Shown here one piece after another: positions 1-64,000 of a DNA stretch of 64,000 nucleotides (positions are counted from its first letter, which is position 1; the number at the start of each line of letters is the position of its first letter). Origin of the DNA: a plasmid; the NCBI RefSeq assembly GCF_055900595.2, contig NZ_JBVWEU010000003.1; one strand, given 5' to 3'. The notes beneath the pieces were generated by a model that had not been told where the DNA came from, searched no databases, and worked only from the letters and a program-made list of their open reading frames with translations. The translations under genes were made by a program, and so were the position numbers.

Positions 1-75
1 GCTTTCGCTCCTCTGAAGGGGCACATGAACGTCCCGTCGCCGGTATCCGGTTTATCTCACATCTTTCAGTCAGGA
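1..75 (+). promoter_or_regulatory. 3' end of an ssi/Frpo-like single-strand promoter element, truncated by the window edge, immediately upstream of ssb
   Basis: Window starts with GCTTTCGCTCCTC..., resembling the GGAGCTTCGCTCCTCCGGG hairpin at the 3' end of the two full repeat copies (6350-6380, 9208-9230); lies just upstream of the ssb RBS. Confidence 0.35.
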
Positions 76-82
76 GGTTCTT

Positions 83-610
83 ATGAGTGCACGTGGTATC
101 AACAAGGTCATCCTCGTCGGGCGTCTGGGCAATGATCCGGAAGTCCGTTACATCCCCAACGGGGGTGCAGTGGCAAACCTGCAGGTGGCTACGTCAGAAA
201 GCTGGCGCGACAAACAGACGGGGGAGATGCGGGAGCAGACGGAATGGCACCGCGTGGTGCTGTTCGGCAAGCTCGCGGAAGTGGCAGGTGAATATCTGCG
301 CAAGGGCGCGCAGGTCTACATCGAGGGGCAACTCCGTACCCGTAGCTGGGAAGATAACGGTATCACCCGTTACGTCACTGAAATTCTTGTTAAGACCACG
401 GGCACCATGCAGATGCTGGGGAGTGCACCACAGCAGAACGCTCAGGCGCAACCGAAGCCTCAGCAGAATGGGCAGCCACAGAGTGCTGACGCGACGAAAA
501 AAGGTGGCGCGAAAACGAAAGGCCGTGGACGTAAGGCCGCGCAGCCCGAGTCTCAGCCGCAACCGCCGGAGGGGGAGGATTACGGGTTTTCAGACGATAT
601 CCCGTTCTGA
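83..610 (+). CDS. ssb: Plasmid single-stranded DNA-binding protein
   Basis: 175 aa; OB-fold N-terminus, Gln/Pro-rich linker and the acidic C-terminal tail ending DDIPF typical of SSB; AGGAGG RBS upstream. Confidence 0.95.
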
Positions 611-628
611 CTGGCCTGACTGTGATAA

Positions 629-901
<273 letters not shown>

Positions 902-964
902 GAGAGGTGCCGGACGGGAACGCGTCCGGCAGACATACAACCATCCCGGTCAAAGGAGAAATAT

Positions 965-2923
965 ATGTCAGTTACAGAGTCTAAGACAAAAACGGAGCGT
1001 AAATCCAGCCGTAAACCTGCAAAAACGCAGGAAACAGTCCTGTCTGCCCTGCTGGCGCAGACGGAGGAAGTGAGCGTGCCGCTGGCCTCACTGATTAAGT
1101 CACCGCTGAATGTGCGCACGGTGCCGTATTCTGCGGAGTCCGTCAGTGAACTGGCTGATTCCATTAAGGGGGTCGGCCTGCTGCAGAATCTGGTTGTTCA
1201 TGCCCTGCCAGGTGACCGCCACGGTGTCGCCGCAGGTGGTCGCCGACTGGCTGCACTCAATATGCTGGCAGAGCGTGGCATCATTCCGGCGGACTGGCCT
1301 GTCCGCGTGAAGGTTATTCCGCAGGAACTGGCGACGGCGGCATCAATGACTGAAAACGGTCATCGTCGGGATATGCACCCTGCTGAACAGATTGCCGGAT
1401 TCCGCGCAATGGCGCAGGAAGGCAAAACACCTGCACAAATCGGTGATTTGCTGGGCTATTCACCCCGCCATGTCCAGCGAATGCTGAAACTGGCTGACCT
1501 TGCGCCTGTCATCCTCGATGCGCTGGCAGAAGACCTCATCACCACCGAGCACTGTCAGGCGCTGGCGCTGGAGAACGACACCGCTCGTCAGGTGCAGGTG
1601 TTTGAAGCCGCCTGTCAGTCAGGATGGGGCGGTAAACCGGAAGTGCAGACCATTCGTCGTCTGGTGACCGAAAGTGAAGTGGCGGTGGCGGGGAACAGTA
1701 AATTCCGCTTCGTGGGGGCTGATGCCTTCTCGCCAGATGAACTGCGCACCGATTTGTTCAGCGATGACGGGGACGGTTATGTCGACCGCGTGGCGCTCGA
1801 TGCCGCCCTGCTGGAAAAACTCCAGGCTGTCGCTGAACACCTTCGGGAAGCCGAAGGCTGGGAATGGTGCGCCGGACGTATGGAGCCTGTCGGTTTCTGC
1901 CGTGAGGATGCCGGAACATACCGCAGTCTGCCGGAGCCGGAAGCTGTGCTGACGGAGGCGGAAGAAGAACGCCTGAACGAACTGATGGCACGTTACGACG
2001 CGCTGGAAAATCAGTGTGAGGAATCCGACCTGCTGGAAGCAGAAATGAAGCTGATGCGCTGCATGGCGAAGGTCAGGGCGTGGACGCCGGAGATGCGTGC
2101 CGGAAGTGGCGTGGTGGTGTCCTGGCGTTATGGAAACGTATGTGTCCAGCGTGGTGTGCAGTTGCGCAGTGAGGATGACGTGGCTGACGACGCTGGCCGC
2201 ACGGAACAGGTGCAGGAGAAAGCCTCCGTGGAGGGAATCAGTCTGCCGCTGCTGACGAAAATGTCTTCCGAACGCACGCTGGCAGTCCAGGCGGCACTGA
2301 TGCAGCAGCCGGACAAATCCCTGGCACTGCTGGCATGGACGCTCTGCCTGAATGTGTTTGGCAGCGGAGCGTACAGTAAACCAGCACAAATCAGCCTGGA
2401 ATGTAAACATTATTCGCTGACCAGCGATGCGCCATCGGGGAAGGAAGGTGCCGCGTTCATGGCGATGATGGCAGAAAAAGCCCGTCTTGCGGCCCTGTTA
2501 CCGGGGGGATGGTCACGGGACATGACGACGTTCCTTTCACTCAGTCAGGAGGTGCTGTTATCCCTGCTCAGTTTCTGCACCGCGTGCAGCATCCACGGCG
2601 TTCAGACCCGCGAGTGTGGTCACACGCCACGCAGCCCGCTGGACACGCTGGAGAGCGCCATCGGTTTTCACATGCGCGACTGGTGGCAGCCGACAAAAGC
2701 AAACTTCTTCGGACACCTGAAAAAGCCGCAGATTATCGCAGCCCTGAATGAGGCAGGACTGTCCGGTGCCGCACGGGACGCGGAGAAGATGAAGAAAGGC
2801 GATGCGGCTGAACATGCAGAGTTCCATATGAAAGACAACCGCTGGGTGCCTGGCTGGATGTGTGCACCACGTCCACAGACGGATACCACTGAACGCACTG
2901 ATAACCTGGCTGATGCCGCCTGA
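965..2923 (+). CDS. ParB-like nuclease domain protein of the leading region
   Basis: 652 aa; N-terminal ParB/Sulfiredoxin-like segment (LQNLVVHALPGD...GGRRLAAL) plus HTH-like segment (PAQIGDLLGYSPRHVQRMLKLA); conserved position upstream of psiB. Confidence 0.8.
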   Translation: MSVTESKTKTERKSSRKPAKTQETVLSALLAQTEEVSVPLASLIKSPLNVRTVPYSAESVSELADSIKGVGLLQNLVVHALPGDRHGVAAGGRRLAALNMLAERGIIPADWPVRVKVIPQELATAASMTENGHRRDMHPAEQIAGFRAMAQEGKTPAQIGDLLGYSPRHVQRMLKLADLAPVILDALAEDLITTEHCQALALENDTARQVQVFEAACQSGWGGKPEVQTIRRLVTESEVAVAGNSKFRFVGADAFSPDELRTDLFSDDGDGYVDRVALDAALLEKLQAVAEHLREAEGWEWCAGRMEPVGFCREDAGTYRSLPEPEAVLTEAEEERLNELMARYDALENQCEESDLLEAEMKLMRCMAKVRAWTPEMRAGSGVVVSWRYGNVCVQRGVQLRSEDDVADDAGRTEQVQEKASVEGISLPLLTKMSSERTLAVQAALMQQPDKSLALLAWTLCLNVFGSGAYSKPAQISLECKHYSLTSDAPSGKEGAAFMAMMAEKARLAALLPGGWSRDMTTFLSLSQEVLLSLLSFCTACSIHGVQTRECGHTPRSPLDTLESAIGFHMRDWWQPTKANFFGHLKKPQIIAALNEAGLSGAARDAEKMKKGDAAEHAEFHMKDNRWVPGWMCAPRPQTDTTERTDNLADAA

Positions 2924-2974
2924 TGAACAACCACACCGCCCCGCCGGAGACGGGGCGGCAGCAAGGGAGATACC

Positions 2975-3412
2975 GTGATGAAAACTGAACTGACCCTGAA
3001 TGTATTACAGACCATGAGTGCACAGGAATATGAAGATATCCGTGCTGCGGGAAGCGATATGCGCCGTAATCTCACTCACGAGGTGATGCGTGAAGTGGAC
3101 GCACCGGCTAACTGGATGATGAATGGCGAGTATGGCAGTGAGTTCGGGGGCTTTTTCCCCGTCCAGGTTCGTTTCACGCCAGCCCACGAACGTTTCCACC
3201 TGGTATTATGTTCGCCGGGAGAAGTCTCTCAGCTCTGGATGCTGGTTCTGGTGAATGGTGGTGGACAGCCTTTCGCCGTCGTTCAGGTGCAACATATCTT
3301 CACGCCTGTCGCGATCAGTCACACGCTGGCGCTCGCCGCGACACTTGATGCGCAGGGATACAGTGTTAACGACATCATTCATATTTTGATGGCAGAAGGA
3401 GGTCAGGCATGA
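2975..3412 (+). CDS. psiB: Plasmid SOS inhibition protein B
   Basis: 145 aa; near-identical over its length to PsiB as recalled ([13 protein letters not shown]...[13 protein letters not shown]). Confidence 0.95.
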
Positions 3413-4128
3413 GCGCACGTTCACGGGCACTGATCCCCCTCAGCGCAGAACAACAGGCCGCCATGCAGGCTGTGGCTGTCACCGAACAACGTCGTCGTCA
3501 GGGACGCACACTTTCAGCATGGCCTTATGCCAGCGCTTTCTTTCGCTGCCTGAATGGCAGTCGCCGGATTTCGCTGACCGATCTCCGCTTTTTTGCTCCT
3601 GCGCTGACGAAGGAGGAATTTCATGGCAACCGTCTCCTGTGGCTGGCTGCCGTGGATAAACTGATTGAAAGTTTTGGTGAAGTCTGTGTTCTTCCCCTGC
3701 CATCCGATGCGGGGCACCGTCTGTTCCCGTCCGTTCCTTTTCGTGAAGGTGAGCGTCGTCGTCAGAAAACCACGCTGACAGAGCAGAAATACAGCCGCCA
3801 GCGGGAACGTGAGGCAGAACGACGGGAACTGGAATACCAGACATGTTTTGCTCAGGCGCAGATTGACCTTGCGTTTCATACTCCCTCCACGGTCGGAAGC
3901 TGGTTGTCCCGCTGGTCTGGTGTTGTTGAGGAGCATGATCTGGAAACGATTTTCTGGGGGTGGTGCGGGCGTTTTCCGTCACTGTCATCATTTGACCGTT
4001 TTTTCTGGCAGGAGGAACCACTCTGGCGGCTGATTTTTGAAGCCGGTGAGGCCGGTCGTGGTGCACCGGTACAGGTACGTGCACTTGAGCAGTGGATGAT
4101 CCCGAACAAGCTGGAGAACGTAATATGA
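3409..4128 (+). CDS. psiA: Plasmid SOS inhibition protein A
   Basis: 239 aa; start overlaps the psiB stop (ATGA); matches PsiA N-terminus (MSARS.ALIPLS.EQQAA...[19 protein letters not shown]). Confidence 0.95.
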
Positions 4129-4721
4129 TGAAATCAGACGAAAAATACCAGGTTCCCGCGTGGATGCGACCTCTGTTGCCGTTGCTCTGCAACACCGGGG
4201 AGAACGATCCGGAAGAACTGCTGAATGATACAGAAACCACTGCCAGTGCGAATGTTGTCCGTTATGTACTGATAGTTGCAGTGCGGTCGCAGGTTGATCT
4301 GCTGCAGCTTCTGTACAGGAAAGGGCTGTTGCGCACAGAGATACCAGGTGGCTTTTCACCGGAAGAAGCGCAGGAACTCCTGGATAATCTGGTGCGCAGC
4401 CATATCAGCAGGGCGCTGTCGGGTGAGCGAATGGCAGCCCGTGACAGGAATGCCGATCTGGCCTGGATTCGACAGCAACTGGTCGATGCCGCCTGGTTTG
4501 TCCGTGCCACACTGGAAGCGCATGGGATGAGCGTCGGAAATGAGAGTCCCCCTGCTCAGCCGGAGACAATGCCGGACATACAGACACGGGAACTGGTGAT
4601 GTTGATCAAGCGACTGGCATCATCGCTGAAAGCGGTGAAACCGGACAGTTGTGTGGTGCGTGAAGCGCAGGACTGGCTGCGCGACAGAAAACTTGTGAGC
4701 ATCACGGATGTTCTTCGGTGA
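4125..4721 (+). CDS. Hypothetical leading-region protein
   Basis: ATG overlapping the psiA stop (TAATATGATG); about 199 aa, acidic, no recognisable motif. Confidence 0.5.
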   Translation: MMKSDEKYQVPAWMRPLLPLLCNTGENDPEELLNDTETTASANVVRYVLIVAVRSQVDLLQLLYRKGLLRTEIPGGFSPEEAQELLDNLVRSHISRALSGERMAARDRNADLAWIRQQLVDAAWFVRATLEAHGMSVGNESPPAQPETMPDIQTRELVMLIKRLASSLKAVKPDSCVVREAQDWLRDRKLVSITDVLR

Positions 4722-5185
4722 ACCAGTGGAGGTATGCTTGAGGGGCAGGGACATGCCGGTCATGATCGTTTCGTTCCAGGGGTGGTCTGGAGATCATGCG
4801 GCGTGTCCTCTGCACTCGCCGGAATAAGGACGTCGCCGCCGGCTCCGCTTTTACCCGGCCATGCGGGGCATGGCCTTGTGGGTTTTCAGTTATGTGGCCG
4901 CCGTGTCGTGTGCGGGCTGTGCCGTGCCTCCATCGTAGCCGGGCTTCTGCGGGCGGGATGCAAGGTAAGATGAACCGCTGCGGTCACCCGGTCCCTCCTT
5001 CCCGTCTGCCGTGATTTTCCGGTCGTTCACCCGCTCAGATTTCGCGGTCTCACCCTCCAACTCCCGTCAGCCGTGCGCGTCGGGCTGCGGCTTTCCTTGC
5101 GCCCTTGCATCCCTGCAGGCCCGGCAAAGATGGAGGCACGGCACCGCCCGGTGTCGCAGAACATGTGACTATGGAGGATTCGGGA

Positions 5186-5686
5186 ATGTCTGTTGTTGCA
5201 CCTGCTGTATACGTTGGAACCTGGCACAAATATAACTGCGGAAGCATCGCCGGCCGCTGGTTTGACCTGACCACGTTTGATGATGAACGCGATTTTTTCG
5301 CCGCCTGCCGTGCCCTTCACCAGGATGAAACCGATCCGGAACTGATGTTTCAGGATTATGAGGGTTTCCCGGGGAATATGGCCTCTGAATGTCATATCAA
5401 CTGGGCCTGGGTTGAAGGCTTCCGCCGGGCACGGGATGAAGGCTGCGAAGAGGCTTATCGTCTCTGGGTGGATGATACCGGTGAGACGGATTTTGACAGC
5501 TTCCGCGATGCCTGGTGGGGCGAGGCTGACAGTGAGGAGGCTTTTGCGGTTGAGTTCGTCAGTGATACCGGCCTGCTGGCTGACGTGCCGGAGACGGTGG
5601 CGCTCTATTTTGACTATGAGGCGTATGCGCGGGATTTATTCCTGGACTCCTTCACCTTTATTGACGGTCATGTGTTCCGTCGGTGA
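5186..5686 (+). CDS. ardA: Antirestriction protein ArdA (type I R-M inhibitor, DNA mimic)
   Basis: 166 aa from the in-frame ATG at 5186, preceded by GGAGG; highly acidic; matches ColIb-P9 ArdA as recalled (MSVVAPAVYVGTWHKYNCGSIAGRWFDL...IDGHVFRR). Confidence 0.9.
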   Translation: MSVVAPAVYVGTWHKYNCGSIAGRWFDLTTFDDERDFFAACRALHQDETDPELMFQDYEGFPGNMASECHINWAWVEGFRRARDEGCEEAYRLWVDDTGETDFDSFRDAWWGEADSEEAFAVEFVSDTGLLADVPETVALYFDYEAYARDLFLDSFTFIDGHVFRR

Positions 5687-6024
5687 TTTACTCCCCCGCT
5701 CCGGCGGGGGTATGGCCTGCCGGGCCGCCGGAAAACCCTGGCAGGCTTACGCCTGCCTGAAATGCAGGAGGGCCGCGCCTGCGGCGCTGCCCTTCCTGCC
5801 CGTCATGGTGTGAGGCATTTTTCTGTTATGTCGTTTCTGTTGTTCTGATTTCCGGAGGCGGGGACACCCTTCGGCTCCCGGCTGCCTGGCGGCATCCGGT
5901 CGTCAGGCCCGACTCCGACAGGCAGCTGCTGGCGCACCCGCCAGTCTCCGCCGAACCCGCTGGCGCGGTTTCGGGCTGCCGCTACGGTCCGATGTCTGAA
6001 AAACCAGGCCTGCAGCGACCGTTC

Positions 6025-6400
6025 CGGTCGCGCCGCCCCTGTCGCGCCGGAAACGGCGCTCCCTGCACACCTGACGGTGTGTAAGGCCACTGCGCCTGAT
6101 GGCGCAGTTGTCTGCCCTTCCGCCGCCACCCCTGCGGCCTGTTTCCCGCTGTGGACTTTCCGGGGGCTGAAGCGGCCACAACACGTTTCAGCCGTCCAGG
6201 GGAGAGATGTACCAGCCACAAAACTTTTTGCCGCAGGCGTCAAAAACTTTTGCGTCTGCCCCCGGACAACTGCCCCGTGCCGTGGCAGTCGCTGCCCCAT
6301 CGGAAAGGTCCACTGCGGGGAGAAACCCCGAAGAAGTGGACGGCAGAAGGGGCTTTCGCCCCTCCGGGGAATAACCGGTCGGCCCGGCGACCTGATTCAG
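6025..6400 (+). promoter_or_regulatory. ssi/Frpo-like single-strand promoter element (repeat copy B)
   Basis: About 370-bp GC-rich non-coding element, near-identical in blocks to 8895-9255; several short hairpins (ACACC-TGAC-GGTGT, CTGCGCC-TGAT-GGCGCAG, GGGGC-TTTC-GCCCC); directly upstream of a + strand gene block. Confidence 0.6.
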
Positions 6401-6417
6401 CAGAAGGAGACGTTTTC

Positions 6418-6852
6418 ATGACAGTCAGCAGCACGATTTCCGTTTTTTGCCGAGACGGGGTGTTCCGTACCGTTTACTGCCACCTGCACGGTGAGCCGAC
6501 CTGGAACGGTCGCATCCTGCATACCCACTATGCCACCGGTCAGCTGGCCGAAGCCCTGGTTGAACACGGAGATATCCGTTGCCTCGGTCCCCGTTGCGAC
6601 AAACCCGCCGGGCATACGCTTCAGAACCCGGTGGACGGTGTGACGGCTTATTACGGACGTGACAGTGGTTTCCGGATGGACAGTGAAGCGCGTGAGTACC
6701 GCTCTTTCAGGGAGGCTATTGCCACTGAAAGCACAGAAGAGGTGCGCTTCCATTATGTGTTCATCGACGGCTACTGGAAGGTGATGTACCGCACGCCGGA
6801 AGGCTGGAAGATGAAAGCGCTCGCGCTGGCACTGCGTCGCTGTCCGGAATGA
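6418..6852 (+). CDS. Hypothetical leading-region protein (first gene after ssi copy B)
   Basis: 144 aa from ATG 6418 with GGAGA RBS; Cys/His-rich N-terminus (CRDG...CHLHGE...C..PRC); no family recognised. Confidence 0.55.
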   Translation: MTVSSTISVFCRDGVFRTVYCHLHGEPTWNGRILHTHYATGQLAEALVEHGDIRCLGPRCDKPAGHTLQNPVDGVTAYYGRDSGFRMDSEAREYRSFREAIATESTEEVRFHYVFIDGYWKVMYRTPEGWKMKALALALRRCPE

Positions 6853-6944
6853 AAAAAAGCAGGGCGATAAACCCTGCCTTTCTCCGCCGGCGCTTCCCCG
6901 TACGGAAGTCCGGCATCTCATTCACTAACTATGGAGATTATGCT

Positions 6945-7211
6945 ATGAGGCCATCAATTATCTTCGCAACCGCCGAGTATGTAAAGCGTCTGCGTGAAGA
7001 GTGCCGGCGGGAGAACAAACCCCTGCACCGCCATACCCGCTTCAGACGCCAGGAACTGGCACCGGATGAGATTAACCCGGACGTCCTGGCGATGGGCGGT
7101 CATATCGCCAGACGCTGCAGTGAGCGGAAGCGGGTGCGTATCCCCGCCATGAAAGTCAGCGAATGGGGCCACCTGCTCCGCGCGCTTGAAATTGAGCGGG
7201 TCTGCCACTGA
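6945..7211 (+). CDS. Hypothetical small basic protein
   Basis: 88 aa from in-frame ATG 6945 with GGAG 8 nt upstream; Arg-rich. Confidence 0.4.
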   Translation: MRPSIIFATAEYVKRLREECRRENKPLHRHTRFRRQELAPDEINPDVLAMGGHIARRCSERKRVRIPAMKVSEWGHLLRALEIERVCH

Positions 7212-7275
7212 TTAACCCTTGCCGTCTGCCTGTGCAGGCGGCAGGATACGTTCAGACATCTCACCAGGAGGAACC

Positions 7276-8193
7276 GTGAGTAAGAAGAAAACCACCACGA
7301 CGCCCACGCCGCATGATGCCGCGTTCCGGTCGTTCCTGGCGAACCCCGACGTCGCCAGAGATTTTCTGGAACTGCATCTTCCGGCGGAGTACCGGCAGTT
7401 GTGCGACCTGTCCACGCTGAAGCTGGAACCCGCCACCTTTGTTGAGCCGGACCTGCATCAGTACGCCAGCGATATCCTCTGGAGTGTGAAAACCACCGGG
7501 GGTGAAGACGGCTATATTTATACGCTCATCGAGCACCAGAGCACCGAAAATCTGTACATGCCTTTCCGCATGTTACGTTACAGTGTGGCGGCGATGCAGA
7601 GACATCTGGAGCAGCACAAAACATTGCCACTGGTGATTCCGGTGCTGTTCTATCATGGTGAGCGCAGCCCGTACCCGTACAGCATGAACTGGCTGGACTG
7701 TTTTGAGGATCCGGCACTTGCGGCTAAAATATACACAAAGCCGTTTCCGCTGGTTGATATCACTGTCGTTGATGACAATGAAATCATGAACCATCGCCGG
7801 ATGGCCGCACTGACGCTGCTGATGAAGCATATCCGTCAGCGGGATATGCTGATGTGTCTGGACAACCTGGTCAGGGCACTGCAGGACATCCAGGATGAAG
7901 AGCAGATTACAGTTCTTTTCAACTATCTGCTTAATGGCAGCGAACATGTAACGGTTAAATTTTTGCAGACGCTGGCGCAGCGACTGCCGCAGCACGAGGA
8001 CAGCATTATGACACTGGCAGAACGTCTTAAGCAGGAAGGAATACAGCAGGGAATACAGCAGGGAATACAGAAAGGCCGCATGGAGGAGAAGCTGGATATT
8101 GCGCGTCAGCTTCAGAAAACGGGAATGTCATTTGCACAAATCTGTCAGATCACCGGACTTTCTGAAGCCGAACTGAAAAAAATCGCCCACTGA
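7276..8193 (+). CDS. Rpn-family recombination-promoting nuclease (YhgA-like, PD-(D/E)XK)
   Basis: GTG start at 7276 after AGGAGG; N-terminus MSKKKTTTTPTPHDAAFRSFL and core ...YIYTLIEHQS... typical of Rpn proteins; C-terminal GIQQGIQQGIQKG repeat and helical tail. Confidence 0.85.
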   Translation: MSKKKTTTTPTPHDAAFRSFLANPDVARDFLELHLPAEYRQLCDLSTLKLEPATFVEPDLHQYASDILWSVKTTGGEDGYIYTLIEHQSTENLYMPFRMLRYSVAAMQRHLEQHKTLPLVIPVLFYHGERSPYPYSMNWLDCFEDPALAAKIYTKPFPLVDITVVDDNEIMNHRRMAALTLLMKHIRQRDMLMCLDNLVRALQDIQDEEQITVLFNYLLNGSEHVTVKFLQTLAQRLPQHEDSIMTLAERLKQEGIQQGIQQGIQKGRMEEKLDIARQLQKTGMSFAQICQITGLSEAELKKIAH

Positions 8194-8205
8194 GTAAACA
8201 TCACA

Positions 8206-8231
8206 GCCCGGCAAAATGCCGGGCTTTTTTG
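8206..8231 (+). terminator. Rho-independent terminator after the rpn gene
   Basis: GCCCGGC-AAAAT-GCCGGGC stem-loop followed by TTTTTT. Confidence 0.7.
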
Positions 8232-8254
8232 TCAGCAGGAGCAGAGCAAACAGC

Positions 8255-8413
8255 ATGACGATTGCAGAACGTCTTATTCAAAAAGGCGCTCTTGAAGTGG
8301 CGCGGGAAATAGCCTGCCGGCTTCGGGATATGGGCTGGACGCCGGAACGGATTCAGGAGGCAACCGGACTTTCCGGTGAAGAACTGAAAAAACTGTTTCC
8401 TGATGAGCTGTAG
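8255..8413 (+). CDS. Free-standing Rpn C-terminal-domain-like small protein (RpnS-like)
   Basis: 52 aa (MTIAERLIQKGALEVAREIACRLRDMGWTPERIQEATGLSGEELKKLF) resembling the C-terminal tail of the upstream Rpn protein (AERLKQEG...IARQLQKTGMSFAQICQITGLSEAELKKI). Confidence 0.4.
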   Translation: MTIAERLIQKGALEVAREIACRLRDMGWTPERIQEATGLSGEELKKLFPDEL

Positions 8414-8443
8414 CCTGGCATTCTGCCAGGCTGTGAATCACGC

Positions 8444-8695
8444 TCACACATCCTCTGCCGTTTCCCCCAGTTCATTTTCCAGTCGCCTGATGATATCTGC
8501 CTTACGCATCCCCTGCATGTGAGGCAGCAGGTCACGGACTGAAAGAGCCTGGGTGGTCCTCCAGACGGTGACGTCCACCTGTTCCGCATTTTCCCAGGCG
8601 TGCCATGTTCTCTGCGTCACGCCAAATTCTCTGGCCGCTTTTTCGCGTGACCAGAGCATGCTTTTTCGCCAGATTCGCAGTTCCCAGCCGGTCAT
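8444..8695 (-). CDS. Small HTH DNA-binding protein (Cro/XRE-like), opposite strand to the leading-region genes
   Basis: 83 aa; LWSREKAAREFGVTQRTWHAWE helix-turn-helix-like segment; ATG at 8695-8693. Confidence 0.55.
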   Translation of the reverse strand: MTGWELRIWRKSMLWSREKAAREFGVTQRTWHAWENAEQVDVTVWRTTQALSVRDLLPHMQGMRKADIIRRLENELGETAEDV

Positions 8696-8710
8696 AAAAC
8701 ACCTTTGAAA

Positions 8711-8796
8711 AAGTGAAAAAACTTCACTTTATTTTATCATCATAATCATCAAATCAGCGCGATAAATAAGTGTGAAAAAGTGAAGAAATTTCACTT
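8711..8796. promoter_or_regulatory. Two identical palindromic operator-like sites AAGTGAA-N5-TTCACTT (8711-8729 and 8778-8796)
   Basis: Perfect 7-bp inverted half-sites with 5-bp spacers, twice, in an AT-rich stretch just upstream of the - strand HTH gene start. Confidence 0.55.
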
Positions 8797-8894
8797 TTTT
8801 TTGATTGTGGGTGTCGTGCTGTTTTCTCTGTTTTCACCTGTGCGGGAGTGGTGCGCCAGTGACCACAGCATGCCGTTGTTGTGCCGTCGGTTTT

Positions 8895-9255
8895 CTCCGG
8901 TCGCGCCGGATGCGGCGCTCCCTGCACACCTGACGGTGTGTAAGGCCACTGCGCCTGATGGCGCAGCTGTCTCTGCCTGTCTGCCGCCGCACTGCGGCCC
9001 GTTCTCCGCAGACGGACTTTCCGGGGGTACATACACGACCACATCCCGTTTCAGTCGTCCAGGGGAGAGATGTACCAGCCACAAAACTTTTTGCCGCAGG
9101 CGTCAAAAACTTTTGCGTCTGCCCCCGGACAACTGCCCCGTGACGTGGTGAGCGTCCCCCGTCGGAAAGGTCCACTGCGGGGAAATCCCCGAAGACCCGG
9201 ACGGCAGAAGGAGCTTCGCTCCTCCGGGAAATGACCTGGCTGACCCGGCAGTCGT
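8895..9255 (+). promoter_or_regulatory. ssi/Frpo-like single-strand promoter element (repeat copy C, oriT-proximal)
   Basis: Shares long near-identical blocks with 6025-6400 (for example GCGCTCCCTGCACACCTGACGGTGTGTAAGGCCACTGCGCCTGATGGCGCAG and CAGCCACAAAACTTTTTGCCGCAGGCGTCAAAAACTTTTGCGTCTGCCCCCGGACAACTGCCCCGTG). Confidence 0.6.
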
Positions 9256-9275
9256 GACGATGAGGAGACAATGTG

Positions 9276-10124
9276 ATGAATCAGACTTTACCCACTGCTG
9301 ACCTGAATACTGCCGGCACGACAGATGTTATTCCGTCTGTGGCTATCGACCGCATCATCGCGCAGCGTAACGAAGGTATTACACTGTTCATGCAGGCGAT
9401 GGAATGCCTGGCGACAGCGCGCAGGATTCTGCTCGATGCGTCAGGTGATATTTTTCTTTACGGGTTTGAAGACTGCGTGACTGATTCCGTTCGTCGCATG
9501 GATAAACCGGAAGAAGCGAAAAGGAATATCACCCGTCTTGCCGACCGGAAAATCTGGGACCGCCTGATGACAGATACGGGCATGTACACCTTCATGAGTT
9601 CATGCCAGCGTGATGAGTGGAACAGCCAGCTGATGAGCGACACCTGTCCTGAAATCACCCTGGACAATGTACTGGCAACATTCCGCCATCTGAATGCCAG
9701 CAAAATGCAGACATTTGAACAGGGACTGATTGATGTCTACCGGAAATTGTCATGGGATTACAGAACCAATAATCCCTGCCGTCTGGGCAAGAAAATCATT
9801 ATTGAAAACCTGCTGTACCGCTGGAGTAACGGGCGTGTGACGCTGGACTGCAGCGGACGGGAGGCACTGGATGACCTGGTACGTCCGTTTTATCTGCTGG
9901 AGGGGCGCAACGTTCCTGACTTCCGGAGCAGCATCGGGGCGCAGTATTGTGAATTTCTCGGGAACGGCGACAATATCGGTGAGTTGTTTGAAGGGGAATA
10001 TTTTACGGTGCGTGGCTACCAGAAAGGAACCGTACACATTGTCTTTAAGCGTTCTGACCTTGTTGAAAAACTGAATGATATTATTGCACGGCATTATCCT
10101 GGTGCATTGCCGCCACGAGTCTGA
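9276..10124 (+). CDS. Hypothetical protein, first gene downstream of the oriT-proximal ssi element
   Basis: 282 aa from ATG 9276 with GAGGAG RBS; no motif recognised with certainty; followed by a terminator. Confidence 0.6.
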   Translation: MNQTLPTADLNTAGTTDVIPSVAIDRIIAQRNEGITLFMQAMECLATARRILLDASGDIFLYGFEDCVTDSVRRMDKPEEAKRNITRLADRKIWDRLMTDTGMYTFMSSCQRDEWNSQLMSDTCPEITLDNVLATFRHLNASKMQTFEQGLIDVYRKLSWDYRTNNPCRLGKKIIIENLLYRWSNGRVTLDCSGREALDDLVRPFYLLEGRNVPDFRSSIGAQYCEFLGNGDNIGELFEGEYFTVRGYQKGTVHIVFKRSDLVEKLNDIIARHYPGALPPRV

Positions 10125-10132
10125 TTAAACAG

Positions 10133-10170
10133 AAAAGCCCTGGTATTTATGCCGGGGCTTTTTTTTCTGT
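10133..10170 (+). terminator. Probable rho-independent terminator
   Basis: Imperfect GC stem (AGCCCTGG...CCGGGGCT) followed by an 8-T run. Confidence 0.5.
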
Positions 10171-10209
10171 AATCATCATAATCTCAGAACACGATGTGAC
10201 ATTGTCACA

Positions 10210-10545
10210 TCAATTGTTGTTCATATCGATGCCATCTTTCCTGCCTGAATCTGTCTTTTTAGGTGCTGTTTTAGAGGAAGAACGGCGGGATGGTTTTTTC
10301 GATTCTGCTTCCCGAATAATGTCACGAAGTGCCTTCTCTCCTACTTCATACCCTGCATTTTTGAGCGTGTCACGAACATCTGCAAGTGTATAACCCTTTG
10401 TCCTTACCAGGACAATGATGTCATCACGAATGGCATCAAGAAAATCACGCAATGTTTTCCGTTGAGCGGTGAGGTCCGGCAATTCCGATAAGGCAGATTT
10501 TGCCAGCTGGATGTCATCATCTGAGTAAAATTTTTTAGAAGCCAT
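10210..10545 (-). CDS. Hypothetical small protein adjacent to oriT, divergent from nikA
   Basis: About 111 aa from ATG 10545 with GGAGAG RBS; charged and helical, Lys/Ser-rich basic C-terminal tail. Confidence 0.5.
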   Translation of the reverse strand: MASKKFYSDDDIQLAKSALSELPDLTAQRKTLRDFLDAIRDDIIVLVRTKGYTLADVRDTLKNAGYEVGEKALRDIIREAESKKPSRRSSSKTAPKKTDSGRKDGIDMNNN

Positions 10546-10599
10546 TGGCACTGTCTCTCCGTTTCATGTTGAAGCCTGATTTTATCATCAAAAACTGAC

Positions 10600-10777
10600 T
10601 CCTGGCAGGGCTGCGCCCTGCCTCTGCCGTCTGCATAAGACTATGATGCACAAAAATAACAGGCTATAATTGCATGAAAAACGGGACAGGATGTGGGAAT
10701 GTCGGACCGCGCACGCGCACTCAGACATTCCCCACCTGGTCAGGGCTTTGCCCCGACACCCCGGTAAGGAGCAGACC
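10600..10777 (-). other. oriT: Origin of transfer, R64-like; predicted nick in the - strand between + coordinates 10687 and 10686
   Basis: The - strand reads ...GGGGTGTCGGGGCAAAGCCCTGACCAGGTGGGGAATGTCTGAGTGCGCGTGCGCGGTCCGACATTCCCACATCCTGTCCCG...; inverted repeat GGGAATGTC/GACATTCCC (10695-10703 and 10724-10732) beside an ATCCTG motif; immediately upstream of nikA. Confidence 0.7.
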
Positions 10778-11110
10778 ATGAGTGAGAAGAAAACCCGAAC
10801 GGGCAGTGAGAACAGGAAGAGAATTGTAAAATTCACGGCGAGATTCACGGAGGATGAGGCTGAAATCGTAAGAGAAAAAGCGGAGTCAAGTGGACAGACG
10901 GTTTCAACATTTATACGAAGCTCTTCACTGGATAAGGTGGTTAACTGCCGTACTGACGACCGTATGATTGATGAGATTATGCGTCTTGGCCGCCTTCAGA
11001 AGCATCTGTTTGTGGAGGGAAAACGCACTGGTGATAAGGAGTATGCAGAGGTTCTTGTTGCCATTACTGAATATGTCAATGCTCTGCGAAGAGACTTAAT
11101 GGGACGCTGA
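10778..11110 (+). CDS. nikA: Relaxosome accessory protein NikA (ribbon-helix-helix)
   Basis: 110 aa from ATG 10778 with AAGGAG RBS; small basic RHH-like protein directly upstream of the relaxase. Confidence 0.85.
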   Translation: MSEKKTRTGSENRKRIVKFTARFTEDEAEIVREKAESSGQTVSTFIRSSSLDKVVNCRTDDRMIDEIMRLGRLQKHLFVEGKRTGDKEYAEVLVAITEYVNALRRDLMGR

Positions 11111-11121
11111 GATAACTGCTG

Positions 11122-13842
11122 ATGAATGCCATTATTCCGCACAAAAGACGTGACGGCAGGTCTTCCTTTGAAGACCTGATTGCGTACACGTCTGTGCGGG
11201 ATGATGTGCAGGAAAATGAGCTCACAGAAGACAGCGAAATCAAGAGTGATGTCCCTCACCGCAACCGTTTCAGACGGCTTGTTGATTATGCAACACGCCT
11301 GCGTAACGAAAAATTTGTCTCCCTGATTGATGTGATGAAAGACGGCAGTCAGTGGGTAAATTTCTATGGCGTAACCTGTTTCCATAACTGCAATTCACTG
11401 GAAACAGCTGCTGAAGAGATGCAGTACAAGGCGGACAAAGCTGTTTTTTCCCGTAATGATACAGACCCCGTTTTCCACTACATTCTTTCCTGGCCTGCGC
11501 ATGAAAGCCCGCGTCCTGAGCAGCTTTTTGACTGTGTGCGTCACACACTGAAATCTCTTGAACTCTCAAAACATCAGTACGTGGCTGCCGTTCATACGGA
11601 CACGGATAATCTGCATGTGCATGTTGCCGTGAATCGTGTACATCCTGAAACTGGTTATATTAACTGGCTTTCCTGGAGCCAGGAAAAACTCAGTCGTGCA
11701 TGCCGTGAACTTGAACTTAAGCACGGATTTGCGCCGGATAATGGCTGCTTTGTGCATGCACCCGGCAACCGTATTGTGCGCAAAACAGCGCTGGTACGTG
11801 AGCGCCGTAATGCCTGGCGACGCGGGAAAAAGCAGACGTTCAGGGAATATATTGCGCAGATGTCGATTGCCGGGCTGCGTGAAGAGCCCGCACAGGACTG
11901 GTTATCTTTGCATAAACGGCTGGCCAGTGATGGTCTGTATATCACGATGCAGGAAGGGGAACTGGTGGTGAAGGATGGCTGGGACAGAGCGCGGGAAGGT
12001 GTTGCACTCAGTTCGTTCGGACCGTCATGGACAGCTGAAAAACTGGGGCGGAAACTGGGGGAATATCAGCCTGTACCGACAGATATTTTCAGTCAGGTGG
12101 GGACACCCGGTCGTTATGATCCGGAAGCCATAAACGTGGATATCCGGCCGGAAAAAGTGGCAGAAACGGAGAGTCTGAAACAGTACGCCTGTCGTCACTT
12201 TGCTGAACGCTTACCGGAAATGGCGCGAAATGGTGAACTGAAAAGTTGCCTGGCTGTACACCGTACTCTGGCAGAGGCGGGATTATGGATGGGGATTCAG
12301 CACGGGCATCTGGTACTGCATGATGGATTTGATAAACAACAGACACCAGTACGTGCAGACAGTGTGTGGCCGTTAATGACGCTGGATTATATGCAGGATC
12401 TGGATGGTGGATGGCACTCTGTACCGAAGGATATTTTTACTCAGGTTATACCCGAAGAACGATTCCGGGGACACAGTATTGGCACTCAGGCTGTCAGCGA
12501 TTACGAATGGTATCGCATGAGGATGGGCACTGGTCCACAGGGTGCCATAAAGCGTGAACTGTTTTCCGATAAGGAAAGTCTGTGGGGATACGCTCTTATT
12601 CAGTGCAGGAGCCAGATTGAAGAGATGATAGCTGGCGGGGATTTCAGCTGGCAGGCATGTCATGAGATGTTTGCGCGTAAAGGGCTTATGCTGCAGAAAC
12701 AGCATCATGGTCTCGTGATTGTGGATGCGTTTAATCATGAACTGACACCGGTGAAGGCCAGCAGTATCCACCCGGATTTGACGTTATCCCGGGCCGAGCC
12801 TCAGGCCGGGCCATTTGAAATTGCGGCTGCAGATATTTTCGAACGGGTGAAGCCTGAATGTCGCTACAATCCGGAACTTGCTGCCAGTGATGAAGTGGAG
12901 CCCGGCTTCCGGCGCGATCCTGAGCTGCGTCGTGAGCGCCGTGAAGCCCGTGCAGCTGCGCGGGAAGATTTGCGTGCGCGTTATCTTGCATGGAAGGAAC
13001 ACTGGCGTAAACCCGATTTACGTTACGGCGAACGGTTGCGGGAAATTCATGCTGCCTGCCGTCGTCGCAAGGCTCATATCCGCGTGCAGTTCCGGGATCC
13101 ACAATTGCGTAAACTGCATTACCATATTGCAGAAGTGCAACGTATGCAGGCGCTGATCAGACTGAAGGAAAATGTCAGGGAAGAGCGACTGGCGCTGATG
13201 GCGGAGGGTAAGTGGTATCCGTTGTCCTACCGGCAGTGGGTGGAACAACAGGCGGCGCAAGGCGACAGAGCTGCAGTGTCACAGCTCCGAGGCTGGGATT
13301 ATCGCGATCGTCGCTCGCGTAATAAGGATAAAAGACGCACAACTAATGCTGATCGTTGTGTCGTTCTCTGCGAACCCGGAGGAACGCCACTTTTTAATAA
13401 TGTTGCAAAACTTGAAGCTCGTCTTCAGAAAAATGGAAGTGTTCATTTCAGGGATACGCGGACAGGAAAAAATGTCTGTACGGATTACGGAGATCGGGTT
13501 GTGTTCTACCATCACACGGACCGAAATGAACTGGCAGAGAAGCTTGATTTAATTGCGCCAGTTCTGTTCAGCCGCAACGGAAAGCTTGGTTTTGAGCCGG
13601 AAGGTTCATACCAGCAGTTTAATGATGTGTTTGCAGAAATGGTGGCCTGGCACAATGCAGCGGGAATAACCGGAAACGGACACTTCACCATTACTCGTCC
13701 GGACGTGGATTTGCACCGTCAACGCAGTGAGCAGTATTACCGGGAATATATCAGACAGCAGACCCGTTTATCGGAGAGCCATGATGATAATTATACGTTA
13801 CGGCAGGAGAAAACATGGGAGCCACCATCACCTGGAATGTAA
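11122..13842 (+). CDS. nikB: MOBP-family relaxase NikB
   Basis: 906 aa; His-rich relaxase motif HTDTDNLHVHVAVNRVHPETG; size and position match R64 NikB. Confidence 0.9.
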   Translation: MNAIIPHKRRDGRSSFEDLIAYTSVRDDVQENELTEDSEIKSDVPHRNRFRRLVDYATRLRNEKFVSLIDVMKDGSQWVNFYGVTCFHNCNSLETAAEEMQYKADKAVFSRNDTDPVFHYILSWPAHESPRPEQLFDCVRHTLKSLELSKHQYVAAVHTDTDNLHVHVAVNRVHPETGYINWLSWSQEKLSRACRELELKHGFAPDNGCFVHAPGNRIVRKTALVRERRNAWRRGKKQTFREYIAQMSIAGLREEPAQDWLSLHKRLASDGLYITMQEGELVVKDGWDRAREGVALSSFGPSWTAEKLGRKLGEYQPVPTDIFSQVGTPGRYDPEAINVDIRPEKVAETESLKQYACRHFAERLPEMARNGELKSCLAVHRTLAEAGLWMGIQHGHLVLHDGFDKQQTPVRADSVWPLMTLDYMQDLDGGWHSVPKDIFTQVIPEERFRGHSIGTQAVSDYEWYRMRMGTGPQGAIKRELFSDKESLWGYALIQCRSQIEEMIAGGDFSWQACHEMFARKGLMLQKQHHGLVIVDAFNHELTPVKASSIHPDLTLSRAEPQAGPFEIAAADIFERVKPECRYNPELAASDEVEPGFRRDPELRRERREARAAAREDLRARYLAWKEHWRKPDLRYGERLREIHAACRRRKAHIRVQFRDPQLRKLHYHIAEVQRMQALIRLKENVREERLALMAEGKWYPLSYRQWVEQQAAQGDRAAVSQLRGWDYRDRRSRNKDKRRTTNADRCVVLCEPGGTPLFNNVAKLEARLQKNGSVHFRDTRTGKNVCTDYGDRVVFYHHTDRNELAEKLDLIAPVLFSRNGKLGFEPEGSYQQFNDVFAEMVAWHNAAGITGNGHFTITRPDVDLHRQRSEQYYREYIRQQTRLSESHDDNYTLRQEKTWEPPSPGM

Positions 13843-14061
13843 GCCCGGATAAGTGATGGTGCAAAGATTCAGCCCAAAAACGGCAGGAACCTTCGTCAAT
13901 AAGGGCGGGAGTAGTCACTGAATTGAGTTTATACCCGGTTAACTCTGAATTAAGGGCCGTGTCTGCGGCCCTTATCCAGTGCGCCGTAAACCCCGGACTT
14001 AGTGAACAGGGTTTTACAGTCTGATTGACAGATATGGTCACCAGAAAATATTTGTATTCCT

Positions 14062-16362
14062 TCAGTATTTTTCGTCAGTTGTTGGTTGTGCTCCACATGA
14101 TTTCTGGGGATGATCATTATTTATTGTCTGCGATTTATTATTTTCAGCGACCGGTAACAGTATCTCCAGGGGGAGCAGGGTATTCAGAATCGCCTTCACT
14201 GAAGGTATATCTTCAGGACCGGAGTGTTCCTCTTCCGGACGATTCAGTGTGATATAACATACCCGGCGTTCTTCCCTGGTTGTGTTATTGATAGTGTGCA
14301 CAGCCTTTTTCCACAGTTCGTTTGCCCGGGATTCGATATCTGTATCATATTGCGGAAGCAGATCCAGTGATGTCTGCGCTGTTGCCAACCGGCGCTGGAA
14401 TGTATCAATGATACGGTAAGGCTCTGTACGGTTTTTACGACGTTTACGGGATGGTTTTGCTGTCAGTACACCAATAATGCTGCTGACATGCTCCGGTGTG
14501 GGAAAACGGCGCTGCACTGTCCTGGGGACAAGACGGCGGAGACGTTCCAGTCGGGGGGCTTCAACAGAGATATAACGGTTGATGACCACTGGATCACTGT
14601 CGCAACTTTTTTCGCTGTCCGGAATATACACAGAGGCTGACGGCACCACATCCCCCTGGAAAACGGTAAAGAATTCACCGGCATTCAGTTTGATTAAATC
14701 CTGCACGTTGATTTTGCTTTCCATCTGGATTGTGATCTGGTTACCGTCCACCCAGGACTCTCCCATCACACCATCGTGGCGCTGCAGGCTGCCCATTCTG
14801 GCGCGGGCCTCTTCACCGGCGGCATTTTTCACCGTCCTTGCTGTTTTGTCGTCACTGACAATGCGTCCGGCGAATTTGGTGCCGGCGTTCTGCATCAGCG
14901 TGGCGGTGTTGGTGGCAGAAGTCTGCCCTTCGATTCGCTCCTGATCCTGCGCCGTCATTATCAGGGAGAACTCCAGTGAACGTACCTGGGTGGCCTCCAC
15001 TGCAATGCGGTCCGTGTAGTAGGCACCGACTTCGTCAAGGATACAGATATAGGGGAAGCGGCCTTTGTATTTTTTGACTTCCAGGGTCTGTGCATCTGTG
15101 CCTTCCAGGCGGTAGCCCAGGTCACGGGCGAGGATCATGCTCTGCTGGGTGATGAACATACGACCGAGTGCCGACGTGGTATGGGCTGATGTGTCCAGTG
15201 CGGGGATCATCACAATCAGAATTCGGTCGCTGTGGATACTGTCGCGAATATCGATGTCGCCGGCATCTGCCGCAAAGACGTCCCCGAAGGTTTCGGCAAA
15301 GGTTGTGAACGTTTCCGAGAACTGACCGGAGAGATAAGCATGCTGTTTACGGGGCTCCTCAGTCCAGGCTGACGGCGTTCTCACCAGTGACATATCGAAT
15401 CCCGGGACATCCTGCAGGTAGTTTCGCAGTGGTGCGATAGCTTCTTCCGGCCACTGGTCATCAAGGCCACGGCAATAGAGTTTTGCCATCCCTTCCAGCG
15501 TCATATGTTCCCGTAACATATGCAGGGACATGGTTTTACCTTCCCGGACGCACCAGAATTTTGTGCCAAAGACCAGGGCCTTGTTCATGGCTATCGCCCG
15601 TGACTGCCATTCACCGCCCTGAACGTTCTGGGGCAGCATGGACTGCATGGTTTCGGCGGTGAAGGCTTCGGTGCTGAATGCGAACGGGTTCCAGGTGTTT
15701 GACTGTGGGCGGGATTTATCGCCACTCTGAATGACTTCACTGCGGGATTTTCCGCCGTTCATGAAGTTGATGACCTCGATATCATCCTCCCGGCCAAAAC
15801 GTCGGGAGAGATACCAGATTGTCCTCGTGGTATCGTTCTGTGCCTTTCCGTCAACAAAGGTAAAGCCTCTTCCCCAGCAGAGCGGGTTGAGCAGCCAGGC
15901 AAAGGTGGTTTCTGTTTTACCGCCACCGGTGGTGGAAAAAAATATGATATGCCGGGTGAGGTCATCCATGCTCAGCCAGAGCTCACGACCGATATCGTTG
16001 ATACGGCGGTAACCGACATAAAAAATCCCCCGTGCGGGGGATGTTTCATCTGCTTCATACTGAAACAGGGTAGGCCAGAAGCTGAAGAGGCTTCGCCTGA
16101 CCTTTCTGTCCTGGGAGGGGTCATCAAGGCTGAGCGTCATGGGCATACGCAGGGGGCATCGCCAGCGTTGCAGCGTGAATATCACGGAGGTGACCAGGGT
16201 GAACAGCAGACAGACAGGAAGGGCCAGTGGCCATATCAGGGCCGTAATGATACTGCCAGCCAGACACAGACCAATGATGTTCAGGTTGTGCAGTGCATTC
16301 CACAGCGGGTTTCCCCAGGCCGTGCGGTGTATGAGGTCAGGATTAACGTGATGCTGGCTCAT
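14062..16362 (-). CDS. trbC: Type IV coupling protein TrbC (DotL/IcmO-like ATPase)
   Basis: 766 aa; N-terminal TM helices; Walker A FFSTTGGGKTE; position next to nikB. Confidence 0.85.
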   Translation of the reverse strand: MSQHHVNPDLIHRTAWGNPLWNALHNLNIIGLCLAGSIITALIWPLALPVCLLFTLVTSVIFTLQRWRCPLRMPMTLSLDDPSQDRKVRRSLFSFWPTLFQYEADETSPARGIFYVGYRRINDIGRELWLSMDDLTRHIIFFSTTGGGKTETTFAWLLNPLCWGRGFTFVDGKAQNDTTRTIWYLSRRFGREDDIEVINFMNGGKSRSEVIQSGDKSRPQSNTWNPFAFSTEAFTAETMQSMLPQNVQGGEWQSRAIAMNKALVFGTKFWCVREGKTMSLHMLREHMTLEGMAKLYCRGLDDQWPEEAIAPLRNYLQDVPGFDMSLVRTPSAWTEEPRKQHAYLSGQFSETFTTFAETFGDVFAADAGDIDIRDSIHSDRILIVMIPALDTSAHTTSALGRMFITQQSMILARDLGYRLEGTDAQTLEVKKYKGRFPYICILDEVGAYYTDRIAVEATQVRSLEFSLIMTAQDQERIEGQTSATNTATLMQNAGTKFAGRIVSDDKTARTVKNAAGEEARARMGSLQRHDGVMGESWVDGNQITIQMESKINVQDLIKLNAGEFFTVFQGDVVPSASVYIPDSEKSCDSDPVVINRYISVEAPRLERLRRLVPRTVQRRFPTPEHVSSIIGVLTAKPSRKRRKNRTEPYRIIDTFQRRLATAQTSLDLLPQYDTDIESRANELWKKAVHTINNTTREERRVCYITLNRPEEEHSGPEDIPSVKAILNTLLPLEILLPVAENNKSQTINNDHPQKSCGAQPTTDEKY

Positions 16363-17467
16363 TGTGATTATCCTCGGTATCTGTGGCTTTCAGGAACAGG
16401 CTGACGGTAGTGGCGTCTTTCAGGATGCCGGACGGCAGGTGCCAGCCGGTATCGGATAACACCCATGGGGTACCGCCAAAACCGAACTGGCGGAAAGCCT
16501 GGTTATTGACATCGATGGCAGCACGAGCAGCGGTCAGACACTTTTCATCCGGTGCAGCCGGTGCATCGACGGTGGGTGCCATACCACCGTCTGCGGAATA
16601 CAGCTGATGCCATCCGGTCGCCCGTTTTTGTGCGTCCGGTTCACACAGCAGTGGCGCAGTCCGGTTTGTGCTGGCCTCTCCGCCGATTACGGAGACCGGA
16701 TAAATCACCACGCTGAATTCCCGGGCCAGTTGCTTAAGCGCGGGCTCCAGAAGACGGCAGTTGATGCATGCGGGGTCAAGGAAGGCGTAGAGTGTGCGTT
16801 CATGACCAGTGGAGAGATTAATGGTGAACATACCCCGGTCCGCGTTGCGTTTAAGTACTGTGGACAGATTACGGCGGGCCTCAGCGGCCTGAACGTGTTG
16901 TTCTTCCGTCACTGCCGTCGGGGCGGGGGCAGAAGAAGGTTCCTGCTGTGTGGGAGCCGGGCGGGCCGGGATGCTGTTAACATGATGTTCCGTATGTGGG
17001 CGTGGTGTCTCTGTGTCGGTTACTGGTTCAGCTCTCCATTCCTGAGATGTAGGGTAAGCCAGCGTGGAAGGGGGCTCTGCCTTCATCCAGTGGTAACCTG
17101 CAACTGTCGCCGGCAGAGCAATTCCGGCGATAAAGCCACACATCAGTGTCCGCCAGAAGCCATATTTCCGGGAGGGATGTTTTCCTTTTCCGGCATATTC
17201 GGCATCCAGGCAGGCATCAATCGCTGAGAGCATTCTGCCGATGTGATGTCCGGGACGTTCTGCATCAACGGTATCAACAAGCACCGTTTCGGTTATTTCG
17301 CGAAAAGGGGAACTGAAGGACAGGTGCATCAGCCTGTTATTACGGTTAATCAGTGCGCCCAGTTCTGTTACCGGCAGGATGGCAATCACCTCCCGATTAC
17401 CGTCAGGGTACAGGGCGGTCAGGGACAGGTGTTTATTATTCAGTGTTGCAGTGTAGTGGATGGTCAT
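16343..17467 (-). CDS. trbB: TrbB, thioredoxin-fold disulfide isomerase-like transfer protein
   Basis: 374 aa; CxxC motif (DPACINC) in the C-terminal domain; position between trbC and trbA. Confidence 0.8.
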   Translation of the reverse strand: MTIHYTATLNNKHLSLTALYPDGNREVIAILPVTELGALINRNNRLMHLSFSSPFREITETVLVDTVDAERPGHHIGRMLSAIDACLDAEYAGKGKHPSRKYGFWRTLMCGFIAGIALPATVAGYHWMKAEPPSTLAYPTSQEWRAEPVTDTETPRPHTEHHVNSIPARPAPTQQEPSSAPAPTAVTEEQHVQAAEARRNLSTVLKRNADRGMFTINLSTGHERTLYAFLDPACINCRLLEPALKQLAREFSVVIYPVSVIGGEASTNRTAPLLCEPDAQKRATGWHQLYSADGGMAPTVDAPAAPDEKCLTAARAAIDVNNQAFRQFGFGGTPWVLSDTGWHLPSGILKDATTVSLFLKATDTEDNHNEPASR

Positions 17468-18825
17468 TGTTCTTTTTCCTTGTCGGCGGGATCCTGTTTT
17501 TCGGTGGTTTCGGTGGTTTCGGTGGTTTCGGTGGTTTCGGTGGTTTCGGTGGTTTCGGTGGTTTCGGTGGTTTCGGTGGTTTCGGTGGTTTCGGTGGTTT
17601 CGGTGGTTTCACCAGTGTCAGTGTCTTCGTCGTTATCATGGCGGCGGGGTATCACGTCATCCGTGAGTGACCAGCGGGTCCTGATCTGACGTTTACGATC
17701 GCGATCTGGCTGAGGTTCGTCCCATATCAGGCCCAGCCCCAGCATGTCCCGTCGAAGCCCTTCAATGGCCTCTTCCACACAGGGTTCCGGGCAGGGGAGG
17801 CCGAGACGGCTGGCTTCATTTTCTGCCCGGGCAACGGCCACCACGCCGGCCCCTTCGATGAAGCCTTTTGTGGTGTTTGCCCGGTGAAGGGCATAGAAGA
17901 GCGTCCGGTCAACGCCCTTGAGCCACAGCCAGTTCGGAGGCGTCAGGCGCAAATCATGTGCGTAAAGCCAGACCAGACCGCTGCGAACGTAACGGTGCTG
18001 CCTGAGCCACTTTTGTGCGCCTTCTGTTTTGATGACCCGGATAAAGGCGTTTCTGGCCAGTGAATACACCGGCGTGCTGAAACGCCCCTGGTCCCGTTTA
18101 CTTTTGAGCCTGCAGGAGAGATTGAGGTTGTTCATCAGGGCTACCGCTGCTTTCCGGTCACCGAGGAAGAACTGCAGGCCAAAGATGGCAAAGAGCGCTT
18201 TTTCATGTGGGGCCATGTCTTTCCAGCTGGTCAGTGGTTGCCCCAGTTGCGCCATGAAGCACTGGCGTGTGGACGCAACATCGAGCTGCATGTTGCGGAT
18301 AAGGTTGTTCTGCTCCACAAAGGCTTCGGGGGTTAGTGCGACACGGCGCTCGGGACGTTTTTGTCCGTGGAAGAGTCTGTTGTTGTCTCCATCAGCCAGA
18401 ACGGGGGCGATCGCCGGTGACAGAGCTGAAAAAATATGGGGCAGTGTGTGGATATTCAGTGGCCTGCGGGTAAAACGGGGCTGGGCCGGATGGTGAAACC
18501 ACATCCACAGAAAGCCGAATGTCATGGGAAGCAGAATCAACCAGAGGATCCCCACTGTCCGGGACATAACATCCAGCCACTGGCTGAAAGTGATGGTTGC
18601 CGCGTTGTTAGCAGTGATGGCCAGCAGGTTGTAACGGGGGGCGGCAAAGTTGTGAAAGGGCCCCCAGTCAATCATGCCCCACAGTGTGTGCAGGATCAGG
18701 CAGGAGGCGAAGACGATTTCAGGTAAAAAGCGCCAGATGATAATCGCAAAGAGCAGGCATATGGCACCGACGATATACCATATAGCCATTGGATCTTCGG
18801 CGGCAGACGTCTGTTGGTAAGACAC
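17464..18825 (-). CDS. trbA: TrbA (DotM/IcmP-like inner-membrane transfer protein) with a C-terminal (TTE)n tract
   Basis: 453 aa; multiple TM helices at the N-terminus; C-terminal acidic tail containing TETTETTE... repeats. Confidence 0.8.
   Translation of the reverse strand: MSYQQTSAAEDPMAIWYIVGAICLLFAIIIWRFLPEIVFASCLILHTLWGMIDWGPFHNFAAPRYNLLAITANNAATITFSQWLDVMSRTVGILWLILLPMTFGFLWMWFHHPAQPRFTRRPLNIHTLPHIFSALSPAIAPVLADGDNNRLFHGQKRPERRVALTPEAFVEQNNLIRNMQLDVASTRQCFMAQLGQPLTSWKDMAPHEKALFAIFGLQFFLGDRKAAVALMNNLNLSCRLKSKRDQGRFSTPVYSLARNAFIRVIKTEGAQKWLRQHRYVRSGLVWLYAHDLRLTPPNWLWLKGVDRTLFYALHRANTTKGFIEGAGVVAVARAENEASRLGLPCPEPCVEEAIEGLRRDMLGLGLIWDEPQPDRDRKRQIRTRWSLTDDVIPRRHDNDEDTDTGETTETTETTETTETTETTETTETTETTETTETTETTEKQDPADKEKEQ
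17497..17613 (-). repeat. Perfect 9-bp tandem repeat (TTCGGTGGT on +, about 13 copies) encoding the (TTE)n tract of TrbA
   Basis: Directly visible: ggtggtttcggtggtttcggtggtttc... repeated without interruption. Confidence 0.9.
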
Positions 18826-18961
18826 GGGGATTCCTCCATAGATGAATGGATAAATTTCGGGATTAAGTCGGGTGGCATGAATGCGAATCAGCGCCGGTAA
18901 TAACCGGACAGGAATGAGTTCAACAGGACATTTTCACAGAGAAGAGCGTGGGAGACAGGTA

Positions 18962-18992
18962 CAAAAAAACCGACTGGTGAGGTCGGTTTTTT
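18962..18992. terminator. Bidirectional-looking terminator hairpin
   Basis: AAAAAAA-CCGACC-TCACCA-GGTCGG-TTTTTTT between the trbA start and the nuc end. Confidence 0.5.
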
Positions 18993-19482
18993 TGCTATTC
19001 CGGGGCGGAGTTGGTGACTCTGACCGAAAGGGAAATCACTCTACATCTAACACCATCATAGTAGGCTGCGCTTCTCTTTTTTGCAATCAGAAAAATGACT
19101 ATAATCGCTCCGTTAGCTCTGTCTGGTGATGCTTCTGCCCTTTAATAAAATATGCTCAGGTTAAAAATCGAAAACCTTCCTGCACTTCCTGTGCCTGTTC
19201 CCGTGAGTCAAACATGAGCCGGCTTTTACCCGGAACTCCCCAGGAAATATATTCTACATCCACCCACCATTTTCCGTATTCTTCATATGGTCCGGATATC
19301 ACTTTAGTGACAAATGCATCAACCAGGTTCATTTTTACACCTTTCTGTTATTCTGCTTATTACGACCAGCAGACAGCAAATATTAAAAATAACGCGGCGG
19401 TAAAAATGGCAATTTTTTCCCATACTGTATTTTTTCCATTTATTTGCTTTGAAATGTTTTTTTGCTTCATATCAGTAAATGA

Positions 19483-19950
19483 TTATTTTTTATTCTGTTT
19501 CCTCCAGGCCCATGGTGGCACCGGATTTTCATCTGCCCATAATCCCCGTTTAAGGGCACGGGCATCGCGCTGGAGAGCCGGGAGAGTATAGTCCTTGTTG
19601 TAGTCCGGGTATACCCAGGCCGCTCCCTTCCTGATTTGCTCACGATTCGCTTCAGTGCCGTCAGCGGTATAGACTCTGCCGAGAATACGGTTATATCTGT
19701 CGGTCTGTAAGTATTGTACGGTTACAGGCTTTCCGGCCACCAGGTCCTTCAGCTGAGTGGCTGACCAGCGTCCAAAGGGCTGTTTCTTTTCCGGTGCATC
19801 AATATTTGCCAGGCGGACCCTGACAGTTTTTTTATCCTGTAATATTTCCAGTGTATCACCATCAAGAACGCGGATAACGTTTCCCTGAATCTGTGCAGCG
19901 CAGAGGGAACCTGAAAAAATAATAGCGAGAGAGAACATATATTTTATCAT
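19483..19950 (-). CDS. nuc: Secreted thermonuclease (staphylococcal-nuclease-like)
   Basis: About 155 aa with a signal peptide (MIKYMFSLAIIFSGSLCAAQ); SNase fold motifs (VIRVLDGDT..., RLANIDAPE, RYNRILG). Confidence 0.85.
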   Translation of the reverse strand: MIKYMFSLAIIFSGSLCAAQIQGNVIRVLDGDTLEILQDKKTVRVRLANIDAPEKKQPFGRWSATQLKDLVAGKPVTVQYLQTDRYNRILGRVYTADGTEANREQIRKGAAWVYPDYNKDYTLPALQRDARALKRGLWADENPVPPWAWRKQNKK

Positions 19951-20071
19951 TTTATTACATCCTTTTTTATTCATGAAAAACAGGCGGCGTTTATATTACG
20001 GAATAATATCGTTAAGTTGAGTTTATGTTTCCGGTAATGTAATGCTTCACGCAGAGGGTAATGACTCCAAC

Positions 20072-20575
20072 TTACTGATAGTGTTTTATGTTCAGATAAT
20101 GCCCGATGACCTTGTCATGCAGCTCCACCGATTTTGAGAACGACAGTGACTTCCGTCCCAGCCTTGCCAGATGTTGTCTCAGATTCAGGTTATGTCGCTC
20201 AATGCGCTGAGTGTAACGCTTGCTGATAACGTGCAGCTTTCCCTTCAGGCGTGATTCATACAGCGGCCAGCCATCCGTCATCTATACCACGACCTCAAAG
20301 GCCGACAGCAGGCTCAGAAGACGCTCCAGTGTGGCCAGAGTGCGTTCACCGAAGACGTGCGCCACAACCGTCCTCCGTATCCTGTCATACGCGTAAAACA
20401 GCCAGCGCTGACGTGATTTAGCACCGACGTAGCCCCACTGTTCGTCCATTTCAGCGCAGACAATCACATCACTGCCCGGTTGTATGCGCGAGGTTACCGA
20501 CTGCGGCCTGAGTTTTTTAAGTGACGTAAAACCGTGTTGAGGCCAACGTCCATAATGCGTGCACTGGCGCGACAT
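20072..20575 (-). pseudogene. insB: IS1 insB interrupted by an in-frame stop
   Basis: InsB frame reads ...LSAFEVVV[14 protein letters not shown]... where canonical InsB, as recalled, has ...VVIWMTDGW...; an internal W to stop change splits the ORF into 20282-20575 and 20072-20281. Confidence 0.75.
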
Positions 20576-20769
20576 CCGACGCCATTCATGGCCATATCAA
20601 TGATTTTCTGGTGCTTACCGGGCTGAGAGGCGGTGTAAGTGAACTGTAGTTGCCATGTTTTACGGCAATGAGAGCAGAGATAGCGCTGATGTCCGGCAGT
20701 GCTTTTGCCGTTACGCACCACGCCTTCAGTAGCGGAGCAGGAAGGACATCTGATGGAAATGGAAGCCAC
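20494..20769 (-). CDS. insA: IS1 InsA
   Basis: 91 aa; [30 protein letters not shown]... zinc-finger-type InsA. Confidence 0.95.
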
Positions 20770-20830
20770 GCAAGCACCTTAAAATCACCATCATACACTA
20801 AATCAGTAAGTTGGCAGCATTACCTTTCAT

Positions 20831-22996
20831 TTATTGTTTTATTCCGTCTTTATCATCTCCATTAATATTTTTCAGTTTTTCTTCACGAACGCCAGGTGTT
20901 CTGCGCATATTGGTATTACCTCCGGCAATAATATCTTTGACTGAAGAAACCATATTCCCCAGCATATTAACGCCGTCACGTCCGCCCAGAAAATTAATTA
21001 CATGGTCAGGCAGATAAGCCTGAAGTGCAAAAACGGCGGCAACCAGCGTGGTACAGACGCGGGCATAAATCATCAAAAATCCTGCCATGCTGAACACGCC
21101 CGTCACAGAATTTATCTGGACATTCATCAGCGCGGCGGCAAACAGCGCATTCAGGATTGTGCCGCCGGCCACGATGGCGACCGATGCAAAAAAGAACCCG
21201 AATACCATCAGCAGCGGTCTGATCATGCTGTCTATCAGGTAGATGTAACCGTAAGCGGCCCGGCTTCCCCGGTCCTGGCTTGTTCCCAGATGGGTGGCCG
21301 CCCAGAGGGGGCCAGCAGCACATCCAATCAGTACGCTAACTATCCAGTTACCAATGCCGGTCATCCAGAAGATAAACGGAATAAACGGCAGGTAAATGGA
21401 TAACGAAAAGCCGGCACAGAACAGCAAAAACAGCAGGAAGTAGAGCGGTGGAGCGGCTGCTTCCAGAAAAGCCTTTGCGGCGTCAGATAATCCGCTGACG
21501 GCATTGACCAGTCGACCAAAAACGGAGTTGCTGCCGGCCGTGGAAAGTACCCTGACGGTGGTATAACCCGCCCAGATGGTTTCGGTTGTAACCATGGTGT
21601 AATCGCCAATGTTTTTCATTTTTATCAACGGATTTAGTTGATTAGTTGTGGTACCTGTACCGCTCAGATAAGTGGCTGTCCAGTTAGTCATTCTTGTTAG
21701 GTTAAACCCAATCAATTTTAAGATTGCTGATTGAGGGTCTTGAGTTTTAGATGCGTGGTATTCACTGGCAGAGGTGGCGGTTCCCAGTGCAGGAGTATAC
21801 GCTGAGTTCTGCAACTGTGCCTGGTAAGCTCCTCTGACTTCCTTCAGGAACTCCGTATCCCCGGCTTCGCCCAGTGACGAGACGCCACTCACAGTAGGAG
21901 CGCGGTTGGCCAGGTCTTCCAGTCGCTGGTTGGCGGTGGCAAAGGTCTGGTACCAGGCACCCAGGGCAACCCAGCCGTAGGTGGTCAGGTAGGATTTCAA
22001 CTGCTCCCTGCGCTCAGTTTCTGCGTTATCTGCCGGCAACGCCTTCTGCACCGTTTCTTCATACCGGTTGGCTGCCTTCTGAATACGGCTTTCAATATCC
22101 GGCAGGTTGCCGTTACCCGTGTCGCGTCGGGTCCGGTACGCTGACACAAATTCCTGTGCTGCGCTGTCCAGGTCACGGAGCATGGTATCCATGGCGGAGC
22201 GTTGTGCCGTCAGGACTCCCTGATACTCCGTTTCAATGAAGGGATTGAAAAAATGGGCCAGCGCGGACTGGTTGTTGCTGCCATTCCCTTTCACGGTGAG
22301 ACTCACACTCCCGCAGGTGGCACTGCCATTTGAAACGGTGACGGTATACCTGCCGTTCTCTGTCCGTGAGGATTCGCTCATGGGCGGCGTTGATGAACGT
22401 GCGGTACGGTTAAAGTCATCGAGGCCCGTATTCATGGCGTGTTTGCACAGCGCCATCTCCAGAATTCCCCGTGCTGCCGTGCGGGTGGAGACATGTACTG
22501 GCTGTACGGTCATTGAATAGCCTTCAGCGATGTTTTCTGCAGCAGTCTGAACCATGATATTGGCGGAACCGATGCCCATGATGGATGCGCCCCAGAGCAT
22601 GACCAGTTGTGCCAGGCTCCAGCCGGAAGCGGTGGGCACAATCATCATAAAACCGCTCACAATACTGAGCATTCCGACGACGTCCCGTCCGTTGTTAAAG
22701 ACATTGCCCTGGTGGCCGGTGCGGACAGCATGGCGGATTCCAATAAACAGGAACCAGACTATCCCCATAATGGCGATAATTGCGTTAAACACCATGAACA
22801 GGTTGCCGATAATGGTGTTGCTGCTGGCTGTCAGGGGATTTGTGACCACATCACCAAAAATGGTGACCAGTGCCTGGCGCGACAGGTCATCCGGATTGGT
22901 GGCGGCGCTCACAATGTCCTGATAGGTGACGAATGCCTGTGCAGGTACGGCAGCCAGCGCCAGACCCGCACTCAGTGCTCTGGGTATGATTTTCAC
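20831..22996 (-). CDS. traY: TraY (DotA-like integral membrane protein of the I-type T4SS)
   Basis: 721 aa; signal peptide and many TM helices; size and position as R64 TraY. Stop codon lies 6 bp from the IS1 end. Confidence 0.8.
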   Translation of the reverse strand: MKIIPRALSAGLALAAVPAQAFVTYQDIVSAATNPDDLSRQALVTIFGDVVTNPLTASSNTIIGNLFMVFNAIIAIMGIVWFLFIGIRHAVRTGHQGNVFNNGRDVVGMLSIVSGFMMIVPTASGWSLAQLVMLWGASIMGIGSANIMVQTAAENIAEGYSMTVQPVHVSTRTAARGILEMALCKHAMNTGLDDFNRTARSSTPPMSESSRTENGRYTVTVSNGSATCGSVSLTVKGNGSNNQSALAHFFNPFIETEYQGVLTAQRSAMDTMLRDLDSAAQEFVSAYRTRRDTGNGNLPDIESRIQKAANRYEETVQKALPADNAETERREQLKSYLTTYGWVALGAWYQTFATANQRLEDLANRAPTVSGVSSLGEAGDTEFLKEVRGAYQAQLQNSAYTPALGTATSASEYHASKTQDPQSAILKLIGFNLTRMTNWTATYLSGTGTTTNQLNPLIKMKNIGDYTMVTTETIWAGYTTVRVLSTAGSNSVFGRLVNAVSGLSDAAKAFLEAAAPPLYFLLFLLFCAGFSLSIYLPFIPFIFWMTGIGNWIVSVLIGCAAGPLWAATHLGTSQDRGSRAAYGYIYLIDSMIRPLLMVFGFFFASVAIVAGGTILNALFAAALMNVQINSVTGVFSMAGFLMIYARVCTTLVAAVFALQAYLPDHVINFLGGRDGVNMLGNMVSSVKDIIAGGNTNMRRTPGVREEKLKNINGDDKDGIKQ

Positions 22997-23068
22997 GATA
23001 ACTCCGGAACCGAAGGGATGCAGGGCATCAGCCTCCGGAATGAGGAAAAGGAATTGCAGACCGGACGG

Positions 23069-23638
23069 TCAGTACTGCCGGTGGGTAATGGCCAGCCATG
23101 TGGCCTGTTTCCAGCCGTGCCGGGCCTGCAGGTAATCGGGGAAGGTGCCCTGTTCGTCCTCGCTGACCCGCCGTTCATTCAGTTGCCAGAGGCGGTATGA
23201 CACAATCAGGGTTTTTGAGGCACACAGTGCTGCAATGGCACTCATCAGTAACAGGCAGGCCAGTATACGTATCAGGGTGATGGCCGGCAGCGCTGTGGCA
23301 GCAAGGGCCATGCCGCACAGCAGAAGTACCGGTATCATCATCAGCCAGAATCCTGTCCGCCAGAACATCCTGCGACGTCGCAGACGCCGATCCAGTTCGT
23401 TGACCGTAAGGCCGCTGGCCCTGACGGCTTCTTCCCAGGTCATACAGACCGGAATCTCCGGTTGCCGGTCGGGCATGAGGCGCTTCAGGCGCGTTTTATG
23501 CTGGCCCAGCATATGGCGGCAGCTGCGCAGCATCCACCGGGTTTCGGCCAGTGGTGCGAACAGGTTTATCCCGATGTCACCGATGCGGCGGAGACGGGGG
23601 GCCGGTTTTTTTTTGTCGGTGCTGTTGTCGTCTTTCAT
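23069..23638 (-). CDS. traX: TraX-position membrane protein
   Basis: 189 aa with two central TM helices; order traY-traX-traW as in R64. Confidence 0.55.
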   Translation of the reverse strand: MKDDNSTDKKKPAPRLRRIGDIGINLFAPLAETRWMLRSCRHMLGQHKTRLKRLMPDRQPEIPVCMTWEEAVRASGLTVNELDRRLRRRRMFWRTGFWLMMIPVLLLCGMALAATALPAITLIRILACLLLMSAIAALCASKTLIVSYRLWQLNERRVSEDEQGTFPDYLQARHGWKQATWLAITHRQY

Positions 23639-24840
23639 CTTACGCTCCCCTGGCTCATGGCCTGTGACAGTTCACCGAGACGCTGTCCGTAATACTGTCG
23701 TGCCGCCAGTGCCAGCTGCTGCCCGGCGATAACATTACCCTGGCGTATCTGCTCTTTCAGGTCGTTCATCTGCCAGTTCAGCAGGGCGGTAGTGCGCAGC
23801 AGTTCACGGAGAAGGTTATCGCCTTCCATGCCCTGCAGATCCTGCTGCCAGTCGGTGTTTGCATAGCGTCTGCCGGCTTCAAAGGCCTCAAACTCCCGCT
23901 GGCTCATGTGACCACGGGTGCGGGCCTCTGATGATGCGGTCCGGTCAAAATATGCCGCAGCGGATGGTGACTGCAGGGCTTCAGTCAGTGCTCCACGGGT
24001 GGCCTCATTAGGGGTACTGTCAGCTATCAGTGACAGTTGCGGATGAGAGGCGGCATCGATGATGCCGTTGTATTCATTCTGCAGGCCCACATACGTGCGC
24101 CCGGTCTGTGTTCCCACTTCACCTTTCCCCGGGGCACGACCCGCTGACGGTCTGGCGGTGTTTTTCATGTAAGCCGTGGCAGCATCAATCTGTTTCTGAT
24201 CCCAGGTGAGGGCGGCAGGGGTATCTGCTGTGCCTGCACCCTGATAGAGCGATCGCACCTGGCTGTCTCCGCCCGGCAGCTCGCCCACGGCAGGGCAGAC
24301 ATCGGTTCCGCCAAAGCGGGCATATTCAGCTTCCGTGCAGTAACCGGCATGAATGCCTGCACTGTCATATGCCTCGCGGGTTGGTGAGTCTGCTGCCCGG
24401 GAGAGACGTTCACGGATGGGTTTACTGCTGACGCCTCCTCCCTGACTCAGACGTGCAGCCGCAGACGCTGCTGCACGGCGACTTTCAGCTGCAACTCCGG
24501 AGGCGGATTCACTGCAGATGGAGTCCGGCACGCTGAAGCTCTTCCGGGCTTCCTCAAGCCGGCGGGTTTCATTACTGAATATCATCTGCTGACGGGTGGC
24601 CTGCCCATCCTGTGCGATGACAGAGGCCAGCTTCTCTGAACTCTGGTTGATGGCTGTGCCGGTGGCTGTCTGCATACGGACCATCTCTGCCATCACGCCC
24701 TGAATAGCGGCCAGCTCCGGCATGATTTGTGTGGTGACAGGCTGGCTGGCCACTACGGTCACAGAGTAGGCATGGGTGGCAGGAATAACCGCACAGCCTA
24801 TCAGGAGTGCAAGCAGTGTGGTTGCAGATTGTCTTTGCAT
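23635..24840 (-). CDS. traW: TraW (DotC-like periplasmic lipoprotein)
   Basis: Start chosen at MQRQSATTLLALLIGCAVIPATHA (signal peptide with GC lipobox); about 401 aa. Confidence 0.7.
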   Translation of the reverse strand: MQRQSATTLLALLIGCAVIPATHAYSVTVVASQPVTTQIMPELAAIQGVMAEMVRMQTATGTAINQSSEKLASVIAQDGQATRQQMIFSNETRRLEEARKSFSVPDSICSESASGVAAESRRAAASAAARLSQGGGVSSKPIRERLSRAADSPTREAYDSAGIHAGYCTEAEYARFGGTDVCPAVGELPGGDSQVRSLYQGAGTADTPAALTWDQKQIDAATAYMKNTARPSAGRAPGKGEVGTQTGRTYVGLQNEYNGIIDAASHPQLSLIADSTPNEATRGALTEALQSPSAAAYFDRTASSEARTRGHMSQREFEAFEAGRRYANTDWQQDLQGMEGDNLLRELLRTTALLNWQMNDLKEQIRQGNVIAGQQLALAARQYYGQRLGELSQAMSQGSVR

Positions 24841-25418
24841 TCTTTTTTCTCCGTTTTCGGGGGATACAGGATGTCTGGTACGCGATGACTGAGTGATTCC
24901 GGCAGCGGAGCCAGCGGGAAACACTGGAAGCGGCGCGTGATCCATCCCTGACGGTTACGGTTATCGATGAGCGTGAAGGTACGACGCTTCACGCGTTTCA
25001 GTGTCGGGGTGTCGCTTTCCATGACCGGCCAGTCTCCGGCTGTGAGTGCCGGTGTGCCGGGGACATCCGGCCACAGCCAGGTGTTGTCAGACATCAGCGC
25101 AGTGAGTGGTGCGGGCAGAAGCCAGTGAATGACATGCTGTATATCAAAAGGCGGTCGCTCCGGCACGTTAACCTGCCAGGTGGCCGTTGTAATCAGCGTG
25201 CCTGTCTCTCCGGGCAGGGCCAGGCGAATACCACTCATCTCCCCGTCAGCCCGTCTGTCACTGGCAAAAATGACCCGGGGATTGGGGGACGGTCGCAGTG
25301 TGAAGCAGGCGGACGGCAGGGTGAAGCTGAAACTGTCACCGTCCACGCGCAGCGTTTTCAGGAAGACCTGTCCCCGTGCAGGACGCCGGCAGCGGGGAGT
25401 GATGTGTATGCTGTACAT
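24801..25418 (-). CDS. traV: TraV-position protein
   Basis: 205 aa ORF between traW and traU; start coupled to the traU stop; assigned by position only. Confidence 0.5.
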   Translation of the reverse strand: MYSIHITPRCRRPARGQVFLKTLRVDGDSFSFTLPSACFTLRPSPNPRVIFASDRRADGEMSGIRLALPGETGTLITTATWQVNVPERPPFDIQHVIHWLLPAPLTALMSDNTWLWPDVPGTPALTAGDWPVMESDTPTLKRVKRRTFTLIDNRNRQGWITRRFQCFPLAPLPESLSHRVPDILYPPKTEKKECKDNLQPHCLHS

Positions 25419-28400
25419 CAGAGGTGATATCCCTGCTTACGGATGAGTTCCGCAGCCAGATCATGGATGACGTTTTCACTGTCATGTGTACGGGCGCGGT
25501 GTTCTATCAGTGAGGTGGCTGAACCACGGGGAAAGTTTTCTGCCAGGATCTGGCGTGCCCGCAGTGACCCGAGCTCCTGCGTCAGCGCACGTCTCAGGGC
25601 GCTGTCTTTGGGTGAGGAATTCAGTGCCCACAGCTCCAGTGGACCGAGAGTGAATTTCAGGATCCGGGCCAGCGTACCGTTTTTTACACGGAACACAGCC
25701 AGTACCGGGACACCGCTGCCATCCGGTGCAGCCCCTTCCGGCATTTTCAGGAAGCGCCGCAGGGTGACTTCAGGGACACCAAAATTATCCCGCAGAAACG
25801 GAATTTCGTCAGGGCGGTAACGCAGCAACCAGAGGGTGTTGGCGGATTTGAGAACTGCCGGTGGATAGTCCTGCAGTAGCTGGGTGCTCAGCACTGTGCG
25901 TATCCCGAACTTACGCTGCTCCAGCTCCTGGGTGTCCAGGGCTTCCCAGATGAAATTGATCCCTTTTGCATTGTGCAGTTCGTCATAGACTTTGGTCTTG
26001 ACCTCCTGATCAAGCTGTTCAATGCGGCGGAAAATCACCTCATGGTAGCGTGGGTCGAGATTTTTCCGTATTTCCTCCTGATACTGCGGCAGGACAAAAT
26101 CCCCGCCGGCGATTTGTCCTGCCAGCAGGTACATGATGCCGGTGCGCAGACGCCCGGCAGGTGTCTTGTCACCGGCCACATTGTTCAGATCAACGGCCAC
26201 AACGCGGGTGTCGGGGCTGAGCATAAACCGGGTACAGCCGGACATCATCGGGTAGTCACTGTGTCCCTGATCGAGGGCACGGCGGATGTAGTCCAGTAAC
26301 AATTCTGCTGAGTTATCGCGCTGAACTGTGCCGAACACATCCCGGATGGATGGCTGTCCCAGCAGGGCGGACATTTCAGCCAGCAGGGGCATGGCCTGGT
26401 AGTGTGCCCGCTGGGCTGCGGGGATATTGCCAGCCATATGCAGCATGTCCCTGATTTCAAACCAGGTGGCAGCATTCCACCATCCAGCGTCATGTTGTTC
26501 TGCGATGCCACTCTCTTCCAGGGCGAGATCCACAAGGGGCTCTGTTCCTGCACGGTACAGTCTGGGGTTGTTTTCGCCATACTCCCTGAAGGCCAGATCC
26601 ACCAGGTTGCTTATGATTTGCCGGGTGTCACCGGGATTACAGGGCTGACCGGTGCCGGTATCCACGCACAGTGCGCAGAGTACAGATACCATGAAGTTCT
26701 TTTCCGGGGTGGCGGGTTTTTTAGCACCGTACATCACATCAAACAGGTTACGGGTGTGTTCCGGATCATTGCTCAGAATGATCCCCACGGCTTCGTCCTT
26801 TCTCTGCTCCGGCAGGCTGTCACGGATAAGCTGTACCAGTCCCTGTGCACTGAATCCCTTGTCGATATAGGCAATGAAAGGCAGGTTCTTCTGGGCTGAG
26901 GCTATCTGGATCTCCGACAGTGCGTTGATGAGTACCGATTTGCCCAGACCGGGTGCGCCGGGCGTCAGTTCCGTGTGCTTGTTCTGTTGTGACGATGCCA
27001 GCGCGACCTCCCATGCAGAGCCGTCCTCGGTGTGCATCATCAGATTTCCCTGTCCCCGCCAGACAGAGCCGGCCCTGTTCAGGGGAAACAGGGAAAGGGC
27101 GTGTGAAAGGGGCGGGTAAAGGGGGACTGGACCGGAACCGTGGGAGGCCGCCAGAACCGTGTTCACCCAGGCACGTCTCGGATCACCGAAGGTGGTGGTG
27201 GTGCCGCATACCCCCCAGCCTTCCAGCGCAGATTTCAGGAGAGCCTGGTTACGGGTACAGACTTCCCGGCTGTTTCCCCATGTGGTGGCAACAATGGTCA
27301 TGATACAGACCGGATCATGTTTGTTGATGTCATTCAGCATCATCACCGAGTCATACATGGGCCGGAGAGGGGAAATAAAGCTGCTGTAGGTCAGCAGGGT
27401 TTTCTTGACCCCAAGCGCCTTCATGCCGCCGGGCATCAGATCCATCCGGATACGCCAGGGGATTGCGCGGGGCACATCCCTGACCAGCTGGTTGAATGTC
27501 CGCAGATTCTGGGGGGGCAGGGTAATGGCGACCATACCGTGCCAGAGGTCACCGGCCTTTATCAGGCTGCCGTGTGTTTCAGGCTGTGTGGTGAATAACT
27601 GCAGATTCAGCGACGGTGCGTGGAATACAGAGGTATCCTCGCCCTGTCGCCAGCCGGCAGGACGGGCATCTTCAGGCAGATGAGGCTGCCATACTGCAGG
27701 TGTGCTGTTGCGCTCCAGTTGACGGCGGATTTCCCGTCCCACTTCATGAATATCTATCAGGCGAACCAGCAGACCATCAGAATCATGTGTCAGGGCCTGC
27801 TCCAGCGTGTCCAGAAAGGCGTCATGCCGTATTTTGAGTGCGGAAAGTGTCCAGCGCCATGGATCCTGCGCAAATCGGGCTGGCGGAGCGTGTTCAGCGA
27901 GTTTCCTGATACGGGTCTGGTGGTCCTTGCGATCGGTCCGGCTCAGCAGTTCTTCAGAGCTCCAGACGGTCAGCCAGCAGCGTTCCCGGACAAGCCAGGG
28001 GGTGAGCGTGGTGACTTTTTCATCCAGAACGTCCTGAAGCAGGATCCCCGTACGTGCGATGGATTTTCGCTGGGGTAAGAGCATGGCTTCGATTTCATCC
28101 CTTCCACGCTCCGGATCGCGTTCGAAAACAAAACTGATTTTGTGACCGGTGTTTTTCCAGGCAGTGTTCATTCGCTCTGCCAGCGCTGTAATCAGTGATT
28201 CCAGTGTGCCGGGGGCTGTCAGGTCCGGGTTTTCATCCATTTCTTTCAGGGCACCGCTGATTTCAAAGACGGAAAGGTAATACCCCTGTTTGGTGGTGGC
28301 AATGTAGGGGGCTTTCAGCCAGGGGCGGCGTTCGCGGTCCTGCTGGTCCAGACCGATGACGGTGTGCAGATCACAGTAATCGGGGAAGAATGCGGAAACG

Positions 28401-28474
28401 GAATACCGTGACAGGGTACTGATACAGTCTTCAATGGCAAAAATAATGCGGTTGATATTCATGGCATGGAGCAC
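25418..28474 (-). CDS. traU: TraU (DotO/IcmB-like T4SS ATPase)
   Basis: 1018 aa; Walker A TPGAPGLGKS; size matches R64 TraU. Confidence 0.85.
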   Translation of the reverse strand: MLHAMNINRIIFAIEDCISTLSRYSVSAFFPDYCDLHTVIGLDQQDRERRPWLKAPYIATTKQGYYLSVFEISGALKEMDENPDLTAPGTLESLITALAERMNTAWKNTGHKISFVFERDPERGRDEIEAMLLPQRKSIARTGILLQDVLDEKVTTLTPWLVRERCWLTVWSSEELLSRTDRKDHQTRIRKLAEHAPPARFAQDPWRWTLSALKIRHDAFLDTLEQALTHDSDGLLVRLIDIHEVGREIRRQLERNSTPAVWQPHLPEDARPAGWRQGEDTSVFHAPSLNLQLFTTQPETHGSLIKAGDLWHGMVAITLPPQNLRTFNQLVRDVPRAIPWRIRMDLMPGGMKALGVKKTLLTYSSFISPLRPMYDSVMMLNDINKHDPVCIMTIVATTWGNSREVCTRNQALLKSALEGWGVCGTTTTFGDPRRAWVNTVLAASHGSGPVPLYPPLSHALSLFPLNRAGSVWRGQGNLMMHTEDGSAWEVALASSQQNKHTELTPGAPGLGKSVLINALSEIQIASAQKNLPFIAYIDKGFSAQGLVQLIRDSLPEQRKDEAVGIILSNDPEHTRNLFDVMYGAKKPATPEKNFMVSVLCALCVDTGTGQPCNPGDTRQIISNLVDLAFREYGENNPRLYRAGTEPLVDLALEESGIAEQHDAGWWNAATWFEIRDMLHMAGNIPAAQRAHYQAMPLLAEMSALLGQPSIRDVFGTVQRDNSAELLLDYIRRALDQGHSDYPMMSGCTRFMLSPDTRVVAVDLNNVAGDKTPAGRLRTGIMYLLAGQIAGGDFVLPQYQEEIRKNLDPRYHEVIFRRIEQLDQEVKTKVYDELHNAKGINFIWEALDTQELEQRKFGIRTVLSTQLLQDYPPAVLKSANTLWLLRYRPDEIPFLRDNFGVPEVTLRRFLKMPEGAAPDGSGVPVLAVFRVKNGTLARILKFTLGPLELWALNSSPKDSALRRALTQELGSLRARQILAENFPRGSATSLIEHRARTHDSENVIHDLAAELIRKQGYHL

Positions 28475-28637
28475 TCCGGTAAGGATGAATCATCACGGTC
28501 TGATATTTTTTGATGCCACAGCAGGGGATGTGGCATGAAAAAACAGCAGAGAAAATAAATAATCTGTTGAGGGGCAGGTGCGTATTTCTGTGTGATTACA
28601 GTAAATAATAAAAATGTAATAAGGTGGAAACACGCTG

Positions 28638-29021
28638 TCAGCGTAGTGAATTTACTGGCGGATAAGTGATTTTATTAATATGTACAACAATACATTTTCT
28701 TCTTTCATTTCGTATAAATACAGGGGGGATATAAAAGAAACGGAGACTGCAGAGACAGAGATGCAGTTGTTTTCCCCGTTTCCTTAATGAAAATTCAGTC
28801 AGGGGTGTGGCCGGATAATTATGCCGGGCGCTTAATTCCCTGTTGAACTGAAGTATTCCGGCAATATTCAGCAGTATGCCGGCCAGCCTGCCGTCATCAT
28901 CCCGAAGGAACCGACGGAGTAGCCGGTGCTCTTCTTTGGCGGTACTGTCAGCTTTTCCGGCCAGGTGTGCGAGGATGAGTGTTATAAGCGTCTCCGGGGA
29001 TATGCGGTGAATTTTCATCAT
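28638..29021 (-). CDS. Hypothetical small protein (traT/traS region); 3' end uncertain
   Basis: ORF runs into an AT-rich intergenic stretch; the C-terminal third looks non-coding-like, so a frameshift or earlier stop is possible. Confidence 0.35.
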   Translation of the reverse strand: MMKIHRISPETLITLILAHLAGKADSTAKEEHRLLRRFLRDDDGRLAGILLNIAGILQFNRELSARHNYPATPLTEFSLRKRGKQLHLCLCSLRFFYIPPVFIRNERRKCIVVHINKITYPPVNSLR

Positions 29022-29377
29022 TCTTCTCCTGATTTTGTCGGGGGTACACCCGGATAAATAAACTGCTGGCGGCGAATGAAAAAATCACAGAAGGGCATAT
29101 CCGGTAATTCCGGGAGACCGGACACGGCAATATCCATCCATGAGAGATAGTTATCGACGCTCACTGTGACGGTGATGCTGTTATGGGTACGGGATCTTTC
29201 ATGAATTTCTGCAGCCAGAAAGAGCAGCCAGCCGCCGTTAAATGCCGGGTGGCGGAGAATGAACCGGGCAATCTCTTTTTCATCTCCGTCAGGCGGAATA
29301 TCGTCAGTCAGCGTCCGGATAATAAAGCGCCGGAATGCATCTGCGGAAAACTGATATCCGGCAGTGAGGGTATCCAT
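29018..29377 (-). CDS. Hypothetical small acidic protein (traT/traS region)
   Basis: About 119 aa from ATG 29377 with GAGGA RBS; stop overlaps the next start. Confidence 0.5.
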   Translation of the reverse strand: MDTLTAGYQFSADAFRRFIIRTLTDDIPPDGDEKEIARFILRHPAFNGGWLLFLAAEIHERSRTHNSITVTVSVDNYLSWMDIAVSGLPELPDMPFCDFFIRRQQFIYPGVPPTKSGEE

Positions 29378-29431
29378 TTTTTGTTCCTCTGTCAGTTGGG
29401 GCCGGCAGAACGTCACCGGCAGCGGTGTGTG

Positions 29432-30250
29432 TCACATGACGTACTTTTTGTCAGGAAACGAATCCGGCAGCAGGATAAGCGCCACCCCGTCCATCTTCTC
29501 CCGCAGTGTTTTACGCTGTGCCGGCGGCCAGCGGCGCAGTGCATCAGCAAAATCCGCCGGACGCCAGGTGCGAAATTTCTCCTCAACGGCCAGACGGTTC
29601 TGTACCAGGGCATTCAGGACCGCCCGTCCCTGTCTGACACGCTTACGCTCATCGCTGAAAATTTCCTTCAGTGCCCGTGCATTGAGAGCAACTACCGAGG
29701 CCGGATGCAAATCAGGGAGCCAGACCATCACCCCCTGTGCGGCAGCGTAGCCGTTCAGGCAGTGCCAGGCGTGGCAGAAGGCACAGAGATGAAAGGGCGG
29801 GCCTTCCGGCTGCAGCAGTTCACTTTCATTTTCGCTGAGTGCATCTGTTGTGACGATTTGTGACTTTTCCACATGACGCAGGGCCAGTCGCCTGGCCGAC
29901 AGGCGGGCCTGTGCCAGGGACCGCTCCGCATCCTGCAGGGTTCGGGTGTGTTTCTTTTTTTCGTCAGCGTTTTCCGGTACCGGATGTTTTTTCAGGCGCA
30001 TCACCCGGGTGAGGTTTTTTTCCAGCAGGACGACCGTATCCCGGCAGGTGTCAGCCATCTGCTGTAATGGCAATGAATCCTCCAGAATGAAGCGGTGAGT
30101 GACGGTCCTGCGACAGCAGGGACAGCGTCCGGGTGTTGAGAGCACGGGTGGTGGCAGCAGGGATTCACCGCTGAATACCGTGTCCGGTTGCGGGAGCGGG
30201 AAAAGCCAGCGTTCCCGGGCCGGGGCGATGAGTGGCGGTGTTTTGTTCAT
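29432..30250 (-). CDS. Cys-rich (zinc-ribbon-like) transfer-region protein, possibly DotN/IcmJ-like
   Basis: 272 aa; CPCC and CAFCHAWHC motifs; assignment is positional and inferential. Confidence 0.45.
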   Translation of the reverse strand: MNKTPPLIAPARERWLFPLPQPDTVFSGESLLPPPVLSTPGRCPCCRRTVTHRFILEDSLPLQQMADTCRDTVVLLEKNLTRVMRLKKHPVPENADEKKKHTRTLQDAERSLAQARLSARRLALRHVEKSQIVTTDALSENESELLQPEGPPFHLCAFCHAWHCLNGYAAAQGVMVWLPDLHPASVVALNARALKEIFSDERKRVRQGRAVLNALVQNRLAVEEKFRTWRPADFADALRRWPPAQRKTLREKMDGVALILLPDSFPDKKYVM

Positions 30251-30472
30251 ACGTTTTTCTCTCTGTATACAGGGTGACGGCAGCCAGAATCAGTGCTGCG
30301 ATGGCGGTGGAATAACACTCTGCAAACACAAACTCCTGATTATCCCGGTTGTCGCGGGCAATCACGTTGCCGTGCTCTGTTCTGAGCAGGGTGAAAGGGG
30401 GCAGCTCACAGGACATGGTCTGGTCCTCTTCATTGTGTGAAGACGGCACCGGGAAACCGGTGCCGTTGTGGA

Positions 30473-30871
30473 TTAACTGATGGAGACCGGAGAAAGACCG
30501 AGCGTTTTCTGTCCACTGCTCATCATTTCCGGTACGACGGCAAGACAGGCACCGACCACAATGGACAGTATGCAGGCCAGCCCTGCTCCGGGTTTTTTAC
30601 CGATTTGTTTGAGGCCAAGCAGGCCGGCAATAAAGAGCACCAGGCCAATAACCTGAGCGATGGTCACAAATGAACTGCTGGAGCCTTTTGCACCATCGCC
30701 AACGGTTTTGATCATATCGAATAGGGTGTTTGCCATCGCTGTGTGGGGCAGCAGTATCACGGGAAGCAGAAGTAACAGGCGTATCAGCCGGTCACGGCAG
30801 GCCACCAGGCATAACTGAACATAAATAAATGCAGCGCACAGATGCGCCGCCATGGCACGGAATCGTGACAT
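30473..30871 (-). CDS. Small inner-membrane protein of the T4SS (traR position)
   Basis: 132 aa, three or four TM helices. Confidence 0.5.
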   Translation of the reverse strand: MSRFRAMAAHLCAAFIYVQLCLVACRDRLIRLLLLLPVILLPHTAMANTLFDMIKTVGDGAKGSSSSFVTIAQVIGLVLFIAGLLGLKQIGKKPGAGLACILSIVVGACLAVVPEMMSSGQKTLGLSPVSIS

Positions 30872-30917
30872 ATAGTCTCCTTAACTAACAGACTGAATTA
30901 CTGAAAATGAATGTGGA

Positions 30918-31448
30918 TCAGAAGGCGAGACCAAGACTCGCCAGAGAGGCATCGATGACGCGATCGATAAAAACCAGCAGAACGCCGGCAACAAACTTGA
31001 CGTTTCCTTTGCTGATGGACTCACTGCTGCTCAGGGCGGTATGCCCGTCCAGCAGGGATTTACGCCAGATGGAAATGCCGTTCATGGCAAATCCCACTCC
31101 GGCCAGTTTTACCAGTGAGAGCATGGCATTGGCGGCACCGGCAGCGGCACCAAAGGTGGTTGGTTGTACATAAGCGATAGGGCCGAAGGAATCTGCCCTG
31201 AATCCCATCTGGGTACCCCCGGCATTGATGAAGGATGGCAGGGCGACCAGCATGCCGCAGATGACGATACCGGCGATAAATTTTCCCGGTCCCATACTGC
31301 GACGTCCTTCTGCCCGGGCGCGCATCAGATGACCGATAAGGCCGATAATCCCCAGCAGCTCTCCCCAGGTAAAGAGAAACTCCATGCCTGCACTGAAAAT
31401 ACCGCTGGCAAAGTTCTCTATGGCTGTCAGGGCATCAATGCTCATCAT
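30918..31448 (-). CDS. traQ: Membrane protein of the T4SS (traQ position)
   Basis: 176 aa, multiple TM helices; positional assignment. Confidence 0.5.
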   Translation of the reverse strand: MMSIDALTAIENFASGIFSAGMEFLFTWGELLGIIGLIGHLMRARAEGRRSMGPGKFIAGIVICGMLVALPSFINAGGTQMGFRADSFGPIAYVQPTTFGAAAGAANAMLSLVKLAGVGFAMNGISIWRKSLLDGHTALSSSESISKGNVKFVAGVLLVFIDRVIDASLASLGLAF

Positions 31449-32158
31449 CGTAATGTACCGGCAGAGGTGATGACTGCCCGGCTGGACGGGTCAATCCGGG
31501 TGATGGTGATGTTTCCCAGACTGTCGCCTTCCCGTACTGCCCAGGCACTGCCCTGCCAGCGGATCCAGGCCATTCCTTTTTCCACCGACATGATTTGCAT
31601 GCCCTGCAGGCGGGAAGGCGGGGTTTTCGTTGACTGGCCGTTATTCCCGGTCGGGATTTGCAGTGGTCCCTGCATCTGCAGGGCATGCACCTGCTTACGG
31701 GTTTCATCAAGCAACTGACGGGTTTCCTGTGCCCAGGCCTCATCTTTCCGTATGGTGTCGCCAAGGGTTGTGATGCTCTCTTTCAGCATGGTCAGGGTAC
31801 GTCGGATTTCCTCATCCCGCCTGTCCAGCTCTGCTTTCAGGTCACGGGCAAGCTGCTGCATGTCTGCCTGTGGGGTGACAGGAGGCGCGGACATGGTGTT
31901 TCCGCTCCCGGTCTCCGTTATGGGCATGGGCTCTGCCCAGCTTTCGGCTGCGGGCGGTGTGACATCGAAGCCTGCATCTGCAGGGGGCTCTGAGGGTGTC
32001 CGCAGAAACTTGTACCAGATGGCGGCCAGGATGATGAGGGCACAGCCGGCCCAGACCGGCAGGCTGTATCCCATATACTGGCGTTTCAGGAAGGATTTGC
32101 CGGATGCCGGTGCCGGCGTTTCGCCAAAGCTGCCGGGATCTTCATGTTCGTTTTTCAT
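31445..32158 (-). CDS. traP: TraP-position bitopic membrane protein
   Basis: 237 aa; one TM helix and a coiled-coil region; positional assignment. Confidence 0.55.
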   Translation of the reverse strand: MKNEHEDPGSFGETPAPASGKSFLKRQYMGYSLPVWAGCALIILAAIWYKFLRTPSEPPADAGFDVTPPAAESWAEPMPITETGSGNTMSAPPVTPQADMQQLARDLKAELDRRDEEIRRTLTMLKESITTLGDTIRKDEAWAQETRQLLDETRKQVHALQMQGPLQIPTGNNGQSTKTPPSRLQGMQIMSVEKGMAWIRWQGSAWAVREGDSLGNITITRIDPSSRAVITSAGTLR

Positions 32159-33486
32159 GGATAACTTTCCTGTTGTATGCCGTAGCGTTGCCGCATTTCA
32201 TTCTGTTTACGGAGGACAGCTGCCTGGATTCTGTCAGAGGCCTGGTGCTCGGCCTCCGCCTGGGTGAGCGGACGTCCTGAGGATGGTGGCACTGAAGGGA
32301 TACTCCCGGAGGAGGTGGGACTGATATCGTTGCTCATGACCGGCTCAACAAACAGAATTGAGACGACCTCGCCCCGTGATACTGTCACCTGACGGTAAGG
32401 TTCGCTCTCTGCCTGGCGGGTCAGCAGCTCGCTGCCCCGTTCGGCCATGCCGCCTGCCATGACGCCGGCCAGCGCCCTGCCATCAGGCATTCCCACCCTG
32501 CCGGTAAGACTGCCGTAGTTTCCCTGAAGGATCTGTGTGTTGGCGTCTTTGTAAAGACTCCCTCCCTTTCCCGCACCGCCAAGTATGGACGGCAGAACAA
32601 TGTGCTTAAACCAGCGGTGGTTCACGTCGCTGGCCACGGTTGACATTCCTGTTCGTTCATTCAGGGCATATGCATTGACCTTCAGAAACATGCCCCGCCA
32701 CATCATCCGGTCAAAGTGGATATCCATTCCCTTGCCGGCGAGTCTGGCGTCCTGGCTGTAGAGAACGGCTCCGGCCCATGGCCCGGCAGGTACGGAGGCC
32801 ACCACGCGGGAGACCGCATTGTCAGAGTCCACTTCGGTGTCGATGTAAGCCGGTACGCGGGTCAGTGCCGGTATCAGCTGGATCCCCTGACGTGTAGCCG
32901 GTGTTGCCAGACTCGTCTCCTGCAGACGGGGATGCTGTGATGTAACGGTACCGGACGGTGACGCATGAGGGGCTGTCCCGGGCGCGCCGGTGGTGCTCCA
33001 CATGGCAGCTGCCACTACCGGTGGCCGGGCATCCTGATGCTGTGTGTTGATACGGGCAAGCAGTTTCTGTAATGCCTCACGCCGTTTTTCCCGGGCCGTC
33101 TGATCTTCCTGAGGAGGGGATGCGTTTTGCCCGGAAGTGCCTGACTGATCATCGGGGGGATTATCCCTTTTCTGATCGTTTCCGGTATCGGTATCCAGTC
33201 CCCGGGGCAGACTGGCGATAAACGTCTCGTTATTACGTAACGCTTCTGCAGCACCACGTTCATTGTCAGCCCGCAGTAAATCCCGGTAGTGCTGTGTCTC
33301 CATCACGTTCCGTCCGCCGCCGGACGTTGTGCTGTTGATATTGACTGACGAGAGCGATGCGCTGTTTTCGGGGGAAAGCCAGGTGAGCAGCAGGTATCCG
33401 CCCCCGATGATAATCACGCCCCCGAGAACCAGCAGGGCTGACAGTTTTTTGCCGGACTTTGCGGCTGTGTCCTGTTCTGCGCTCAT
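32155..33486 (-). CDS. traO: TraO (DotG/IcmE-, VirB10-like)
   Basis: 443 aa; N-terminal TM helix, Pro/Gln-rich linker, conserved C-terminal domain; size as R64 TraO. Confidence 0.75.
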   Translation of the reverse strand: MSAEQDTAAKSGKKLSALLVLGGVIIIGGGYLLLTWLSPENSASLSSVNINSTTSGGGRNVMETQHYRDLLRADNERGAAEALRNNETFIASLPRGLDTDTGNDQKRDNPPDDQSGTSGQNASPPQEDQTAREKRREALQKLLARINTQHQDARPPVVAAAMWSTTGAPGTAPHASPSGTVTSQHPRLQETSLATPATRQGIQLIPALTRVPAYIDTEVDSDNAVSRVVASVPAGPWAGAVLYSQDARLAGKGMDIHFDRMMWRGMFLKVNAYALNERTGMSTVASDVNHRWFKHIVLPSILGGAGKGGSLYKDANTQILQGNYGSLTGRVGMPDGRALAGVMAGGMAERGSELLTRQAESEPYRQVTVSRGEVVSILFVEPVMSNDISPTSSGSIPSVPPSSGRPLTQAEAEHQASDRIQAAVLRKQNEMRQRYGIQQESYP

Positions 33487-33489
33487 GAT

Positions 33490-34464
33490 TTACTCCAGTT
33501 CAGGGGTGACGTGAATGGACTGACCATTCACGGAGAAGGTGAGTAAGGGAGTCACCGGCAGTTTCCACAGACGCGTACCGTCAGCAGATGCCAGCGTCTG
33601 TTCAAATTCATCCCGCAGCATGGCCCGCGATCGCACGAGCAGATCATCGCCGTGCTGCCAGATGGTGGTGTCCGGAACATTTCCGGAGAATTTCAGCCGA
33701 CGCACGGTGGGATCATCGGGAGGAACACCGTCCAGAAAGGCCTGCAGGGTGGCATCATGCAGGGCAATCTTCTCTGATGGTACGGCTACCACAGGACTGG
33801 CAGGTCCCTGACGGGGAATGCGCAGATCCAGACGGCTGTCGATCTCCTGACTCAGGGTATTGGTGTCGGTTTCACCACTGGTGATATTCAGAATGACCGG
33901 TACAGACAGTCCTTTGAGGTAGACCGTTACATTCCCTGCAGCCCAGGCGCGCAGGGGGGTGACGGAGACCATATTGCCGTTGAACTGCACATCAAAGTGA
34001 CCGGGTGCCGCGTTATAAGGCGGATCCGACTGAGGCCACGGGGAGCCGTTGATGTCCGTGAACGTTACCACGCTGACGTTATGCAGTGCGGTTCGGACAA
34101 GCGGCAGACTGGCCCCGGGTGACAGATTTACCGTGAGGGAGCTGATACGGGGCACCACACTGGTGACAGGTGCGCTGATGGCCCGTTCGTTATCGGCCAT
34201 TCGTCCCCGCAGTTCCCGAATTTCACCTGCATTCAGGGGGGAATCCAGTGATGCGGCTTCCTGAACAAGAGGAGAGGCAGGTGGCGGCAGGGGGCCTGTG
34301 AGTTGTGTGGCTGGCGGGGGGCCGCCTGCGGGGGCGCTCCCGGGAGTCTGTCCTGTCTTTCCGCCAGCCTGTGGGGTTCGTGCGTTCTGCCAGCCCGGGT
34401 TATCTGCAGCCGTGACAGTGCCGCACACAATAAGCAGTGCGCCAAGAAGATGATGTATTTGCAT
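33490..34464 (-). CDS. traN: TraN (DotH/IcmK-like secreted protein)
   Basis: Start at MQIHHLLGALLIVCGTVTAA signal peptide (ATG 34464); about 324 aa. Confidence 0.7.
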   Translation of the reverse strand: MQIHHLLGALLIVCGTVTAADNPGWQNARTPQAGGKTGQTPGSAPAGGPPPATQLTGPLPPPASPLVQEAASLDSPLNAGEIRELRGRMADNERAISAPVTSVVPRISSLTVNLSPGASLPLVRTALHNVSVVTFTDINGSPWPQSDPPYNAAPGHFDVQFNGNMVSVTPLRAWAAGNVTVYLKGLSVPVILNITSGETDTNTLSQEIDSRLDLRIPRQGPASPVVAVPSEKIALHDATLQAFLDGVPPDDPTVRRLKFSGNVPDTTIWQHGDDLLVRSRAMLRDEFEQTLASADGTRLWKLPVTPLLTFSVNGQSIHVTPELE

Positions 34465-34474
34465 GATATGAGTC

Positions 34475-35170
34475 TCAGATTCCTGCTGCGGCGTTACGGG
34501 AAACCATCTGGCTGATTTCCATGCCGCCGGGTTTGATTCGTGGGTCCACGCGCCGGACAGTGATTTCAAAGGTGAAGGCCTGCTCGGGGCGGGTGCTGGT
34601 CTGACCGACCAGACGCATCCTGACCGGATACTGGAATTTCCAGAACCAGATGCCGTTTTCCATCTGGCCCTGATTCACCAGCGTGCCGGCCCCGATAGTG
34701 GTTGTGAGGTTAAATTTCTCCTTTTTAATGGTGTCCAGAATGTTGGAGGCCTGAAGAGCATTCACATAGCCGGCAAAACCGGCTTCGGAAAAGCGTGGAG
34801 CCAGTGTCGTGATTTGTTTCCTGTAGTGGACAAAATCCAGATTAAAAGCTTCGCTCAGCGTCATGCTGCCAAACGTCATGACGTCGCTCTGACTCCAGGC
34901 TGGCTGACTGGTGGGGGCCAGGCGGACCAGCCGGCCATTGTCGGTGGCAAAGTATTCGCGCGTCACGTCGGTGGCATGCCAGTACTGTATGATATTGCCG
35001 GTCAGACTGATGACGAGAGCTGCGCTGCTACACAGCAAGGCCCTGACCAGTCCGGGAACCAGTGCGGCCCGTTGTTCTGACTGTGCGATGGTTCTGAGCA
35101 CGGGGTTATAAATATCTCCGCTGTTATCCGCTTCCGGTGAGACAGGGGAGGTGGGTTGTGCTTCGCTCAT
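34475..35170 (-). CDS. traM: TraM (DotI/IcmL-like)
   Basis: 231 aa; one TM helix; size as R64 TraM. Confidence 0.7.
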   Translation of the reverse strand: MSEAQPTSPVSPEADNSGDIYNPVLRTIAQSEQRAALVPGLVRALLCSSAALVISLTGNIIQYWHATDVTREYFATDNGRLVRLAPTSQPAWSQSDVMTFGSMTLSEAFNLDFVHYRKQITTLAPRFSEAGFAGYVNALQASNILDTIKKEKFNLTTTIGAGTLVNQGQMENGIWFWKFQYPVRMRLVGQTSTRPEQAFTFEITVRRVDPRIKPGGMEISQMVSRNAAAGI

Positions 35171-35181
35171 GGTGCTCCTGT

Positions 35182-35532
35182 TCAGAGGTTATAGTCTTTC
35201 CAGGGGTCGATATTCCCCGGCAGATGTTCATTCACCCGATCCACGACGGCATCACAGACCTGGTTTTCCAGGTCGCGGAGGAGTTTGTCCAGGCTGGGGA
35301 ACTGCGGAAGAGTGATGCTGACGTCCTTGATGCGGGACAGGCAGGACTGCAGGGAAGAGGCGACGTCATTCTCCCGCTGTGACCATGCCTGGCTGGCTGT
35401 GCGCGCCCGCTCCCAGGCGGCTCTGCTGCCGGCTTCGGCAGCGGCCCCCGCCCGGCAGGTGGCGGCACCTGCCACCGGTGATGCCAGGGTGATGCCGGTC
35501 AGTATGACCAGCAGCGTTTTTTTCATGTTCAT
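35182..35532 (-). CDS. traL: TraL small secreted protein
   Basis: 116 aa from ATGAACATGAAAAAA; signal peptide MNMKKTLLVILTGITLASPVAGAA. Confidence 0.7.
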   Translation of the reverse strand: MNMKKTLLVILTGITLASPVAGAATCRAGAAAEAGSRAAWERARTASQAWSQRENDVASSLQSCLSRIKDVSITLPQFPSLDKLLRDLENQVCDAVVDRVNEHLPGNIDPWKDYNL

Positions 35533-35548
35533 GGTCGTCCTTACCGGC

Positions 35549-38500
35549 TCATCGGCCGGGGCTGTGAGATTGTGCCTGTTGCAGAGTTTTTTCCTGCCTG
35601 TCCTCCGCCTTTTGGCTGTCAGACCACTCTTTCCAGGTCTGCTCAAAACCCAGAGAGCGGAAAAGCTTGTCCGGCTGCTCTTCCGGTTTATGGATGGCGG
35701 CAAACAACGGCGTATCCTGTTGCTTCAGGTGAAACTGCATCATTTGTGGGGCCGGACGCTGATGAGTATTCTCATCGTGGTTGACAGCTTCACCGTAGCC
35801 GGCAAACTGCAGACCGTTATCCGTCAGTGCATTGATGACCAGCTGACGGTTGTTTGTTGTCGGGGTGGCCAGTGCCGGGTAGAGGGTGCCGTTCAGACGG
35901 ACCACTCCCTGCAGATGCTCATCTGCGCTGTGGACCAGCAGAAGATTCAACTGACGATTGTCCTTATCGGCGGAGGCGACGGCAGGAATCAGTTCATCGG
36001 GGGCTTTACCAGCGAGGGGGAGTCGCATTGATTGATCCTGAGGTTCTGATGCAGGTTGCCTGTCTTCACCAATGTACAGATTATTGGGAGGATTTTTGGG
36101 GGAACGAACTTCCTGCATTATCTGTGGCCAGTGTTGCTGCATTTGTGACATTACCTGACTGAATGTTTTCATCGGAAATTCCAGGATATGCTGACCAGCA
36201 TGAGGAAGGTCATTATCGACGGTAATGCCGTTACTGACAGGAGTCATGGCCCAGATATTTCGCACCCATTCCGGTTTGCCCGGTGATGAAGGTGATCTCT
36301 CCCGGGCCTGCAATGTCAGCGTGACGGGGTCGCCTTTCTGGTGGTTTTTGACCAGTTCTTCCAGGCCTTTTCCCCAGTATTCCCGTTTGCCACTGCGGTT
36401 GGTGAGCTCCACAAAAAAGCAGCGCCCTTTTCCGGGCGCATACTCTTTTTCTCCGTAGTTTGTCAGGACGGCAGTCACACTTTCACCGGGGCTGAGCTTG
36501 CCGGGCGGCTCTTCCTCCGGTGTGTCGGGTTGCTGCGGCTGTGCACTGACAGGGGCTTTTTCTGGCGCTGACGACGGGGCGGCTGGTTGTTCCGGTCTGT
36601 CGGCCCGGGGGGCTTCAGCTTTTGCCGTGACCGGCGCTTCCGGATGCGGTGTTTCAGCCGTACTGCCTGCTGTTTGTTCAGCCTCTGCCTTCGGTGACAC
36701 AGGGGGTTCCGGTTGTGCCATTGTTGTTTCTTCCGGTGACTGGCGGTTGAGTTCCGGCGTGGGTCTGTGGGTGACAATGGCATCATGCACCATCTCTTTT
36801 TCCTTGCGGAGTTTTTCCAGTGCTGCCCTCTGGGCCGGGAGTTTCATGCGAACCTTGATGTCGTATTCGACAATCAGCTGCATGGCTTTTTGTTTAAAGG
36901 CATCACTGCCGGTCAGCTCGATAACGCCGCCATAGAAGTTGGTGGCCACAGCAAGGGCAGCCAGAACCTTTTTGTCATCCGCGCTGGCACCATCCACCAT
37001 TTCGAGACAATAGAGTCTGTCCAGGAAGGCTGGTTCGCCGTCAACACGGAAGAGCGCTGTCCTGTCGGGAAACTCTTCGTGCTCAAGATTTTTAATAATC
37101 TCGTCCAGGTTGTGCCGCTGCGGACTGTCGGGACGGCGGGGCGCAAAGATAATCGTGTCCGGTTCCGCTGACGATGTGTCTTCCGGGCTGTTTTCCGGTG
37201 GTGATGGTGGTGCGACCTCCTCTGTTGCTGTTTCAGCCTCCGTGGGCTTTTTCTCCTGAATAACGGAAGGTTCTGAGGTGCGTGATTTCCCACCGGTCAG
37301 AAAACGGCGCAGACGGCTGAAAAGCGATGGCGTTTCAGGGGGGGCTGCTTCATTCGCTGTGCTGGTCTCAGTGGCGGACACAAGACGCTCTTCCTGCAGT
37401 TTATCTTCAGCCGTCGGTTCAGCGGTGGCCTGCCGGACTGGCTGAGTTTCTGCTGGTTCAGAAGGTGAGGCTGTTTCTGCTGTGCCGGTGTTGTGAACAG
37501 TGGCAGCAACCGTGGCATCGGCATTGAGCTCCTCAGGCGGTGCGTCACGGTTGTTATCGGGGACGGCAGAGGCACTCTTTTCACTGGTATCCGTTGCAGA
37601 CAGAACATCCTCTTCCTGCGGTTTATTTTCTGCCGTTGCTTCAGGGGTTGCCTGCTGAACAGGCTCAGTCCCGGCAGGTTCAGAAGGTGAGGCTGTTTCT
37701 GTTGTATCGGTGTGGTGAGCCGTGGTCATCACAGTGGCATCAGCGTTGAGGTCTTCCGCAAATGCGCTCCAGTCGTCAGCGCTGGCCATGGAGACCTGCA
37801 GTTGTTCTTCAGTCTGCGTTGTGGTGGTGTGCTGTGTCCCGGTCGCGTCGGAGACGGAGGTTTCCGGTGTGTCGTCACCTGGGGAGAGCTCTTCTGCCTG
37901 TACGCTCTGGTTGTCAGCGGTGGTGGCAGAGGCATTTTTTTCACCGGTATCAGCGGCAGGTATAACGCTCTCCTGAGGTTTGTCTTCTGCTGTTGGTTCA
38001 GGGGAGGACTTCTGAACAGGCTGAATCTCTGCAGGTTCAGGAAGCGTTCCTGTTTCTGCTGTGTTGGTGTTGTGAGCGGTGTCTGTACCTGTGGCGTCTG
38101 TATTGAGGTCTTCCTGGTCGCCAGCGGTAGCCGCAGAGGTATTCTCTGTGCCGGTATCAGCGGCAGACGCAATATTCTCCAGTGGTTTATCCGGGGATAA
38201 CGTCTCCGTAGTTACTGACTGCAGGGATGCATAGGCGGCATAGTCATCTTCATATGCCTGGTTTTCTGTCTCTTCAGTGTGGATGTCATAAGGCGTATCC
38301 GGTGTCGCCAGCACCGTTTCCGGGGCTGTGCTCTGTTTGTTTTCAGGGGACATTTGTGGCTTCTCATCTTTTACCGGTGTGAATATCAGGTTGCCGATCA
38401 CGACAGCCTCACGGTGGTCGGCAGTGTCACTGTTGGGTGTGGGGATACCGATATGTTTTAACTGTGCGTTCATGACATGCTGAAAGTCGTCCCGTCCCCG

Positions 38501-39580
38501 GCTGGCGTCCAGGTCATTGAAATCGGTCAGTCCCTGTGCTTTTTCCTCCTCCGTAAAGGCCGGAATAATGACTTCGCCATTCGTGACTTCTGCGGCTTTT
38601 GTTGCACTAAAAACCCCCTTGTTAATTTCCCGTTGATGATCGTTGTCGGCACAGAAGACAAAGGGGCTGTCAGTCCAGATTTGGCGGGCATTTTCTGCCA
38701 CGGCAATCATATTGCCGGCATCAACTGTCATCAGAACCGGAAGGCCGGTGGCTTCGTGCAGGGAGGCGGCAGTAGCGTAACCTTCCGCAAATAACAGGGG
38801 ACGGCCATTTTCCGGGGTTCCGAAGGTGAACCAGTTGCCGGTTTTCTCGGAGTCTTTCAGAATGCGGGCATCCTTCCCGCCGGTGACCGGAATACGCTGG
38901 TACGAACGTATTTCCCCCCGGCCGTTGCTGAAGGGAATAACCAGCTCATTTTTATTGTTCAGCCGCACGCCAGGCGCGGCCCGGATGCCCTTGCGCGTCA
39001 GGTATTCATGTGCTGTTGCCTGTGGCAACCCGTTAATATAGGAGCGGGCATACCGGGCCTGTTTGTTGTACTGTTGCTGCAGTTTACGTGCGTTATCATC
39101 GCGCTGTTGCTGAGCGAATGCCCGCAGATGCAGTCTGGCCAGAGGATCGTGTTGTTCTCCGCCGGAAAATACCCAGTTTGTGGGACTGTCATCGGCGCTC
39201 CGGTAGTCGCGGTACCAGCCAGCGGGGCGCCCATCAAGATAGGCTTTGTATGCGCCACTTTTGGCCCCTTTTTTGTCATCCCGGGTGGCGACTCTGTGTA
39301 TGGCGCCATCCATCTGTGGCAATCCCTGAATAACCAGCCCGGCGTTTTCCAGGACCTGAGCAAATTCGGTGACCGGATCGCCGGCATCCATCGACAGTTC
39401 CTGCGGCCGGGGTAACCAGCGCTCCAGCAGAGAAAGTTCGGTACCTGCCCGGGCATACCAGAGTTTTTTTTCTGGATCCCATGCGACAGCTTTGCGGCCA
39501 TTTAACGGGGGTACTGCATTTTTTACGGCTTCTGTCTCCTCAGGCGGGACAGCAAGCCAGGTACGATATCTGGACTTCAT
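35549..39580 (-). CDS. sog: Sog DNA primase (TOPRIM primase transferred to the recipient), with an internal low-complexity repeat linker
   Basis: 1343 aa; N-terminal primase/TOPRIM-like region (LLFAEGYATAASL...FCADNDHQ); position between traL and traK as in R64. Confidence 0.85.
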   Translation of the reverse strand: MKSRYRTWLAVPPEETEAVKNAVPPLNGRKAVAWDPEKKLWYARAGTELSLLERWLPRPQELSMDAGDPVTEFAQVLENAGLVIQGLPQMDGAIHRVATRDDKKGAKSGAYKAYLDGRPAGWYRDYRSADDSPTNWVFSGGEQHDPLARLHLRAFAQQQRDDNARKLQQQYNKQARYARSYINGLPQATAHEYLTRKGIRAAPGVRLNNKNELVIPFSNGRGEIRSYQRIPVTGGKDARILKDSEKTGNWFTFGTPENGRPLLFAEGYATAASLHEATGLPVLMTVDAGNMIAVAENARQIWTDSPFVFCADNDHQREINKGVFSATKAAEVTNGEVIIPAFTEEEKAQGLTDFNDLDASRGRDDFQHVMNAQLKHIGIPTPNSDTADHREAVVIGNLIFTPVKDEKPQMSPENKQSTAPETVLATPDTPYDIHTEETENQAYEDDYAAYASLQSVTTETLSPDKPLENIASAADTGTENTSAATAGDQEDLNTDATGTDTAHNTNTAETGTLPEPAEIQPVQKSSPEPTAEDKPQESVIPAADTGEKNASATTADNQSVQAEELSPGDDTPETSVSDATGTQHTTTTQTEEQLQVSMASADDWSAFAEDLNADATVMTTAHHTDTTETASPSEPAGTEPVQQATPEATAENKPQEEDVLSATDTSEKSASAVPDNNRDAPPEELNADATVAATVHNTGTAETASPSEPAETQPVRQATAEPTAEDKLQEERLVSATETSTANEAAPPETPSLFSRLRRFLTGGKSRTSEPSVIQEKKPTEAETATEEVAPPSPPENSPEDTSSAEPDTIIFAPRRPDSPQRHNLDEIIKNLEHEEFPDRTALFRVDGEPAFLDRLYCLEMVDGASADDKKVLAALAVATNFYGGVIELTGSDAFKQKAMQLIVEYDIKVRMKLPAQRAALEKLRKEKEMVHDAIVTHRPTPELNRQSPEETTMAQPEPPVSPKAEAEQTAGSTAETPHPEAPVTAKAEAPRADRPEQPAAPSSAPEKAPVSAQPQQPDTPEEEPPGKLSPGESVTAVLTNYGEKEYAPGKGRCFFVELTNRSGKREYWGKGLEELVKNHQKGDPVTLTLQARERSPSSPGKPEWVRNIWAMTPVSNGITVDNDLPHAGQHILEFPMKTFSQVMSQMQQHWPQIMQEVRSPKNPPNNLYIGEDRQPASEPQDQSMRLPLAGKAPDELIPAVASADKDNRQLNLLLVHSADEHLQGVVRLNGTLYPALATPTTNNRQLVINALTDNGLQFAGYGEAVNHDENTHQRPAPQMMQFHLKQQDTPLFAAIHKPEEQPDKLFRSLGFEQTWKEWSDSQKAEDRQEKTLQQAQSHSPGR
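37330..38190 (-). repeat. Three tandem copies of a roughly 225-bp unit inside sog, encoding a Thr/Ala/Glu/Pro-rich linker
   Basis: Protein repeats of the form LNADATV.TAH.T.TAETASPSEPA.T.PV.QAT.E.TAE.K.QEE; the many overlapping antisense ORFs in the track here are repeat artefacts. Confidence 0.7.
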
Positions 39581-39643
39581 GTCGTTCTCCGGGGATTAAA
39601 GATGAGGGCGTTGTGATACGCCGGGATGATGGACAAAAGAGGG

Positions 39644-39934
39644 CTATTCTGGTCCGTGCCATTCACGGGGTAATTCTGTGCGGTGTCGGTACCACCAGGG
39701 ACGTCCTGATGCCTGCTTACCCTGAAGCAGGCTGTACAGACGTATACAGAGGGTGCGGACTGTCCAGCCGGAATATCCCAGGAGCATAAAAAACAGCAGA
39801 ATGCCGCTGCACACCCAGAATGTTGTTTTTGACGGATACGGAAACAACAGCAGGTAAATCATGGTAAACGGCAGGGGGACACCATAAATGTTGAGCGGTG
39901 GAGTTACATCCCGCCAGAAGCCTTCGCGTTTCAT
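39644..39934 (-). CDS. traK: TraK (IcmT-like small membrane protein)
   Basis: 96 aa, two TM helices; start overlaps the traJ stop. Confidence 0.7.
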   Translation of the reverse strand: MKREGFWRDVTPPLNIYGVPLPFTMIYLLLFPYPSKTTFWVCSGILLFFMLLGYSGWTVRTLCIRLYSLLQGKQASGRPWWYRHRTELPREWHGPE

Positions 39935-41142
39935 CGGGGGAACTCTCCGGCCGGGATGAAGAGCGCTGCTTCTGATTTCTCAATGCGGTCGTTCTGATAC
40001 ATGGTCAGAACCTGATCCCTTATCCGCCGTTTTTCCTGACGAATGATTTCGTCAATGTAATGTCCCCATGTTGCATGGGATTGTCCGGAGAGCGTATTGC
40101 GCAGTTCGTCAGTCATGACGATGTATTCCCGGACAGCCTGCCTGCCGCCGTCATTTGTTCTGACCAGTACCTGCACCAGAATGAACTGTACGAGGGAAAG
40201 CGTGGCTGCAGCCATCGAATCCCTGATTTCAGGAGGAAACAATCCCAGCAGGCGGGCAAAGGTTTCTCCGGGTGATTTTGTGTGCATGGTGCCGATACAA
40301 AAGTGTCCGGTATTACCCGCCTGGACTGCGGCATCTGCTGTTTCATAATCCCTGATTTCACCGATACCAATGATGTCCGGATTACGGCGAACGGCAGAGC
40401 GAAGTCCTGCAGCAAAACTTTCCACATCGCGCCCGATTTCGGCCTGATGGGGAGGCAGAAGGTCATTCTCTCCGCCCAGAATGTATTCCACCGGATCTTC
40501 ATAGGTCACTATTTTGCGATCGGGGAAATTTTTCAGAATGTGGCGATACAGTGCCGCCGCCAGTGTGGATTTCCCGGAGCCGGTTTCTCCGCAGATGAAG
40601 CCCAGGCCGGTTTTTCTGAGCATGGCATCCAGCAGATCCGGTTCAATATTCATAGTGAGGATGTCCGGAATATCTGACGGGATCACCCGCATGGTGACGG
40701 AAATGGCTTTTTCTTCTGTTGCCGATGTTCCCTGTATCAGGTGGCAGCGCAGGCGAACACGCTGACCTCGTTGCAGGCCATAGCGACCGGAGGCATCTCC
40801 GCTGACCTGAATGGTACGATCCACGGGATGACCTGACAGAACCCGGGGAAGAACCTCCCGCCCAAACAGCTCATCACTCAGTGCCATCATGATGGAGGAC
40901 GGAAGGGGATTTACGGATGAGCGAACCCGCCGTCCAAAGCGACTGACGGATACCGGTGAACCGCCGGTCAGATCAATATCACTGACGCGGTGGCGGGCAC
41001 ACCAGGCAAAAAAATGGCGAAACTCTTCTGCCGTAAAACGGGAGAAGGGGAAGGTACCGAAGTCATCTGGTGATATCATTTTTCTCTCCTTCGGTGCTGA
41101 CAAGAGGGCGCCAGCGCGATTTCTGCAGCGTAAATTCAGCAT
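39931..41142 (-). CDS. traJ: TraJ (DotB/VirB11-like secretion ATPase)
   Basis: 403 aa (true start may be the internal Met at about 41079); Walker A GETGSGKST. Confidence 0.85.
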   Translation of the reverse strand: MLNLRCRNRAGALLSAPKERKMISPDDFGTFPFSRFTAEEFRHFFAWCARHRVSDIDLTGGSPVSVSRFGRRVRSSVNPLPSSIMMALSDELFGREVLPRVLSGHPVDRTIQVSGDASGRYGLQRGQRVRLRCHLIQGTSATEEKAISVTMRVIPSDIPDILTMNIEPDLLDAMLRKTGLGFICGETGSGKSTLAAALYRHILKNFPDRKIVTYEDPVEYILGGENDLLPPHQAEIGRDVESFAAGLRSAVRRNPDIIGIGEIRDYETADAAVQAGNTGHFCIGTMHTKSPGETFARLLGLFPPEIRDSMAAATLSLVQFILVQVLVRTNDGGRQAVREYIVMTDELRNTLSGQSHATWGHYIDEIIRQEKRRIRDQVLTMYQNDRIEKSEAALFIPAGEFPR

Positions 41143-41899
41143 GTGTTTTCAGGCGGCGGACGCGATCGCCAGTGATGAGTTTTTGCCCGTTGCCGGTAAC
41201 CGTCTGCATCTGCTCTGTGACATCTGGACGTGTGATCATGCCCTGACGCCACAGAAGGGCGTAAAGCATCATGCCCCGGTAATCACGGGTCAGGCGCTTC
41301 TGATTAGCTTCCAGTGTGAGATCTGCGTTGAGGCGCCCTTCCTGCCATCCCTGACGTAAGGCGTTTTCCCATAGTCTGCGTTGTGCCCGGTCTTCCGGCA
41401 CAACCCGGCCTTCAGTGCCTGGTGTGGCGGTGGTTGAGAGTCCTTTCAGCAGCCAGTCACGCCATCCAGGTGGATTACTGACAAAGCGTTCCGGGCGGAG
41501 GATGGTCCAGACACGGGAGGCTGTTCTTATCTGGTCCGGTCTGATGTGTGCAACATCCTGCGCTTCATCGATAACAGGAGGCAGCCAGCCTTCCTTGCTG
41601 ATGAGAGGCCGGAAATCATACAGGGCATTCAGGGTACTTTCCCGGGCATTCAGTGCCTGAATCAGTTCCCATGAGCGCTGTGCTTTTCCACCACGGAATC
41701 CCAGCGTTCTGCCGGCATCCGTGAGCATCTGACGACGGGTATCTGAAATACCATCATCCTGGTTGCCGGAGGGCGTCAGCCATGCACGGATATCCGGGGG
41801 CGGTGCGTTTTCTGTCATGACGGCAGAAGAACGGTGATGCTGTCCGGCACAGCCTGTAAGCAGGAGAGCAGACAGCAGGAGACACAGGTGTGTTTTCAT
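41063..41899 (-). CDS. traI: TraI (DotD-like lipoprotein)
   Basis: 278 aa; lipoprotein signal MKTHLCLLLSALLLTGCAG. Confidence 0.75.
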   Translation of the reverse strand: MKTHLCLLLSALLLTGCAGQHHRSSAVMTENAPPPDIRAWLTPSGNQDDGISDTRRQMLTDAGRTLGFRGGKAQRSWELIQALNARESTLNALYDFRPLISKEGWLPPVIDEAQDVAHIRPDQIRTASRVWTILRPERFVSNPPGWRDWLLKGLSTTATPGTEGRVVPEDRAQRRLWENALRQGWQEGRLNADLTLEANQKRLTRDYRGMMLYALLWRQGMITRPDVTEQMQTVTGNGQKLITGDRVRRLKTHAEFTLQKSRWRPLVSTEGEKNDITR

Positions 41900-42348
41900 T
41901 TTTTCTCCGGCGTCATAAAAGACAGATGTAAACGCCCGGCTGACTGCGAGAGTGTTGCCCGCCAGGCAGTCTGGGCTTCAGTGAGACGAAGGACATCAGC
42001 AAAGGTCATGTCGCGGACGTGCAGTGAGACGGGTAAGGGGAGACGGACGCCGCTGTAGCTGAACTGCTGGCCGCGCAGACGGGCCAGTTCGTTGAGCAAT
42101 TCCAGGGCATCGCCTTCCCAGTCAAAGGAAACACGGTCGCTGTGAGCCTTCAGACTGCCGCCGGACTGACGCTCCGGAAGGGCTGCAGAGTAAATTCCCT
42201 GCCCCCATAGCTGATACTGCGCATGCCGGGCGACGGCGACATCAGAGGCAGCACCATACTTTCTGGTCGGAGCTGTATTATCCGGGGGGAGATGGCAGCC
42301 GTTCAGGCAGAGTACGGCGAGACATCCCGCAGGTATCATACGGTTCAT
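41896..42348 (-). CDS. traH: TraH lipoprotein
   Basis: 150 aa; signal MNRMIPAGCLAVLCLNGCH; start coupled to the traI stop. Confidence 0.7.
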   Translation of the reverse strand: MNRMIPAGCLAVLCLNGCHLPPDNTAPTRKYGAASDVAVARHAQYQLWGQGIYSAALPERQSGGSLKAHSDRVSFDWEGDALELLNELARLRGQQFSYSGVRLPLPVSLHVRDMTFADVLRLTEAQTAWRATLSQSAGRLHLSFMTPEKK

Positions 42349-42396
42349 GGTGTATTTTTCCTGAGCAGTGAAAGAAGAAAGCGTTGTGGGGAGGAT

Positions 42397-42579
42397 TTAC
42401 TGGTTCGTGTTTTTGCTGAATGGCTGGAACACCTCAGAGGGTGACAGTGCTACCCGGATACAAATATCGTTTGCTATCACGATATTACATTCGTTAGCTG
42501 TCGGATCCCGGAACGGTTCCACCATAAAGGCTTTGTTTTCGATATGCGTTTTATTTTTGTTAAACATGCATTTCCTCAT
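42397..42579 (-). CDS. Small ORF at the traG position
   Basis: 60 aa, no motif; positional only. Confidence 0.3.
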   Translation of the reverse strand: MRKCMFNKNKTHIENKAFMVEPFRDPTANECNIVIANDICIRVALSPSEVFQPFSKNTNQ

Positions 42580-42706
42580 GCGAAAATGATATGTCAGATA
42601 ACAGCCAGATCAGAGGCAGCACTACAGGTCTGGCTGTGTCGTTTGATGGTCGGAAAACGCGAGGATGCAGGTCTGGATACCCCGGTCAGTACCGGGGCAG
42701 AGATGA

Positions 42707-43909
42707 TCAGAATGTGAACTGCAGTTGTGCAACGGCACCGTAGTTGTTGTCTGTGCCTGCTATACCCGCCACATCAATATGGACGACATCAAATGGTGAG
42801 ATACCCAGCCCGGCGGTGAACGCACTGCCATCATTGCTGGCCAGATTCTGGCGGTAGCCTGCACGTAACTGTGCCCATTTCCAGGCATTAAATTCAGCAC
42901 CAATGGCAGCAAACTGACGTTTACTGTCTGATGTGAAGCCACTGGCCGGGGTCAGGTCAACATCCAGTGCTGTAGTGAACATGTCGTTGTGCCAGGAGAC
43001 ACCGGCAGTCACCTGCGGGCGGATCCTGAAAGTTTCAGTGACACCATGTACCTCTTTGGTCTCAATGCTGCGTGGGATCAGGTTTTGTGCGACCAGACCC
43101 AGCGTCCAGTTGTCATCCAGGTCCATGCTGGCACCGATATCAGCGTTAATACCGTTTTGGGTGTTGTGGTAACGGTTACCTTTGAATGCGCTGCTGTCAT
43201 AGTTTTTGATCAGCGTATTGTAGTTAAACAGGTCAACACGCTGGAATTTTGGTGTGAAGCCCAGTGACCATTTTTGTCCGGCCGTTTCCAGTTCAGTGGC
43301 CAGCGCAACGCCCACATCGGTGATCAGTGCGGCACGGGCAAAAGCCTGTGAGGTCAGTCTGTTTTTATCCACATCCTGGCTGCCACTGTCTGCAATGCTT
43401 TCCAGATAGTTCAGGTCGGCATCGCTGACTTTACCGTCGACGCTGACAGTCCCGAACGTTTTCAGCATCAGTGCAGCAGCGAGGGTATCACCGGGAAGGG
43501 CCGCCACAGCAGATACCCCGGCCTGTGCGCTGGCATGGGTGTTCCGGAAGTCCTGCAGTCTCTCTTTCAGGCGGGCCGCTGTCTGCGGTACCCCGGAGTG
43601 GCTGTCGACGGCACGGTCGAAGGCTTTCCAGTCATCGCTGATTTTGTCGGCGTTGTCGGCGATATTACCCGGATCGGACAGCTGCGCACCCACGGACGGA
43701 AGCAGAAGACTGAAGTCATCTTTTGCACCGGATTTTGTCAGCAGTGCCGGGTTTGCCAGTGGGGCCACACCATAGTGAGAGGAGGCTACCCCGGTTCCCC
43801 CCATTGCATCATTGCGGGCTTCAAAATATGAAGTTGCGGCTGTTGAATTAAAGGAAAATAAAACAGCAGATGCGATGAGAGTTCGGGTAATGTGCATATT
43901 CATCATCAT
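42707..43909 (-). CDS. traF: TraF-like outer-membrane beta-barrel protein
   Basis: About 400 aa from the Met cluster MMMNMHIT; signal peptide; C-terminal ...AQLQFTF ending in Phe, typical of OM beta-barrels. Confidence 0.65.
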   Translation of the reverse strand: MMMNMHITRTLIASAVLFSFNSTAATSYFEARNDAMGGTGVASSHYGVAPLANPALLTKSGAKDDFSLLLPSVGAQLSDPGNIADNADKISDDWKAFDRAVDSHSGVPQTAARLKERLQDFRNTHASAQAGVSAVAALPGDTLAAALMLKTFGTVSVDGKVSDADLNYLESIADSGSQDVDKNRLTSQAFARAALITDVGVALATELETAGQKWSLGFTPKFQRVDLFNYNTLIKNYDSSAFKGNRYHNTQNGINADIGASMDLDDNWTLGLVAQNLIPRSIETKEVHGVTETFRIRPQVTAGVSWHNDMFTTALDVDLTPASGFTSDSKRQFAAIGAEFNAWKWAQLRAGYRQNLASNDGSAFTAGLGISPFDVVHIDVAGIAGTDNNYGAVAQLQFTF

Positions 43910-43998
43910 TTCAGTTTCCTGGTTTGAGGTGTTTTGGGTACAGCAACGGTATGACACGACTGTGCCATTAAAAATTTACTGGTTTTTTCTCTGCGTTA

Positions 43999-44820
43999 TT
44001 ACCAGGGTAATAACGGTATACTGAATAACTCAGCAGGTAATATTTTTCCTGTCATCAGATATTCTGCCTGTGCCGGACGAAGCGTTACGGTCCGGACGGA
44101 TGTCTTTGCATATAAATTGCGGGCAGTGTGAAACCAGTTTTCTTTTTCCTTATTCATTCTTACAGGTGATAAAGAAAGTACAGGATAAATGATGGCTTTA
44201 TTAATTTCTTTTTTCTTGCGGAACAGTACACCGCAATATTCCTGTGAATGAACACCGGCAAAAGGAAAACTGTGCCAGATAATAATATCCACATTATCGC
44301 TGGCTGAAATAAGCTGGCAGAACGCATCCTGTGTTGCTGGCCACTCACCGGCACGGCTTAAAGGATAACGTACCCTGCCGTTCAGCCATTCCGGGTTGAG
44401 ATAAAACCAGTCAGCCAGAGCAGTCAGAATCTCTCCTGTCAGATAATCTGCGAGTTTGTCCGGGTCACGGAAAACGGCAGGACGGATATTCCAGGGAGCC
44501 AGTAACGTTGTCATCGTTGTTACGCAGACATCATGTGCCTGCATGATGTGTTCTGTCCGGCAGATAAGACGGTGAACGATGTTTTCAGCCGGGAGAAACA
44601 TTTCAGTTAATGCATCTTCGACCAGGATACGCGTCAGGTCGGATACAGAAAGGGAGAGTTGCTCGCTCATTATTCCGAGTGCTTCTCTGACGCCCTGCGG
44701 ATAACGGATCTGCAGGGGAGTGGACTGCAACTGGCGGTTATTGAGCAGAGCTTCGCTAATCCGGGCCCTGTCAATGGAGAGCATCATGCGGGCAGCAATG
44801 CCTGTGCTGTTGGGTTTCAT
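43999..44820 (-). CDS. traE: TraE-position protein
   Basis: 273 aa; last tra gene before the rci/shufflon/pil block; positional assignment. Confidence 0.55.
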   Translation of the reverse strand: MKPNSTGIAARMMLSIDRARISEALLNNRQLQSTPLQIRYPQGVREALGIMSEQLSLSVSDLTRILVEDALTEMFLPAENIVHRLICRTEHIMQAHDVCVTTMTTLLAPWNIRPAVFRDPDKLADYLTGEILTALADWFYLNPEWLNGRVRYPLSRAGEWPATQDAFCQLISASDNVDIIIWHSFPFAGVHSQEYCGVLFRKKKEINKAIIYPVLSLSPVRMNKEKENWFHTARNLYAKTSVRTVTLRPAQAEYLMTGKILPAELFSIPLLPW

Positions 44821-45070
44821 TTCACCTCCGTGCGGTTCATATGTTAAGTCTAAAGAGCGTGTTTACTGAACGGAAACGAGTTATTTCGATCGTTATGATC
44901 GAGTGTGTTTCAAGAGTGCTTTTAACTCTGTTTTAAGCGTGAATGAAAAGGATTCGGACAGGACGTGATTTAGCATGCCGCTGGTCTGGCATTATGCTGC
45001 AGAGCAGACGGAGTCAGGAGATTGAAGGGCGGTACAGTCTGCGAAGACTGGACACGGGGTGTGTCGGGAA

Positions 45071-45616
45071 TTAACGCACGTGAGGCGTAATGAGAACGAC
45101 GCGTTTTTCGCTAGCTCCACCTCCGGCGAATCCATTCATGACAAGGGACTGTTCCGGTCTGAGAGAAATGCTCTGCTCAACAGTCTGGTTTCGTTTCTGG
45201 TCTGTGGTCGAGAGTCGCAGAGTGATATTGCCCCCCTTAATATCCGGCGATATCTGCATTCTGACATCGGGGGATACATCAGCAGTAAAGGCATCCGGAC
45301 CTACGGATGTTACCTGTGATTCAACACAGGACGTATTCTGCATCATCCCGTGGAGCGTTTCAGGTGTCAGCGTCAGGCTGTCATTAAAAAAAGCACTGTG
45401 TGAAATGACCCCCTGAGCATCGGCAAACAGGTCCGGATGGCGCTCATTAAGAAGGCTTCCGTATTTTTCCGCCAGGCAGATTGGGTTGCTGGCCGTTGTG
45501 TCTGTTCGCACGGTATCGACCGTGAATGTCACCTGCGGGTGATGTTCCCTGTGGCCTGTGCAGCCGGACAGCAGTGCGGCGGCTATCGTCATCCAGAGTA
45601 GTGGTTGTTTTTTCAT
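45071..45616 (-). CDS. Hypothetical lipoprotein
   Basis: 181 aa; signal peptide with lipobox (MKKQPLLWMTIAAALLSGC). Confidence 0.6.
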   Translation of the reverse strand: MKKQPLLWMTIAAALLSGCTGHREHHPQVTFTVDTVRTDTTASNPICLAEKYGSLLNERHPDLFADAQGVISHSAFFNDSLTLTPETLHGMMQNTSCVESQVTSVGPDAFTADVSPDVRMQISPDIKGGNITLRLSTTDQKRNQTVEQSISLRPEQSLVMNGFAGGGASEKRVVLITPHVR

Positions 45617-45734
45617 GCTGTTAATTTCCTCTCAGGGTAAAAAGAAAGACTCGCACCGTCATGTCAATGGTAAGCGTACAGCCTGAACCGTCTGGTCAGA
45701 ATCTGACGAATTAGACATAGGGGCAAATCCATGT

Positions 45735-46046
45735 TTATTTTGCATCCATCATCTCGCCCATCAGCAGTCGGATACGCTGCCAGGTGTCATGATCCAGTAC
45801 AGGTGATGGTATTACCATGCAACCACTGTGCCCGGTAGCGGCGGCAGAAAGCATGGCTTTAACTTCGTAGGCATTGCCAGTAAGGATAACCCTCCCCGTC
45901 AACCCCAACACTGAGTTGGCGTGAATTGGTGGTGTGAATTCGATTTCGTTAATGTCCCGGCCAGTTAGGATGCGATTATTATCCGCATTGGCAGCACGGG
46001 AGGATACGTGTTTCATAAAGAACCTCATTGCGTTAATTTTGAACAA
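45735..46046 (-). CDS. Hypothetical small protein
   Basis: About 93-103 aa; no family recognised. Confidence 0.45.
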   Translation of the reverse strand: MFKINAMRFFMKHVSSRAANADNNRILTGRDINEIEFTPPIHANSVLGLTGRVILTGNAYEVKAMLSAAATGHSGCMVIPSPVLDHDTWQRIRLLMGEMMDAK

Positions 46047-46056
46047 AATTGTTTGC

Positions 46057-47226
46057 TCAGCAAGGGGATGTGAGAATAGTGGTTGATTTTGTCATAAGCT
46101 GGTCGTTTGTTAACGGACAAATCATTACCCGTTCATCAATGTTTGTAGGAAGTTCGCCAGGAGTTGGGACACGCTCTCCTCGCTGGGCGGCTTGTGCCAG
46201 TGTTCGTAGCAGCAACACGCTGGCATGAAATATGGCCTGTTCTTTTGTGGCTGCGCTTGTTTCCAGGTCGAAATCACTCAGAGTCACAACGACTTGCCCG
46301 TTTCTGTTCTCGACCGTTGCCGGGTAGGGAACAAAATAGGGAGCGATTTTGCTGGTTTGCTTGCGTCGGGCATCGAGTTTACTGACAAGTTGATAAGCCC
46401 GAAGGTGTGTGTATCGTTTCAACATGTTCAGGGAGCGATGGCCTGAAATAGCGGCAACTTCAATGACATTCAATGTACCAAGTTCGAAAAATCGGCTGAT
46501 AGCCTCATGACGGAGGTCATGAAAATGCAAGTTTTCTATATTCAGTTCCTGAAGTGCTGTTCGCCAGGCACTTTTGAATCCCGAAGATGTATAAGAAAAA
46601 ATATTACCGTTAAGCTGTATTGGCAGCATTTGCAGGTAACTACGGGCTTTCCTGGATAGCGGAACATCGCGTGGAGCACCATTTTTGGTTGTTGGAAGAT
46701 GAGCTACCCCATGTTGCAGATCGACGTGTTCCCAACGCAATGACAAGATTTCACCTTGTCGCATTGCTGTTTCCAGCGCCAGATTAAAAATGACGTAAAG
46801 AGCCTGGTTTTTTTCTTTGAAGTACCGGGAAAGTCGGCGTTCTTCTCCTGAAGTCAGGCGACGATCGCGCCCGCTACTGATTTTGGGTTTTCGGACCAGT
46901 TCAACAGGATTCATACGGCATGTTCCCCATTCCACACGGGCGATATTGAATAATGATGATAAAAGGGCAAGTTCAAGACGGACGGTATTTCCGGTGATTT
47001 GACGCCCTGTTCGTGGGTTAATTTGAGCTAAACGCTGATCCCGGTAACCGGCGATATCAATGGTAGTGATTTCATCCATGTAGCGCTCGGCTATAGGGTG
47101 ACGTTTAATCACATTGACGCGATAAAACTCCTGTAGATGACCTTTTTTGTGGATGGATACTGTCTTCAGGTATTTGTCCAGCGCCCGGTTGAGAGTCATT
47201 TTGCGAATTTTTATTTTTCGAAACAT
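46057..47226 (-). CDS. rci: Shufflon-specific tyrosine recombinase Rci
   Basis: About 389 aa from [23 protein letters not shown]; tyrosine recombinase core ([11 protein letters not shown]...GH...LKRYTHL); matches R64 Rci as recalled; abuts the first sfx repeat. Confidence 0.9.
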
Positions 47227-47288
47227 ATCTGCCTTCCACGATAAATCCGAGGAAGGTAGGAATACTGAATCAGAAATGCAATGTCTCT

Positions 47289-48612
47289 GTGCCAATCCGG
47301 TTCGTGGAAAAATGCAGGAAAAGGCGATATTGAAATCGTCAAAGTAACAGCATCAAAATTCCGCTGGCCTGGTGCTACTGCCACCTGCCCAATGGGTAAG
47401 AAGGTGATCGGGGGTGGTGCAGAATGCAGCTCTGGAATTGGCTTTATCTGGCTTGTCCGTTCAATACCTGTAAACAATAATGCCTGGTATGGCTATTGCG
47501 ATACGACAGAACACATCATTGGAAAAATAACTGTACATGCCATTTGCCAATGACAAAGTGATTTACTGGCAAACCACAATGTAACTACATTTCCCCGTCA
47601 GGTCGTTCCTGTTTGTACCGCCGTGAAAATTGTATTCATCGTAGTAACCACACTTCACAATCCTGTTCGAATCATATGTCGCAACAGAACCTGCGAAGTA
47701 ATTTGGCTTCCAGCCATGCGGGTTTTCAGCATTGCTGACGCTCCAGGTACACTGGCTGGCAGAAAAACCAGACGGCAAAGGTAGTCGTTCTCCATTTGCG
47801 ATTTTTCCTGTCAGAACAGTGCTACCTGATACCCTAATCCACGAACCGGATTGGCACTGGCCTCCGTGCCAATCCGGTGTGTGGGTTGGCTTTGAATCCT
47901 ACCCTGTGGGAAGCCCTATCCCGTGGCCATCTGCCACTCCTCCACAAGGCTATCTGTTGATGAACGGCCAGTCGTTTTCCTGTTCCCGGTATCCTCAGCT
48001 TGCCCGTGCTTATCCTGGCTGTAAATTGCCCGATCTGCGCGGTGTTTTTATCCGTGGCTGGGATAACGGGAAGGGACTTGATGGTGATCGGAACAGACAA
48101 CTCCTGAGTTATCAGGCCGATCAATCAGGCGTCTATCACGAACGTGGCGGATGGCTGAAAGGGCATCATAGTGGTATGCCATACTGGGCACAGGGGAGTA
48201 CCACAGAAATGCGTCCCAAAAATATTGCATTCAACTACATTGTTAAAGCCAGCTAGGGACTCACATCTGATAGGCATACACAGAGAAAACACCGTTACCA
48301 CAGGCGTAATTTTGTGTTGGTCTGGAGATGATTTGATATGACGCTCCCACTGGCACGGCAAATGAAATAAATGCTGTCTTTCCGTAGGAGGGGTTATTGC
48401 TGGCATTCATACCAATGAAAGCGCCGTTCACATAGCCCTGAAGATTTGATGTGTTGGCGCAATCACCGCCACCGGCACCATTTCCACCGGAAGCGTACAC
48501 AAACAAAGTTCCTCTGCCGTTATTTCTCCCGTTAAATGTTCCCCGGTGAGAACCCAGATTGCTGTAACTTCCGTCAGGTGCACCAATCGTTCGCCACACA
48601 CCGGATTGGCAC
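47289..48612. other. Shufflon: two invertible segments bounded by four 19-bp sfx repeats
   Basis: sfx repeats GTGCCAATCCGGTTCGTGG at 47289-47307 (+) and 47839-47857 (inverted), GTGCCAATCCGGTGTGTGG at 47866-47884 (+) and 48594-48612 (inverted); alternative PilV C-terminal ORFs on both strands (47281-47553 +, 47563-47778 -, 47732-48256 +). Confidence 0.85.
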
Positions 48613-49595
48613 GAAAGTATTGCCCCTTTACTGTCGCGGCCTACAAGTCCGTCCGGTGAGCAGGAAGTACCTGCGGTGGCTGTTTTATCCAGCTGTAAAT
48701 ACTCACCCGTGGAAAGACGCCCCTCAGACCGGACAGTTCCACCACTGACTTTTCCTCCTTTGAGCTCTCCTTCGGTTGTGATCCCTTTGTTGTTAACAGC
48801 ACGTATCCATTGGCTGTCCGTCATGGTGAAACCGCCTCCGTGCGTCGTGTTCATCCACCCCTTGTTGTTTCTGGTGATAAGCCAGCCGTCTTCGCTGGTT
48901 ATATCGCCTTTCACCGTGGCTTTCTGACCATTGAGGTTACCGGCGTTATTGATGTCATTTCCGCCCATGTTGATAGCTGTGTGCATCTGGTTCAGCTCTG
49001 ATCTCCCCGGGACCTGGAAACGATACAACCTGTCGCTTTCCTGCAGATCATCACCCGTCATGACGACGGCAATGTGACCTGCCGAACAGGTGAGTCCGTA
49101 ATCCCCCGGTTTGTCTGTCCAGGCGCCGAATGCGCCGGTTGCTGTTCCGTTTTTACCAATATAACCACCCAGCCCGGGAAGCTGTCCTGCCACACTGCGC
49201 AGACCATCTTCTTTGATATTCTGCCCCCCTGTTGAGCAGGTCAGGGCTTCAAGACGTCCTGTAGTCTGGTTACGGCGGATACCCGTGATATAACTCTGCC
49301 CAAACGGAGAATGATTAAATCCCTGTTTCAGGTATCCCTTGCGAATCAAATCATCGGCTGTAAAGTTTGCCGGAAGGCTGCCGTTGTGCAGAGTGGCATT
49401 GTTATCGGCAATGTAATTTCTGGCTGCGGTATTGTAGGCATCTGCATGAGAAGCAGCACTCTGGTAAAGCTGTTCATTCAGCCAGTTTTCTATTTCGGAA
49501 TAAATCAGCGGCGTGGCGATACCAATCACTATCAGTCCCGCCAGTATTTCAAGCAGAATAAAACCTTTGTCGTCATCGTGTCTGAACTTTTTCAC
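48261..49595 (-). CDS. pilV: PilV thin-pilus adhesin (minor type IV pilin) with shufflon-encoded C-terminus
   Basis: 444 aa; prepilin-like N-terminus GFILLEILAGLIVIG; ORF crosses the sfx at 48594-48612 into the current segment B. Confidence 0.9.
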   Translation of the reverse strand: MKKFRHDDDKGFILLEILAGLIVIGIATPLIYSEIENWLNEQLYQSAASHADAYNTAARNYIADNNATLHNGSLPANFTADDLIRKGYLKQGFNHSPFGQSYITGIRRNQTTGRLEALTCSTGGQNIKEDGLRSVAGQLPGLGGYIGKNGTATGAFGAWTDKPGDYGLTCSAGHIAVVMTGDDLQESDRLYRFQVPGRSELNQMHTAINMGGNDINNAGNLNGQKATVKGDITSEDGWLITRNNKGWMNTTHGGGFTMTDSQWIRAVNNKGITTEGELKGGKVSGGTVRSEGRLSTGEYLQLDKTATAGTSCSPDGLVGRDSKGAILSCQSGVWRTIGAPDGSYSNLGSHRGTFNGRNNGRGTLFVYASGGNGAGGGDCANTSNLQGYVNGAFIGMNASNNPSYGKTAFISFAVPVGASYQIISRPTQNYACGNGVFSVYAYQM

Positions 49596-50299
49596 GTGAA
49601 TATCTCCGAAGTGCGGAAAACGGAATCAGGGAGGAGGGTTAGTGCATACAGTGATGCGCAGAGAAACGGGGCGAACGGCAGTGCCTGCTGACGTCTGCGA
49701 CGGCAGAAGAGGAGGATAAACAGAAATGCCCCGGAAGCTGCGGCGGTGATGAGCAGCGGCGTGTGTTGTGGCTGTGTCCACATTGCAATTCCTGCTATCA
49801 GGAATACATCACCAAGGCCGAGTGCTTCTGTTCCTTTTGCCGTTATGAAAAACTGCCGTAGCAGGTATGTCATGCCGAACCAGAGTGATGCGTTGAGGAG
49901 GCTGTATGTGAGCTCCTCCAGGCTGTACCTGAACGCTGCCCCCAGAACAATCAGTGAAAGCGTGAATATCCGGGGAAGCCGACAGACGGCGATGTCCGTC
50001 AGCGTCATTACAGTTAATAATCCCGTCAGAATGGAAAGGAATAACAGCCCCGTGGCTTCAACACCATATGCGCCGTTGAGGCTGACACTCACTATGGCCA
50101 GAAGGCAACACACGTACACCACCGGCCTGGGCGGCCGGGTGTCGTGTACTGCTGACAGGTAGAGAGCGGCGGTGATGTATGCAAGATAAAGAATAACCGC
50201 CAGGATGATGATTATTATTGTCATGCTCAGTAATGCGCTCACCGTCACCTCGTATTTATTAATATTGTCTGAAATACCGGTTGTGGATTTTTCGGGCAT
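49592..50299 (-). CDS. pilU: PilU prepilin peptidase (A24 family)
   Basis: 235 aa polytopic membrane protein; position after pilT. Confidence 0.75.
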   Translation of the reverse strand: MPEKSTTGISDNINKYEVTVSALLSMTIIIIILAVILYLAYITAALYLSAVHDTRPPRPVVYVCCLLAIVSVSLNGAYGVEATGLLFLSILTGLLTVMTLTDIAVCRLPRIFTLSLIVLGAAFRYSLEELTYSLLNASLWFGMTYLLRQFFITAKGTEALGLGDVFLIAGIAMWTQPQHTPLLITAAASGAFLFILLFCRRRRQQALPFAPFLCASLYALTLLPDSVFRTSEIFT

Positions 50300-50735
50300 A
50301 TATCATGCGCCGGGCTGTGTTATTTTTGCTGAAACCGGCGTTATAGCTGCCCAGGCATTCCCAGTTAACGCCGCAGCGTTGAAAATGGCGGGCCAGTATC
50401 CAGGCACCGGTATGAATATTCAGGCAGGGCTTTTTAAGCAGTTCATCCTTGTTTTTAATGACGCCCAGTTTTTTCAGTTCAGGAATATGCACTGAATTAA
50501 TCTGCATTATTCCGTAATCCGTACTGATGATTTTTCCGGATTTGTTTTTATTGTGATTTATCGCAGTGGCGACCAGGCCGCTTTCCTGCTGTGCAATGGT
50601 TTTCAGAAGCTCAGGGGCAATCAGGTAACGTTTTCCGGCCTGAATAAAACAGGAATCGAGATGATTATTATTCATCACAGATGCGATTGATGTGTTACTG
50701 AATAAAAGCAGGACAGAGAGATATAACCATTTCAT
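50259..50735 (-). CDS. pilT: PilT lytic transglycosylase
   Basis: 158 aa; signal peptide; SLT motif ESGL...DYGIMQINS. Confidence 0.8.
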   Translation of the reverse strand: MKWLYLSVLLLFSNTSIASVMNNNHLDSCFIQAGKRYLIAPELLKTIAQQESGLVATAINHNKNKSGKIISTDYGIMQINSVHIPELKKLGVIKNKDELLKKPCLNIHTGAWILARHFQRCGVNWECLGSYNAGFSKNNTARRMIYARKIHNRYFRQY

Positions 50736-50793
50736 TATGATAATCCCGGCAGTGACAGCATCCTCTGGTATTTAAGGATGCTGTCCGGAAACA

Positions 50794-51330
50794 TTAGCTG
50801 TTTGTTTCAAGGGTGATGTTATTTTTGTCGTTACTACATACTGTTACGGGATCCACAGTAGCCGGGGCGGTATTCATGATTTTGGTAAACATGGATGAAC
50901 TGCGCAGGCTGTTAATGAGTTCCACGCAATTTTCTTTCGGTACATTATTGCTGGTAATCGTATAACCATACTTGTCTGCCGTTGCCTTAATGGTGACATC
51001 ACCGCCCCAGGCATTTTTGGCCTTGTTACCACCGGCGATCATATCAGCCGGCAGGGAACCACTCTGCGTCAGCGTTTTGATATAATCACTGCTGGTATAT
51101 TGTCCCTGGAACTTGTACTGCTTCATTTTGGTTGCAATGGTCTGCAGGTTTTTCACTTCGCGCTGGTTATCACTGGATGACATGGTACTGGACATCTGAC
51201 TCATTGCGAGAACAACCACAATACCGATAATAATCAGTGCGCCGGCAACTTCCAGTAAGGTTAAACCTTTATCCTCCTCTTTCTCTTTTTTTAAAGCAAA
51301 ATAAGAATAAAGACATGATCTGAAGTTCAT
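50794..51330 (-). CDS. pilS: PilS type IVB prepilin (major thin-pilus subunit)
   Basis: 178 aa; leader followed by GLTLLEVAGALIIIGIVVVL hydrophobic pilin helix. Confidence 0.8.
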   Translation of the reverse strand: MNFRSCLYSYFALKKEKEEDKGLTLLEVAGALIIIGIVVVLAMSQMSSTMSSSDNQREVKNLQTIATKMKQYKFQGQYTSSDYIKTLTQSGSLPADMIAGGNKAKNAWGGDVTIKATADKYGYTITSNNVPKENCVELINSLRSSSMFTKIMNTAPATVDPVTVCSNDKNNITLETNS

Positions 51331-51379
51331 ATATCACTCCTGGTTTATGGGATGTTTCAGAAATATTCTGTATGCGGGA

Positions 51380-52480
51380 TTATTGTTTCAGCATGTCGCT
51401 GATACTGTAGATGGCAGATATCATGTTAAGAATAAAAAAGAAGACAAAAACTCCTGATATACCGGTAATAATTAATCCAATTCGTTTTACCCGTTTTTTT
51501 GCTTCCTCCAGCCACTGATCGGCATAGAGTGCCATGGTTGCCACACTGTCCTCCCTTTCGGAGTTCAGGAGCAGTTTATTGATGCATATTCTGGACGGAA
51601 AATCGTAACCGGAATTTCGCATTGCTGTGGCCAGATTCTGACCGGATAATACATGTTTTCGTATTGCCTGAATTCTCTCCTTTAACCATTTATTCTTTTC
51701 TGCACCTTTTTCCATTCGGAGCAGCGCCTGCGAAAGAGGAATATTAATCTGCAGCATGGATGAAATACTGAACAGATAATTCACCCCGTGTAAGGTCTGA
51801 TACAGTGACCAGGGGGGAGCCTTGTCCAGCATCCTCCGGCCGGGGCCGGTATACCGGCTGAATGAAAAACGGATCAGAAGCGTCAGGGCGAAAATGGTCC
51901 CACAGAGCCAGAATCCGTACCCGATGAAAAATTCCGACATGCCGGCAAGCAATTTCATCTGGAATGACCATTTATCTTCTGAAGCAAACGCACTGACGAT
52001 GGGGATGATACGGGTATGGGCGTTGTACATATTCACCACACAGAGCGAAAGCAGCAGAAGGGGGTAGAGGCAGACGGCAATGAGGCTGGATGTCATTTCC
52101 CGCCGGGCTTTAACGGTTCTGGCCACCTGGAAAAGGGCGTCGGCAATATTCCCGCGCTCTTCCCCGTTTCTGATTAACGTGGCTTCCTCCGGTGGCACCC
52201 AGGTGAACAGGGCACCGGATAACATGCCGCTGGCTTTGATGGACGCGATGCATTCTTTTGCCAGAAAATACATGCCGGATGTGCCTTTCTTTTCACCAAA
52301 ATCGGTTTCGATCTCGCAGAGAAATTCGAGGGCACGCAGGGACGGCGTTCCGTCACGTATCATGCCGCCCAGGGCTTCGTAGAACTCCACCCGGTTCAGG
52401 GCAAAGGTTTTTCTGGCCATCCAGATGGTCAGCGCTGTCAGCTCAATGTCGGTGCTGTTGAGTTTTTCCAGAAATTTCAT
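51380..52480 (-). CDS. pilR: PilR inner-membrane platform protein (GspF-like)
   Basis: About 367 aa from the ATG at 52480, immediately after the pilQ stop; multiple TM helices. Confidence 0.75.
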   Translation of the reverse strand: MKFLEKLNSTDIELTALTIWMARKTFALNRVEFYEALGGMIRDGTPSLRALEFLCEIETDFGEKKGTSGMYFLAKECIASIKASGMLSGALFTWVPPEEATLIRNGEERGNIADALFQVARTVKARREMTSSLIAVCLYPLLLLSLCVVNMYNAHTRIIPIVSAFASEDKWSFQMKLLAGMSEFFIGYGFWLCGTIFALTLLIRFSFSRYTGPGRRMLDKAPPWSLYQTLHGVNYLFSISSMLQINIPLSQALLRMEKGAEKNKWLKERIQAIRKHVLSGQNLATAMRNSGYDFPSRICINKLLLNSEREDSVATMALYADQWLEEAKKRVKRIGLIITGISGVFVFFFILNMISAIYSISDMLKQ

Positions 52481-52481
52481 A

Positions 52482-53990
52482 TCAGTGCAGCAGCGTATAG
52501 CTGTCCTCATCGACGGGAGAGATGTAATGGGCCGCCAGCGGATCAACCTGTCCGCTGTTGATTTTTCCCAGCAGATGCTGATTACGGGTCATTCCGCCCA
52601 GTTCCCGGTGCCAGTAGGTTCTGGCCTCGATACGCCCCTTTTCCCGGTACAACTGGAAAAAACGCGCATCCGGGGAGATAACTTCTGCGATCACCGTTCG
52701 CCCCGTCACGCCACGCCAGCAGTGCGGGCAGCCGTCATGGTTTCGCAGATATACCTGGTCCGGGTTACAGACGCTTTCCACCAGGCGCCGTTCATCATCC
52801 GTGCGCTCGGTAGCCACCTCATGCCAGGGGCGACGGCAGTGCGGACATATCAGCTGAACCAGACGCTGGCTCAGCAGGCCAATGAACAGTTGCGGGTCGG
52901 CAATCATCCTGGCCTGTACCCCCTCCATCTCAAGACGTTCGAGGATGTTAATCGGGTCGTTCGCATGAATGGTGGTCAGCATCAGATGGCCGGTCATGGC
53001 GGCTTTTATTGCCGTAATGGCGGAATCGTGGTCGCGGATTTCACCGTTCAGGATCCCGTCGGGGTCAAGACGCAGTGCCGATTTGATGGAGTCCACCCAG
53101 CCCTGCGCGGTATCCATGACGGCGGTCTGAATGGCACCGGGTATACGGCCCTCTGGCGGGGATTCAATGGTGAACAGCCTGCGACGGGGCAGAAGAATAC
53201 CGCCGGTATTGTTGAAGCCGTACTGTTCAAGGTACGCCGCAGAGGCGGTTCTCAGCGTGGTGGATTTTCCTGAGCCGGTGGGGCCTGAGAGCGTGATAAT
53301 GCCTTCAGGGCGCTGCAGAATGCGGCGAAGAGTGCGCTCCTGGTCAGGGTGATAGCCCAGCATACTGAAGGTCGGGATTTGCTGACTGTCATCCTTGATC
53401 AGACGGAGCACAGCATAGAGGCCGCCCACACAGGGGTAGTGGGAGTAGCGTGCACCAAACAGACCGGCCAGTTTCAGATACTGCTCTGAAAGACGTGCAT
53501 CCTGAGGCACCCCGGGATCAAACTGTGTGCCCTTGATAACATCGGTCATGCCGGAATAGGTGGCCCCCAGTAATTCGAGGCCTTCTTCTTTCCGGAGGAT
53601 ATCGAGCACTTCCAGTTCGCCGTGAACCCGGGCTTCCACATAGGTGAAGTCCGTGTTGTCTCGTCCCGGGGTCATATGAAGGTCTGAGGCACCAAGAGAG
53701 GCAGAATGGCGGATATAGCCGAGCATTTTTTGCTGTACCGGGTTAATGACGCTTTCATCACCGGCGGTTGTGGTGTCCTGTCTGAGGCGGGCTATCACAT
53801 CCAGGGTGGTGAATTCAAAGTCTCCCACACGCCCCTGATGACGTGCGCGCAGGCGGGTCAGATATTCCTGGACGGCACGCAGATGTTTTTTTCCCTCCAC
53901 GACCCTGACCCGCAGATGACCGGTTTTATCTGTGTCGATAGCCACATAATCCAGAATGTCATCCGGTGGCAGGTCTGCAGGATCCAACAT
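52482..53990 (-). CDS. pilQ: PilQ pilus assembly ATPase (GspE-like)
   Basis: 502 aa; Walker A SGPTGSGKSTT; CxxC...CxxC tetracysteine motif. Confidence 0.9.
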   Translation of the reverse strand: MLDPADLPPDDILDYVAIDTDKTGHLRVRVVEGKKHLRAVQEYLTRLRARHQGRVGDFEFTTLDVIARLRQDTTTAGDESVINPVQQKMLGYIRHSASLGASDLHMTPGRDNTDFTYVEARVHGELEVLDILRKEEGLELLGATYSGMTDVIKGTQFDPGVPQDARLSEQYLKLAGLFGARYSHYPCVGGLYAVLRLIKDDSQQIPTFSMLGYHPDQERTLRRILQRPEGIITLSGPTGSGKSTTLRTASAAYLEQYGFNNTGGILLPRRRLFTIESPPEGRIPGAIQTAVMDTAQGWVDSIKSALRLDPDGILNGEIRDHDSAITAIKAAMTGHLMLTTIHANDPINILERLEMEGVQARMIADPQLFIGLLSQRLVQLICPHCRRPWHEVATERTDDERRLVESVCNPDQVYLRNHDGCPHCWRGVTGRTVIAEVISPDARFFQLYREKGRIEARTYWHRELGGMTRNQHLLGKINSGQVDPLAAHYISPVDEDSYTLLH

Positions 53991-54086
53991 AAGGCCTCCT
54001 TACGGGCAGCGGCGCCCGGAAAATATGTTTTCTGTTATTAAGCGAGGGAAATAATCAGTTCTTCTGCGGAGAGAATCTGGACATTT

Positions 54087-54761
54087 TCAGCACAGGCTTA
54101 ACAGTGTAAAAATGATTACGCCTCCAAAAGCGAATAACAGGGGAATGTTTTTCTCCGGCTGTGTTGATCTCAGCGTTAATACCGGTGTGGCGAGAGCGTA
54201 AAAAATAATACCTGCGGTATAAATAAAATAAGGTGTGATGCCGGACAGATTACATACACTGGCGAATATCATAAGCATGACGGCAACTACCGATAAAATA
54301 ATGGAAGTATTCTTCCATTCACCAGATGGTGTAAGTGAAATGATATCGCCATCCTGTTTATAGTTCGTGTTCAGCTTCAGGAAATGACGGATATCTTTCA
54401 GCGTGTTCAGTTTCTGCTGGATCTCTTCCACAAGTTCCTGTCTGTCGGTTTTTTCACGGAGCAGCTGGAATTTTGTCTCCCTCAGTACAGATATAATACG
54501 GTCCACCTGGCCGGGGGAGGGATAGTAATGATGTTCGAGCATCCACCGGATATCGGCGATTAACCGGTCAGTTACCGGTGTATTACCGTTGTTAATGAGA
54601 GGTGTTTCGTGCATCCACTGAAATATGCGGTAGATATGTTGCTTAACAAAAATAAAATCATCGGTGGTTTTATTCTCCAGCATGAGATATATCCCGTCGA
54701 GTGTTAATAATAAAACGTCCCGGGTGTGAGGTGATTTGTGATGTATTGTACGGAATATCAT
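54087..54761 (-). CDS. Uncharacterised membrane-anchored protein inserted between pilP and pilQ (gene 2 of 2)
   Basis: 224 aa; soluble N-terminal domain of about 150 aa followed by three predicted TM helices; visibly AT-rich compared with the flanking pil genes. Confidence 0.55.
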   Translation of the reverse strand: MIFRTIHHKSPHTRDVLLLTLDGIYLMLENKTTDDFIFVKQHIYRIFQWMHETPLINNGNTPVTDRLIADIRWMLEHHYYPSPGQVDRIISVLRETKFQLLREKTDRQELVEEIQQKLNTLKDIRHFLKLNTNYKQDGDIISLTPSGEWKNTSIILSVVAVMLMIFASVCNLSGITPYFIYTAGIIFYALATPVLTLRSTQPEKNIPLLFAFGGVIIFTLLSLC

Positions 54762-54778
54762 TTCTGCACTGTAATCGT

Positions 54779-55333
54779 TTACGCAGGTGATATATCACAC
54801 CAGAGTAAATACAGCGGAATGAAGCTGTAGAGTGACCAGAAAAGCCCGACGGGATCTTTTGCCCACAGGCATAAGAATGTCAGTCCGGTGCACCATGCGC
54901 CGGCAAGTGCCGCGCATAATTCAGCGCCTCCGGAATTGCCGCTCTTCATCATATAACAGAGCGCGATCAGCAGTGGGATAATGAAGACGAGCGGCAGGAC
55001 AAAGGATTCGGCTGCGGATATCCATTCCCGGTAACGCCAGCGGTCGTTTAATCTGTCGGCATCATATTTCAGACAGTTGCTCAGGAACGCCAGATCGTTC
55101 ATGAGGGGGGCGTCCTGGCCATACTGCGCCGCGAGGCGCATTCTGGCACCCCACAACCGGGCACTCAGGGCACGGAGTTGTGCCGGGGTGACCTGTTTTC
55201 CCCGACAAAGTTGTACCTGTAATTGTGTTGCCTCGTGGACAATATCTGTGTGGTTCACCCCATATTCTGCAGCGGCTGTTTCCAGGTCACGGATGATCAG
55301 GCTGAGCCAGGATATCAGTTCACTGATGTTCAT
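54779..55333 (-). CDS. Uncharacterised membrane-anchored protein inserted between pilP and pilQ (gene 1 of 2)
   Basis: 184 aa; helical soluble N-terminal domain of about 110 aa followed by two or three TM helices. Confidence 0.55.
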   Translation of the reverse strand: MNISELISWLSLIIRDLETAAAEYGVNHTDIVHEATQLQVQLCRGKQVTPAQLRALSARLWGARMRLAAQYGQDAPLMNDLAFLSNCLKYDADRLNDRWRYREWISAAESFVLPLVFIIPLLIALCYMMKSGNSGGAELCAALAGAWCTGLTFLCLWAKDPVGLFWSLYSFIPLYLLWCDISPA

Positions 55334-55381
55334 TGTCGTTCATCCTTTTGTACGGACAGCCGCCTGTACTGGCGGCCGGTT

Positions 55382-55834
55382 TCATGGTCGCAGGGTTTTT
55401 CTGATGCCGGACTGCTCCAGTACCACACTGTCCGGTGTGATTTTCTCCACGAGATAAGGGGTTCCGGGGATGTTCTGGCCCGTCTTCACATCGGTGATGT
55501 GTCCACCCGGAAGTTCTATCCGGGCGCTCAGCTGAGGCTGTACACCAAATATTTCTGTCAGACGGGGGGATGTCGCCGTCGACGGGGCAGTCGGGATGGC
55601 GGACGTGCTTTCCTGCGGACGACCGGGCTCTGCGGGAATACCCTGCTCCAGCATGCGCAGTTCATGACGGATTTTCTCTCTCGCCAGCATGGCTTCATAC
55701 AGGGCTGTTTCGTCCTGTATCCGCTCAATCTGCAGTTGCCGGGGACTCTGTTCCTCTGCGTTTCCGGTTGTGGCCATTGCCGTTGCCGGTAACAGCAGCG
55801 CTGAAACCAGAAGGGCTTTTGTTTTAGCGTGCAT
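55382..55834 (-). CDS. pilP: PilP
   Basis: 150 aa; signal peptide MHAKTKALLVSALLLPATAMA; size and position as R64 PilP. Confidence 0.7.
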   Translation of the reverse strand: MHAKTKALLVSALLLPATAMATTGNAEEQSPRQLQIERIQDETALYEAMLAREKIRHELRMLEQGIPAEPGRPQESTSAIPTAPSTATSPRLTEIFGVQPQLSARIELPGGHITDVKTGQNIPGTPYLVEKITPDSVVLEQSGIRKTLRP

Positions 55835-57119
55835 AATATTTACCTGTAAATTGATAGTGGAAACGACCGTTCTCCAGTTGTCGTGTGACAGAGATAAAAC
55901 GGACAGAAGGCGCCTTCAGACGTTCAACCAGCTGGTATGCCGGGAGTAGCGTCTGTATCTGAAGGTCATACTCTTTCCACGGAGGCTGGATAATATTTCC
56001 GTTTTCATCGGTGACGCTGTTACTGACCTCCTGCCAGTCCAGCGTCAGTGGCATTGACTGAGCAAGCGTGGTCAGTTGTTCTTGCAGGACAGAGCTTTCC
56101 GGCAGAGCATCAACGTCGACGGGATGTTCAGGCAGGCGGAAGCTGACTGGCAGGCCAATGCCGCCGGTCTTTCCTTCCGGCATCACAATAAAGGGGCGGG
56201 TGCCCGTCATATCACTGATGCGCCGGATGAAGTCAGTCACTGTCGCGCCAGCTGTATTAGTGTACGAGGCGCGAAGATTGCCGCTGCCGCCGTCAGTTGA
56301 ACATTCAGCCAGCGAATAACGCCATCCGGCGGCAGACAATGGCAGTGACGTCCATATGTCAGCACATCCCTGGATAAAGGCGTCGGTTTCGGGGAGTCCG
56401 GGCCAGGGGGGACTGATTCGTTCCTCTGTGGCCTGTCGGGCAGCTGCTGCCTGCGCGGCTTGTTCAGTCTTCCACCGTTCATAATACTGCCAGCCGTACC
56501 ATGCAGCGCCGAGAAGGGCGATGATCAGCGAGACAGTGATGAACTGCGCTCCCCGGGATACCGGATTCAGGCGCGCGGCAGCCGGATGTTTACCAGAGCC
56601 GGTCAGGGTGGACAGCGGCAGGGCCTGATTCTGATCGCCTGCTGAAAATGCCACCGGTTCATAGCGTGTCCAGCCCTGCTCCGGTTCGGTGTTGATGGAA
56701 AGAAAGGTATCCCGGGCTTCCCGAACCTCTTCCCCGCTTCCCACCAGGTCACTGACGAGAACACCGTCGACAACGGAAACAAAGCTGTAGCGCGGTGTTT
56801 CTCCGGGTAACGTCAGTTCCGTGATGGCATAGCCGCCATGTTCAAGTAGTGGCAGGATCAGCAGGGCGAGGGAGAAGCACTGACGGGGTTTTCCGGGCAG
56901 TATGCGGCGACTGACAGTGGCCACCATGGTGTGGGTATCGGCATCTTCATTACTGAGATACTGACAGGCCAGGAAAAGGTCGGCTTTCTGTGCCCGGGCA
57001 AAGTCGCGGGCATGCCGGTACTGTGAGGGCAGTGTTTTCCATTCCAGACCGGCCAGAAACATATTCCGTCCTGCCGTCAGCGGAAATACCTGCCGCTCTG
57101 TCGGTGAAATATCCGTCAC
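55824..57119 (-). CDS. pilO: PilO
   Basis: 431 aa; size and position as R64 PilO. Confidence 0.7.
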   Translation of the reverse strand: MTDISPTERQVFPLTAGRNMFLAGLEWKTLPSQYRHARDFARAQKADLFLACQYLSNEDADTHTMVATVSRRILPGKPRQCFSLALLILPLLEHGGYAITELTLPGETPRYSFVSVVDGVLVSDLVGSGEEVREARDTFLSINTEPEQGWTRYEPVAFSAGDQNQALPLSTLTGSGKHPAAARLNPVSRGAQFITVSLIIALLGAAWYGWQYYERWKTEQAAQAAAARQATEERISPPWPGLPETDAFIQGCADIWTSLPLSAAGWRYSLAECSTDGGSGNLRASYTNTAGATVTDFIRRISDMTGTRPFIVMPEGKTGGIGLPVSFRLPEHPVDVDALPESSVLQEQLTTLAQSMPLTLDWQEVSNSVTDENGNIIQPPWKEYDLQIQTLLPAYQLVERLKAPSVRFISVTRQLENGRFHYQFTGKYYAR

Positions 57120-57139
57120 GATCGTCCTCCTTGTGAAAA

Positions 57140-58759
57140 TCAGATGATATTGGGCGTGATCAGCACCACGAGAATGGTGTCGTCGTTTTCACTGTTGATC
57201 CCACCGCCAAGACCGAAGAATCCCGGCGTGCCTACACCCTGTTTTCCGCTGCGACGTCCTGACTGCTGGAAGCCACTGATAATGACCGTCTGCCCGGATT
57301 TCAGATCCACGGTCTGATTGATGGTTTTCAGATCCACATTCGGCAGCTGGGCTTTACTTCCACCGCTTTCATAATTCTCAATAACCGGTTTGTCGGAGAG
57401 ACTCATGGAATAGAGCAACTGCAGTGTCTGTGAGTCCGGGAGAATGAACGGCAGAAGGGTCATGTTAAAACCGGTGGTGATGGTGGCCGCATTCAGGGAG
57501 GTGGATGAGCCGACATTGGCAGTGGTATCCGTCGTCACACTCTCGATGTAACTCTGCTGATTGGCGATCTGCATTGGCACCGGCGTCAGGTTTTTGGTGA
57601 CGGCAGAGTGCTGGGTCACCACACTGACAACCCCCTGGGAAGACAATGCTTTCAGGAAGGCTTTTGAACCGGTGAGTTTACCGTCCACAATGGAAACACC
57701 ACCTGTGATGGCATCACTGGCTGCACTGGTGAATGTGCTGCCGAGACTCAGTCCCAGCGTTCTGTCGCTGAAGACTGCGTTCCAGTCGATACCGGCCTGC
57801 TCATTGCGGGTTTTCCGGATACTCAGAATTTCCACATTCAGCACCACCTGACGTTTCATCTCTTCATTGCGTTTTTCAATGAATGCCCGGACCGTTTCCA
57901 GAACCTGTGGATTATCTGTGACGGTTATAAAGCCCGTGGACATGAACATGCGTCCGATACCCGGGGTCAGCATTGATGTGACCGCATTTTTCACATCCTG
58001 ATACAGCGCAGACTTCATATCCACGGTGGTGGTCTGGGTATTGCTGGCATCACCGGAAATGGCATCTGATGCACTGCCTCCTGATGAGCCGTTTGAGGAC
58101 ATGGTGCCGCTGACCACAGTGGCGTTATAGGTCACCTGACTGTCCATATAGGTGATGGGGAAGGTCTGTGTCTCGAGATAATAGAAGATGATATGCGAGC
58201 CGTCATAGCGCCAGGATATACCGAGACGGGAGGAGACCGCATTCAGCAGGGTCGTCAGGCCGGAGGCATTCAGTTCAGACAGTGCTGCGGTATTTCCCGG
58301 CAGACGGGATGATGGCGTGTCAGATGCGCCAATGGCGGCAAGGGGAACCATGCCGCTTGCATCCGGTGGGGGTAACGCGCCCTGGATTTGTTGTGTGCTG
58401 CCGGTTGTGGATGTATTCAGGTATGTCAGTACATCAGGTGTGATCCGTACAGGAATATGGCAGCTTTCCGTGATCCGCTGAACCACCTGCTGAAGGGTGA
58501 TGCTCTGACGGGTATGAATGACAATGGGACAACCGGGAACGGTTTTGCCGGTGTTTTTATCCATGACCGGACGGGGATTGATCCATTGTCGAGAGGATTC
58601 CTTAACAACCGGCGTCCGGGTTCGCAGATCAGACATCATTTCCCGTGCCCGTTGTTGTTCCGCAACGGCTTCCTTTCTTGTGCTCTCAAGCTGTCTGTAA
58701 CTGGCACAGCCCTGTAACAGAGCGGCGGCAATCATAATGGCAAGAATTTTTTTATTCAT
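57140..58759 (-). CDS. pilN: PilN secretin lipoprotein
   Basis: 539 aa; lipoprotein signal MNKKILAIMIAAALLQGCAS; secretin-like C-terminal domain. Confidence 0.85.
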   Translation of the reverse strand: MNKKILAIMIAAALLQGCASYRQLESTRKEAVAEQQRAREMMSDLRTRTPVVKESSRQWINPRPVMDKNTGKTVPGCPIVIHTRQSITLQQVVQRITESCHIPVRITPDVLTYLNTSTTGSTQQIQGALPPPDASGMVPLAAIGASDTPSSRLPGNTAALSELNASGLTTLLNAVSSRLGISWRYDGSHIIFYYLETQTFPITYMDSQVTYNATVVSGTMSSNGSSGGSASDAISGDASNTQTTTVDMKSALYQDVKNAVTSMLTPGIGRMFMSTGFITVTDNPQVLETVRAFIEKRNEEMKRQVVLNVEILSIRKTRNEQAGIDWNAVFSDRTLGLSLGSTFTSAASDAITGGVSIVDGKLTGSKAFLKALSSQGVVSVVTQHSAVTKNLTPVPMQIANQQSYIESVTTDTTANVGSSTSLNAATITTGFNMTLLPFILPDSQTLQLLYSMSLSDKPVIENYESGGSKAQLPNVDLKTINQTVDLKSGQTVIISGFQQSGRRSGKQGVGTPGFFGLGGGINSENDDTILVVLITPNII

Positions 58760-58789
58760 GGGAGATCCGTGAGTTATTCAGATTCGTGA

Positions 58790-59227
58790 CTAATTCATCC
58801 AGAGGATGACGTGATCGGGGATCACTGACGGAAGTGTGATGGAAAGCGCTCTGCCGGCAGTGTCCAGCAGCCGGCCGTTTTCCACCCTGCCGAGGAGGGC
58901 AGAGTCATGACTCTGTTCCCTGAGGGCGGCCATCAGGCCCGGGGTTTCTGTGGCCCAGACAAAAACACGTTGCTGGCTGATGATATGACTGACGGTATCC
59001 GTCCCGGGAAGCCCGAGCTGAGCGGATGTCAGCCGCCCTCCGGCTGTCCGTCGTTCCGGATTCTGATGCAGGTAATCATTGATGGCGTTCATATAACGAA
59101 TGAACGTTGCTGCCTGTTGTGTGTTTTCTGCGGCCTGATGACGGTGTTCGCTGCGGGAGAGCTGACTGGTGAACCAGAAATTGCCGGTGGTCGTGATGAC
59201 CATGATGAACACGATGAACCAGCCCAT
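58790..59227 (-). CDS. pilM: PilM
   Basis: 145 aa; N-terminal TM helix; size as R64 PilM. Confidence 0.7.
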   Translation of the reverse strand: MGWFIVFIMVITTTGNFWFTSQLSRSEHRHQAAENTQQAATFIRYMNAINDYLHQNPERRTAGGRLTSAQLGLPGTDTVSHIISQQRVFVWATETPGLMAALREQSHDSALLGRVENGRLLDTAGRALSITLPSVIPDHVILWMN

Positions 59228-59231
59228 AAGG

Positions 59232-60302
59232 TTATTCCTGTGGACGATCTGTCACCCGCAGCAGACATTGTGCTGTGCTGGTCCGGGCATACAGCGGTTT
59301 TTCCACCGGGGTGTAGAGTGCAAATAGCTGTTCCAGCGCCTGGCGGAAACTGCCGGTGAAAACCAGAGGAGCATCGATGCTGTAGTTGACAGGTGTTTCC
59401 CAGCGCAGTGTCCATGTGCCGTGCGGGCATTTTTCGGATGATGTCCAGCGGGCCAGTCCGTCTTTCAGGGTGGTCCCCTTTTCCATTTTCCACTGCCGTG
59501 GCGGTATGACCTTCTGCGGTGGTGTCACTACCGGTTTCGTGGCCACCGGGGCTGGCGTGGTTGTTCTGCTCTCTGGTGTTCCGGATGTCCCGGTGGTGGT
59601 CTGAGCCCGGGATACGCTGACGGCAGGTGGTACCTGTGCCTGGTCTGCCGCTGTTCCGGTTGTGCTCCTGAACGGATTACGTGGTGTGTCCGCTGTTTTC
59701 TGTGAACCCTGCGGTGTCGTGACGTCGACCGGCGGTGTTGCAGAGGTCGTGACAGTCAGTATTTTCCTGTTCCAGTCCATATGTCCGTAAAGCTGCTGGC
59801 CGGCCAGCAGCGCATTCAGTGCCCGGTGCCACTGGTCATTAACGGACCAGGAAGGGAGGCGTTTGTTCAGTGCCGGTGTGGCGGCATTCTGCTGGCGGAA
59901 CTGCCAGCCGGTTGGCAGCAGCTGGCGTATCCAGTCACTGACGGTGCGCTGACGTGCTTCACGTAAATAAACGACGGATGAGGGACCGGGCTTACCGGTC
60001 ATAACCAGTGCAGACAGCGGTGTGGCCTGAAGAAGCGGGCGGGGAGGCAGTGCGGTACTCTGGCTGCTGACAGTGGTTGAGGGTGTCGCCGTTGTTGTCG
60101 GACGGGGCGGTGTCACAGGGCGGGTCACCGGTGGCGGAAGCAGACGTTTTTGCGTATGGGTGATAATGGCAGCACTTTCGCGAATTTGTCCGTCGACGAA
60201 CACCAGAGCCGGAGGCGTGGTATCCGGAACAGGCGTGGCATTAAATGCCGTACAGCCGCTGAGTAATGACGGCAGAAGGAGTGTCAGTGATTTCTTTTGC
60301 AT
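59232..60302 (-). CDS. pilL: PilL lipoprotein
   Basis: 356 aa; lipobox MQKKSLTLLLPSLLSGCTA; Pro/Thr-rich linker; size as R64 PilL. Confidence 0.8.
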   Translation of the reverse strand: MQKKSLTLLLPSLLSGCTAFNATPVPDTTPPALVFVDGQIRESAAIITHTQKRLLPPPVTRPVTPPRPTTTATPSTTVSSQSTALPPRPLLQATPLSALVMTGKPGPSSVVYLREARQRTVSDWIRQLLPTGWQFRQQNAATPALNKRLPSWSVNDQWHRALNALLAGQQLYGHMDWNRKILTVTTSATPPVDVTTPQGSQKTADTPRNPFRSTTGTAADQAQVPPAVSVSRAQTTTGTSGTPESRTTTPAPVATKPVVTPPQKVIPPRQWKMEKGTTLKDGLARWTSSEKCPHGTWTLRWETPVNYSIDAPLVFTGSFRQALEQLFALYTPVEKPLYARTSTAQCLLRVTDRPQE

Positions 60303-60423
60303 AGAATATAATCCGGTATATTACGGGTTACGGTATAAGACAGGTGGCGGGTAACTGGCCTTCAGATGAATATCATTTCATCGGGTTATTGATGATGAAC
60401 CTTAAAAATCACAGAGGTGATGC

Positions 60424-60819
60424 ATGATAAAGAAGATGTGGCGTTATTTACGGCAAATTGATAAGTATGAATTGCTGCAGCAGGTGATTTCAGTACATGA
60501 AGTGGAACTGCTCAGGAAAATGATGACAGATTCATTATTAGGGTGCTCAGTAGGATATGTGTTTTCGAAAATACTGAAGATATCCTTTCTGCGTTTTATT
60601 CAGTCTGAGGGGGGATGGGATATTATTACTTACTTTTTGTGGATGCTGGGAATACTTATTGTCATGGTCGCGCTGTTTATCTGGATGTGCGCCGCTGTAT
60701 GCTATGAGCTTCGGATGTATAAAATAAAAACAGGAAGGGAGAACGATATATTATTCTGGGTGTGGATTCTTCTTTTTGATGTCGCGGTTGTATTTTCGCT
60801 GGGTAATGTTATCTGGTGA
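60424..60819 (+). CDS. Small membrane protein on the + strand, convergent with the next ORF
   Basis: 131 aa; two C-terminal TM helices; long ORF in roughly 40 percent GC DNA, so unlikely to be chance; stop codon abuts the stop of the 60820-61251 ORF (TGATTA). Confidence 0.5.
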   Translation: MIKKMWRYLRQIDKYELLQQVISVHEVELLRKMMTDSLLGCSVGYVFSKILKISFLRFIQSEGGWDIITYFLWMLGILIVMVALFIWMCAAVCYELRMYKIKTGRENDILFWVWILLFDVAVVFSLGNVIW

Positions 60820-61251
60820 TTATGGGTTCAGTGACATATGGAAAAAGATAAGTGCGAACATTGATACTGAAGAATAATATATCCAGGAATAGAAAAACAT
60901 GAATTTCGGAGATGGTTTCTTCTGTCTCCTGTTTTTCAGGGGAGTCTGTGGGTCAAATGTTATCAGCGTCATTAAAGGATACCCTTTCATAAGAATAAAA
61001 ATATAGACGCATAAATGAGCGTAAAGAGGTAACCTGTCCTGCCAGAACAGAATCATCATGATGACGGCAAGATGAAATGTCGTTACATTGATATAATAAA
61101 ACCAGCTGTATTTACGCAGATACTGTTGGATATTCACGCTGTCAGCATGCGGTTCTGGTGAACAATTTATGCAAAAACAGAAGAAAGAAATGATGATGAA
61201 CACGGTCAGAGTGACCGGTAATACAGTCACAAGCAGAAAGAGTATGGACAT
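60820..61251 (-). CDS. Small polytopic membrane protein
   Basis: 143 aa, four predicted TM helices, AT-rich; occupies the pilK/pilJ position upstream of pilL, but homology is not recognisable. Confidence 0.5.
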   Translation of the reverse strand: MSILFLLVTVLPVTLTVFIIISFFCFCINCSPEPHADSVNIQQYLRKYSWFYYINVTTFHLAVIMMILFWQDRLPLYAHLCVYIFILMKGYPLMTLITFDPQTPLKNRRQKKPSPKFMFFYSWIYYSSVSMFALIFFHMSLNP

Positions 61252-61323
61252 AAAAATATCTCCGTCAGGATAGTGTGATTATTCCTTTATGGTTCCATAA
61301 CCCGGCGTAGCTCCGTCGACTGG

Positions 61324-61704
61324 TTATAATTTTATCCGGGACCTGGCTTTAAGGGGTAATGCCACCTCTTTCCATTCACTACAGCTTCCGGGAATACGTT
61401 CTGTGCGTCGTATTATTCGTGTGTTCTGGCATACAATAATCAGGGCATTGTCTGCCGTCTGAAAAGGCATAATCGCAATGTTAATATCTTCTGTTGCCGG
61501 GATACAGATGACTTTCTTTTCACATGTATTGGTGTATATGACAACTCTGAATTTTTCTGCGGACATTTTCAATCCTCTTTTAAACCAGAATATCCCGTGA
61601 GGGCATTCTTTGTGAAAAAGTTCTGTGGACTTCTCTATGACGGCAGGTAATGCATCCAGCAGGGCAAGACGGAAGCGGAGGCTGGTCTGCTCATCCGAAA
61701 GCAC
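61324..61704 (-). CDS. Hypothetical protein (pilI/traD position)
   Basis: 126 aa; no motif recognised. Confidence 0.45.
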   Translation of the reverse strand: MLSDEQTSLRFRLALLDALPAVIEKSTELFHKECPHGIFWFKRGLKMSAEKFRVVIYTNTCEKKVICIPATEDINIAIMPFQTADNALIIVCQNTRIIRRTERIPGSCSEWKEVALPLKARSRIKL

Positions 61705-61842
61705 GTTAATGGCATCGTTCAGTGCGCGCTGTGCTTCTGCTTCTGCCAGACCTTTCTGACGGGTGGCCTCCGCCAGTTCAATAATTGCTGCTGCCTGGAG
61801 AAGTCAGCGGAGAGTGGCTGCTGTTGTGGCTGTCCCGGTATT

Positions 61843-62508
61843 TCAGTGTAACAGGTGATTGCTGTGATCTATGCCCCATTCGGCTTTCGGTAAACCTGAA
61901 TGCCCCACATGAAGAATGCGTGACAGCATGTTTCTGCCGCTGCCGTTCAGGCTGCATTCGCGTCCGTGCGCGAGTATAAAACCTTCATCCCGGAATATCT
62001 CTTCCACTTCTGAAGATTCGAGGGATGCCGGATGAATTAATGAAAATGCCACCGGTCTGAGCATTCTGCCCGTGGTGGAAAAGGTGTCTCTGGTACTGTT
62101 CAGCTGCAGGATATGACGTTTACCTGTTTGCGCACGGGAAAGTGTCTCACTCAGCAGCTGGTCGTTCCATGCGCACGTGCCAATCTGCCATCCCAGACTT
62201 CGGCACGCGGAAAGAGCCGAGCGGAAGCGGTACAGGTCGTATAATGCTGCGTTATTGCCACTTTCCAGCAGTGATTTCAGCGTATTTGCTACCGGTATGT
62301 CCGTATTAGTGGCCAGCAGTTTTCGCAGAGTCGTAAACTCTTCTGCCATTCCTCTGAACTCGCGCATCTGACGGGCAGTGTCAAGCCAGTTCAGCAGGTA
62401 ACGCCGGCGACGCCGTTCGTTGTTTATGTTGTCCGGGGCGGTGGAGAGTGCTTCGAGCATATTCTCCAGTAACAGAATGACAGGGTTTTCCTGGGATAGA
62501 ATGGTCAT
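61843..62508 (-). CDS. traC: TraC-position transfer regulator
   Basis: 221 aa; immediately downstream of the NusG-like traB; positional assignment. Confidence 0.5.
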   Translation of the reverse strand: MTILSQENPVILLLENMLEALSTAPDNINNERRRRRYLLNWLDTARQMREFRGMAEEFTTLRKLLATNTDIPVANTLKSLLESGNNAALYDLYRFRSALSACRSLGWQIGTCAWNDQLLSETLSRAQTGKRHILQLNSTRDTFSTTGRMLRPVAFSLIHPASLESSEVEEIFRDEGFILAHGRECSLNGSGRNMLSRILHVGHSGLPKAEWGIDHSNHLLH

Positions 62509-62648
62509 AAAGGCGTCCTGAAAAAATGCCCGACAGCCGCTCTCCGTACACCCTCAGGTGTCACCGGTGCCGGGCATTGTGGAAACAGAAGGGAAAAAAA
62601 TCCCGGCCATAAAGGCCGGGAAAAGTCGTCAAATTAAGACAGCAATTT

Positions 62649-63290
62649 TCATGTCAACGCTCCGTCATCAGATACCAGGTGCAGGAGCAGGGCGATCCTC
62701 GACTCCGGCAGAGGCTGTGCATCAAGCCGGAGGAGGTACTGGTAACGCGCTTTTGTCAGCCAGAGGGTGGAGGCAGCATCCAGCTCCTCCCTGGCTGCCG
62801 GATTGAGCGCAGGATCCGGGTACACTTTCATTAAAGACTGAACGATATCCTCCCTGACGGTTTTGATTTCACCGGCCATTTTCACGAAGCCCAGAAAGGC
62901 ACTGTGACGGCGCAGGTGAGTGAAAGCGTGGCGTTCGGGGTCTGCTTTCAGGAAGAAGTAACCGGGAAACACGGCGTGTATATGTCGACGGTAACCACAG
63001 ACTTTATCCGTGCGGCGGACTTTTTTCAGTATCAGGGGTGTCCAGGGAAGGACGTGTTGTTCGGAAAGCCAGGAAAAGAGATGTTCGCGGTTTTTGCCGG
63101 CAGGGATGTACTGAGCCAGATACCAGTTGCGTTGATGTAATTCACTGATATTCAAAATCCGGAACGCTCCGCGAAAATCGATCCCCGCAGGGGGGCTTCG
63201 ATGTTGTTGTGAACGGCGAATACATAAAGCATGTGTCGGAAACAGCGGCTGACCCACGTTCAGCCCGGCCTGCAGTTCTGACAGGCACAT
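62649..63290 (-). CDS. traB: TraB, NusG/RfaH-like transcription antiterminator
   Basis: NGN-domain motifs (WYLAQYIPAGKNREHL..., HAVFPGYFFLKA); first gene of the - strand transfer regulon in this window. Confidence 0.7.
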   Translation of the reverse strand: MCLSELQAGLNVGQPLFPTHALCIRRSQQHRSPPAGIDFRGAFRILNISELHQRNWYLAQYIPAGKNREHLFSWLSEQHVLPWTPLILKKVRRTDKVCGYRRHIHAVFPGYFFLKADPERHAFTHLRRHSAFLGFVKMAGEIKTVREDIVQSLMKVYPDPALNPAAREELDAASTLWLTKARYQYLLRLDAQPLPESRIALLLHLVSDDGALT

Positions 63291-64000
63291 GATTTACGCA
63301 CTCTTGTAAGCCTTGTGGACGGTTTCGAGGCGGGCGAAAACCGACAACTCCTGCAAACAGGATTAATGGCTGGAAAATATATTACATAAGGATGTATCTG
63401 TGGCAAGAGTTAATATAAGTAGTTGAATAGATCGTTATATTTGATAAATCAGCATATCATGCTGATTTGTGTGCAGTGTCTGGAGGATTAGATCGTTTAA
63501 AAATTTTAGGCGATCTCTTCTACTAAAAATGATGAAAAATACAGCATAAAAGATCGTTTGTGAAATTGTTCATTTTTTGACACAGTTCAAAAAAACGACG
63601 CTTTTTCGGGGAGTTAAAGAGGGCCACTGTAACCCTGAGAAATCATGTCGGCTTTTCAAAGCGGTGGAAAAGGGGTATATTGCGGATCGTTATGCAGTGG
63701 CTTTTGGGATCGTCAGGATCCGGGAAGTCAGAAAACGGCAGGATGCGCCATAAGGCATTCAGGACGTATGGCAGAAACGACGGCAGTTTGCCGGTGCCGG
63801 AAGGCTGAAAAAAGTTTCAGAAGGCCATAAAGGAAAACCCCCACTATCTTTCGTCGAACTTTGGCGGGATCGTGAAAGATAGTGGGGGCCTCACAGAATA
63901 CGGGATAAGTATATATGAAACCGTGTCAGAGATTCAACCCTTTGCAGTGCATTAACGCACGGCAATTTGTTCCCGCCATAAGCGACAGCTTGTGGCGGCC

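What the first reader, a model, noticed from the sequence alone, without database searches (positions are those of the whole stretch)
10210..10777. Divergent small gene immediately on the leading side of oriT
A - strand gene of about 111 aa lies between oriT and the first ssi-driven gene. Because of its strand it cannot be expressed from the transferred single strand, so it is more likely a donor-side oriT-proximal DNA-binding or accessory factor. Its basic Lys/Ser-rich C-terminal tail is compatible with DNA binding.
Basis: inference. Interest (0 to 1): 0.38.

Follow-up and report, generated by a model that had tools for sequence, protein, structure and literature searches.

The report
Small regulator gene beside transfer origin
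This is yggA, a small, widely conserved gene of I-complex resistance plasmids that sits next to the origin of transfer; it most likely encodes a DNA-binding repressor that holds down the neighbouring relaxase genes, and it is not a factor needed for transfer.

Summary
A 111-aa gene lies on the - strand at 10210-10545, 232 nt from and divergent to nikA-nikB, on the leading side of oriT. The window is an IncK2/Z-type I-complex plasmid. The gene is yggA in R64 nomenclature (Hp23 in pESBL). Public records often mislabel it [quoted passage not shown].

YggA is 36% identical to pCTX-M3 Orf35. Deleting orf35 raises nikA/nikB/traH transcripts 23-80-fold and mobilisation about 100-fold, yet orf35 is dispensable for self-transfer. 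Transposon screens of pESBL and pMS7163B also find yggA dispensable.

The strand argument holds: the nicked strand is the - strand, which is yggA's sense strand.

Best reading: a repressor of the relaxase promoter, expressed only from double-stranded DNA. "Nicking or transfer accessory factor" is not. Ordinary, modest interest.

The parts
10210..10545 (-). yggA coding sequence, 111 aa from the ATG (an alternative GTG at 10551 would give 113 aa). Residues 1-82 form a four-helix helix-turn-helix domain; residues 83-111 form a disordered Lys/Arg/Ser-rich tail.
   Evidence: ORF. Annotated as yggA, hypothetical, or 'MobC'. Homologues. AlphaFold model, pLDDT about 90 over residues 1-80.
10556..10560 (-). 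Likely ribosome-binding site GGAGA, 10 nt upstream of the ATG.
   Evidence: Read directly from the sequence; inference.
10579..10587 (-). Putative yggA promoter: extended -10 element TGaTAAAAT. The tool's -35 candidate is CTGCCA at 10608-10603. The transcription start is expected near 10572.
   Evidence: Promoter scan. A TGnTAnnAT element is kept at the aligned position in 5 of 6 diverged lineages. No start-site mapping was done.
10604..10622 (.). GC-rich palindrome P1 (GGCAGGGC-TGC-GCCCTGCC), overlapping the -35 zone of the yggA promoter. It is followed by an invariant TGCCGTC at 10625-10631. It is either a candidate operator or a DNA hairpin.
   Evidence: 97.9% of cells are paired, and 2 of 8 pairs change on both sides. 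It matches the 8-bp inverted repeat of oriT at 16 of 19 positions.
10632..10650 (.). Palindrome P2 (TGCAT-N9-ATGCA) over the expected -35 zone of the nikA promoter. It is a weaker candidate operator. On the - strand it contains GTGCATCAT, 8 of 9 to the R388 stbDR consensus.
   Evidence: Sequence. A different palindrome (TCGCC-ACTA-GGCGA) sits at the same aligned place in the Enterobacter and Citrobacter lineages, but the site is not palindromic in every lineage. stbDR consensus from PMC3098194.
10665..10670 (+). Putative nikA promoter -10 hexamer, TATAAT. Transcription from it would run across the nick site.
   Evidence: Kept in all six aligned lineages, with one base changed in one of them. 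The promoter scan did not call it because the -35 is weak. Inference.
10682..10694 (-). Nick region. The - strand reads ACATCCTG|TCCCG, so the predicted nick is between 10687 and 10686 on the - strand.
   Evidence: The motif is conserved in most of the MPF_I/MOBP lineages compared, with small base changes in pCTX-M3, pWEC-2 and Serratia and a more altered form in Pseudomonas. It resembles the RP4 nick sequence ATCCTG|C (established knowledge). The pESBL oriT annotation maps to about 10681-10763. The nick was not mapped here.
10695..10732 (.). 18-bp inverted repeat of oriT, the counterpart of the R64 17-bp repeat. Its sequence differs between the IncK2-type and the R64-type oriT, but the pairing is kept.
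   Evidence: 8 of 18 pairs change on both sides across lineages.
10739..10757 (.). Conserved 8-bp inverted repeat of oriT, GTCAGGGC-TTT-GCCCCGAC.
   Evidence: The arms are invariant across the aligned lineages.
10778..13842 (+). Relaxase operon: nikA (10778-11110, ribbon-helix-helix accessory protein) and nikB (11122-13842, MOBP relaxase). This operon is the proposed target of YggA repression.
   Evidence: Pfam NikA-like, Relaxase and TraI_middle; NCBIfam MobA and TraI_MobP_relax.
10133..10162 (.). Hairpin flanked by T-runs on both strands. It is a likely bidirectional terminator between the convergent ygfB and yggA genes.
   Evidence: Inverted repeat I4 and the sequence. Inference.

Best explanation
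yggA encodes a small helix-turn-helix DNA-binding protein with a basic, disordered tail. It is made from its own sigma-70 promoter, of the extended -10 type. This promoter sits back-to-back with the nikA promoter in the roughly 140 bp between the yggA start codon and the nick site.

Proposed mechanism:
- YggA binds in this interval. Candidate sites are palindrome P1 (10604-10622) and palindrome P2 (10632-10650).
- Binding lowers transcription of the relaxase operon nikAB. This keeps relaxosome supply low in established hosts and limits mobilisation of other oriT-bearing replicons.
- The transferred strand is the sense strand of yggA, so the gene is silent while the plasmid is single-stranded in a new cell. 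It switches on only after the complementary strand has been made.
- It is not needed for nicking or for self-transfer.

In evolutionary terms it looks like a cut-down relative of the StbA-type proteins encoded next to oriT in other plasmids. Only the N-terminal DNA-binding domain is kept.

Shown here: the gene, its conservation, its fixed position and orientation, the predicted fold, and the oriT polarity. Taken from papers: the repression phenotype of the 36%-identical homologue and the neutral transposon phenotypes. Inferred: DNA binding by this protein, the binding sites, both promoters, and repression of nikAB in this plasmid.
For: Identity:
- 97% identical to an annotated yggA, and listed as 'Protein YggA' (Hp23) in pESBL.

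Homologue with experimental data:
- 36% identity to pCTX-M3 Orf35 over 92 aa, E = 3e-13.
- Deleting orf35 raises nikA, nikB and traH transcripts about 40-, 23- and 80-fold and mobilisation about 100-fold, without changing self-transfer (PMC6112013 and PMC8125031).

Fold:
- Four helices plus a disordered tail; mean pLDDT 81.7.
- hhalign against the StbA family: probability 85%, E = 6e-6, 81 columns.
- The family profile hits the sigma-54 promoter-binding domain at E = 2e-4 and StbA at E = 0.047.

Synteny:
- The order is [leading genes pointing toward oriT][yggA pointing away][oriT][nikA, nikB]. It is kept in IncL/M, Serratia, Pseudomonas, Klebsiella, Enterobacter, Citrobacter and E. coli plasmids.

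Cis elements:
- Both -10 elements and palindrome P1 are conserved between the divergent genes.
- The yggA-to-nick block is about 99% identical between the IncK2-type and the R64-type plasmids. The adjacent 18-bp repeat and nikA differ. So the putative sites travel with yggA and not with nikA.

Tail: basic in 39 of 51 homologues.
Against: - No DNA binding or regulation has been shown for YggA of any I-complex plasmid. The functional data come from a 36%-identical IncM protein.
- In pCTX-M3, nikAB heads the whole tra operon. Here nikAB stands alone.
- Complementation of orf35 was only partial.
- The pESBL and pMS7163B screens did not flag yggA as a repressor of transfer. This fits a mild or mobilisation-specific role but does not prove one.
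- Foldseek against the PDB gave no significant match (best E about 1; StbA ranked 34 with TMt 0.60).
- The hhalign probability is below 95%.
- Neither candidate operator is established. The covariation at P1 could equally reflect a DNA hairpin unrelated to YggA, and P2 is not palindromic in all lineages.
Confidence: 0.55

Rival explanations
1. YggA is a non-essential architectural component of the relaxosome, in the manner of RP4 TraK. It would bind and wrap the DNA between the nick site and its own gene to tune nicking or strand unwinding. The transcript changes seen in the homologue's mutant would then be a secondary effect.
For: Its position is the same as that of TraK and StbA, between the nick site and the first leader gene. 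TraK is reported to bind exactly that interval (PMC3098194). The protein has a helix-turn-helix domain and a basic tail suited to extended DNA contact. Palindrome P1 resembles the 8-bp inverted repeat of oriT.
Against: The gene is dispensable in three plasmids, and loss of the homologue increases mobilisation. The published pESBL oriT annotation (83 bp) excludes the region next to yggA. A TraK-family protein shows no profile similarity to the YggA family (probability 1.4%).
Confidence: 0.15
2. YggA is a functional StbA equivalent. It would act as a centromere-like DNA-binding adaptor that positions plasmid copies and also regulates several leading-region promoters, balancing vertical stability against transfer.
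For: There is remote homology to the StbA DNA-binding domain and the genomic position is the same. Deleting stbA raises R388 conjugation 50-fold (PMC3098194), which resembles the orf35 phenotype. A single stbDR-like 8-mer, TGCATCAT, lies at 10644-10651 on the - strand, and pWEC-2 has an exact TTGCATCAT at the aligned place.
Against: There are no arrays of direct repeats near yggA or anywhere else in the window. The StbA C-terminal domain is missing and no stbB gene is adjacent. The pMS7163B screen named only the replicon and parAB as needed for maintenance. pESBL gives P(essential) = 0.00 for yggA.
Confidence: 0.12
3. YggA acts mainly in the new host as an establishment or anti-defence factor, like many other genes of the leading region.
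For: It is the first gene to enter the recipient. Leading regions are rich in anti-defence genes (PMC11541004, listed; the paper was not read here).
Against: Its orientation excludes expression from single-strand promoters, unlike its neighbours. It has no match in PADLOC or PHROGs. The fold is a plain helix-turn-helix. In every lineage examined it is the only leading-side gene pointing away from oriT.
Confidence: 0.06

Closest known systems
YggA of IncI1 plasmids R64 and pESBL-EA11 (Hp23), and pMS7163B_00750
   Same: It is the same gene: 97-100% identical, 336 nt, divergent from nikA across a 232-233 nt spacer.
   Different: Nothing material differs in the gene itself. Here it sits next to an IncK2-type 18-bp oriT repeat and nikA allele, where R64 has its own type. 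The function is uncharacterised in all of these plasmids; only neutral transposon phenotypes are known.
[quoted passage not shown]
   Same: It is a homologue (36% identity, E = 3e-13). It is also the first leading-region gene, divergent from nikA, of similar size, with a basic tail. It is the experimentally supported negative regulator of nikA, nikB and traH.
   Different: In pCTX-M3, nikAB is fused to the tra operon, so Orf35 controls the whole transfer apparatus. In this window, nikAB is a separate two-gene operon. The intergenic sequences are not alignable outside the oriT core.
StbA of the IncW plasmid R388 (N-terminal DNA-binding domain, PDB 7PC1)
   Different: StbA has 141 aa with a conserved C-terminal domain. 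It works with StbB and binds arrays of 9-bp direct repeats. YggA lacks all three. The plasmids also differ in type: MOBF/MPF_T for R388 against MOBP/MPF_I here.
TraK of RP4 and MobC of pTF-FC2 (leader-operon proteins grouped with StbA by PSI-BLAST in PMC3098194)
   Same: They occupy the same position, and TraK binds the DNA between the nick site and its own gene.
   Different: No sequence relationship was detected here between the YggA profile and a TraK-family protein.
Ribbon-helix-helix relaxosome accessory proteins (NikA, ColE1 MbeC/MobC, F TraY)
   Same: They are small proteins that bind DNA near oriT, and they share the gene symbol 'MobC'.
   Different: The fold is different. YggA is all-helical, with no N-terminal strand and no ribbon-helix-helix profile match. 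The ribbon-helix-helix protein of this locus is NikA.

Membership tests
YggA/Orf35 family (oriT-adjacent small proteins of MPF_I/MOBP plasmids) | Sequence homology to R64/pESBL YggA and to pCTX-M3 Orf35 | tested here: met
   97-100% identity to annotated yggA. 36% identity and E = 3e-13 to Orf35. 76 cluster representatives at E <= 1e-3 in the library of 1.84 billion representative proteins.
YggA/Orf35 family (oriT-adjacent small proteins of MPF_I/MOBP plasmids) | First gene on the leading side of oriT, divergent from nikA-nikB | tested here: met
   Seen in the window and in 11 other loci.
YggA/Orf35 family (oriT-adjacent small proteins of MPF_I/MOBP plasmids) | Negative regulation of the relaxase/tra operon while being dispensable for self-transfer | not testable with these tools
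   Repression is published only for pCTX-M3 Orf35. Dispensability is published for pESBL and pMS7163B.
StbA family (R388-type) | N-terminal helix-turn-helix DNA-binding domain homologous to StbA residues 1-75 | tested here: inconclusive
StbA family (R388-type) | Conserved StbA C-terminal domain | tested here: not met
   YggA ends in a 29-residue disordered basic tail. The alignment to the StbA family stops at StbA residue 82.
StbA family (R388-type) | Operon partner StbB (a ParA/Soj-like ATPase) immediately downstream | tested here: not met
   The downstream neighbour is the convergent DUF4942 gene. In all sampled loci yggA is a single-gene unit.
StbA family (R388-type) | Arrays of 9-bp direct repeats (stbDR, C/TTGCATCAT, 11-bp period) upstream of the gene | tested here: not met
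   No tandem or direct-repeat arrays. Only a single 8-of-9 match at 10643-10651, and no clusters elsewhere in the window.
Ribbon-helix-helix relaxosome accessory proteins (NikA, MbeC, TraY) | N-terminal beta-strand followed by two helices; ribbon-helix-helix profile match | tested here: not met
   The model is all-helical and has no ribbon-helix-helix hit. NikA in the same window does match.
Molybdopterin-guanine dinucleotide biosynthesis proteins (the name given in many public records) | Homology to a molybdenum-cofactor biosynthesis family | tested here: not met
   There is no such Pfam or NCBIfam match, even at E <= 1. The name appears to be a wrong expansion of the symbol 'MobC'.

The most novel reading that the evidence does not exclude
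YggA/Orf35 is a stand-alone, StbB-less offshoot of the StbA-type oriT-adjacent DNA-binding proteins, and it acts as a timer. It cannot be made from the incoming single strand and is absent from a fresh transconjugant. The relaxase promoter would therefore fire unrepressed for a short period after second-strand synthesis, favouring immediate onward transfer, until YggA builds up. In steady state the same repression would limit exploitation of the relaxase by the many small plasmids that carry only an I-type oriT. The covarying hairpin P1, a look-alike of the 8-bp oriT repeat, would be part of this control point.
Probability: 0.15. Interest if true: 0.5.

Novelty: new member of a known kind. Interest (0 to 1): 0.3.

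Why it matters
I-complex and IncL/M plasmids are major carriers of ESBL, AmpC and OXA-48 genes. If YggA represses the relaxase operon as its IncM homologue does, it helps set how readily these plasmids mobilise co-resident oriT-bearing replicons. Removing it is a proven way to build hyper-mobilising donor strains (PMC7440800). The tentative link to the StbA DNA-binding domain would give a protein family a structural basis for regulation; its students had reported it as having no known DNA-binding motif. It would also extend the 'DNA-binding protein encoded next to oriT, divergent from the relaxase' theme to MPF_I plasmids. In practical terms, thousands of public records carry a wrong metabolic name for this protein.

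Tried and rejected
Searches that found nothing useful:
- Pfam, NCBIfam, PHROGs and PADLOC gave no family for the protein.
- A single-sequence search of the PDB gave nothing.
- Foldseek against the PDB gave no significant hit.
- The afdb50 library was not available.
- Rfam found nothing above threshold in 8400-11200.

Hypotheses tested and not supported:
- A TraK-family protein does not match the YggA profile. R721 YciA matches only weakly (probability 21%).
- A StbA-like binding mode was looked for and not found. There are no tandem or direct repeat arrays. stbDR-like motifs are not clustered in the window (56 observed against 41 expected).
- A shared GGCAG/CTGCC motif and palindromes upstream of the yggA-like promoters were examined by eye in more distant loci (IncM, Serratia, Pseudomonas, Klebsiella). 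No consistent operator emerged.
- Palindrome P2 is not palindromic in all lineages.

Leads that turned out to be something else:
- Gene '950' of pMS7163B, which had a polar conjugation phenotype, is not yggA. It lies next to M.EcoGIX. The yggA orthologue is pMS7163B_00750.

Sources that could not be reached:
- The R64 oriT paper (PMC207772) and the R388 record BR000038 are not held.
- RK2 BN000925 is not in the collection.
- No supplement is held for the pESBL early-transcriptome paper, so yggA expression after mating could not be read.

Full report
**What is there.**

The window around the finding is the oriT region of an I-complex plasmid.
- A 2-kb query (9200-11200) is 99.9% identical to many E. 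coli and Salmonella plasmids. One fetched record is typed IncK2/Z, MOBP, MPF_I.
- The + strand carries nikA (10778-11110; Pfam NikA-like, NCBIfam MobA) and nikB (11122-13842; MOBP relaxase).
- The - strand carries an ORF at 10210-10551. Public annotation and the N-termini of homologues place the start at the ATG at 10545, giving 111 aa.
- Downstream of the gene, and convergent with it, lies ygfB (DUF4942, 9276-10124). A hairpin with T-runs on both strands (10133-10162) lies between them and looks like a bidirectional terminator.

**The gene is real and has a name.**

- It is called yggA in R64 nomenclature, as in the annotation of plasmid pN537 (97% identical).
- It is 'Protein YggA' (Hp23) in pESBL-EA11 (PMC4288162).
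- tblastn finds it in 3,557 plasmid records, and one 90%-identity cluster holds 2,695 sequences.
- An exhaustive HMMER search of 1.84 billion representative proteins finds only 76 cluster representatives at E <= 1e-3. The family is small.
- Many records call it 'molybdopterin-guanine dinucleotide biosynthesis protein MobC'. No Pfam or NCBIfam model supports that name. It appears to be a wrong expansion of the symbol MobC.

**Synteny.**

In every locus examined the yggA-like gene is a single-gene unit divergent from a nikA-like and relaxase gene pair.
- The loci are IncI-gamma/K1, IncL/M (a pOXA-48-like plasmid and pCTX-M3), and plasmids of Serratia, Pseudomonas amygdali, Klebsiella, Enterobacter, Citrobacter and E. 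coli.
- The spacer to the nikA-like gene is a few hundred bp in every case.
- The next leading-side genes point the other way, toward oriT.

**Polarity of transfer.**

- The spacer contains the I-type oriT core. Read on the - strand it runs: an 8-bp inverted repeat (10757-10739), an 18-bp inverted repeat (10732-10695), then ACATCCTG|TCCCG (10694-10682).
- The 18-bp repeat corresponds to the R64 17-bp repeat (my recollection of the R64 literature; the sequence of the R64-type plasmid pN537 matches it).
- The last motif is conserved, with small base changes in some lineages, in most of those compared. It resembles the RP4 nick sequence (established knowledge).
- The oriT annotated in pESBL maps to about 10681-10763.
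- Nearly all annotated leading-side genes, including the antirestriction gene, are on the + strand.
- The transferred strand is therefore the - strand, with its 5' end predicted at 10686 and running toward lower coordinates. That strand is the sense strand of yggA, so it cannot serve as its template.
- Upstream of ygfB the transferred strand folds into a long hairpin far more stable than shuffled sequence (z = -8.6). This fits an ssi/Frpo-type single-strand promoter of the kind mapped in pESBL (PMC12672017).

**The protein.**

- An alignment of 51 homologues (A1) shows a conserved core of about 80 residues, with an LPDL motif and a KGY motif. It is followed by a tail that varies in sequence but is basic in composition.
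- The AlphaFold model built on A1 has four helices (9-20, 32-48, 54-63, 70-82), with pLDDT around 90, and a disordered tail.
- The A1 profile hits the promoter-binding helix-turn-helix of sigma-54 at E = 2e-4 and StbA at E = 0.047.
- hhalign of A1 against a 27-member StbA alignment gives 85% probability, E = 6e-6, over 81 columns covering the whole N-terminal domain.
- Foldseek does not reach significance, although StbA has the best target-normalised TM-score, 0.60.
- I read this as probable but unproven remote homology to the StbA N-terminal domain.
- The other StbA hallmarks are absent: no C-terminal domain, no StbB partner, and no direct-repeat arrays.
- R388 stbA occupies the same place as yggA. 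It is the first leading-side gene, divergent from the relaxase operon, and its deletion raises conjugation 50-fold (PMC3098194).

**Functional evidence from papers.**

- pCTX-M3 Orf35 was reported as 32% identical to R64 YggA. I find 36% identity to the window protein, E = 3e-13.
- Orf35 is dispensable for self-transfer. Its deletion raises nikA, nikB and traH transcripts about 40-, 23- and 80-fold and mobilisation of an oriT plasmid about 100-fold. The authors noted no known DNA-binding motif (PMC6112013, PMC8125031, PMC7440800).
- In pESBL the transposon screen scores yggA as non-essential for maintenance and for transfer (0.99 / 0.00 / 0.01).
- In pMS7163B the orthologue (00750, 336 nt, same 232-nt spacer) has a log2 fold change of +0.47 after conjugation.
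- The refutation condition 'no transfer phenotype' is thus partly met for self-transfer. A regulatory phenotype does exist in the homologue.

**Cis elements between yggA and the nick site.**

An alignment of six lineages whose YggA proteins are 55-100% identical shows four features.
1. An extended -10 element for yggA (TGaTAAAAT, 10587-10579) is kept in five of the six lineages.
2. A TATAAT at 10665-10670 is kept in all six (one base changed in one lineage). It lies 16 nt from the nick site and is a likely nikA promoter that would transcribe across the nick.
3. A GC-rich palindrome, P1 (10604-10622), has 97.9% of cells paired and two pairs that change on both sides. An invariant TGCCGTC follows it.
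4. A second palindromic site, P2 (10632-10650), lies over the expected -35 zone of the nikA promoter. The Enterobacter and Citrobacter lineages have a different palindrome at the same place, but not all lineages have a palindrome there.

The block from yggA to the nick region is about 99% identical between this plasmid and the R64-type plasmid pN537. The 18-bp repeat and nikA differ. These elements therefore travel with yggA and not with nikA. P1 also resembles the 8-bp oriT repeat (16 of 19 positions). I cannot decide whether P1 is an operator or a DNA hairpin.

**Conclusion.**

The finding is a correct description of a known but functionally uncharacterised backbone gene.
- The most likely role is a helix-turn-helix repressor of the divergent relaxase promoter, expressed only from double-stranded DNA. 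I give this a confidence of 0.55.
- A role as a required nicking or transfer accessory factor is not supported.
- The new element in this analysis is the tentative assignment of the YggA/Orf35 family to the StbA-like DNA-binding fold, together with the map of the conserved promoters and palindromes.
- Interest is modest.

Noticed in passing
window 10604-10631: A GC-rich 8-bp-arm palindrome (GGCAGGGC-TGC-GCCCTGCC) followed by an invariant TGCCGTC. Its arms covary across lineages (G:C to T:A at two positions) while the 3-nt centre varies. It matches the 8-bp oriT inverted repeat (10739-10757) at 16 of 19 positions. No predicted promoter transcribes it, so it acts at the DNA level, either as an operator or as a hairpin on the transferred strand about 65-83 nt from the nick.
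   Followed up: partly
window 10193-10211: A perfect 19-bp palindrome, GATGTGACATTGTCACATC, overlaps the yggA stop codon. Its core, GTGACATTGTCAC, is kept in pWEC-2 even though the flanking sequence has diverged, and it is absent in the Enterobacter lineage. Its function is unknown.
   Followed up: partly
window 10695-10800 compared with L002 (pN537): There is a module boundary inside oriT. The sequence is about 99% identical to an R64-type plasmid up to 10694. After that, the 18-bp inverted repeat and nikA switch to a different allele. The repeat keeps its pairing through many two-sided changes (8 of 18 pairs across lineages). This looks like a swap of the NikA specificity determinant by recombination at the nick region.
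   Followed up: partly
window 8700-9275, - strand: The transferred strand upstream of ygfB folds into a long imperfect hairpin (-134.9 kcal/mol, z = -8.6 against shuffles). This fits an ssi/Frpo-type single-strand promoter.
   Followed up: partly
window 8708-8730 and 8777-8799: Two copies of a small A/T-flanked palindrome (AAAGTGAAnnnnnTTCACTTT) lie between the small - strand helix-turn-helix gene (ygeA-like, 8444-8695) and the hairpin region. Each forms its own hairpin in the fold.
   Followed up: no
window 10678-10763; hits H140-H155: Many very small plasmids (1.5-5 kb) of E. coli, Klebsiella, Serratia and Salmonella carry only the oriT-core part of this spacer, at about 75-96% identity. They presumably depend on I-complex relaxases for mobilisation.
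   Followed up: no
L005, L006, L008, L009 (yggA-like genes): The annotated start codons of several homologues lie 10-42 codons upstream of the start supported by the family alignment, which has a good ribosome-binding site. The same applies to the 528-579-nt 'mobA' annotations of IncL/M nikA.
   Followed up: partly
window 10210-10545 and public records: The product name 'molybdopterin-guanine dinucleotide biosynthesis protein MobC' is attached to this protein in thousands of records, with no supporting homology.
   Followed up: yes

Follow-up and report, generated by a model that had tools for sequence, protein, structure and literature searches.

A probable slippage-driven coding VNTR in the predicted disordered, acidic tail of the I-complex conjugation protein TrbA

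Coding VNTRs that change by slipped-strand mispairing are exemplified by the X-region of Staphylococcus aureus spa, the Ser-Asp repeats of clfA/clfB, the MLVA loci of Enterobacteriaceae and FLO1 of yeast. Most of the characterised bacterial examples reside in surface or secreted proteins, and their length affects exposure or antigenicity. In the SSR contingency loci of Neisseria, Haemophilus and Campylobacter, expression is turned on and off by frameshift or through promoter spacing.

The gene studied here is related to that of a type IVB coupling protein of Legionella pneumophila. DotM (IcmP) is a coupling-complex subunit of the DotL-DotM-DotN assembly, and dotM lies upstream of dotL (PMC5802825). 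The same structural study reported 23% identity between R64 TrbA and DotM and stated the function of TrbA as unknown (PMC5802825). In the I-complex cluster-2 plasmid pMS7163B, a trbA::Cm mutant did not conjugate and was complemented in trans (PMC10286972). The R64/IncI1 genes, for which we rely on the work of Furuya and Komano (1996) as it is cited in PMC10286972, are orthologous to the trbABC genes described below and have the same order.

Here we describe a 9-bp tandem repeat in the trbA gene of a plasmid. Like the coding VNTRs named above, it consists of perfect head-to-tail units with a length that is a multiple of three, it changes in whole-unit steps, its copy number differs in otherwise identical backgrounds, its low-complexity product is predicted to be disordered, and it can serve as a typing marker. 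Unlike most of them, it lies in the predicted cytoplasmic tail of an inner-membrane conjugation subunit on a mobile element. It shares with the SSR contingency loci a repeat-mediated hypermutation confined to one locus, with diversity that is heritable but reversible. It differs from them in its 9-bp unit, which always preserves the frame, and in leaving promoter and RBS spacing unchanged, so that any effect would be graded at most. On/off phase variation was hence rejected, as all the observed alleles are in frame and the trbB RBS spacing and predicted accessibility are unchanged. The class is well known, and the trbA repeat itself is apparently undescribed. We found no description of it in searchable full text using the peptide and DNA strings or trbA combined with IncK, IncK2, IncZ and tandem repeat. 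In the matching passages of IncK/IncK2 papers, the only repeats under discussion are the shufflon sites of 19 bp and the inverted repeats of 13 bp on either side of the blaCMY element.

The trbA gene and its 9-bp array

The window (the whole stretch of 64 kb that was analysed) also contains a relaxase gene, tra genes and a repZ pseudoknot, and is part of an I-complex plasmid. Its nearest relatives were typed as IncI1/B/O, IncK2/Z or IncI-gamma/K1, with MOBP and MPF_I. The features relevant to this study are as follows.

14062..16362, minus strand: trbC, DotL-like type IV coupling protein and partner of TrbA (NF041447, Pfam TraG-D_C)
16343..17467, minus strand: trbB, DsbC/thioredoxin-like (open reading frame list; weak Pfam Thioredoxin_2 match; 'DsbC family protein' in relatives)
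17464..18825, minus strand: trbA, 453 aa, member of the DotM family in the coupling complex of type IVB (I-type) conjugation (open reading frame list, Pfam, NCBIfam, PDB, RefSeq)
17467..17703, minus strand: C-terminal tail of TrbA (residues 375-453), acidic and predicted disordered (AlphaFold2, charge)
17499..17610, minus strand: 9-bp tandem array (Tandem Repeats Finder, lag-9 self-match, translation; homologous arrays of 1-13 units)
17752..18273, minus strand: DotM_C cytoplasmic domain, TrbA residues 185-358 (Pfam PF23127)

The DotM_C domain of TrbA scored 161.7 bits with PF23127, above the cutoff of 27 (E = 2.6e-47), and the protein also matched the DotM chains of structures 6EXB and 6SZ9 in the PDB (E = 1.7e-7 to 2.8e-6). 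The alignment with DotM runs end to end (query 4-358, chain 9-362), although the likeness is distant (phmmer E ~1e-7); in addition to the DotM_C domain, TrbA shares with DotM a basic cytoplasmic domain and a position upstream of a DotL-like gene. The NCBIfam model NF033890 (DotM_IcmP) gave only 71.5 bits against an equivalog cutoff of 230. On these profile scores we therefore place the protein in the broader DotM_C family as a TrbA of conjugation and not as a DotM equivalog. An orthologue is annotated in RefSeq as 'IncI1-type conjugal transfer protein TrbA', and the annotated orthologues share the GTG start codon of the gene.

All three genes are on one strand, trbA being upstream of trbB and of trbC, the gene of the DotL-like ATPase; trbC scored 1009 bits with NF041447 (TrbC_conju; cutoff 800). 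The stop codon of trbA overlaps the start codon of trbB (ATGA), 35 nt beyond the downstream end of the repeat, and through this overlap trbB is translationally coupled to trbA. An initial annotation, made from the sequence alone, had called the gene trbA and its product a component of the coupling complex. The name is borne out by the DotM_C domain, the RefSeq name of the orthologue and the presence of trbB and trbC directly downstream, and the assignment to the complex agrees with the DotM_C domain and with the role of DotM itself (PMC5802825).

Tandem Repeats Finder detected a single array at 17499..17610 with a period of 9, 12.4 copies, 100% matches and no indels. Its consensus is TTTCGGTGG on the plus strand, which shows a GG-N-GG-N4 periodicity, and GAAACCACC on the coding (minus) strand. 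Scanning the window at lag 9 gave an unbroken run of 103 self-matches; the probability of this is ~0.25^103, so the array is not a chance event. It is also the sole perfect tandem repeat in the window (at least 3 copies, at least 24 bp, period 2-39). The units are contiguous, of one type, and in frame within a gene supported by a conserved domain and an annotated orthologue. Translation of 17500..17607 gives (TTE)12, residues 407-442, directly preceded by DNDEDTDTGE, and the protein ends in ...SLTDDVIPRRHDNDEDTDTGE(TTE)12KQDPADKEKEQ*. The earlier reading of an in-frame (TTE)n tract was thus correct; its array is present, while its limits of 17497-17613 and its count of about thirteen units were slightly generous, there being 12 full codon triplets and 12.4 DNA units. 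It had also rightly set aside a CRISPR array. Such an array needs unique spacers of similar length between the repeats, which are absent from these contiguous units. An Rfam scan of the whole window gave no match at the repeat.

We compared this C-terminus with those of the described relatives. In the solved full-length DotM chain (380 aa), the aligned domain is followed by only 18 residues; in TrbA it is followed by ~80 acidic, predicted disordered residues, the VNTR included. The IncI1/R64-type TrbA is ~76% identical over the body of the protein, but has 402 aa, ends in ...WSLTDDVLFRTPATDNEF or ...WSLTDDILPRPPATDHEF and lacks the TTE tract; in the one IncI1-type locus that we read for this, trbA and trbB do not overlap by ATGA but are 17 bp apart. 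In the IncB/O/K/Z type, the tail DNDEDTDTGE(TTE)nKQHPADKEKEQ is a lineage-specific replacement and extension. As the tract is missing from the IncI1/R64-type proteins, the acidic extension and its repeat are, by sequence comparison, specific to the IncB/O/K/Z-type lineage.

Variation of the copy number among related plasmids

We searched with a 901-bp query across the repeat, which matched 481 PLSDB plasmids as well as plasmids in 380 of 5,426 complete RefSeq E. coli genomes; ~7% of these genomes therefore carry this type of trbA. The copy number was inferred from the matched span relative to the query for 109 distinct PLSDB records and 59 sampled RefSeq E. coli rows. Length differences were exact multiples of 9 in 108 of the 109 PLSDB records and in all 59 RefSeq rows (167/168 together). 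The sole exception, CP061248.1 of PLSDB, differs by 82 bp. No copy number between 1 and 13 was missing from the PLSDB records, in which the mode was 6, and the RefSeq rows covered the same range of 1-13; none of the ~168 sampled records had more than 13 copies. Four sampled records have 13 copies, and only four others have 12 (pE600029_86, NZ_OZ474914.1, pDV45 and NZ_CP141242.1), the first two of which hold the 12-copy alleles closest to that of the window. Over 22 kb, the best matches in the collections that we searched were ~98% identical, so these collections do not contain the plasmid of the window itself. We also read 19 homologous loci directly, and their arrays of 1 and of 4-13 units were perfect repeats of GAAACCACC.

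The initial annotation had expected a variable copy number and had named an identical number in all related plasmids as the outcome that would speak against it. We looked for this outcome and clearly observed the opposite, 1-13 units in whole-unit steps, even among close relatives with identical flanks.

To compare repeat change with point substitution, we aligned 3,317 gap-free flanking columns (the 3′ part of trbC, trbB and the body of trbA) with the repeat masked. In these columns pO26-Vir (7 copies), p86 (5 copies) and pN50a (4 copies) are 0 SNPs apart; AR_0067 unnamed3 (8 copies) differs from them by 1 SNP and pL2-87 (6 copies) by 6. Likewise, no SNP separates the flanks of pDV45 (12 copies) from those of an Escherichia sp. 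plasmid (9 copies), and pMS1170_1 (13 copies) is 1 SNP off. Differing copy numbers between flanks 0-1 SNP apart point to at least three repeat changes in a clade with at most one substitution per 3.3 kb. The array thus changes faster than its flanks accumulate substitutions and, as a rough estimate from these alignments, the repeat rate per locus would be orders of magnitude above the substitution rate per site. The rate is nevertheless moderate rather than extreme, since some epidemiological clusters show no change in copy number: all of five 119,787-bp plasmids from sheep faeces, and many plasmids of Shigella sonnei, have 6 copies. The locus is therefore hypervariable and yet not chaotic.

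A diverged clade, ~93% identical and comprising large plasmids of STEC serotypes such as O111, has imperfect arrays of only 2-5 copies. Both GAAACCACC and GAAACCACT occur as units, and GAAATCACT occurs once (ACC to ACT, and ATC); the variants are mostly synonymous (ACC to ACT); the 3′ junction, ETRHPADKEKAQ, also differs. That the impure arrays stay at 2-5 copies while high copy numbers are reached by pure ones is as slippage predicts, and fits the idea that purity drives the instability. A single unit is present in two of the plasmids read, in the contexts ETTETR... or ETTEKQ..., and these alleles may be collapsed or proto-repeat states.

The acidic tail and the explanations for its length variation

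We built an AlphaFold2 model of TrbA with an alignment of 31 sequences. The DotM_C domain was all-helical with pLDDT of ~80-95, and the transmembrane helices were also confident. Residues 375-453, on the other hand, had pLDDT of 27-39 and a single 3-residue helical turn as their only structure; values below 50 throughout led us to predict that this tail is disordered. By homology with the cytoplasmic C-terminal domain of DotM, it should be cytoplasmic. The last 69 residues (from W385) carry a net charge of -19, and the net charge of the tail goes from -8 at 1 unit to -20 at 13 units. The placing of the repeat in a C-terminal tail by the earlier reading is consistent with all this, as the tract sits beyond the folded DotM_C domain in an acidic segment of predicted disorder.

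A survey of the DotM_C family among 1.84 billion representatives, of which the top 150 were read, showed tails of 8 to 277 residues that are often acidic and of low complexity. Given this spread, the C-terminal region of the family is evolutionarily permissive. Perfect peptide repeats were rare among the 150 representatives, the one other case being EIP x3 (P0123).

Taken with the copy-number data, these observations make it quite probable, in our judgement, that the array is a hypermutable in-frame coding VNTR (a 9-bp minisatellite), driven by slippage, in a lineage-specific, predicted disordered, acidic and tolerant tail of TrbA. While the DNA is replicated, the new strand and its template would slip out of register by whole 9-bp units; sister copies might also recombine unequally. 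Each slippage event would add or remove at least one Thr-Thr-Glu triplet. As 9 is divisible by 3, such changes leave the reading frame intact, together with the last 11 residues, the stop codon and the trbB start that overlaps it. The gene is never switched off, and the change is limited to the length (1-13 TTE) and the charge (about -8 to -20) of the tail. This tail comes after the folded DotM_C domain, presumably in the cytoplasm, and would tolerate the variation, so that its copy number could drift fast within a bounded range. We infer slippage as the mechanism from the pattern of change, and the length changes are probably near-neutral. A hairpin test on either DNA strand of the array gave an MFE of 0 kcal/mol and z > 0, no better than shuffles; a hairpin or cruciform was therefore rejected, and the unfolded strands fit simple misalignment. 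The bounded range (at most 13) and the recurrence of acidic tails on many conjugative DotM/TrbA homologues could, however, be due to selection acting on the charge or the length of the tail.

A rival explanation is that the acidic (TTE)n tail regulates the basic DotM-like domain, or TrbC or DNA, as an intramolecular pseudo-substrate or by electrostatics, and that the repeat is a graded contingency locus whose slippage yields plasmid variants differing in substrate recruitment or transfer efficiency. We regard this as unlikely, though it deserves to be weighed. The basic patches of Legionella DotM bind acidic, Glu-rich C-terminal peptides (PMC5802825), and in TrbA the cytoplasmic part (residues 120-384) has a net charge of +15 (40 K+R vs 25 D+E, pI 10.3) against the -8 to -20 of the tail. 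Acidic disordered C-terminal tails recur in many TrbA/DotM_C homologues, some short with a terminal Phe and others long with a net charge of -10 to -35. The transferred primase Sog, encoded in the same window, has acidic T/E-rich repeats of similar composition. The essentiality of trbA for conjugation in the I-complex cluster-2 plasmid (PMC10286972) and the apparent limit of 13 copies also favour such a role.

Few of the residues that would bind the tail are, however, conserved. Of the five Arg residues with which DotM binds Glu-rich peptides, in the patches R196/R197, R217 and R314/R315, only R314 is kept in the phmmer alignment of TrbA with 6sz9_B: R196/R197 fall in an insertion, R217 corresponds to D203 and R315 to T, the first two of these regions being aligned with low confidence. 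This weakens the idea of self-binding. Moreover, Lem8, a peptide with EKT repeats, did not bind DotM, and sequence specificity matters (PMC5802825). The TrbA of IncI1/R64 is functional although it lacks the tract, and natural plasmids retain the whole range of 1-13 units without a sharp optimum. More specific, and in our opinion improbable, is a slippage-driven 'rheostat' of conjugation, in which the number of TTE units would set the occupancy of the basic DotM-like substrate surface by the tail, or its competition with Sog-like T/E-rich regions. If it were true, a plasmid population would keep generating variants in transfer efficiency or substrate choice, and a graded contingency locus would exist on a mobile element instead of a pathogen chromosome.

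Alternatively, the repeat might act at the level of the nucleic acid, as an unstructured A/C-rich mRNA leader for trbB or as a DNA element (iterons, or a structure of the G-rich strand), the protein tail being a by-product. The short distance from the array end to the trbB start, the coupling of the two genes through ATGA, an mRNA predicted to be ~80% unpaired over the repeat and the GG-N-GG-N4 periodicity of the plus strand would all suit this explanation, which we nonetheless find very hard to sustain. By ViennaRNA partition functions, the Shine-Dalgarno and initiation region of trbB stays equally accessible (0.76-0.79) from 0 to 16 copies, and on this prediction an effect of copy number on the trbB initiation structure was rejected. 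The SD-to-AUG spacing is untouched, as the repeat is upstream of the trbB RBS. Both DNA strands are unfolded in the hairpin test described above. The mostly synonymous variants of the STEC clade indicate that the peptide is conserved rather than the DNA word. Iterons were rejected on anatomy, contiguous 9-bp units without spacing being, to our knowledge, unlike those of known iterons.

Finally, there is next to no chance that the variation is an artefact of assembly collapse or expansion of the 112-bp repeat, or of long-read indel errors: perfect repeats longer than a read or k-mer can indeed be mis-sized by short-read assemblers, and CP061248.1 departs from the 9-bp step, but random long-read errors would ignore the unit that 167 of 168 records obey, the arrays (9-117 bp) are below typical read length, independent records of the same lineage agree (6 copies in the five 119,787-bp plasmids and in many of S. 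sonnei) and the array is also found in the older finished plasmids pO26-Vir (7 copies) and pL2-87 (6 copies), this strict quantisation and agreement excluding the artefact.

The repeat as a plasmid marker

In E. coli and Shigella, ESBL/AmpC and further resistance genes, as well as virulence genes, are spread by the IncB/O/K/Z and related I-complex plasmids. As the copy number changes while 3.3 kb of flanks remain identical, the trbA repeat offers a cheap, high-resolution plasmid marker, which could be scored by PCR sizing or by a script on assemblies for outbreak and One-Health tracing. Behaviour that is hypervariable and yet stable within clusters suits a typing marker. Two cautions apply to its use: the repeat could be mis-sized in short-read assemblies, and it alters the length of TrbA and the product name given by PGAP, which may affect protein clustering.

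The variation also marks the C-terminal tail of TrbA/DotM proteins as a permissive, acidic and predicted disordered region. The natural allelic series of 1-13 units is well suited to asking whether the charge of the tail matters for substrate recruitment. In keeping with a tolerant tail, MOB-suite predicted 473 of the 481 matching PLSDB plasmids to be conjugative, among them both the plasmid read with 1 copy and the one read with 13 copies.

Relationships of the trb operon

We compared the trb region of the window (15300..18900) with the homologous loci of three related plasmids, L001 (AR_0067 unnamed3), L003 (an IncK2/Z plasmid) and L005. In the 901 bp surrounding the repeat, identity to L001 was 99.9%, but over 3.3 kb of trbC/trbB/trbA the two differed by ~100 SNPs, and the locus nearest to the window over this length was L003 (43 SNPs). 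Judged from this comparison, 15300..18900 is mosaic, which implies recombination inside the trb operon. Over 22 kb, the collections searched yielded no plasmid with an identity of at least 99%.

Product names and C-terminal tails of TrbA

RefSeq/PGAP product names were compared at six loci (L005, L010, L011, L012, L013 and L019) carrying orthologues of the window trbA (17464..18825). The orthologous gene was observed to receive different names according to its repeat number.

PGAP product names of trbA orthologues by number of repeat units
9 or fewer units: 'IncI1-type conjugal transfer protein TrbA'
10 units: 'conjugal transfer protein TrbA'
at least 11 units: 'secretion/conjugation apparatus DotM-related subunit' or 'hypothetical protein'
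12 units (plasmid pDV45): 'hypothetical protein'

The repeat seems to carry the protein across a threshold of the naming rules.

In most enterobacterial TrbA proteins outside the IncB/O/K/Z lineage (homologues P0003-P0040), the tail is short and acidic and its last residue is Phe (GDDDSPF, DGDEESPF and ATDNEF are examples), similar to the C-terminal tip of SSB, DDDIPF. The terminal Phe is lost in the TrbA of the window. The remoter DotM_C proteins (P0053, P0057, P0063 and P0175) carry long, acidic, disordered tails with a net charge of -10 to -35.

The acidic, T/E-rich composition of the TrbA tail is shared with degenerate internal repeats of another protein of the window, which we take to be a putative Sog; Sog is a protein transferred in conjugation.

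35549..39580, (-) strand: primase-like ORF, 1343 aa

These repeats (37362-37528 and 37584-37750) lie ~74 aa apart and are rich in Thr/Glu/Ala/Pro (e.g. HHTDTTETASPSEPAGTEP).

RNA elements and leading region

Rfam models matched an antisense RNA and a pseudoknot.

18961..19050, (-) strand: AgrB antisense RNA (50.4 bits; gathering score 40)
63830..63979, (+) strand: PK-repZ pseudoknot (167 bits)

The AgrB RNA lies ~135 bp upstream of trbA and is probably part of a dqlB module, encoding a DinQ-like type I toxin. dqlB is present twice in several relatives, and ~1.1 kb of the related plasmid pE600029_86 is missing from the window. At the end of the window, the pseudoknot marks the control region of the I-complex repZ replicon.

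On the ssb/psiB/ardA side, the leading region contains a ~350-bp direct repeat (6038..6388 and 8897..9249; 86% identity), whose copies may be the single-strand promoters or initiation elements that recur in the leading regions of plasmids. An additional related copy was observed in pE600029_86.

Follow-up and report, generated by a model that had tools for sequence, protein, structure and literature searches.

A gap between the genes nuc and trbA raises the question of what it encodes. We addressed this question in a 64,000-nt (64-kb) stretch of plasmid DNA, hereafter the window, in which the gap spans 18826-19482 (657 bp, close to the ~650 bp given in the first-pass annotation). That annotation had noticed one possible small ORF and described the gap as otherwise unexplained, a description that does not hold: besides the ORF, the gap contains an AgrB-family sRNA gene, the promoter stub of a dqlB toxin gene together with a deletion scar, and a conserved 36-aa ORF (Table 1). 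We consider it likely, with a probability of roughly 0.8, that the small ORF, which encodes 58 aa, is a genuine accessory gene of I-complex (IncI1/B/O/K/Z) plasmids whose product is OB-like and probably a binder, and that the rest of the gap is a decayed DqlB-AgrB locus. In short, the locus is an ordinary known gene beside a modestly interesting decayed toxin-antitoxin locus.

The window carries the pseudoknot that regulates repZ in I-complex plasmids, and its closest plasmid matches are typed as IncK2/Z and MPF_I; it therefore lies on an I-complex conjugative plasmid. At the downstream border of the gap, the C-terminus of TrbA (17464-17640, minus strand) includes a long run of (TET/ETT)n, which corresponds to a short tandem repeat in the DNA. 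TrbA has 453 aa here versus 420-444 aa in relatives (CDS of 1263-1335 nt including the stop), so the repeat may be expanded.

Table 1. Features of the nuc-trbA gap and of its surroundings in the window
Feature	Position	Strand	Basis and remarks
trbA (DotM-like)	17464..18825	minus	Pfam DotM_C E=2.6e-47; annotation in relatives; downstream neighbour
AgrB-family antisense sRNA gene (type I antitoxin of DinQ-like toxins)	18961..19050	minus	Rfam RF02891
Rho-independent terminator hairpin of the sRNA	18962..18994	minus	13-bp perfect inverted repeat, 7-nt loop, then U-run
Putative sigma-70 promoter of the sRNA	19058..19086	minus	TTGCAA (19086-19081), 17-nt spacer, TACTAT (19063-19058); by analogy
dqlB remnant	19100..19139	plus	-10 TATAAT (19100-19105) and ~28 nt of mRNA start (GTTAGCTCTG..., 19112-19139)
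Deletion junction	19132..19139		Single copy of the 8-nt repeat GGCAGAAG (minus-strand reading)
58-aa ORF	19156..19332	minus	ATG start, 58 aa and stop (ORF listing)
Shine-Dalgarno-like AAGGTG	19338..19343	minus	5 nt upstream of the ATG of the 58-aa ORF; read from the sequence
36-aa ORF (MKQKNISKQINGKNTVWEKIAIFTAALFLIFAVCWS)	19360..19470	minus	One C-terminal hydrophobic stretch, probably membrane-spanning
nuc (thermonuclease / SNase family)	19483..19974	minus	Pfam SNase E=9.7e-23; annotation in relatives; upstream neighbour
IS1	~20056-20823		InsA/InsB frames, terminal repeats; flanked by traY (stop at 20831) and nuc (start at 19974)
PK-repZ pseudoknot (I-complex repZ regulatory element)	63830-63979	plus	Rfam, 167 bits

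The small ORF is present with an ATG start and translates letter for letter into the peptide reported at first pass, but the length given there, 57 aa, was one residue short and the coordinates were off by 1 nt. The coding span without the stop is 19159-19332, and the 174-nt span of the earlier report itself amounts to 58 codons. The ORF had also been called unannotated, whereas PGAP annotates an identical protein (100%) as hypothetical protein WP_001054907.1 in related plasmids, pEGY2 and NZ_JCANNG010000003.1 among them. The IncI1 alleles, which share 83-86% identity with the window protein, are annotated as WP_001054897.1 and WP_001054898.1. The ORF is therefore already known, as a catalogued hypothetical protein. 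A full-text literature search for the WP_ accessions and for phrog_8110 found no paper, and a proteomic study of an IncI1 plasmid contributed no usable evidence of the protein.

Conservation, the check proposed for this ORF at first pass, supports it in related plasmids and in phages alike. Searching with tblastn recovered the 58-aa protein in 1,816 plasmid records, nearly full length in 1,743 of them; 277 matched at 99% identity or more and ~1,400, the IncI1 allele included, fell in the 80-90% band. The gene is present in about 1,800 I-complex plasmids. Against two IncI1 copies, dN/dS was 0.055 (dN 0.08-0.10, dS 1.5-1.75), and the nucleotide differences were concentrated at third codon positions (25 of 37 for copy L007 and 23 of 34 for copy L008). 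A HMMER scan, exhaustive over 1.84 billion cluster representatives, returned 181 proteins at E<=1e-3, and most of those among the matches listed were 57-62 aa long. Because of the low dN/dS, the third-position bias, the 1,816 plasmid records and the 181 cluster representatives, we regard the ORF as a real coding gene, one that by its substitution pattern is under strong purifying selection, far beyond chance.

The 94-member alignment of the family gave the consensus MNLxDAxVTxVLxxPYxxYGKWWVxVxYxxxGxxxxTxLMFxTxEEAxxVxxGYxFLx. The window protein matched phrog_8110 (E=2.2e-18) with residues 1-57 over a 59-position profile, a full-length HMM match that assigns it by sequence to the PHROG 8110 / WP_001054907 family. 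Full-length homologues with 38-53% identity were found in the Pseudomonas phages HU1 and AH02, in Aeromonas Plateaulakevirus phages, in a crAss-like gut phage and in a Bacteroides phage. The phage homologues stand in runs of small early or accessory genes, beside a Gam-like protein, a DNA methyltransferase or an endolysin. Two candidate divergent homologues, P0068 and P0076, were rejected, both being frameshifted copies, and apparent domain fusions were likewise dismissed as N-terminal gene-call extensions or merges that carry no informative Pfam domain.

In the pEC013 lineage (NZ_MG545909.1, locus 1650-1830), the 58-aa ORF is a pseudogene, with TGG to TAG at W22 and a 1-nt deletion, and no feature is annotated there; the same holds for the annotation of many records that match the gap at 94.3% identity. 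The gene is therefore dispensable and non-essential to the plasmid. Taken alone it matters little, as one more conserved hypothetical small protein in RefSeq. As a family it is more notable: it is length-invariant, occurs in enterobacterial plasmids and in phages of several phyla, and has a confidently predicted fold, which makes it a candidate for small-protein and anti-defence screens.

Upstream of the 58-aa ORF, the 36-aa ORF begins 12 nt downstream of the nuc stop codon, and 27 nt separate its end from the 58-aa ORF. Intact copies are present in 142 plasmid records of PLSDB, and none of them is annotated. The IncI1 version has 42 aa and keeps the C-terminal 24 codons, in which the differences at codon positions 1/2/3 number 7/5/13. 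The 36-aa ORF has no obvious Shine-Dalgarno sequence and may be translationally coupled to nuc. The 36-aa and 58-aa ORFs probably form a conserved two-gene cassette, and nuc is probably co-transcribed with both. The 58-aa protein is probably translated from its own Shine-Dalgarno sequence, probably on a transcript shared with nuc and the 36-aa ORF. In the Pseudomonas phage AH02 (locus 2373-2504), gp19 is a 43-aa hydrophobic, probably membrane-spanning peptide encoded directly upstream of the 58-aa homologue with a 4-nt overlap, and this gene pair resembles the pairing in the plasmid. A consistent link between a small transmembrane peptide and the 58-aa family in phages was dropped, because AH02 is the only one of four phage loci to show it.

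The sRNA sequence in the gap matched RF02891 along the full length of the model (positions 1-84) with 50.4 bits, above the gathering cutoff of 40, and with an E-value of 1.6e-5 calculated for the whole window; it is one of two gathering-level Rfam matches in the 64 kb. AgrB is the antisense antitoxin of the DinQ toxin. The candidate promoter has the same layout as that of E. coli agrB (TTGCAA-17-TAGTAT-7-TTAGAT): 7 nt separate TACTAT from the first base of the Rfam match, where transcription would start by analogy. The fold z-score of the sRNA is -4.4. Its hairpin, with the loop CCACCAACUC, and its terminator recur in agrA and agrB of E. coli and in the copies on IncX3 and IncI1 plasmids, the structure being preserved in five homologues, and the 5' tail varies among them, as expected of a target-recognition region. 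By these features we assign the element to the AgrB family as an sRNA gene with a promoter and terminator of its own.

AgrB-like sequences akin to the window copy are widespread, with 2,370 plasmid places in 1,618 of 5,426 complete E. coli genomes, up to five per genome. The plasmid sRNAs are almost never annotated among the matches listed; PGAP names the toxin dqlB, and the plasmid sRNA was annotated in none of the annotated regions examined. The locus also shows that an apparently empty gap can conceal an sRNA gene and a tiny ORF, both overlooked by ORF tracks and by most annotations.

The plasmid DqlB-AgrB family was defined in PMC5066626, and DqlB-AgrB is an experimentally validated addiction module on pOXA-48 (PMC12365149) and on IncX3 plasmids (PMC12317039). 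Toxicity of the peptide and rescue by the sRNA have been demonstrated for the pOXA-48 and IncX3 systems only (PMC12365149, PMC12317039), and the reported share of plasmids with dqlB is 83% for IncB/O/K/Z and 67% for IncI1 (PMC12365149, PMC12317039, PMC5066626). Among the relatives of the window, NZ_JCANNG010000003.1 carries the order trbA, agrB-like sRNA, dqlB (plus strand, 32 aa), 58-aa ORF and nuc, and the IncI1 plasmid pSL476_91 the order excA, HEAT-repeat gene, 58-aa ORF, dqlB, (sRNA), hypothetical gene, Hok/Gef and trbA.

A base-by-base pairwise alignment showed that the window is collinear with NZ_JCANNG010000003.1 but for one clean 319-nt gap, and the window sRNA is 100% identical to the one beside the intact dqlB of that relative. 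In the relative, two copies of GGCAGAAG lie 319 nt apart and enclose the toxin ORF, its terminator hairpin and, in its 5'UTR, the target site to which the sRNA is complementary. The segment missing from the window contains all three and matches annotated dqlB in 2,224 plasmids. What remains of the toxin gene is its promoter and the start of its mRNA, whose position is assigned by analogy; the GTTAGCTCTG motif at this putative 5' end is common to the E. coli dinQ and IncX3 dqlB loci. A deletion is more parsimonious than an insertion, because the full arrangement is common to IncI1 and IncB/O/K/Z plasmids and because a promoter stub and a microhomology scar remain. We conclude from the alignment that the toxin was lost through a microhomology deletion between the GGCAGAAG repeats.

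The short architecture is not confined to the window. It is also found in pEGY2, pPK8275-82kb and pEC013, the last with the same dqlB deletion and an adjacent sRNA region 100% identical to that of the window. In PLSDB, 117 or more records contain at least 80% of the gap as a single locus, and so do 85 or more complete E. coli replicons; the top matches listed are single pieces of 663-665 nt, and the best match over the gap in PLSDB and the complete E. coli genomes has 95.3% identity. The deletion has joined the dqlB stub to the 58-aa ORF in antisense orientation. No terminator separates the stub from the antisense strand of the 58-aa and 36-aa ORFs, into which it points, and antisense transcription might follow.

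A search by tblastn for DinQ/DqlB peptides (27-32 aa, single-TM, divergent) found none in the 64 kb, and a toxin hidden on the plus strand antisense to the 58-aa ORF, or elsewhere in the window, was likewise considered and found not to be present. The window sRNA is predicted to form a duplex of -50 kcal/mol with the dqlB 5'UTR of the intact relative, against a background of -19.3 +/- 4.7 kcal/mol for 60-nt windows and -34 to -40 kcal/mol for non-cognate leaders. No cognate target was found in the 64-kb window, from which the complementary stretch of the 5'UTR (~30-35 nt) is absent. The best non-self duplex (24376-24435, plus strand, -43 kcal/mol) was judged to be a chance match, because it falls on the non-coding strand within a tra-region ORF of high GC content (23635-24945), and no small ORF lies close by. 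A weak direct repeat (19242-19260 versus the 5' end of the sRNA, 74%) was rejected as a remnant of the target site, because the true target site of the intact relative lies within the deleted segment. With toxin, target site and terminator deleted, the AgrB sRNA is an orphan antitoxin; since both the toxin and the pairing site are gone, the locus would no longer be able to kill plasmid-free segregants, and would no longer act as an addiction module. It illustrates how such a module may decay, the toxin being lost by microhomology deletion and the antitoxin sRNA kept.

As to the fate of the orphan sRNA, we lean towards a neutral leftover of the deletion, a relic that is transcriptionally silent or irrelevant. 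Its cognate target is absent from the 64 kb, and its sequence is identical in the intact and the deleted lineages, which points to a recent deletion and leaves selection unreadable from sequence. Against a neutral relic, however, stand its intact signals (promoter, recognition tail, hairpin and terminator) and the persistence of the deleted architecture in the PLSDB records and E. coli replicons counted above, which come from many sources; in addition, the sRNA could neutralise the dqlB mRNAs of co-resident plasmids of the same subtype. The orphan sRNA would in that case be an "anti-addiction" gene that renders its host immune to post-segregational killing by I-complex plasmids with a DqlB of the same subtype. 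We consider this unlikely; if true, it would let an IncK/Z-type lineage displace DqlB plasmids without killing the cell.

The first-pass impression of a soluble small protein agrees with the conservation of the 58-aa family and with a confident structural model. Using the 94-sequence alignment as input, AlphaFold2 produced a model with a pLDDT of 91.2, in which three strands (residues 5-18, 21-30 and 33-41) are followed by a helix (44-49) and one more strand (55-57). The protein is thus predicted to be a small acidic, OB-like mini beta-barrel with three long strands, a short helix and a final strand. An OB fold proper is a five-stranded closed barrel with a helix between strands 3 and 4; DSSP assigns four strands to the model. 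Sequence searches of Pfam, NCBIfam, PADLOC and PDB with the protein gave no match, and a Pfam Bact_hydrolase match (E=0.044, 14 bits versus a cutoff of 27) was set aside as noise; the activity proposed here therefore draws on the fold, the charge and the context of the protein.

Most members of the family are acidic, with a median pI of 5.0 and a median charge of -2.5 (68% below pI 6 and 8.5% above pI 8), and the family occurs among early or accessory phage genes. For these two reasons we favour binding to a protein, in a host-modulating or anti-defence capacity, rather than classical binding of ssDNA or RNA. The protein would probably act as a single-domain binder of a macromolecular partner and would serve an accessory function common to plasmids and phages. 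As a speculation that goes beyond the evidence, the 36-aa and 58-aa cassette might be a two-gene accessory or anti-defence unit.

A rather less probable alternative is that the 58-aa protein is a classical nucleic-acid-binding mini OB-fold, similar to Csp, IF1 or SSB, that binds ssDNA or RNA in transfer or in early phage infection. The strands of the family carry conserved aromatics as in cold-shock proteins, which would suit nucleic-acid binding, but the acidity just described speaks for the protein-binding role.

Another reading makes the 58-aa protein a functional third component of DqlB-AgrB, either an RNA-binding OB chaperone or a protein-level modulator of the toxin. Its attraction lies in gene order and fold: the block of small TM ORF, 58-aa ORF, dqlB and agrB is syntenic in IncI1 and IncB/O/K/Z plasmids despite differing flanks (nuc versus the HEAT-repeat gene upstream; pnd and a hypothetical gene versus trbA downstream), the 58-aa ORF and dqlB are transcribed towards each other and are separated by the terminator hairpin of dqlB, and the predicted fold resembles RNA-binding OB proteins such as IF1 and eS28. 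However, the phage homologues have no dqlB or agrB nearby, the dqlB-agrB of IncX3 and pOXA-48 have no 58-aa ORF and work as two-part systems when cloned, and the 58-aa ORF is still intact in the window and in pEGY2 after the toxin deletion. The acidity of the family weighs against this reading as well, and we hold it to be very unlikely. Also very unlikely is a reading in which the 58-aa ORF is decaying and currently without function in this plasmid, a relic retained by linkage alone and conserved through recent common descent: the pseudogene of the pEC013-type lineage with its shared dqlB deletion, the frameshifted database variants and the dqlB stub that points antisense into the ORF would fit such a relic, but a dN/dS of 0.055 at saturated dS against IncI1, a length-invariant family that reaches distant phages and an intact window copy identical to a widespread allele do not.

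The first-pass annotation had also thought that a Hok/Pnd-type toxin might be present between trbA and excA and had seen none. The expectation was sound in so far as a type I toxin belongs at this site, but its family is that of the DinQ-like DqlB, which is deleted in the window. The absence of Hok/Pnd from the gap stood up to Pfam, Rfam and tblastn, and the search for Hok/Gef peptides and sok-like RNAs over the gap found none. Specifically, Pfam matched no Hok/Gef peptide (~50 aa, N-terminal TM, conserved Cys) among the gap ORFs of 20 aa or more, tblastn with three PndA/Hok peptides taken from relatives gave no significant match in the whole 64-kb window, and Rfam scans at the gathering score or at E<=10 detected no Sok/PndB-type RNA.

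On the far side of nuc, IS1 directly follows traY in the window, at a position where relatives have excA together with one or two Hok/Gef (pnd-like) genes; neither ExcA nor Hok was found by tblastn in the 64 kb. The comparison suggests that entry exclusion and these type I toxins have been lost from the plasmid, probably via an IS1-associated deletion. With dqlB and the excA/hok region both lost, the window is left without any of the three type I toxin genes of the corresponding region in relatives.

Compared with known systems, the window protein shows no sequence difference from WP_001054907.1; the genomic context alone differs, in that the adjacent dqlB is deleted. Relative to the minimal OB-fold proteins (eS28, IF1/eIF1A, the PAN N-domain, SSB/PriB), the 58-aa protein is shorter, acidic, without detectable sequence similarity and has four DSSP strands. 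The Hok/Sok (PndA/PndB) system of IncI1 belongs to the same class, type I toxin-antitoxin, and occupies the same excA-trbA region in IncI1 and IncK relatives; in contrast, the window has no Hok/Gef peptide or sok-like RNA in the gap or in the entire 64 kb. With the chromosomal DinQ-AgrB of E. coli and with DqlB-AgrB, the window shares the RF02891 match, the promoter layout, the CCACCAACUC loop, the terminator and a divergent toxin promoter with GTTAGCTCTG, and it differs in having lost the toxin ORF, the 5'UTR target and the toxin terminator (319 bp). The dinQ promoter has a LexA box, whereas the toxin promoter of the window has none. Sister plasmids carry the full DqlB-AgrB system at exactly this site. 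We read what is left of the gap as the decayed remains of this type I toxin-antitoxin locus, and its orphan-antitoxin state as a minor variant of a system already known and experimentally validated.

Follow-up and report, generated by a model that had tools for sequence, protein, structure and literature searches.

In R64, pDV10, pCFSAN083829_3 and other IncK2 relatives excA directly follows traY; here an IS1 element lies 6 bp beyond the traY stop codon. The DNA analyzed here (the window, the whole stretch of 64 kb) has an IncK2/Z (I-complex) conjugative plasmid backbone. The first-pass annotation had placed excA natively after traY and had seen no ExcA-like ORF in the window. Both points were borne out, by the gene order of the relatives and by tblastn: neither the IncK2 nor the R64 ExcA matched the window at E<=1e-3, and the best E-value obtained with three IncK2 ExcA proteins was 0.4. 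These ExcA searches cover the 64-kb window; the plasmid extends beyond it by approximately 17 kb or more, and a copy of excA might lie there. The coordinates of the features are given in Table 1.

Table 1. Features of the nuc-IS1-traY region (positions in the window)
Feature	Position	Strand	Remarks
nuc (thermonuclease family)	19483..19950	-	in its native place by a 58-aa ORF and trbA
Left flanking 9-mer CACGCAGAG	20048..20056		final bases of the nuc-side backbone
IS1, isoform IS1F	20057..20824	-	exactly 768 bp; both ends as in K-12 IS1F; IRR end (20057) toward nuc, IRL (insA-proximal) end (20824) toward traY
insB' frame	20072..20575	-	broken by amber TAG at 20282-20284 (Trp98 to stop)
insA	20494..20769	-	91 codons, GTG start, intact
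A6C (AAAAAAC) -1 frameshift motif	20512..20518	-	intact; read from sequence
Deletion junction	20824..20825		homology to intact relatives ends at 20056 and restarts at 20825
Right flanking 9-mer TTTCATTTA	20825..20833		traY stop (20831-20833) plus 6 intergenic bp
traY (DotA/TraY family)	20831..22996	-	721 aa, intact; TAA at 20831-20833

The element belongs to the IS1 family and is of the IS1F isoform. It has imperfect terminal inverted repeats of about 23 bp (GGTAATG...), and insB' lies in the -1 frame after insA. In the isoform comparison it was identical to K-12 IS1F at 763 of 768 positions (5 mismatches), compared to 70 mismatches to IS1A, 72 to IS1B and 73 to IS1D. K-12 IS1F, the type 4 IS1 beside fecI/yjhU with insB7 as a pseudogene, has in common with the window copy the length of 768 bp, the IRL and IRR, an intact insA and the A6C motif, whose role in IS1 frameshifting has been described (PMC12428005). 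The five substitutions in the window copy include H for K-12 P34 and D for K-12 G74 in InsA, while the GTG start of insA is common to all IS1 isoforms compared. K-12 IS1F adjoins the fec locus, whereas the window copy resides on a plasmid, away from fec. The same element, with 768 of 768 identical positions, was found as IS1a of pEGY2 and as the IS1 of pEk140_mcr-10.

The nonsense codon in insB reported by the first-pass annotation was found. The same TAG occupies InsB codon 98 in K-12 IS1F and in pEGY2 IS1a, while TGG (Trp98) stands there in pEGY2 IS1b, IS1A, IS1B and IS1D. The exact 61-mer bearing the TAG had matches in 2,850 or more E. coli records and in 39 or more plasmid records. The stop had been thought to immobilize this particular copy, but it is a widespread hallmark of IS1F and should count as normal for that isoform rather than as a new lesion; the element is non-autonomous and mobilizable in trans. 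IS1F is immobile alone and is mobilized in trans by InsAB' (PMC12428005, PMC12903888), and when InsAB' is supplied it is the most readily trans-mobilized non-consensus IS1 (PMC12903888). The IS1 transposase has a cis preference, and laboratory trans-mobilization of IS1F required over-expressed InsAB' (PMC12903888). When target-site duplications were sought at other amber-bearing IS1F copies, they were absent in all five distinct contexts sampled.

The boundaries of IS1 and the unlike 9-mers at its two sides, both described in the first-pass annotation, were verified on the sequence. No direct repeat of 8-10 bp flanked the element, CACGCAGAG and TTTCATTTA agreeing at 0/9 positions in register. 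Mismatched 9-mers alone are the chance expectation for any two such sequences, and the meaningful test is the comparison with intact relatives. In pDV10 and pCFSAN083829_3 nuc and traY are separated by approximately 4,038 bp containing an HTH gene, small ORFs, the pnd (hok/gef) locus and excA. Compared to pCFSAN083829_3 the window lacks 4,038 bp (L005 8958-12995), and compared to pDV10 it lacks 4,037 bp (L002 1964-6000); the flanks are colinear with the relatives on both sides of the missing interval. None of the ten proteins encoded in this interval matched the window by tblastn at E<=1e-3. These relatives support the earlier suggestion that the missing duplication reflects an IS1-associated deletion and not a simple insertion. 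The left 9-mer is upstream of nuc, at 106 bp from its ATG, and in the intact relatives it is also upstream of the divergent HTH gene, at a distance of 58 bp. The nuc gene was 100% identical to that of pEGY2 and pCFSAN083829_3. It had been regarded as occupying the space of excA; its place beside trbA is the native one, and the deletion brought it near traY.

On the traY side, the gene was 99.9% identical in DNA sequence to traY of pDV10 over its full length. On the minus strand its TAA is followed by ATGAAA (20830-20825) and then by the IRL of IS1, as the first-pass annotation had stated. Its reading of ATGAAA as the first codons of a truncated downstream gene did not hold, and ATGAAA was rejected as the start of excA. 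In pDV10, excA starts 87 bp past the traY stop, after a hairpin with a 15-bp stem and a GGAGG; ATGAAA is intergenic in this spacer and opens merely a 7-codon mini-ORF, the ATG of which is not conserved in pCFSAN083829_3.

The closest counterpart of the region was found in pEGY2 (NZ_CP023144.1), an IncK2/Z plasmid carried by E. coli CFSAN061770, which came from raw-milk cheese in Egypt. The junction between nuc and the IRR is identical in both plasmids, with 0 mismatches over 19000-20056, over 20825-21825 and across IS1. Elsewhere the backbones are 1-4% apart in patches, and pEGY2 carries an ISSso4 insertion. Beginning exactly at the IRL end of IS1, pEGY2 has 8,752 extra bp (NZ_CP023144.1 61493-70244), which hold genes for an inositol monophosphatase, an RNase Z and an ABC transporter, a second, intact IS1 (IS1b) and 119 bp with the 38-bp start of excA. 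This 13-codon remnant is the sole trace of excA in positions 1-50000 and 54068-103234 of the record, and pEGY2 is likewise without a functional excA. Homologous recombination between IS1a and IS1b of pEGY2 was rejected as the origin of the window junction for two reasons: the window lacks the 119-bp excA' remnant, and none of the 32 variants of IS1b, the one at the IRL end included, occurs in the window IS1. Two other plasmids with IS1 near nuc, pSTEC1018_1 and pJKHS006_1, were rejected as intermediates since their insertion sites are different and excA is kept. Among PLSDB and complete RefSeq E. coli records, none covered the junction of the IRL with TTTCATTTA, and none covered at least 80% of 19400-21400, the whole nuc-IS1-traY layout.

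IS1-promoted adjacent deletions are established from studies of gal and of R plasmids. As a general phenomenon they have been reviewed, and together with recombination between IS copies they are the usual causes of missing target-site duplications (PMC11708052). In the window, the loss is contiguous and starts at the terminal base of IS1 (within 1 bp); one junction is shared with pEGY2 and the other is unique to the window. The 9-mer TTTCATTTA is presumed to be both the endpoint of the deletion and the target of transposition, and the 31 bp around this site in pDV10 are 81% A+T. A classical IS1 adjacent deletion probably produced the junction; its dependence on InsAB' is inferred from geometry only. 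Initially, a non-autonomous IS1F copy would have settled in the intergenic region between nuc and the HTH gene. Intramolecular transposition of this copy into a nearby A+T-rich target would then have deleted the DNA from the IRL terminus to the 9 bp containing the traY stop codon, leaving one IS1 copy and no target-site duplication. The HTH gene, five small ORFs, the pnd (hok/gef) killer locus, the traY-excA hairpin and excA would have been removed. The ancestor may have been pEGY2-like, with the order nuc, IS1a-cargo-IS1b-excA'-traY and a loss of 8,752 bp, or may have carried IS1a beside the intact 4-kb interval, with a loss of 4,038 bp.

Like the classical adjacent deletions, the event would have kept the IS, started at one IS terminus, left no target-site duplication and ended in A+T-rich DNA. 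Unlike in the classical cases, the IS encodes no transposase, and the deletion is here deduced from sequence. Because the window insB carries the amber codon, the IS1F copy cannot make InsAB' itself, and transposase must have come in trans; a pEGY2-like ancestor could, for example, have supplied it from its intact IS1b, as could chromosomal IS1 copies. The IS1 copy is the only one within the 64-kb window and no trans source is visible there, an observation that, like the cis preference of the transposase, speaks against a deletion driven in trans. The rearrangement is of an ordinary, well-understood IS-mediated kind and is mechanistically nothing new.

In an unlikely alternative, two directly oriented IS1F copies arose by independent insertions, the first upstream of nuc and the second 6 bp beyond the traY stop; RecA-dependent recombination between them then deleted the interval and left half of each target-site duplication. 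The end product, a single IS1 with unlike flanks, would be the same, and such recombination is a frequent cause of missing duplications (PMC11708052). IncK2/Z plasmids visibly have an IS hotspot between nuc and excA, and the two IS1 copies coexisting between nuc and traY in pEGY2 are directly oriented. However, no PLSDB or complete RefSeq E. coli record has IS1 at the traY-proximal site, and the only known second IS1, IS1b of pEGY2, lies 119 bp off with 32 differences, none of them present in the window IS1. One extra insertion by a non-autonomous element would also be needed.

It is very improbable that the junction is an artefact of assembly, in which a pEGY2-like plasmid had its IS1-bounded segment collapsed. 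Repeats of the IS1 type commonly break or collapse short-read assemblies, and in pEGY2 two copies bracket 8 kb, but a collapse would retain the unique 119 bp (excA' and hairpin) by traY that the window lacks; the junction is located exactly at the IS1 terminus, and no mixed IS1a/IS1b bases occur in the window IS1. Simple insertion of IS1 into a native nuc-traY junction, with a decayed target-site duplication and excA natively absent or located elsewhere, finds its sole support in the part of the plasmid outside the window and is hardly credible: it is refuted by the colinear 4-kb interval with excA in both pCFSAN083829_3 (100% identical nuc flanks) and pDV10 (99.9% identical traY). In aggregate counts, the excA-traY junction occurs in 484 plasmid records and a close traY in 459-465; these counts and the lack of agreement between the flanks also speak against simple insertion.

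Assuming the adjacent deletion, the gene content of the window predicts that the transfer apparatus was kept intact and that ExcA-dependent entry exclusion and pnd post-segregational killing were lost. As in the TraY/ExcA entry-exclusion module of other I-complex plasmids (R64, R621a, IncK/B/O/Z), the tra operon ends with an intact traY; in contrast to that module, the excA partner is wholly deleted and only the donor-side component TraY is left. The relevance is chiefly to annotation and plasmid epidemiology, and the IncK2/Z plasmid should be described as Δ(HTH-pnd-excA)::IS1F. It also offers a case from nature in which an IS1F that encodes no transposase lies at the junction of a rearrangement, and this fits recent laboratory evidence of IS1F driven in trans. 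As only rare members of the set of about 460 related plasmids have lost excA, entry-exclusion studies could use the variant as a natural control.

On one strand, traY, IS1, nuc and trbABC are now arranged head to tail, and it is conceivable, though with little probability, that this co-directional string alters transfer-gene expression. Equally speculatively, and with little probability, the loss of excA may be no accident and may mark a small natural exclusion-negative IncK2 lineage, comprising the window plasmid and pEGY2, that persists via superinfection by, and recombination with, related I-complex plasmids. If so, superinfection and recombination would help to explain the patchwork identity around the junction.

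By megablast against plasmids, the backbone of the window was assigned to IncK2/Z (I-complex, MOBP/MPF_I), and its traY shared 99.9% identity with the traY of pDV10 and of further IncK2 plasmids from poultry or food. The window was colinear with the IncK2/Z plasmid pEGY2 (NZ_CP023144.1), beginning in the leading region with ssb/psiB and continuing across nikAB, trbCBA, nuc and traY to traE, then the shufflon and pil. Mapping onto pEGY2 placed the window end just upstream of repA, with approximately 17 kb of pEGY2-equivalent backbone (rep, stability genes) falling outside the window.

Sequence reading together with the ORF listing confirmed the first-pass annotation of the IS1 element, its flanks, the traY stop and the insB stop. 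IS1 was oriented with IRR toward nuc and IRL, the insA-proximal end, toward traY, and its two flanking 9-mers had nothing in common. On the minus strand the traY stop TAA (20831-20833) was followed by ATGAAA and then by the IS1 end. A promoter-like match at 20817-20790, within the IRL, lies where we would assume IS1's own promoter to be.

Features of the IS1 region, from the sequence 19300-21300 and the ORF listing
Feature	Position	Strand	Remarks
IS1	20057-20824		768 bp
insA	20494-20769	minus	intact
insB' frame	20072-20575	minus	TAG inside
insB' TAG	20282-20284		TGG (Trp98) in intact IS1 copies
A6C frameshift motif	20512-20518		intact
Left flanking 9-mer, CACGCAGAG	20048-20056		
Right flanking 9-mer, TTTCATTTA	20825-20833		
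traY	20831-22996	minus	721 aa

In pDV10 and pCFSAN083829_3, two intact IncK2 relatives, the native order was trbA, (dqlB), a 58-aa ORF, nuc, a divergent HTH gene, about five small ORFs, pnd (Hok/Gef plus antitoxin), a small HEAT-repeat ORF, excA and traY. In R64, too, excA follows traY directly, across a spacer of 70 bp, but this interval contains no thermonuclease there. The nuc side of pCFSAN083829_3 was 100% identical to the window as far as 20056 and homology returned at 20825, leaving 4,038 bp missing from the window (4,037 bp compared with pDV10). When the ten interval proteins and the IncK2 and R64 ExcA were used in tblastn, no match was obtained in the window at E<=1e-3, and the top ExcA match at any threshold had E = 0.4. 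Since the interval is present in the relatives, the homology gap falls at IS1 and ExcA has no match in the window, the proposal that an IS1-associated deletion took out excA was supported. The same deletion also took pnd, the small ORFs and the HTH gene. It had also been proposed that nuc occupies the place of excA; the position of nuc is native, and the deletion merely brought it beside traY. The excA-traY junction (at least 80% coverage) was present in 484 plasmid records, against 459-465 with a close traY, and excA loss looks rare.

The nuc-excA interval of IncK2/Z plasmids was an insertion hotspot (loci L006, L011 and L012 of further relatives and L003 of pEGY2). Examples were IS903B with a TnsA remnant and IS1A, IS1 with a phosphoethanolamine transferase and a GNAT/DUF1778 pair, IS1 beyond nuc on its far side, and the IS1-cargo-IS1 structure of pEGY2.

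The ATGAAA had been read as the start of a truncated gene. On the minus strand of pDV10, the traY stop is followed by ATGAAAATATCGAAAAACCAATAA, a 7-codon mini-ORF, then by a perfect 15-bp-stem hairpin (L002, the pDV10 locus, 5920-6006; MFE -24.6 kcal/mol, z = -5.6) that is gone from the window, and then by GGAGG and the excA ATG. As excA thus starts 87 bp past the traY stop, and the ATG of ATGAAA is not conserved in pCFSAN083829_3, this reading was abandoned; the six bases are a leftover of the intergenic spacer. The hairpin, placed ahead of the excA Shine-Dalgarno, might act in termination or attenuation, or might control the translation of excA.

Among records in PLSDB and the complete RefSeq E. 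coli genomes, only pEGY2 shared the nuc/IS1 junction of the window. In pEGY2, nuc is joined directly to one IS1 copy (IS1a), followed by a cargo segment of approximately 7.9 kb with genes for inositol monophosphatase, RNase Z and a sugar ABC transporter, then by a second copy (IS1b), 119 bp and traY. IS1a was identical to the window IS1 at 768/768 positions, including the TAG, while IS1b, in the same orientation, had 32 mismatches and an intact insB. The 119 bp comprised the first 38 bp of excA, the hairpin and the spacer. No mismatches between the window and pEGY2 were found over 19000-20056, IS1 and 20825-21825, and outside these stretches the two differed by 1-12% in patches. The window thus corresponds to pEGY2 minus 8,752 bp. 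The start of this segment coincides, to within 1 bp, with the terminal base of the IRL of IS1a, and its end lies at TTTCATTTA. The IS1-bounded cargo occupies L003 6494-14358 (pEGY2 61493-69357), and none of its four IS1 junctions had matching TSDs.

The IS was kept, the deletion started at its terminus, no TSD was present and the target was A+T-rich (81%). Such geometry is the classical signature of IS1 adjacent deletion, i.e. intramolecular transposition. Missing TSDs usually result from adjacent deletions or from recombination between IS copies (PMC11708052). A crossover between IS1a and IS1b could not yield the window arrangement, since it would retain the 119 bp and leave an IS1 with the IRL end of IS1b (GGTGCC, not GCTGCC). 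Change in the opposite direction, from the window to pEGY2, could not regain the excA remnant. An adjacent deletion would have run from the IS1a IRL terminus to TTTCATTTA, removing either cargo of the pEGY2 type or, beside a solitary IS1a, the 4 kb of original backbone; one and the same step would suffice for either ancestor. Transposase would have been supplied in trans, candidate sources being chromosomal IS1 copies and, if the ancestor resembled pEGY2, its intact IS1b. No second IS1 was found in the window.

The window IS1 had 5 mismatches to K-12 IS1F and 70-73 to IS1A, B and D, which on sequence identity makes it an IS1F isoform. K-12 IS1F carries the identical TAG, and the K-12 annotation lists its insB7 as a pseudogene. 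Of 20,395 complete-genome E. coli records, at least 2,850 had the exact TAG-containing 61-mer as their best match (TGG version, 4,233). The 61-mer was also present in at least 39 plasmid records, and a mcr-10 plasmid of Enterobacter roggenkampii carried an IS1 identical at 768/768 positions. With the same TAG in K-12 and the 61-mer so widespread, the insB stop is inherited with the isoform, being neither a lesion of this copy nor a sequencing error. In K-12, IS1F did not move on its own, and with InsAB' in trans it was the most readily mobilised non-consensus copy (44% of insertions) (PMC12428005, PMC12903888). The presence of the stop is confirmed, but the suggestion that it immobilised this IS1 needs correcting: the TAG is a trait of the trans-mobilisable IS1F, which "non-autonomous" describes more accurately than "immobilised".

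The 9-bp target duplication was missing at every amber-bearing IS1F copy sampled (L008, the K-12 copy, and loci L014/L018, L015/L019, L016 and L017). These represented five distinct contexts: the fec-linked K-12 copy, IncF, IncY, small fec-carrying records and Enterobacter pEk140_mcr-10. From this small sample, rearrangement junctions seem to be where the non-autonomous IS1F is chiefly encountered.

The minus strand now reads, head to tail, traY, IS1 (insA/insB'), nuc, the 58-aa ORF and trbABC, no longer interrupted by the traY-excA hairpin, and read-through along this string is conceivable. As traY is intact, the transfer machinery should be functional. In I-complex plasmids, ExcA is the protein that brings about exclusion on the recipient side, and its variants pair with TraY variants (PMC8004404); in its absence, loss of entry exclusion is predicted. 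The exact IS1/traY junction was not found in the collections searched. Though unmatched, it is not a new kind of thing: it is an ordinary strain-level structural variant, produced by a well-known mechanism from well-known elements.

Compared with pEGY2, pDV10 and pCFSAN083829_3, the backbone was a mosaic of 100%-identical and 2-12%-divergent patches. ISSso4 (IS21-family), located between psiA and ardA in pEGY2, was missing from the window at approximately 4368-4373, and nothing in the pEGY2 regions compared corresponded to segments of 0.7-1 kb at 13308-14225, 45027-45730 and 60401-61356. Within the trbA ORF (17464-18825, minus strand), 9-bp units of GGTTTCGGT are repeated in tandem at 17500-17610. 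Close to the C-terminus of TrbA, this repeat gives rise to a (TET)n run, and its copy number in the window differed from those in pEGY2 and pCFSAN083829_3 (alignment gap 17512-17595).
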